From an uncultured virus (IMG/VR IMGVR_UViG_3300014680_000032) (Duplodnaviria; Heunggongvirae; Uroviricota; Caudoviricetes): a stretch of 20,000 bases of DNA. The stretch is taken from IMG/VR virus record IMGVR_UViG_3300014680_000032. The stretch is one strand, 5' to 3'. The number at the start of each line of letters is the position of its first letter. The first letter of the stretch is position 1. Shown piece by piece: positions 1 to 20,000 of the stretch. The notes below the pieces were generated by a model. That model was not told where the DNA came from. It ran no database searches and saw only the letters and a list, made by a program, of their open reading frames with translations. A program made the position numbers and the translations under genes.

Positions 1-12
1 AGCCAAACCATT

Positions 13-1455
13 ATGGCGTCTGCTTTGCAAACTTTTGAGAAAGATTGGATTAACAGAACGCCTAGCGGCTCAAGAATAGGAATGCGTTTAATTGAAGATC
101 AAACTTGTCGTGGTGGTTATGCATTACGAATGGGAGATAATTCAGGAAACGATGAAGTATGGTTGAATTGGTTTTCTACCTTACCAATTGATGATAATAA
201 GATGTACCGGATTAAATACCGCTACAGAAGAGTGTCAGGTGCTGGTGTCGTTTATGTGGGGGCCACCTGTTTTAATGCCGCAAAAACTGCATTTATTACA
301 GACGCTAATTACATTAATGGAGATATCGGCTCAAGTCATTATGTGGTGGGTGGCGCTGCACCTGCCTTGGGTACATGGGTGACGGGTGTTGCTTATTTCA
401 AAGGTAGATCTGCTGGTGCAAGTAGTGGGGCTGGAACGCTTACAAACCCCAGAACATTTGCAAATAAAGCAGCTTTCTTTACTCCTGTTTTTATCGGCAA
501 TTATGCAGCTCAAGCAGGCGAAGTAGATCTAGATTACATCGATATTGAAGATGCAGACAATATTGCTGAATTTGAGAGTTTTAAAACTACATATACCACG
601 GATGTAGGAGCTTACGTTGGTTCACTTCAAACTCTCACTTCAGTATATGGGCCAAATGCAATTAATCTTAAGTCTCAAGTTGATTTGATCAACGGGATGA
701 AAGGTAAATACGTAATGGGAATGGATAACAACGGTGTTTTCTCTGGTTTATCCATGGTAAGTGAACAAAATAATGGAACTGTCCAAACTTCTATAGGTTT
801 CCAAGCTGATAGAATTTTTTTCACAACAGGTACTTCTTCTACTAAATATATGCCATTTATAATTAAAGATAATCAAGTGGTTATGAATAGTGATGTATTT
901 ATTAAAAATCTTAATGCGGATGTAATTACTGTAGGAAAATTAAATGTAGATCGAATTGGAGACCTTTCACTTGATTCTATTAAAATTAAAAATGGAGCCG
1001 TGAGTGATTCTTTTTACTCAAGTATAGAAGGACCACATGGAGATAATCCTGGATTCACTGGTAACCCATCTAGGACTTTATGTCCTGATATTCAATTGGG
1101 GACAATTAGTGTTCCAGTAAAGACGGGATATACAACGGTTGTATTCGCATATTGTGACACTACAGTGAATAGTTCTAACTACAGTGGATATAATTTTGGT
1201 AGTGTACTCGCAAAAATTCGTATTACCGCTTCAGGTCATCAATATTTAACTCCCTTAAATTTGACAGAATATCGTGTCGGTTCAAATACCTTTGGTGTTA
1301 ATGGTGCAAGTACTGGTAGTGTCCAAATTTTTTCATTACCTGTCGGAACAGCGGATGGAACTGTAGCGATTAACTTTGCCTTATTAACTAGTACTCTAAT
1401 TAAGAATTATTTTTGTGATGCTATTACTGTCTATGCAGTAATTCTTAAAAAGTGA
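13..1455 (+). CDS. Phage tail fibre / host-specificity protein (J-like, DUF1983-type segment), 5'-partial
   Basis: The frame is open from base 1, so the true start is probably upstream. It has a carbohydrate-binding-like beta domain (YRIKYRYRRVSG...VDLDYIDIED) and then KYVMGMDNNG..SGLSM..IGFQADRIFF..PFIIKDNQVVM, typical of lambda J-like C-termini. A beta-rich tip follows. Confidence 0.8.
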   Translation: MASALQTFEKDWINRTPSGSRIGMRLIEDQTCRGGYALRMGDNSGNDEVWLNWFSTLPIDDNKMYRIKYRYRRVSGAGVVYVGATCFNAAKTAFITDANYINGDIGSSHYVVGGAAPALGTWVTGVAYFKGRSAGASSGAGTLTNPRTFANKAAFFTPVFIGNYAAQAGEVDLDYIDIEDADNIAEFESFKTTYTTDVGAYVGSLQTLTSVYGPNAINLKSQVDLINGMKGKYVMGMDNNGVFSGLSMVSEQNNGTVQTSIGFQADRIFFTTGTSSTKYMPFIIKDNQVVMNSDVFIKNLNADVITVGKLNVDRIGDLSLDSIKIKNGAVSDSFYSSIEGPHGDNPGFTGNPSRTLCPDIQLGTISVPVKTGYTTVVFAYCDTTVNSSNYSGYNFGSVLAKIRITASGHQYLTPLNLTEYRVGSNTFGVNGASTGSVQIFSLPVGTADGTVAINFALLTSTLIKNYFCDAITVYAVILKK

Positions 1456-1462
1456 GTTAACA

Positions 1463-2035
1463 ATGGACACATTCTTGTATATTGATCAGTCAGGGAAAAT
1501 TCTTGGTAAATGTGCTGGTGAAATCGAATATGCAGAAATAAATAAGCCCACCGGTTCTACTTTAATTAAAGTAGGACCTAATCAAGAGAGTATTAGTAAA
1601 AATACTCATTTTTATGATTTTGTGGAGAAATGTTTTATTCCTCTTCCTCCAAAAACTACATTGCATTCTGAGTTCAATTACTTCAAAAAAAAATGGGTTG
1701 ATACAATTTCTTTAGAAATGCACCAAGACAGAAAGTGGAATGAGATAAAACTTAAAAGAGACGAATTTGAATTTTCTGGATTTGAATATGATGGTCATAT
1801 TTATGATTCAGATGCAATTTCTCAAATGCGTATTGTTACTGCAGCTATGGTAGGAGTACCCGTTGTTTGGACATTAAAAGATAATACTTTTGAATCTTTA
1901 TCGACTAAACAGCTCAATGAACTACGCATAGCTTTGGCAAACCATATTGAAAGTATCCACGAGCGAGGAAGAATAGCTCGAGATAAGATATATAAAGCAA
2001 CCTCTATTGAAGAGCTTGATTTGATTGACTTATGA
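1463..2035 (+). CDS. DUF4376-like tail fibre accessory/assembly protein
   Basis: Directly follows the fibre gene. KWNEIKLKRD..FEYDGHIYDSDAISQMRI..WTLKDN..LRIALANHI matches the DUF4376 pattern as I recall it. Confidence 0.7.
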   Translation: MDTFLYIDQSGKILGKCAGEIEYAEINKPTGSTLIKVGPNQESISKNTHFYDFVEKCFIPLPPKTTLHSEFNYFKKKWVDTISLEMHQDRKWNEIKLKRDEFEFSGFEYDGHIYDSDAISQMRIVTAAMVGVPVVWTLKDNTFESLSTKQLNELRIALANHIESIHERGRIARDKIYKATSIEELDLIDL

Positions 2036-2047
2036 GAAGGTTAATAC

Positions 2048-2076
2048 AAAAAAGCGCTCTAATGAGCGCTTTTTTT
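2048..2076. terminator. Bidirectional intrinsic terminator
   Basis: AAAAAAGCGCTC-taat-GAGCGCTTTTTTT, between convergent genes. Confidence 0.85.
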
Positions 2077-2080
2077 AATT

Positions 2081-2284
2081 CTAAGCTGGCTGGTCTACCA
2101 CCATAGGCGTGTCATCAACAAGTTCATAATGGACTGCTACAGCACCTGTTTCTAGATCCCAACCTAAATTCAATGTTTTAAATGCAGGTCGATTGTTATA
2201 ACGTTGAGCATTAATAATGTCTTTCGTTTTTTGAGCCAATTCAATATCTAAATCAGTAAAAACTTTTACTTTAACTTCAGCCAT
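2081..2284 (-). CDS. Small hypothetical phage protein (67 aa)
   Basis: GAGGA SD upstream, its own TGGAAC motif, and it ends at the terminator. Confidence 0.7.
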   Translation of the reverse strand: MAEVKVKVFTDLDIELAQKTKDIINAQRYNNRPAFKTLNLGWDLETGAVAVHYELVDDTPMVVDQPA

Positions 2285-2323
2285 GAGCTTTTCCTCTAAA
2301 ACAGATTGAAAATATGTTCAGAT

Positions 2324-2364
2324 AGAATTGCATGCTGGATATTTATTAAATCTGTTTGGTTCCA
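2324..2364 (-). promoter_or_regulatory. Putative late promoter TGGAAC-N30-ATTCT
   Basis: GTTCCA at 2359-2364 and AGAAT at 2324-2328 on the + strand, with the same spacing as the other copies. Confidence 0.55.
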
Positions 2365-2372
2365 ATTCACTT

Positions 2373-2434
2373 TGGAACCCATCTAAAAGTTAAAAATTAT
2401 TAGTCATCAAAATACTTAATTATTTAGGTATTTT
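2373..2434 (+). promoter_or_regulatory. Putative late promoter TGGAAC-N30-AAAAT with overlapping hairpin
   Basis: TGGAAC 2373-2378, AAAAT 2409-2413. Inverted repeat AAAATACTTAA/TTAGGTATTTT at 2409-2419/2424-2434. Confidence 0.7.
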
Positions 2435-2443
2435 GGCTTAGTT

Positions 2444-3979
2444 ATGTCTTCTCGGTTCTTATCGTTGTTACTCGGTGAAAATGTTAATTCATATGATCAG
2501 CAATTCGATACGTCTAATCAGGATGCAACAGCGCAGCTATATGAAACTATGGCTCCGTTTTCACTTGGGACTAACCAAACCAAAGCCAATAAGAAGCGTA
2601 CTCGAAAAGAAATTCTTACTAAATGGGAGAGAATGTTACGCTTTGCACCTATCGCAGAGGGTATGGGGATTCATGTTTCTGCAGCCTTAGGCGGAGATTC
2701 TTATAGCGGCCAACAAGTCTTTATTACGCCCGCAGAACGGTTAAAAAAGGCGAATGGACCAGCAGCTGAAAAACTAAAAAAACAACTAGATGAGCGCCGT
2801 GTAAAGATGGAAAAGCTGATCAATAAGTATTTAAGCAAGCTAGCCCGAGATGCAATTTCATTTGGTGATTCTTATGCACGTATTTACGGGAAAAAAGATC
2901 AAGGTGTAATTGACCTCGTATGTAATGAGTATACTTATCCACCATTAATACAACCTTTCGAACAAGGCAGTAAGACTGTCGCCTTTTTTTGTTTAGATCC
3001 TCGTAATTGGCAAAAAACTATTACCAAACTGAATACTATTCAAATGGTACGTTTCAAAATGCCCCGTATGAGCAATATTGCTCAATATGAGCTTGTAGAA
3101 ACTGGTCTAGTCACGAAAATGTTAGAGGGGGATGATCCAGATGAGCTACCTATCTTACCTGCGCATTTGGGCGGCTCATTCCTTTACGAAATTGAAGACA
3201 TTTATGATGATGTAATCCTTGCTTTGGCATCTATGAACAGCCAGCAAATTGCAGATACCGTAAATCAGATGTTCTTGACAGTAAATATGTCGGGAATGCC
3301 ACCAGCACAACGTCAAGCTTATATCCGTGGTTTAGAAGGTTTACTTAAAAATCATGAGGCTTATGTCCGTGATGCTTTATCAGGTGGAGAAGCAGTTTGG
3401 AATACTGCTTTTCACATGCTTCCGGTATTTGATGAAAAACAAGTTCTAAATCCAGTGGGTGATATCAAGAATCAACGAAGCTCACCTATTAATATTGAAC
3501 AGTTCATGATTAATGTCCGTTTGCTGATGGGTGGAATTGGTCTAGATCCAAGCATGGTCGGTTGGGCTGATATGTTAACTGGTGGTATAGGAGAAGGTGG
3601 AGCATTCCATACTTCTGCACAAATCATGCGTAGGTCACAAGATATTCGAACAGCAGCTTCCGAAGGGATTAATCAAATTCTTCATTTGGATTGGGGGTTT
3701 GCTTACAACGAACAATTTGAGCCTGAAGATTACCCTTGGCAAGTTGAATATTATTCAAACCAAACTGCAGCAGCTACAGAAGAAATCAACAATGCTCAAT
3801 CAAGAATGAATACAACATTACTTAAAACACAAGTAATCGCATCATTGAAAGAATCAAATTTAGATGTAGATATTATGGCGTACATTCTTGAGCGCGATAC
3901 AGGTATGAAATATGAGGAAGCATTAACATTAGCTGAAAGTATTGCTAAGAGCCGTAAATTTCCAGAGGATGAAGAATAA
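2444..3979 (+). CDS. Probable phage portal protein (P1 Prt / T4 gp20-like)
   Basis: 511 aa. WERMLRFAPIAEGMGIHVSAALG and LARDAISFGDSYARIY are portal-like N-terminal motifs, LMGGIGLDPSMVG is a portal-like C-terminal motif, and the context is virion genes. Confidence 0.65.
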   Translation: MSSRFLSLLLGENVNSYDQQFDTSNQDATAQLYETMAPFSLGTNQTKANKKRTRKEILTKWERMLRFAPIAEGMGIHVSAALGGDSYSGQQVFITPAERLKKANGPAAEKLKKQLDERRVKMEKLINKYLSKLARDAISFGDSYARIYGKKDQGVIDLVCNEYTYPPLIQPFEQGSKTVAFFCLDPRNWQKTITKLNTIQMVRFKMPRMSNIAQYELVETGLVTKMLEGDDPDELPILPAHLGGSFLYEIEDIYDDVILALASMNSQQIADTVNQMFLTVNMSGMPPAQRQAYIRGLEGLLKNHEAYVRDALSGGEAVWNTAFHMLPVFDEKQVLNPVGDIKNQRSSPINIEQFMINVRLLMGGIGLDPSMVGWADMLTGGIGEGGAFHTSAQIMRRSQDIRTAASEGINQILHLDWGFAYNEQFEPEDYPWQVEYYSNQTAAATEEINNAQSRMNTTLLKTQVIASLKESNLDVDIMAYILERDTGMKYEEALTLAESIAKSRKFPEDEE

Positions 3980-4632
3980 TGGCTTTCTTTGAATACGAAA
4001 CGCAGAATAAAACTAAAAATAACAGTTTTGGAAACGTTTTAAATCCGTTTAAAGAACGTTTTGCTAAGAATCCTGTCTTGTGGTCTGGGCTAACTGTTGA
4101 TCGAGCTGTTTCACATTATCAGGAACTTTACGCATTAGGGACACTTTCAGCGGCCCATTTTGGAATTGAAATTCGCCCGTACCGTGCAAACAGTAAAATT
4201 GCTCAAGCAAATATTCCAATTTTTGATCCTTCAAACAAAGTTGCTTGGTTAGCCAATAATGTAGAGGTATCACTACTAGATGCCCAAACCGATGCAGTGC
4301 ATGTGGGGCATTTTCAACTCAACCATGTAACTGGTAATGCTTCAAATGAGTTGAGCATTTCATTTATTGAGACTAAAGAAGCAGCTATTGCGAATAGTGC
4401 TAAAGCTATAAAAGAAATAATGTTTAATAAAGATGGTACTCAGTCGCCACCAATTGAATACTTAATGAGATTAAAAATATATGCTTTTGATAAAGCTGCA
4501 AGAAATCAGAACCAATTTGAAATTGAGCATCTAGTTTCACTTCAAGCAGGCAATTTGCCCCTTGATGCCTCTAATAAAGCACATGCCATTGTTACTTTAA
4601 ATTTCATAAAAATGTTTCCCAACTTAAAATAA
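3979..4632 (+). CDS. Hypothetical virion protein, possibly tail-tube/baseplate fold
   Basis: Translationally coupled to the portal-like gene (TAATG). The beta-rich pattern (ELSISFIETKE, AIVTLNF) resembles tube-like proteins; the function is a weak inference. Confidence 0.45.
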   Translation: MAFFEYETQNKTKNNSFGNVLNPFKERFAKNPVLWSGLTVDRAVSHYQELYALGTLSAAHFGIEIRPYRANSKIAQANIPIFDPSNKVAWLANNVEVSLLDAQTDAVHVGHFQLNHVTGNASNELSISFIETKEAAIANSAKAIKEIMFNKDGTQSPPIEYLMRLKIYAFDKAARNQNQFEIEHLVSLQAGNLPLDASNKAHAIVTLNFIKMFPNLK

Positions 4633-4636
4633 GCTA

Positions 4637-4700
4637 TGGAACTCATTGCCTTTATAGATTCACCTAATTGAGAAAATATCCTCAAACTAAAATGAGGATA
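4637..4700 (+). promoter_or_regulatory. Putative late promoter TGGAAC-N30-AAAAT with SD-sequestering hairpin
   Basis: TGGAAC 4637-4642, AAAAT 4673-4677. Perfect IR TATCCTCA (4677-4684) / TGAGGATA (4693-4700), whose right arm contains the SD. Confidence 0.7.
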
Positions 4701-4705
4701 ACTCC

Positions 4706-6658
4706 GTGAGTGTTAAATCAATTTTCATTCAAACACACGCACCACATCAAAGCCGATTAGTACATGGTTTTGACTCCATGGTGAATAGTGGTGCTTGTTC
4801 AATTGGGTTTATTAAGGGTGATTACCGTCAAATTAATGCTTTAGTCACTGAAGATTACACTGAAAATGATTTCTGGCGTGTTGTAAATTTAAAAGGTAAA
4901 AAGGGTGGGATAGATGCGTTTGATTCTGTTGCGGTATTAGGCGCTATCGATGACCAGCATGCAGCTGATTTAGCGATACTGCAATTTGGCCGAATGTTTG
5001 ATGCTTGTGTTACAGATGTTATTGAAACAAATCAATTTGGACTTAAGCGCCATTTATCTTCACAACAATTTAATTTGACGGGTGCAAAACCGATTCAAAG
5101 ATGGCAACTAGAACAATTACAAAATGTTGTCGCAGCTGAAAAACCTGAATGGGATGGAATCAATTTAATTTCTCATGAGGGTGATATTTCTAAGTTGTTT
5201 TTAGATATGCAACGAAATGATGATCACAGCCAATTATTAAGTAAATTTGATGGGTTACCTACGCTTTTATCTAGTCTAGGCGTCGAAGAAGCGCATTATG
5301 ACTCTATTATCGTTGATTACCAGCATTTAGAGCAGCTGTCTGCAATTTTGCATCACTCTATGGATCAGTTTTCAAAAACTGGCGTCAAAATCGTTAACGT
5401 TACGGAAAGTAAGCCCTTTAAGCATAAAAAAGTCCTTCAAATTGCCCTTACTTATGATTTTGATGACGGCCAAAACTTCACAATCCTTTTTCATAAGCCA
5501 GATCGATTATCAAAAAAAATTAGTCCAGCAGATTCATTAATTTCATGGAAGATTTTAATGAACAATCGGGATATTACTGCTGCAATCCAGCCTAATCAGG
5601 GAGAAGGAATTTCAATTCCAGTTCTCGCTGGTCGAATTATGAAGTTAATTAACCAAAATAGTAATCGTTTTAAGCGGTTACAATCTAAGAAAGCAGAAAA
5701 GGCCAAGGCTTTAGCAGATGCTGAACTACGCCTCGAGCAAAAACAAAGTCAATTAAATTCTTTAAGTGCAGAAATTTCCAATTTATTAAACGAATTGGAT
5801 CAGTTGCAAAATACATTGTTAACCAAGCAATCTGAGGAAAATGAAGGAATCATTAAAGAGAATAGTCTTGATAATGAGTTACCAGATAGTATTTCTGATG
5901 AAGAAGCCGAACGTTTAAAAGCCGATTTAAAGCGTTTAAATGCTGATCCTGAATGGGCAGGTGAAGATGGTTTACGTTACCAAGCATTCTTTGAACGTAT
6001 CAATAAGGCTCTAGAGGGGGACTCTGATGCGGTAGTTTGGGCTCGTGAATGGATTTCTGAACTAGATGACCAGGCTTTGGCTCAACAGCAAGCAGAATTA
6101 GAAGCAAAAAAACTTATTGATGCCGAAAATGAAGCTAAACAAAAAAGAGATGAAGAAGTTTTAGCAGCACGTGCAGCTGGTAAAGCTGAAAACAAAATGA
6201 TGCAAGCATGGTTAGACACTTTGGAAAAGCCTGAAGATACTAACAACATAGACTTTATGGCTTGGGTTTCAGATCGCCGTGGTGAATTCTTAAAAAACTG
6301 GAATGGGGCCGAAGGTTCACCAGAATATTTAACAGCATTTTATGAATATTCAAGAGCATGGGCAGATGAACATTTAGCGGATCGCCTCAGTAATAAAGAG
6401 CCAGCCCAAAATTCAGATAATGATGAATCTAAAGAACTAAATGCTCCGACAGAAGTTGAAGATCTTCAGCCTAGTACGACAAATGATGAAGGTAATCAAC
6501 TTTACCGTTCAGTAATTGAAGGGCAGGTTAAAGTTAATCTTGAGTTATTAGAGCAAATTCGAGATGAAGCAGAAAAAGACTTAAATGATCCACTTCTTAT
6601 TCCAGCGGTGACAGAACTCTTGAATCAAGTGCAAAAAATGGAAGCGGAGAATATCTAA
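4706..6658 (+). CDS. darA: Defence-against-restriction DarA-like protein
   Basis: GTG start with GAGGA SD. FDDGQNFTILFHKPD...LISWKILMNNRDITAAIQPNQGE...LAGRIMKLINQNSNRF matches the DarA N-terminal domain. A coiled coil and acidic helical regions follow. Confidence 0.75.
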   Translation: MSVKSIFIQTHAPHQSRLVHGFDSMVNSGACSIGFIKGDYRQINALVTEDYTENDFWRVVNLKGKKGGIDAFDSVAVLGAIDDQHAADLAILQFGRMFDACVTDVIETNQFGLKRHLSSQQFNLTGAKPIQRWQLEQLQNVVAAEKPEWDGINLISHEGDISKLFLDMQRNDDHSQLLSKFDGLPTLLSSLGVEEAHYDSIIVDYQHLEQLSAILHHSMDQFSKTGVKIVNVTESKPFKHKKVLQIALTYDFDDGQNFTILFHKPDRLSKKISPADSLISWKILMNNRDITAAIQPNQGEGISIPVLAGRIMKLINQNSNRFKRLQSKKAEKAKALADAELRLEQKQSQLNSLSAEISNLLNELDQLQNTLLTKQSEENEGIIKENSLDNELPDSISDEEAERLKADLKRLNADPEWAGEDGLRYQAFFERINKALEGDSDAVVWAREWISELDDQALAQQQAELEAKKLIDAENEAKQKRDEEVLAARAAGKAENKMMQAWLDTLEKPEDTNNIDFMAWVSDRRGEFLKNWNGAEGSPEYLTAFYEYSRAWADEHLADRLSNKEPAQNSDNDESKELNAPTEVEDLQPSTTNDEGNQLYRSVIEGQVKVNLELLEQIRDEAEKDLNDPLLIPAVTELLNQVQKMEAENI

Positions 6659-8169
6659 TGACAACTTTAAATCTAATTTCTATTCAAGATATTGCTAAAA
6701 ATCCATTAGTTGTAATTGATCAAATGATTAGTTTCTTTAAACCTAAACAGCCCTTTACTGGGCTATTGAAGGGTAGAACTAATAATGTGAAAACAGCCAA
6801 AGGACAAAAGATTTCTACTGTATTCGCTTTAGTTGATATTAATCAAGTAATTGCATCTCATACAGCAACTGGTGCGGAAAACCCTAATTATCCGCAAGAA
6901 TTGCAGCCACGAGATCGTAGTCGTGAATCCTCACAAGCATGGGTACAGAAAACTGCTAATGATTTAGACCCAGAAAGCCTAGGCCGCTCAGGTCGGGCAG
7001 ACACGGGAGCACCGATAACTGGTGATGATTTAGTTGTTGAATCAGGAAATGGCCGAACAATGGCAATCAAGCTTGCCTATGAGCGCGGTACCGCAGATGA
7101 GTATAAACAATGGTTGATTGATGAAGCTGATTACTTTGGCTTTAGCAGTGAGCAGGTCCAAGCAATAGCTCAACCAATCTTGATACGTATTCGTACAACT
7201 GAGATTGATAGAGCTCAATTTGCCATAGATGCTAACCAAGATGATAAGTTGTCTTTTACAGCAACTGAACGTGCTAAAGCTGATGCTAAACGTTTAGATG
7301 AGAATTTACTGGCTCTTTTTAACCCGAGTGAAGATGGCGATTTATTAGCAGTAAGTAATCAAAAGTTTATTCAAGGTTTTTTAAGTAAATTAGGTGATAC
7401 AGAAGCTGCCCAGTACACAACGAAAGATAAAAAACCAACACAAGCACTGATAAACAGAATCAAGGCCGCAATTTTTAGTAAAGCGTACAATGATGATCGT
7501 CTGCTAGAAATGATGGCTGATCATACAAAACCAGATCTTCAAAATATGCTTAATGCGCTTGGTGTTGCTGCGCCTAAATTTATTGAAGCGCAAGCTATAA
7601 GTCGTGGAAATGTTCAAGATATATCAGATCAAATCGTTGATGGAATGGAGCAAGCCATTGATCAACGTGTTGCTAATGCAATTATTGATGCAGCAAATAC
7701 CATTTTATCTGCAAAGCAAAATGATCAAGATATTGTTGAGTTTGTAAAGCAGCAAGGGCTTTTTGAGGATCTAGGAGAAGGTGTTGCTGAGCTCGCCGTA
7801 TTTCTCGCCAAGAATAGCCGCAGTTCAAAAAAAATGAGTATGTTATTTAAAGCATTAGCTGAATTTGCAGAGAAACAGGCTTTAGATAGTAGTAATGTAG
7901 GCTTGTTTGGTGAACCTGAACCAGTAAGTGTAAAAGATGCTATCCAATATGCACAACAAGTGCTTGGTGATGATTTCATTAGTGTGCAAATGTACGATTC
8001 CTTGGTTGATTCCAGCAGTTCAAGTAAACCTAAAATAATTCGATTAACGAAAGAGGGAGCTGAACGTTTTCACAGTGCTTTGAAAGTTAAAATTGATCAA
8101 AGTAATGACAAGGAAAATCAAGAAGGGAACAAAATTAATGACATTCTTTTTGAAGAATTAGATGTTTAG
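6658..8169 (+). CDS. ddrB: DdrB-like ParB-superfamily domain protein
   Basis: YPQELQPRDRSR...LDPESLG...GAPI...VVESGNGRTMAI is the ddrB-ParB signature. Coupled to darA by TAATG. Confidence 0.75.
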   Translation: MTTLNLISIQDIAKNPLVVIDQMISFFKPKQPFTGLLKGRTNNVKTAKGQKISTVFALVDINQVIASHTATGAENPNYPQELQPRDRSRESSQAWVQKTANDLDPESLGRSGRADTGAPITGDDLVVESGNGRTMAIKLAYERGTADEYKQWLIDEADYFGFSSEQVQAIAQPILIRIRTTEIDRAQFAIDANQDDKLSFTATERAKADAKRLDENLLALFNPSEDGDLLAVSNQKFIQGFLSKLGDTEAAQYTTKDKKPTQALINRIKAAIFSKAYNDDRLLEMMADHTKPDLQNMLNALGVAAPKFIEAQAISRGNVQDISDQIVDGMEQAIDQRVANAIIDAANTILSAKQNDQDIVEFVKQQGLFEDLGEGVAELAVFLAKNSRSSKKMSMLFKALAEFAEKQALDSSNVGLFGEPEPVSVKDAIQYAQQVLGDDFISVQMYDSLVDSSSSSKPKIIRLTKEGAERFHSALKVKIDQSNDKENQEGNKINDILFEELDV

Positions 8170-8172
8170 ATC

Positions 8173-8237
8173 TGGAACCTACTAAAAATTAGATACTTAC
8201 GATCATTCAACATAGGAATGTAAAGTTCCTATGTTGA
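8173..8237 (+). promoter_or_regulatory. Putative late promoter TGGAAC-N30-AACAT with 12-bp hairpin
   Basis: TGGAAC 8173-8178, AACAT 8209-8213. Perfect IR TCAACATAGGAA (8207-8218) / TTCCTATGTTGA (8226-8237), running into the GAGGG SD. Confidence 0.7.
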
Positions 8238-8244
8238 GGGATAT

Positions 8245-11200
8245 ATGTCCATCTTAAAGCTCAAACCAATCACTAAAGACACAGTATTGGTTGCGATTTA
8301 TTACATGATTGATTTCATGCATTATCAGAGCAATATTGCTCGATTTTTCCTTCTTATAATCCATAAGCAAATAGAACTTAACTTGTCTGTAGCAAAGCAA
8401 GCTTTAGCTTTTGCCCGTCAAGAAAGTGACTTTCCAAAATTGGATGAAGTTATTGAAGTCTTATATAACGAGGCTATCAAAAACATTGATGAATCAGTTA
8501 TCCAACACCTTAATAACAGTTCCAGAAATGTTATTGAACAGCTAGAGACTATTGTCAGTCTTTTTGCTTGCGATAAAGAGCTGAAGCCATACACCACTAA
8601 AAAGAATAAAACACTACAGGTTATTGGTCTTAAAGGCATCAAATTAACCAAAGCTAAAGAGTTTGACCCCTATGCCTTTTATTATCAGGGTGAAATTCTT
8701 GTACGCTCAAAACATCTTAAAGCTATTCCAGACTCTCTTCTTTCTGAAGATCAGCAACTTGTAAAAGGATTATTCTTACATGTATCAAATACCAATTCAG
8801 ATGTGGAATCAGTTGGCGAATTTCGTCTCAGATCCAGAGGACCAATTGTTTCTACAACTGGATCAGGAAAAGATGAACTTGAGGCTTCAGAAGCAGTCAG
8901 AAATGATGGAGAAGTTGGGGTACTCAGAGACAGTAATTCTGGCTTACCAAAAAGTGATGATGCAAGTTTACTTGGCGGCCGAAATCCTAGAAATGAATCT
9001 TCAAATGGAGATAGTGGAACCAGTGCTAACCGGATTAACAGCAGCGGAAGCAGTGAACTATCTGGTAAGAGATCATCTCTTAAACGAGCAAGAGATCGAT
9101 CAATTATACAATCTGCTAAATCAGTTAGAGCTGCCATAGATGAAAAGCTAGATGCTCAATTAAAAGCAGATAAGGTAGAAACTATATGGAGTGATGCTTC
9201 AAATATTGACGAAGCTTTGCCATATCTACAATCTGCACAGCGTGGTGATGTTTTTAAGACTGAAAAGCGCTTAATAGAGGAAAATCAGAAAGGTATTCTT
9301 TTTACTAATGGCACAGGTACTGGAAAAACCTTTACTGGTCTGGGTGTAGCAAAACGGTTTATCAATGCTGGCCTTAAGAATATTTTAATTGTTACTCTAA
9401 ACGATAAAATTGCTAATGACTTTGTCAAAAGCTCAAGCCCTTTAAATATCAAGGCTTACAAATTAAAAAGTATTAAAGAAAATGGCGGTGAGGATCACTC
9501 AGTCGTGGTCACAACCTTTGCTAATTTTGGTCAAAATAAAAGTTTGGTTCACAAACATTGGGATCTGATTTTAATTGATGAGGCCCATACTCTATCGCAA
9601 TCATCCGATGGTAAAGCAACTGCAGCATTAAACAAACTACGAGCATTAACCGGGCATTTGCATGGTTTTAGTGAGTGGTTTGAAGATAAGTTTGCTGAGC
9701 AGATGCCAATTGAAGAATTTGATGAAAATGGTAAAGAAACAGAACAATATCTAAGCGCTTATAACAAAATGCAGGTCCTTCGAAATGAACAACGAAAGAT
9801 CTGGAATTTGAATTGGAAACACCAGAAAAGTAAGGTCAAAGTTGTTTTCTTATCTGCTACGCCATTTAGTTATCACTTTTCACTTGATTGGGCGGAAGGC
9901 TATTTATTTGATTATATGTCTCCTTCAGTATCTGTTGATGACCAAGGTAATTTAGCTGAAGGCTTTAGTAAAGCTCGAGAGCACTTCTATATGGGAAATC
10001 TTGGATATCGAAAGCGATATGGTAAGTTGACGCGACCAGAAGCTAAGGTGGATACAGGTGTACTTGAAAGACAGTTCGCCGAAAATCTTAAAAACACTGG
10101 TGCTATGTCTGGGCGGGATTTAGAAGTAAATTTTGACTATGATCGTAAATTCATTCTAATTGGCTCTCGTGTTGGTGAACTTATTGATGAAGGTTTAACT
10201 TATCTTCGCAATGGTTATAAAGAAATAGAAGGGCACAAAACACGAACTTTTGAAGAATGGGCTGCTCAGACTGGTAAACCAACCACAGGCTGGGGGCGTC
10301 ATGCATCTATGCAAGAATATGATCGGTTATTCACTGGAAACCGTTTTAAAAACATATATGAAATTATTGCAAAACGCTTTGATTACTTAGCAAGACGCCG
10401 TTTGTTAGAAGCTATTAAAGCTGAAGCTTGTGTTGATATGGTGAAAAAGCACTTAGCATTAGGCCGTAAAGTAGTAATTTTTCATGATTATAACGAAGGC
10501 GGTGGTTTTGCACCTTTCTTGATTAGTAAGCTTGATATCGAAAAATATGAAAGCCCACTTAGAGAAGATATTGAGCTTGAATATAATACATTCAAAGAAA
10601 ATAGACCGGATCTAGTAAATCTCAATCTTGATTATGAATCACCTGTTGAAACTTTAAAGAATGCATTTCCTAATGCTCTTTTATTTAATGGTCGTCTTTC
10701 AAAGCAACAACGTGAAACTAATGTAGCGTTATTTAATACAGATGATAGCGGGCACGATATTCTCATTCTGCAGTCTGATGCTGGCTCTACTGGAATTAGC
10801 TTGCATGATACAACTGGTAAACACCAGCGAGTACTCATTAATATCGGTCAACCAACAAAGCCAGCCAAGTTGAGACAGACGGAAGGGCGTATCTATCGAA
10901 CCGGACAAGCATCAAATGCTATTCAGAGATACTTGACTACTGGTACTGCATGGGAACGGGCTGCATTTGCAGACACGATTGCTGGACGCGCAGAAACAGT
11001 AGATAACTTTGCAAAAGGTGCTGATGCTGTAGTAAGTATCAAAGAAGCGTTAATTCAGGCTTATGAAGAAGCTAAATATGAAGAGCCAAGTCTAAATGAT
11101 GGTATAGGCGGTAAAGCATATGATGAAGAAAATGCCCGTATTGCTAAGTTAACCCCATTTGATCAAGCACTAACATTCTACTATGCCAAAGGCAAACGTT

Positions 11201-12075
11201 CTGAAAGTCGTGATAACCGCGAAGGTAAGGAATGGTATGCAACGCCTGAACCTCTAGGATTCAAAATGATTGAATGGGCAGGGGTACACACTGGTGATTC
11301 TGTGCTTGAGCCTAGTGCTGGTGATGGAGCTATTGGTCGTTTTGTTCCGCAGGATGTAGAGTTGACAATGATTGAACCGACTGAGTCTTTAGCTAGTCGT
11401 GCTCAAATGGCAAATACAGGTGCTAAAGTAATTGTTGATACATTCGAATCTTTAGAATCTTTGAATAAGTACCATGCGATTGTGATGAATCCGCCATTTG
11501 GTCATGCTGGCACTTTGGCAATTCAACATATCAAGAAGGCTTTTGGTCATCTTTATGATGGTGGTCGGATTGTGGCCTTGGTACCACGTGGTTCGATGGA
11601 TTCTAAAGTGGACGAATTTATTGATAGTACACCTGGTGCAATTCTGACAGCTGAAATCTGGTTGCCTCAATCGACCTTTAAAAATGCTGGTACCGCCGTT
11701 TCAACTCGTATTATCATTATTGAAAAACATGCAGACTCTAATGCTGTTCCAGCAACACGAGAATTAGACTTTACGCACCTTACAAGTGTAGAGGATCTAT
11801 TTTCAGAAATTCGCGATATCGCAATGCCACCTAGGAAACTACGCATTGACGAGCAGCTAGCTAAGTATGAACTTTATGTTAGAACTGAACGTAGCAAGTA
11901 CGTTTTCAATGGCGATGGCGTTGATAAACCTCAGATCAAGAATATCATGCTGAAATTCTGGGGTTCAGAAGTAAATGAGTTTGATGAGATTGTTATGCCA
12001 TATAACAAATCTGCTGAAATCATTAAGAAGATTGATGAGTTTGAGCAAGAGAATAATATTAATCTAGCTGCTTAA
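8245..12075 (+). CDS. SF2 helicase (strawberry-notch-like) fused to C-terminal N6-adenine DNA methyltransferase; DarB-like polyvalent protein
   Basis: Helicase motifs: GTGTGKT (I), LILIDEAH (II), SATP (III), GSTGISLHD (V), QTEGRIYR (VI). MTase motifs: YATPE, VLEPSAGDG (SAM binding), MNPPF (catalytic). Confidence 0.85.
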   Translation: MSILKLKPITKDTVLVAIYYMIDFMHYQSNIARFFLLIIHKQIELNLSVAKQALAFARQESDFPKLDEVIEVLYNEAIKNIDESVIQHLNNSSRNVIEQLETIVSLFACDKELKPYTTKKNKTLQVIGLKGIKLTKAKEFDPYAFYYQGEILVRSKHLKAIPDSLLSEDQQLVKGLFLHVSNTNSDVESVGEFRLRSRGPIVSTTGSGKDELEASEAVRNDGEVGVLRDSNSGLPKSDDASLLGGRNPRNESSNGDSGTSANRINSSGSSELSGKRSSLKRARDRSIIQSAKSVRAAIDEKLDAQLKADKVETIWSDASNIDEALPYLQSAQRGDVFKTEKRLIEENQKGILFTNGTGTGKTFTGLGVAKRFINAGLKNILIVTLNDKIANDFVKSSSPLNIKAYKLKSIKENGGEDHSVVVTTFANFGQNKSLVHKHWDLILIDEAHTLSQSSDGKATAALNKLRALTGHLHGFSEWFEDKFAEQMPIEEFDENGKETEQYLSAYNKMQVLRNEQRKIWNLNWKHQKSKVKVVFLSATPFSYHFSLDWAEGYLFDYMSPSVSVDDQGNLAEGFSKAREHFYMGNLGYRKRYGKLTRPEAKVDTGVLERQFAENLKNTGAMSGRDLEVNFDYDRKFILIGSRVGELIDEGLTYLRNGYKEIEGHKTRTFEEWAAQTGKPTTGWGRHASMQEYDRLFTGNRFKNIYEIIAKRFDYLARRRLLEAIKAEACVDMVKKHLALGRKVVIFHDYNEGGGFAPFLISKLDIEKYESPLREDIELEYNTFKENRPDLVNLNLDYESPVETLKNAFPNALLFNGRLSKQQRETNVALFNTDDSGHDILILQSDAGSTGISLHDTTGKHQRVLINIGQPTKPAKLRQTEGRIYRTGQASNAIQRYLTTGTAWERAAFADTIAGRAETVDNFAKGADAVVSIKEALIQAYEEAKYEEPSLNDGIGGKAYDEENARIAKLTPFDQALTFYYAKGKRSESRDNREGKEWYATPEPLGFKMIEWAGVHTGDSVLEPSAGDGAIGRFVPQDVELTMIEPTESLASRAQMANTGAKVIVDTFESLESLNKYHAIVMNPPFGHAGTLAIQHIKKAFGHLYDGGRIVALVPRGSMDSKVDEFIDSTPGAILTAEIWLPQSTFKNAGTAVSTRIIIIEKHADSNAVPATRELDFTHLTSVEDLFSEIRDIAMPPRKLRIDEQLAKYELYVRTERSKYVFNGDGVDKPQIKNIMLKFWGSEVNEFDEIVMPYNKSAEIIKKIDEFEQENNINLAA
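8780..9139 (+). CDS. Probable overprinted nested gene (+1 frame): acidic helical protein, 119 aa
   Basis: AAAGGA SD 10 nt before the ATG and a globular amphipathic composition. The host frame over the same span is S/G/R/N-rich low complexity. Confidence 0.6.
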   Translation: MYQIPIQMWNQLANFVSDPEDQLFLQLDQEKMNLRLQKQSEMMEKLGYSETVILAYQKVMMQVYLAAEILEMNLQMEIVEPVLTGLTAAEAVNYLVRDHLLNEQEIDQLYNLLNQLELP

Positions 12076-12085
12076 CATAAGTAAT

Positions 12086-12115
12086 AAAAATACGCTCTTG
12101 ATGAGCGTATTTTTT
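12086..12115. terminator. Bidirectional intrinsic terminator
   Basis: AAAAATACGCTC-ttgat-GAGCGTATTTTTT, between convergent genes. Confidence 0.85.
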
Positions 12116-12173
12116 ATGAATTGTTGGATACAGCAAAATTAAATTTATAAATATTATGTCTTTGAATTTCTCT

Positions 12174-13235
12174 TTATTTGGGAATCATTGAACTTGCATA
12201 TGAACTAATTAAACTTCGTGAAAGTAAAAATTTTTCTCCAACACTTTCAAGAAGATTACCATGATCATCTACACTAAAATGAGCAATATGAGGATCATTA
12301 AATAAAAAATCAGGGAATGGATATTTAGCATGAGGATTATGAAAAATATATAAACCATCAAAGATTGATTCTTTATATTCTTCTTTAGGAATCCCTTCGC
12401 GGATATCAGGAATTAATGTACTCTCACTTACGTCATCCCTAGTGTAAAGTGCATTAAAGAAAGTAGTTTTATTTGCTTCACTTACTTCAGCTAATGCTCG
12501 AACTTTCCCCCAAGTTGCATATGGGTTATAAATTACAGCACTAATATCTTCATACTCTGAAGTCTTAAAAAAACCTAGGGGAATTTCTGCACCATTATCT
12601 TTTTCAATAAAATCCATTCTTTCTCTTGGCAAGTAGTTGAGTTTATCTGAAATAGCCTTTTCCTCATTAAGATAAATTCCATATAGAACAGCAATTAAAC
12701 CGCGATGACCTATAAAATGGGAATGAGGTCGATCAAAAGAATTAAGACCTAAAATAAAAGGCTTACCCATAACATGAGATAAATCTTTATATGATTTTTT
12801 AAACTTTTGATTTTTAGAGACAATTGAATTGGCTAATCTAATAATTGATTTTCTATTGAATTCTTTAAAGTTAATTTGAAAATCTAAATGTGCATCTGTA
12901 AAACCAAATGCTGGTAGGCCATCTTGTTCTGGGTTGGCAATTGTTGCTTCAATACAAAAAGGTGAATTATTTTTGTTACATACAAAGTCAGGCGCATGAT
13001 GATTATAATCTATATCAATATTTTCAGATTTCAGGATTTTATTTAGATATAATTCCCAAAAAGAAGACTCAAAAGTAGTTTGGAATTCTTTTACAAATTT
13101 ATTATCCCTATCAACAAATCCATTTGCCCAATCTAATAAAACATTCCTTTCAGCATACATTGCTTCATTTAATAACAATTTAAAAATTTTATGCTGTTTT
13201 TCGCTTTCAACAATAGGTGTAAATAAATCTAACAT
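12174..13235 (-). CDS. AT-rich cargo gene, putative PD-(D/E)xK-fold nuclease; candidate defence protein
   Basis: FWELYL...APDFVC...CIEATIA resembles a restriction-endonuclease-like E..PD..Ex(K/T) core. Opposite strand to its neighbours, with a very AT-rich leader. Confidence 0.55.
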   Translation of the reverse strand: MLDLFTPIVESEKQHKIFKLLLNEAMYAERNVLLDWANGFVDRDNKFVKEFQTTFESSFWELYLNKILKSENIDIDYNHHAPDFVCNKNNSPFCIEATIANPEQDGLPAFGFTDAHLDFQINFKEFNRKSIIRLANSIVSKNQKFKKSYKDLSHVMGKPFILGLNSFDRPHSHFIGHRGLIAVLYGIYLNEEKAISDKLNYLPRERMDFIEKDNGAEIPLGFFKTSEYEDISAVIYNPYATWGKVRALAEVSEANKTTFFNALYTRDDVSESTLIPDIREGIPKEEYKESIFDGLYIFHNPHAKYPFPDFLFNDPHIAHFSVDDHGNLLESVGEKFLLSRSLISSYASSMIPK

Positions 13236-13367
13236 TTTTTATTTCTCAAAGAATATTTTTAAATAAAAATTTTAAATTTCATAATACTAAAAAATTATTA
13301 AAAATCAAATCTATATGAAAAACTGTAATTAGCGTATTTTCAAAACTTTTTTATCAGTTTTTAATGC

Positions 13368-13409
13368 TGGAACAAAGCTAATAAGTGTCCTTATTTTTTA
13401 ATTAATAAT
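13368..13409 (+). promoter_or_regulatory. Putative late promoter TGGAAC-N31-ATAAT
   Basis: TGGAAC 13368-13373 lies 66 nt before the ATG at 13440. ATAAT is at 13405-13409. Confidence 0.6.
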
Positions 13410-13439
13410 AGCTTAATTTTTATAAATTAGTACTTAAAC

Positions 13440-14255
13440 ATGTCCAAAGCTTTAGCTTATGCACCAGCTGTTAATACAGCTAAAACAAAGTTGCCCAGTA
13501 CTGAATCAGATCCTTTCTATGGCTCAATTTCAAAGCATAAATATGCTGAATTTTCACTTTGTGATAAAGATGGTAACCCAGTAGCCTCACCAGTAATTCG
13601 TGCTTTGTTGACTGACGGTGATAAAAGTATTGAGAGCCAATGGCAAACTCCATTTGAAAATAGCAATCCAGAACTAAAGATGCCAATGTTGATGGCTAAC
13701 TTGCAAACTGGGCAAATGCTTCAAGCTGCAGCAACGTTAGGTGAGAATTCACCATTCATTTCAGCATTAAGTGATATGGCATCAGGACCTTTAGCAACAG
13801 CTGAAAATGCGCTTAAGAGTGTGGAAGGGCGAACAAATTTAACCAAAGTAAATACAACTCAAGTATTCCTATCTACATCATCAGTACGCCTTAATTTATC
13901 AATTTTTTTCTTGGCTTTTAGTGATGCGAGAACAGAAGTTGAAGACAAGATCATGCAATTGGAGGCTTGGAGCGTACCAGTTTCATTATCTTCTGAGTCT
14001 ACACTGCAGAATGTTGTCAATGATTCAAATACTACTTTAGAAGGCTTGTTTTCAGGTGTCATTCCACCGTTTGTATCTCTTACTACTCACGGCAAAACTT
14101 ATAAGCCTTTCATTATTGAAAGCGTTTCCGCGCCAATTGTCGCGCCCATTGATGAAAAGGGGAACCGGTTAAGTTTGGCCGTCAATATTAGTTTGTTGAG
14201 TCGAACTGCATGGNNNNNNNNNNATTGTATGGAGTCAAATAATGATTACATTTGA
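13440..14255 (+). CDS. Hypothetical virion protein (baseplate/tail-tube-initiator-like); 3' end uncertain
   Basis: Long ORF in the late region. SVRLNLSIFF and FIIESVSAPIVAPIDEKGNRLSLAVNISL are tube-initiator-like. It crosses the N-gap 14214-14223, so the stop is unreliable. Confidence 0.5.
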   Translation: MSKALAYAPAVNTAKTKLPSTESDPFYGSISKHKYAEFSLCDKDGNPVASPVIRALLTDGDKSIESQWQTPFENSNPELKMPMLMANLQTGQMLQAAATLGENSPFISALSDMASGPLATAENALKSVEGRTNLTKVNTTQVFLSTSSVRLNLSIFFLAFSDARTEVEDKIMQLEAWSVPVSLSSESTLQNVVNDSNTTLEGLFSGVIPPFVSLTTHGKTYKPFIIESVSAPIVAPIDEKGNRLSLAVNISLLSRTAWXXXXCMESNNDYI

Positions 14256-14937
14256 TCCGGTGCCAATAGGCGAAAGTACTTTTCAAATGCATGAATTGAG
14301 TTTTGAGCAATGTCTTAAAATTTCAATCATTGCCCCGAATTTAAATGAAAAAAGACTTTCAGCTTTCGTGAAGTCAGTTTTAGATAATGTGGATCCTTTA
14401 CTTTTAACAATTCAAGAGCGGTATTTATTGCTACTTAAGTATCTTGAGAAACAAAGTAATACTATGTTGGAGGTGAACACTGACTGGTCTAAAGTTTTCC
14501 TTCAATCAGAAAATAATTGGAAAACTGAAACTACTCAAAATGGAATTACGGTTAGACAGCTTATTGGAATGGAAGCGGAGTTCTTAGAGGCAAATTGCAA
14601 GAATGTCGCTGAATGGATTGCCTGCATGATGGCTTTTCAGTTGAGTTATTCTAATCATGAGCACTTAGCTTTATTGCCGGATAGAACAAATCCTCAATTA
14701 TTTGAAGAACAATTTAAGCAGCGGCTAGATTTCATTAAGAAAATGCCAGCTAGTGATTTTGATTTGTGCTATCAAGACTTTAATAATTTAAACAATGAGT
14801 TATTTACTCATTTACGGTTAAGCGTTGATAACCAAGGTATTTTAGTGGAAAGAGGTGCAGATGACGCGCCTGCACGATTTCGTACCGCTTCCGTCTTTAC
14901 AGGAATCATCAAAGAGTTGGACCGATCTTTTGCTTGA
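14242..14937 (+). CDS. Hypothetical phage morphogenesis protein (baseplate hub/assembly-chaperone-like)
   Basis: GGAG SD upstream, 231 aa. Function inferred from context and the LTIQERYLLLLKYL motif only. Confidence 0.5.
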   Translation: MITFDPVPIGESTFQMHELSFEQCLKISIIAPNLNEKRLSAFVKSVLDNVDPLLLTIQERYLLLLKYLEKQSNTMLEVNTDWSKVFLQSENNWKTETTQNGITVRQLIGMEAEFLEANCKNVAEWIACMMAFQLSYSNHEHLALLPDRTNPQLFEEQFKQRLDFIKKMPASDFDLCYQDFNNLNNELFTHLRLSVDNQGILVERGADDAPARFRTASVFTGIIKELDRSFA

Positions 14938-15148
14938 TACAGCAAGTAGTATTTCTGAAAACTGCCCAATGCCTTTATCGGATGCATTAAAAATGCCTTT
15001 GAGTTTTGAAAGTACTTACTTCAATTCATCTGCATGGGAAAACCGCAAGAAGTATTTAGAAAACGAAATTGAACGTCACAACGTATTCTTAAAATTAGGT
15101 CAAGAAGTCATTAAAGGATTAAATGCCCTAGCAAGTAGAGGCAGATAG
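14855..15148 (+). CDS. Small hypothetical protein, start uncertain
   Basis: Fills the space between the previous gene and a terminator. Overlaps the upstream gene by 83 nt in the +1 frame. Confidence 0.5.
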   Translation: MQMTRLHDFVPLPSLQESSKSWTDLLLDTASSISENCPMPLSDALKMPLSFESTYFNSSAWENRKKYLENEIERHNVFLKLGQEVIKGLNALASRGR

Positions 15149-15159
15149 TTTTCACATAG

Positions 15160-15187
15160 AAAAGTCTGAGTAATTCGGGCTTTTTTT
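15160..15187 (+). terminator. Intrinsic terminator
   Basis: AAAAGTCTGA-gtaat-TCGGGCTTTTTTT, a stem with G-U pairs plus a U tract. Confidence 0.7.
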
Positions 15188-15200
15188 CGTGCTTTGTGTT

Positions 15201-15241
15201 TGGAACCTTACTCCAATTAGAACAACAACACTTGCAAAAAT
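15201..15241 (+). promoter_or_regulatory. Putative late promoter TGGAAC-N30-AAAAT for the lysis cassette
   Basis: TGGAAC 15201-15206, AAAAT 15237-15241, immediately after a terminator. Confidence 0.7.
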
Positions 15242-15270
15242 AACCACAAATGAAACGTGGGGAATAGGTC

Positions 15271-15549
15271 ATGTCTGATCATCAGGCAATTGAAGTCACT
15301 GTCACAACTTTTGCTAATAAAACTACTTTCTGGAGTGGTTTAGCAAGTGCTTTTGGTTCTTTAACTTCAATTAATTGGTTGAGCTATACAGGTGCAATTG
15401 TGGCAGTTGTGGGCCTATTCATAAGTTTCATTTTTCAGTGGAGACGTGACCGCAGAGAACGTAAAGAAAGTGAATTACGTGAAAAAGAAAGCGAATTACG
15501 AATCAAAGCTTTAGAGCAAGATAATTTACGAAAGAGGAAAGATGAGTGA
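15271..15549 (+). CDS. Holin (HP1-like)
   Basis: 92 aa, a TM segment (GAIVAVVGLFISFIFQW) followed by a highly charged tail, directly upstream of the lysin. Confidence 0.75.
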   Translation: MSDHQAIEVTVTTFANKTTFWSGLASAFGSLTSINWLSYTGAIVAVVGLFISFIFQWRRDRRERKESELREKESELRIKALEQDNLRKRKDE

Positions 15550-16316
15550 AGTTAATTGAAAACAATGCTTGGCAGTATCTATCTGTTAAGTTACCCGCGG
15601 TAGGTGCATTCATCATGCTAATTTTATTGCCGGCACTACAATGGGGTGTTGATTATGAAGTTATTCCCGAAAAATATCACGCATTTGTTACTGGTACTTT
15701 AATGCTTGTTCTGTCATGGATTGGTAAGAAAATTTCTCAACCACGACTTAACGGCCCTCAATTAACAGGCCAGTTAGTAGGAATCAATACCTTAATGAAT
15801 ATTCCTACAACTACAAAGTTTGACGAATTAGCTTGGATGGCTGAAGCAAAAAAACACATTGGTCTGCAAGAAATACCAGGTAAACAGCACAATCCAACTA
15901 TTTTGAAATGGTTAAAGGAGCTTAAAGCTTGGTGGGCGGATGATGAAACAGCGTGGTGCGGTACTTTCGTTGCTCATTGCTTGAAATCAGCTGGAATTGC
16001 TTATCCTAAGCATTGGTACCGTGCATTGGATTATGTGAATTATGGTACCAAATTAGCTAAACCAGCTTACGGTTGTGTAGCTATTAAAACCCGTAAGGGA
16101 GGAGGCCATGTCTGTTTTGTTGTAGGACGTGATAAGTCTACTGGAAAACTTGTTTGCCTTGGTGGTAACCAATCCAATAGAGTGTGTTACGCGCTTTATA
16201 GTGATTCAGATTTCCAAGAGTTCCGATGGTATGGATGTACACCTCAGCCAGCAAGTAAACGTTATTCTTTACCGCAATTAAAGGGCGTAACAGCTACTAG
16301 GGTTTCTGAAGCCTAA
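15546..16316 (+). CDS. TIGR02594-family (NlpC/P60-CHAP-like) endolysin with N-terminal two-TM domain
   Basis: WMAEAKKHIGLQEIPG..HNPTIL..DETAWCGTFV (Cys), GGGHVCFVVG (His), LGGNQSN. Two hydrophobic helices lie in the first ~60 aa. The GTG start overlaps the holin stop (GTGA). Confidence 0.8.
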   Translation: MKLIENNAWQYLSVKLPAVGAFIMLILLPALQWGVDYEVIPEKYHAFVTGTLMLVLSWIGKKISQPRLNGPQLTGQLVGINTLMNIPTTTKFDELAWMAEAKKHIGLQEIPGKQHNPTILKWLKELKAWWADDETAWCGTFVAHCLKSAGIAYPKHWYRALDYVNYGTKLAKPAYGCVAIKTRKGGGHVCFVVGRDKSTGKLVCLGGNQSNRVCYALYSDSDFQEFRWYGCTPQPASKRYSLPQLKGVTATRVSEA

Positions 16317-16411
16317 TGAAGATACTATTACTGAGCTTTCTTTTATGTGGTTGTACGGCACATACAATTAATAGCAATGTAAATGTCACTATTTGCGTTA
16401 AAGCGATTTAA
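16316..16411 (+). CDS. Unannotated 31-aa lipoprotein MKILLLSFLLCGCTAHTINSNVNVTICVKAI
   Basis: TAATG coupling to the endolysin stop, signal peptide with LCGC lipobox, ends exactly at the terminator. A diverged homologue lies at 18750-18818. Confidence 0.7.
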   Translation: MKILLLSFLLCGCTAHTINSNVNVTICVKAI

Positions 16412-16440
16412 AAAAAGCCCTGAATTTTCAGGGCTTTTTT
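16411..16440. terminator. Bidirectional intrinsic terminator
   Basis: AAAAAAGCCCTGAA-tt-TTCAGGGCTTTTTT. Confidence 0.9.
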
Positions 16441-16447
16441 CTATGCT

Positions 16448-16951
16448 CTACTTTAAATTGATGCACTGTAATTGACCTAAATAGTCCTTATCTGAACTAA
16501 GTCTTTTTAGGTAAAGTGGTTGATAAGATAAAGCACGTCTTGTACTTTCTTGGATGCTAGGCGGAGCTTTCTTTAAATCAATAAGTGTTGAGTATTTCTG
16601 AAGAAACTTATTCATAATACAAAGCCCATCTACTGCTTCTAACGAAATTTTTTTATTGGCATTAATATCATTTTCGAAGCTATCTTTATCTGTTTCATAA
16701 TTACCAATTAATGAGTCAACTTTACGAACCGTATAGATAAGAAGCTCGTTAGTCATCTCAGATTTGGTATTAATGGTGTTATAGGCTGTTATATATAATC
16801 TTCGAGATTGAGCTATATCATCTCCAATGGCCATAGTTCTTGAAGCAAGCGCCTTACTAATTTCAGCTTCTCGTTCCTTTACGCTTGAATTATCTGCATG
16901 GCTACAACCAACCATAGCTAAGCTAATTAAGAAAATAACTAAATTTTTCAT
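16448..16951 (-). CDS. Lipoprotein, putative immunity protein
   Basis: MKNLVIFLISLAMVGC lipobox. Last gene of the PAAR cassette, directly downstream of the putative effector. Confidence 0.6.
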   Translation of the reverse strand: MKNLVIFLISLAMVGCSHADNSSVKEREAEISKALASRTMAIGDDIAQSRRLYITAYNTINTKSEMTNELLIYTVRKVDSLIGNYETDKDSFENDINANKKISLEAVDGLCIMNKFLQKYSTLIDLKKAPPSIQESTRRALSYQPLYLKRLSSDKDYLGQLQCINLK

Positions 16952-16957
16952 AAAATA

Positions 16958-17668
16958 TTACCAATTTTTCGAGTTAAGTATTTCATTTTCTTCAGAAGTT
17001 GGTACTTGATAGCCATATTCGGTTCTGCAGAGTTCGTATGCCTGTCTATTCCACTTTTTCTTAAAAATCATTTGATATAATCTGTGCCCTATCATTATAG
17101 GACCTCTATTGTTTCGGTTATTTGTTGCCAAAGCAGTGTATCTGCCTTGATCAAAAATTCCATATCCTGCTGGGGTCAATTCAATAATATCTTCTAAGTT
17201 CTTATAGTGAGCAGCTACCCTGATTTTGAAGCTATCTTTCAAAAGCTCTGTGGCAGCAGTAAGAGCCTTATCAGTTGCAATTCTATATAAGTAGGTAGCA
17301 AACCTTAGATACATCATTGTATGAAAATACTCAGTATAAATTAGGCCAGGAGTACCTTTTTCAATCTCTCTTAAATCAAATTCCATTCCAAACCGCAAAG
17401 CCATATCGTATTCAAAAGGCTGTCTATTTTTAATATGGTCCCAAAGATGTTGAGGAATACAAAAGGTGTAAGGAACAATTTTCTTTACTTTAATTAAGTT
17501 TTCCCATCCACTACAAGCAGTTAAATAACCATCATCTGCCCTACAAAGATTGATAGTTTCTTTTAAATTTACTCGATCTGCTGCATCAGCATTTATAGGT
17601 GTTTTATCATAATTTGAATGAAATATTAAACGACCTTCGTTATTACTTACTTTGTCAGTGCTACCCAT
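16958..17668 (-). CDS. Hypothetical protein, putative PAAR-delivered effector
   Basis: 236 aa, no signal peptide, lies between a PAAR gene and a lipoprotein gene. No family recognised. Confidence 0.5.
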   Translation of the reverse strand: MGSTDKVSNNEGRLIFHSNYDKTPINADAADRVNLKETINLCRADDGYLTACSGWENLIKVKKIVPYTFCIPQHLWDHIKNRQPFEYDMALRFGMEFDLREIEKGTPGLIYTEYFHTMMYLRFATYLYRIATDKALTAATELLKDSFKIRVAAHYKNLEDIIELTPAGYGIFDQGRYTALATNNRNNRGPIMIGHRLYQMIFKKKWNRQAYELCRTEYGYQVPTSEENEILNSKNW

Positions 17669-17678
17669 AAAATGTTTC

Positions 17679-18230
17679 TCATAATGGATCTAATGGCTTA
17701 GATAAATCGACAGTTATTAGTTGTACAGATTCAGGAGTATGTTCACTTTCATAAATGGCGGTCATCCCGTTTTTATCTGTATAGCCCTGTACTAATAATT
17801 TTCCAGATTCTTTACTATGAATTTCATATAGCATTGCTGAAAGAGGTTGATCCGTATCGACATCAACCAACTTGAACTGAACTTTATGAATTTCGTTGGA
17901 CTTATCTTCTACTAAGCTATTCTGAACAGGAGCAGCTGAAGAAGCAGCTGAAGAATAAGGACTACCAGAGTCTCCAACCACATGAAACTGCTGAGGCATA
18001 ATAGTTGCCCCGCATGAAAGCTTATCACCTACGTAAGCAACTGGCTTACCATCCATAATTACATGATCGTGACTTTTAATAACGACAGACCAGCATTTAC
18101 ACTTTGGGCACATATGCCCATCACCAGCACGAACAAACAAATTTCCTTCTTGCGATGTTCGTGATTGAGTCGCAGGAACCACTCCACCATGATTAGTGGG
18201 GGCCATATTTATGGCAAAACTTTTGGCCAT
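17679..18230 (-). CDS. PAAR domain protein with C-terminal transthyretin-like extension
   Basis: TNHGG..RAGDGHMCPKC..DGKPVAYVGDKLSCGATI, then an S/A linker, then VQFKLVD..QPL..YEI..QGYTDKNGMT. Confidence 0.85.
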   Translation of the reverse strand: MAKSFAINMAPTNHGGVVPATQSRTSQEGNLFVRAGDGHMCPKCKCWSVVIKSHDHVIMDGKPVAYVGDKLSCGATIMPQQFHVVGDSGSPYSSAASSAAPVQNSLVEDKSNEIHKVQFKLVDVDTDQPLSAMLYEIHSKESGKLLVQGYTDKNGMTAIYESEHTPESVQLITVDLSKPLDPL

Positions 18231-18247
18231 GCTTCACTCCTTAAAGT

Positions 18248-18676
18248 TTATTCATGACTAAGAAAGCCTTCAGGAAGGGTTTGATCTTTGTATATCCTCA
18301 CTGCAAATAAACTCACAGGAGTATCAATAATCTCATCTCCATTTTCTAACCGGCTTCCCACTAAAGCAGCTGACACACCATTGATCTTACAGGCTTGACC
18401 TGCACCAGAAATAATTTTAGAAGTAGTGCCATCGGCATATATAGCTTCATCACCTACACAGGCAATAGCAATACCATTAGCTTTGTAATTGTCATTTCCA
18501 GCTCTAACTAAGCCACCATTTCTGGTTTTTGCACCGTTCACAGCAAGATAATAAACAGTATGTGGTTTATGCTGAAAATAAAGCTGTTCTGCTGCGATAG
18601 TCTGAGCAATATCTTCTTCAGATAACTTTTGCAATTGATCTAGAGGCAATTCACTTAAAAATTTGGGTGAAGTCAT
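18248..18676 (-). CDS. PAAR-like domain protein (lacking the usual Zn ligands)
   Basis: GAKTRNGG..IACVGDEAIYADG..SKIISGAG..AALVGSRLENGDEII. Confidence 0.75.
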   Translation of the reverse strand: MTSPKFLSELPLDQLQKLSEEDIAQTIAAEQLYFQHKPHTVYYLAVNGAKTRNGGLVRAGNDNYKANGIAIACVGDEAIYADGTTSKIISGAGQACKINGVSAALVGSRLENGDEIIDTPVSLFAVRIYKDQTLPEGFLSHE

Positions 18677-18709
18677 ATTTAGCCGTCTTATTTTCGTAAA
18701 GTGGAAAAA

Positions 18710-18818
18710 ATGATAGCAAAGAGGGGTATACAGTGCTGTATAGTTTTATTTATTTGGATGCACAGCTCATATGATCGATAGCAGTGTTCATGTTGGAGTT
18801 TGTGTTAAGGCTCAGTAA
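18710..18818 (+). pseudogene. Frameshifted/decayed paralogue of the 31-aa lipoprotein
   Basis: 18750-18818 reads LFGCTAHMIDSSVHVGVCVKAQ*. There is an in-frame TAG at 18741, and the ATG at 18710 is one base out of frame. Confidence 0.6.
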
Positions 18819-19061
18819 AAGTTAACTAGTTAGCGACATTGAGAATAATTCTGCTTATAACATATTGGAAAAAATATTAATGATAAAACCCTTTTCTCTA
18901 AAAAAGTTGTATCTTTTTATAAAATTCTTAACTTGTATTTAAGGTTATAAGATACTGTTAATATTAAGTATACTAATTTTAAGTAAATAGGTCTGTTTCA
19001 TACCAGATACATGGAACATATTTAATCATGCTAATGTATTTCTTTTAGAGAGAATTAGACG

Positions 19062-19283
19062 ATGAATATTTTTATATCTGGCGTTTTGGATGGACAAATT
19101 TTACCTATAGAGGAATATAAAGCTGATATTTTCAAGATTTCAAACATTGATACTTTAGAATGTACTGAATATATGCGTAATGTCTTTGAGAAACACCATC
19201 TTACACATGTTTTTTGGATACCTGAAAGTCTAGATAGAAAATATGTTTATGAAAGAATTGCAGAGTATTTAGGTGATAAGTAA
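19062..19283 (+). CDS. Small hypothetical protein (73 aa)
   Basis: Intact ORF starting MNIFISGVLDG. A similar N-terminus recurs at 19456. Confidence 0.6.
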   Translation: MNIFISGVLDGQILPIEEYKADIFKISNIDTLECTEYMRNVFEKHHLTHVFWIPESLDRKYVYERIAEYLGDK

Positions 19284-19455
19284 GTTGATTTATTTGTGAA
19301 TTATAAAAAATTCATAGTTATTTAAATTATGTTAGCTAAGGATTTAAAAAAAAGAATGTAGGGTGTAATAGTTTTAGAGTTTATCAAAATTAAAATATTT
19401 CAGAGTTGAAGAATCTATATGTAATTGACATTTGATAATTTGAGTGGTGGTGATA

Positions 19456-19506
19456 TTGAAAATATGTATTGGTGGTGATTTGGATGGCGTGAAAATAGAT
19501 CTGAAT
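19456..19506 (+). pseudogene. 5' fragment of a small gene interrupted by the IS
   Basis: GGTG SD plus TTG start reads (M)KICIGGDLDGVKIDLN, resembles MNIFISGVLDGQILPIE, and runs straight into the IS end. Confidence 0.5.
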
Positions 19507-19914
19507 GGCTTTGTTGCACAAACCTATCTGTAAAGGCTTTTTCAGCGATATAATTTTCAAATGAAGAAGCCTACACACAAAANNNNNNNNNNNNNNNNNN
19601 NNNNNNNNNNNNNNNNNNNNNNNNNNNNNNNNNNNNNNNNNNNCATCCAATGCTGCTTAATGATTAAATCCTTATTCCGTCTATCTTTACGTATGGTCAC
19701 TGGCTTTGTGCAAAGTCTGATTAAACTTTGCGGATTAAATTGGACCGCACCAGATTACAGTACGCTTTGTAGAAGACAAAAGCATATTGATATTGCAATC
19801 AGCTACCAAAAAAGTAGCGATGGGCTGCATCTACTCGTAGACTCTACAGGCATGAAGTTTCTAGGTGAGGGCGAATGGAAACGCAAGAAACATGGAGCTG
19901 AATATCGTCGCCAA
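19507..19914 (+). mobile_element. Truncated IS5-family (IS903 group, ISAba-like) element
   Basis: Left end GGCTTTGTTGCACAAA at 19507. Transposase motifs PDYSTLCRRQK and LLVDSTGMKFLGEGEWKRKKHG. No right end is visible. Confidence 0.9.
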
Positions 19915-19917
19915 TAA
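19561..19917 (+). pseudogene. IS5-family transposase, C-terminally truncated and containing an N-gap
   Basis: Stops at YRRQ*, where IS903-group enzymes continue (WRKLH...), so only the first catalytic Asp region is present. Confidence 0.8.
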
Positions 19918-20000
19918 TGACGTATAAAGTTTTATCTAATTTTTCTTTTTATCCAATTTAAAATTAGGTGCGTACACGGCCTCAACTTTCAATAAAGTAT

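Follow-up and report, generated by a model that had tools for sequence, protein, structure and literature searches.

A 31-aa open reading frame (ORF) at the end of a phage lysis cassette is a real, conserved gene and the founder of a previously undescribed family of predicted lipopeptides, which number in the hundreds in Acinetobacter phages and prophages and are coupled to lysis genes. Intact copies are nearly absent from cassettes that carry spanins, suggesting that the product is likely a small, lipid-anchored breaker of the outer membrane; we put the probability that it takes part in breaching this membrane during lysis at about 0.7, judging from sequence comparisons. The founding copy lies in the window, by which we mean the whole 20,000-nucleotide stretch that was analysed, namely the end of a 78.5-kb record of an uncultured virus (IMGVR_UViG_3300014680_000032), a record that is possibly incomplete.

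The missing outer-membrane step of these phages has been noted repeatedly. In its available portion, a survey of phages with Gram-negative hosts reports no spanins in 91/677, about 13% of those surveyed, and lists YMC-13-01-C62 among the spanin-less phages (Kongari et al., PMC6139136). Excerpts of the papers on ABMM1 (PMC10345192) and Piluca (PMC9022569) report no spanin, and the accessible text of the Brutus/Scipio paper states that none has been predicted in any Obolenskvirus, proposes an orphan membrane gene as spanin, and mentions possible extra ORFs, among which the lipopeptide ORF is not named there (PMC10888812). A review of Acinetobacter phages, in the part available, finds no spanins, proposes endolysin tails or disruptins instead, and calls for an alternative to spanins in the genus (PMC8878043). 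The gene described here is present but unannotated in ABMM1, Piluca, YMC-13-01-C62 and Brutus and is carried by Obolenskviruses; it is a specific candidate answer that spans temperate phages and therapy-relevant Obolenskviruses.

Results

A predicted prelipoprotein gene ends the lysis cassette

In the window, the gene follows those for a holin and an endolysin, and its translation is MKILLLSFLLCGCTAHTINSNVNVTICVKAI*. Its ATG overlaps the stop codon of the endolysin by one base, and the lipobox, L10-C11-G12-C13, places the predicted lipidation site at Cys13, so that the coupling and the LCGC lipobox reported in the initial annotation are confirmed from the sequence. Gly-1 and Cys+1 are invariant across the family alignment, in part because the search patterns fix them; our lipoprotein calls use a regular expression and a hydropathy rule, and LPAM_1 was weakly matched by 2/58 members.

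Table 1 Coordinates of features in the window.
Feature	Position	Strand	Basis or remark
P1-like antirestriction-type block	4706-12075	+	DarA_N protein, ddrB-ParB protein, 1276-aa helicase-methyltransferase
92-aa holin	15271..15549	+	phrog_4237, E 4.5e-37
256-aa endolysin	15546..16316	+	N-terminal holin-like module and CHAP-like domain
Hydrophobic holin-like module opening the endolysin	15546-15755	+	phrog_1356, weak
Endolysin stop/lipopeptide start, TAATG	16314-16318	+	one base in common
31-aa prelipoprotein gene	16316..16411	+	founder of unannotated Acinetobacter phage family
Predicted type II signal peptide (aa 1-12) and lipobox L-C-G-C	16316..16354	+	sequence, family alignment
19-aa mature peptide	16352..16408	+	predicted; second Cys at +15
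Codon of Cys+15	16394-16396	+
Hairpin with A-run and U-run	16411..16440	.	13 bp, z = -5.0
Convergent cluster	16448-18676	-	two PAAR-domain genes, 236-aa unknown, 167-aa lipoprotein

The mature peptide is hydrophobic at +6, +10, +12, +14, +16 and +18/19. Of the alternation of hydrophobic residues with a second Cys that had been proposed, the stretch from +10 to +16 (and +18/19) and Cys+15 stand, but +8 is polar, and strict alternation is limited to that stretch; across the family, too, +6 is hydrophobic and +8 polar. AlphaFold2 modelled the C-terminal part of the precursor as a helix (pLDDT about 62; whole model mean pLDDT 62.8, pTM 0.23) and did not support a strand.

A hairpin starts at the final base of the lipopeptide stop codon and was equalled in stability by 0/200 shuffles; overlooked by a consensus terminator scan, it probably acts as an intrinsic terminator in both directions at the end of the lysis operon. 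No promoter of the lipopeptide gene's own was found by consensus scan. The cassette is present in 19 RNA-labelled public runs; two raw-read RNA runs had zero reads on it, and two contig sets cannot show transcription.

The initial observation that no Rz/Rz1-like pair is visible in the cassette is upheld: neither an i-/o-spanin pair nor a u-spanin was found there or elsewhere in the possibly incomplete 78.5-kb record. Beyond the window, spanin families matched none of 24 candidate ORFs, and two spanin pairs from Acinetobacter used as tblastn queries returned nothing. Apart from the lipopeptide, the credible lipoproteins in an all-frame scan of the record were two, of 273 and 167 aa, both lacking a C-terminal membrane segment. 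The record is close to the temperate phage vB_AbaM_ABMM1 (89% over the cassette), in which the endolysin orthologue is annotated 'putative lysin'. Modules similar to the one opening the endolysin occur as a free 86-87-aa gene (L266/L297) or fused to an amidase (L278/L296/L323) or to GH24 (L729), making holin-endolysin fusions recurrent.

The family is under purifying selection and confined to Acinetobacter and close kin in these searches

By tblastn, the window peptide matched 66 phage records, 64 of them named Acinetobacter, and the Obolenskvirus variant matched 120, of which 119 were Acinetobacter. Most of these records have no annotation at the site, the gene having been missed because its size falls below gene-calling cut-offs. 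Two pattern scans of IMG/VR gave estimated totals of about 470 and 200 stretches, with 2 chance matches among the 120 matches listed in the second scan. Among 240 copies there are 81 distinct mature peptides, 19-24 aa long in 239 copies and 16 aa in one, which fall into subfamily A (19 aa, ending C-V-K/R-A-L) and subfamily B (C-x-Q-C, 20-24 aa). The conserved mature features are Cys+1, Ala+3, Ile+6, a predicted amphipathic strand and Cys+15, the last kept in 79/81 distinct peptides (pattern-fixed in subfamily B). Position +2 is Thr, not Asp, in 77/81, and net charge ranges from -1 to +3, with 0 to +1 in 69/81.

The family is under purifying selection. In subfamily A (72 distinct genes, 12 codons outside the search pattern) pN/pS was 0.245 in frame vs 1.79 and 1.23 in the shifted frames, and entropy by codon position was 0.42, 0.43 and 1.31; in subfamily B pN/pS was 0.52 in frame vs 1.18 and 2.34 shifted, all ratios being uncorrected and from related sequences. 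Conservation, on which the initial annotation's reading depended, is borne out by the tblastn matches as well as by the ratio in subfamily A.

No family in Pfam, PHROG or NCBIfam covers the lipopeptide at a meaningful E-value, and the PDB holds no solved structure for it; the best weak PHROG matches of members have E 0.0069-0.014, and the window protein itself has none. An earlier description of the family was not found in the literature searched, which consisted of main texts from mostly openly accessible journals.

In these searches, the host range is Acinetobacter and close kin. With a loose pattern in GTDB, 54/54 Acinetobacter-titled matches were family members, while the 26 matches with other titles comprised 23 chance matches and 3 members in Acinetobacter-like DNA, which are probably misbinned. 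A family-level sample gave a match in 49/401 genomes; an order-level sample of 401 genomes added one weak match, to a longer lipoprotein, and no true member. A profile search of 1.84 billion representatives returned 20 matches, all sharing one short motif. The match in a human-gut phage record (H108) was rejected as chance, and a suspected chromosomal homologue proved to be remnants beside a umuDC-like module. In eight loci (L466-L468, L470, L475-L477, L485) this module separates the lysis genes from a lipopeptide remnant that has no signal; its boundary is identical in the prophages, which come from several species, and does not depend on which lysis genes precede it.

The mature part is conserved behind unrelated endolysins

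Among 122 IMG/VR matches listed, 78 have an upstream ORF of at least 100 aa within 450 nt, and 74 of these 78 ORFs are endolysins: 30 GH24, 29 GH108, 9 CHAP-like and 6 which we take to be GH19, the types being labelled by BLAST against annotated references. N-acetylmuramidase and amidase endolysins also precede the gene in GTDB loci, so that the mature part is conserved behind six unrelated endolysin types. The gap to the endolysin is mostly -4, -1 or +5 nt, and many of the 102 distinct signal peptides are overprinted on the endolysin 3' end. The repeated rebuilding of the signal, with the mature part held, suggests selection for export and lipidation.

In two lineages the gene lies far from the lysis genes. 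In the virulent Lokivirus IMEAB3 it ends the late operon, at a distance of 22 kb from the genes for holin and endolysin, and encodes the only credible lipoprotein of the whole genome. P2 has lysB/lysC between its endolysin and tail terminator genes; a P2-like prophage lacks lysB/lysC, its tail terminator gene coming immediately after the endolysin, and the lipopeptide gene, encoding the only credible lipoprotein in 20 kb, closes the late operon after gene D.

In phi5038-11551 (L014:1422-2096) the annotated endolysin continues in frame into the lipopeptide, as expected from a frame change, whether genuine or a sequencing error, close to the end of the endolysin. A Cys/His-rich gene of 98-107 aa (phrog_3362) is recurrently inserted right after the endolysin, ahead of either spanins or the lipopeptide (L047, L062, L292, L318, L614, L687, L690, L735).

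Intact lipopeptide genes and spanins are nearly mutually exclusive

Some Acinetobacter prophages do have spanins, matching phrog_1152, phrog_312/5777 and phrog_456; PHROGs confirmed 3/4 of our spanin query proteins, one o-spanin query having no family match. From IMG/VR we took 115 loci by their i-spanin (the best 80 of 100 plus all 35 confirmed loci), of which 102 had both partners and at least 150 nt downstream. None of these 102 held an intact lipopeptide gene, four held broken remnants, truncated or without a usable signal, and 98 had none. A second set of 160 loci was anchored on GH24 or GH108 endolysins (the best 80 each from 395 and 561 confirmed loci), with 0/160 matching two Acinetobacter i-spanin queries. 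Here an intact lipopeptide was present in 138 of the 159 loci with room downstream (80/80 for GH24 and 58/79 for GH108, best 80 each), leaving 21/79 GH108 loci without an intact copy nearby. Because loci with the lipopeptide supplied the endolysin queries and the hits were 92-100% identical, this comparison is redundant and biased, and the exclusion was therefore repeated genus-wide with Pfam anchors.

The genus-wide set comprised 100 loci from 151 Acinetobacter genomes, namely the top 30 per family and 40 hand-picked PF00959 loci (20 low-scoring SAR-type, 20 mid-rank); three with less than 300 nt downstream were left out and one was reassigned by eye to the spanin class. Intact lipopeptide genes were found in 0/33 spanin-bearing vs 15/64 spanin-less loci (Fisher p = 0.002, although the loci are not independent of one another); in 12 loci with spanins the endolysin was a non-SAR GH24 or GH108 enzyme. 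The remaining 49/64 spanin-less loci had no intact copy nearby (44 none, 5 scored broken, of which 3 are probably intact with unusual starts); many of the copyless loci are orphan lysozyme genes or Mu-like cassettes, and about a dozen look like ordinary holin-endolysin cassettes.

Outside both sets, one locus (L277) combines a spanin pair with an intact lipopeptide gene, which lies, together with the tail of an older endolysin, 305 nt past the spanins. In L329 and L433 the mature part is still intact downstream of spanins, but its signal is short, uncharged and of doubtful function. Recombination through the overlapping signal sequence might by itself account for the loss of the gene where spanins are present. 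The o-spanin signal at L277:2359-2649 resembles some lipopeptide signals (L310, L343), with a shared C-K-R-S-W-S start, a likeness that hints at recombination between both gene types.

Two families of two-component spanins are common in Acinetobacter prophages (L351-L465, L709-L728), mostly with SAR-type endolysins, which runs counter to the published impression of spanin-less Acinetobacter phages. Nor is the lipopeptide the sole substitute for spanins: Mu-like cassettes (L679-L682, L684, L694) and phage Petty have neither spanins nor lipopeptide near the endolysin, implying another outer-membrane solution. The whole Petty record (L262) holds no family member, and its announcement reports no lipoproteins (PMC3853044).

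Discussion

Lgt, LspA and Lnt process prelipoproteins that have a lipobox, and the Lol system delivers those lacking Asp at +2 to the outer membrane, although this sorting rule comes from E. coli and may not hold in Acinetobacter. On the standard pathway, the lipopeptide would be produced with the late genes, be processed and delivered accordingly, and build up in the inner leaflet of the outer membrane. Its acyl-anchored amphipathic strand (+9 to +18) may then self-associate, with disulfides through Cys+15 (CxxC in the second subfamily) probably cross-linking the peptides, and the accumulated oligomers would weaken the membrane enough for it to rupture after the holin and endolysin have done their work and the peptidoglycan is gone. 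Self-association and cross-linking are the least certain steps, being read from the anatomy of the peptide. We give such direct weakening an even chance. The bolder proposition, that a lipidated, disulfide-linked β-strand peptide of ~20 residues alone ruptures the outer membrane, is interchangeable with two-component spanins, and explains many spanin-less Acinetobacter phages, is tentative and falls slightly short of even odds.

Comparison with known systems helps to place the peptide. The u-spanins of the T1 gp11 type are likewise single lipoprotein genes in the lysis cassette and serve the outer-membrane step proposed for the lipopeptide, according to the available part of their survey (PMC6139136). 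At the sequence level the lipopeptide shares their N-terminal lipobox (LCGC), but it has no C-terminal transmembrane helix or periplasm-spanning domain, its hydrophobic runs being too short, and the T1 gp11 family did not match it. The lipopeptide, which the initial annotation described as much shorter than known u-spanins, should not be labelled a short u-spanin, because the helix is missing; with 19 residues and no membrane helix, it cannot form a periplasmic bridge of the spanin type. The two-component spanins of lambda (Rz/Rz1) and of Acinetobacter phages (pairs of phrog_1152 and of phrog_5777) share with it the slot after the endolysin, a lipid anchor and a conserved periplasmic Cys, but the lipopeptide has no i-spanin partner and nearly excludes them. 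The phiKT disruptin gp28 is also small, comes from a spanin-less phage and is too short for membrane bridging; in the available text it is described as 56 aa, net +7, predicted to be helical, and without signal or lipid (bioRxiv 10.1101/515445), whereas the family consists of predicted lipoproteins mostly of charge 0 to +1 and rich in β-branched residues. Judged by its predicted features, the lipopeptide belongs with neither the spanins nor the disruptins of phiKT type.

By analogy, the nearest functional counterpart would be the colicin lysis lipoprotein, likewise very small, encoded last in a late-induced operon and permeabilising the envelope, as far as the accessible text describes it (PF02402; PMC9517006), but plasmid-borne and, in ColE1, with a mature peptide of 28 aa lacking a second Cys. 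A six-residue likeness had prompted the idea of homology, which was rejected: PF02402 was matched by 0/58 members, hhalign gave a probability of 53% over signal and lipobox only, and the ColE1 lysis protein scored at background level against the family's mature part, with 16/47 background lipoproteins scoring as high over +2..+6. As for the earlier suggestion of a minimal outer-membrane-disrupting lipopeptide, the comparative evidence gives it strong indirect support, through the near-complete exclusion, the decay behind incoming spanins and the conservation behind six endolysin types.

The same role could be exerted indirectly, through a host outer-membrane protein such as phospholipase A, which colicin lysis lipoproteins activate according to the available text of PMC9517006, or by jamming an assembly machine through strand pairing. 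The tightly held mature sequence (Ala+3, His+4, Ile+6), the confinement to Moraxellaceae-type hosts in these searches and, as a lead only, the sixth-ranked entry of an ESM Atlas search, a colicin E1 lysis cluster (score 0.83, under the tool's threshold), fit such a host target; the background score of the ColE1 lysis protein, the absence of PF02402 matches and the presence of the gene in Piluca, recorded from an Alcaligenes host, speak against it, and we regard this route as unlikely. No more probable is a late lipoprotein that masks a receptor or envelope target without breaking membranes. Small outer-membrane lipoproteins for lytic conversion or superinfection exclusion are known from phages (T5 Llp, Cor), although these are larger, receptor-specific and not known to be tied to the absence of spanins. 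The gene does end the late operon even at a distance of 15-22 kb from the lysis genes, many cassettes without spanins have lost it or keep only a decayed copy, and L277 has both spanins and an intact copy, all of which masking would accommodate; it would not predict the exclusion (0/102, 0/33), the peptide has no promoter of its own that we found, and one receptor is unlikely to serve the myo-, sipho- and P2-like, temperate and virulent phages in which it is near-identical.

A shrunken o-spanin with an unrecognised inner-membrane partner, either a second small membrane protein or the hydrophobic module of the endolysin, appears very improbable. The Rz-like phrog_456 is weakly matched by 28/58 members (best E 0.014), but signal peptide and lipobox best explain these matches. 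Some lipopeptide signals do resemble that of the L277 o-spanin, spanins do use intermolecular disulfides in the available part of PMC6139136, and the available Brutus text offers its orphan membrane gene as a precedent (PMC10888812); yet no partner is constant, TRS1 and Vieuvirus-type cassettes have a single membrane gene, and the candidate partners match holin or unknown families rather than spanins and, by inspection, lack a periplasmic coiled coil. That the conserved feature is a DNA or RNA element marking the end of the prophage, with the ORF incidental, is scarcely credible: broken copies persist in several genomes and ribosome-binding sites are often weak, as such an element would allow, but variation is concentrated at third codon positions, pN/pS is low in frame and above 1 in shifted frames, and unrelated DNA repeatedly encodes an in-frame hydrophobic signal peptide.

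If a role in outer-membrane disruption is confirmed, the lipopeptide would be the smallest known lysis protein for this step. It would add a new route to those of spanins and disruptins and could guide the development of lipopeptides that permeabilise the outer membrane of A. baumannii. For annotators and phage engineers, the 100 bases past the endolysin deserve attention.

Beyond the lipopeptide gene, the window holds a P1-like block of antirestriction type and, converging on the cassette, a cluster that looks like a cargo effector-immunity module using the same terminator; ABMM1 has different genes in place of this cluster. Among the genus-wide loci, conserved orphan GH24 genes (L664, L666, L669, L670, L731, L733, L739) and pairs of holin and GH108 (L685, L696, L697, L705, L708) occupy fixed chromosomal sites without tail genes, and are possibly domesticated lysis genes of several Acinetobacter species.
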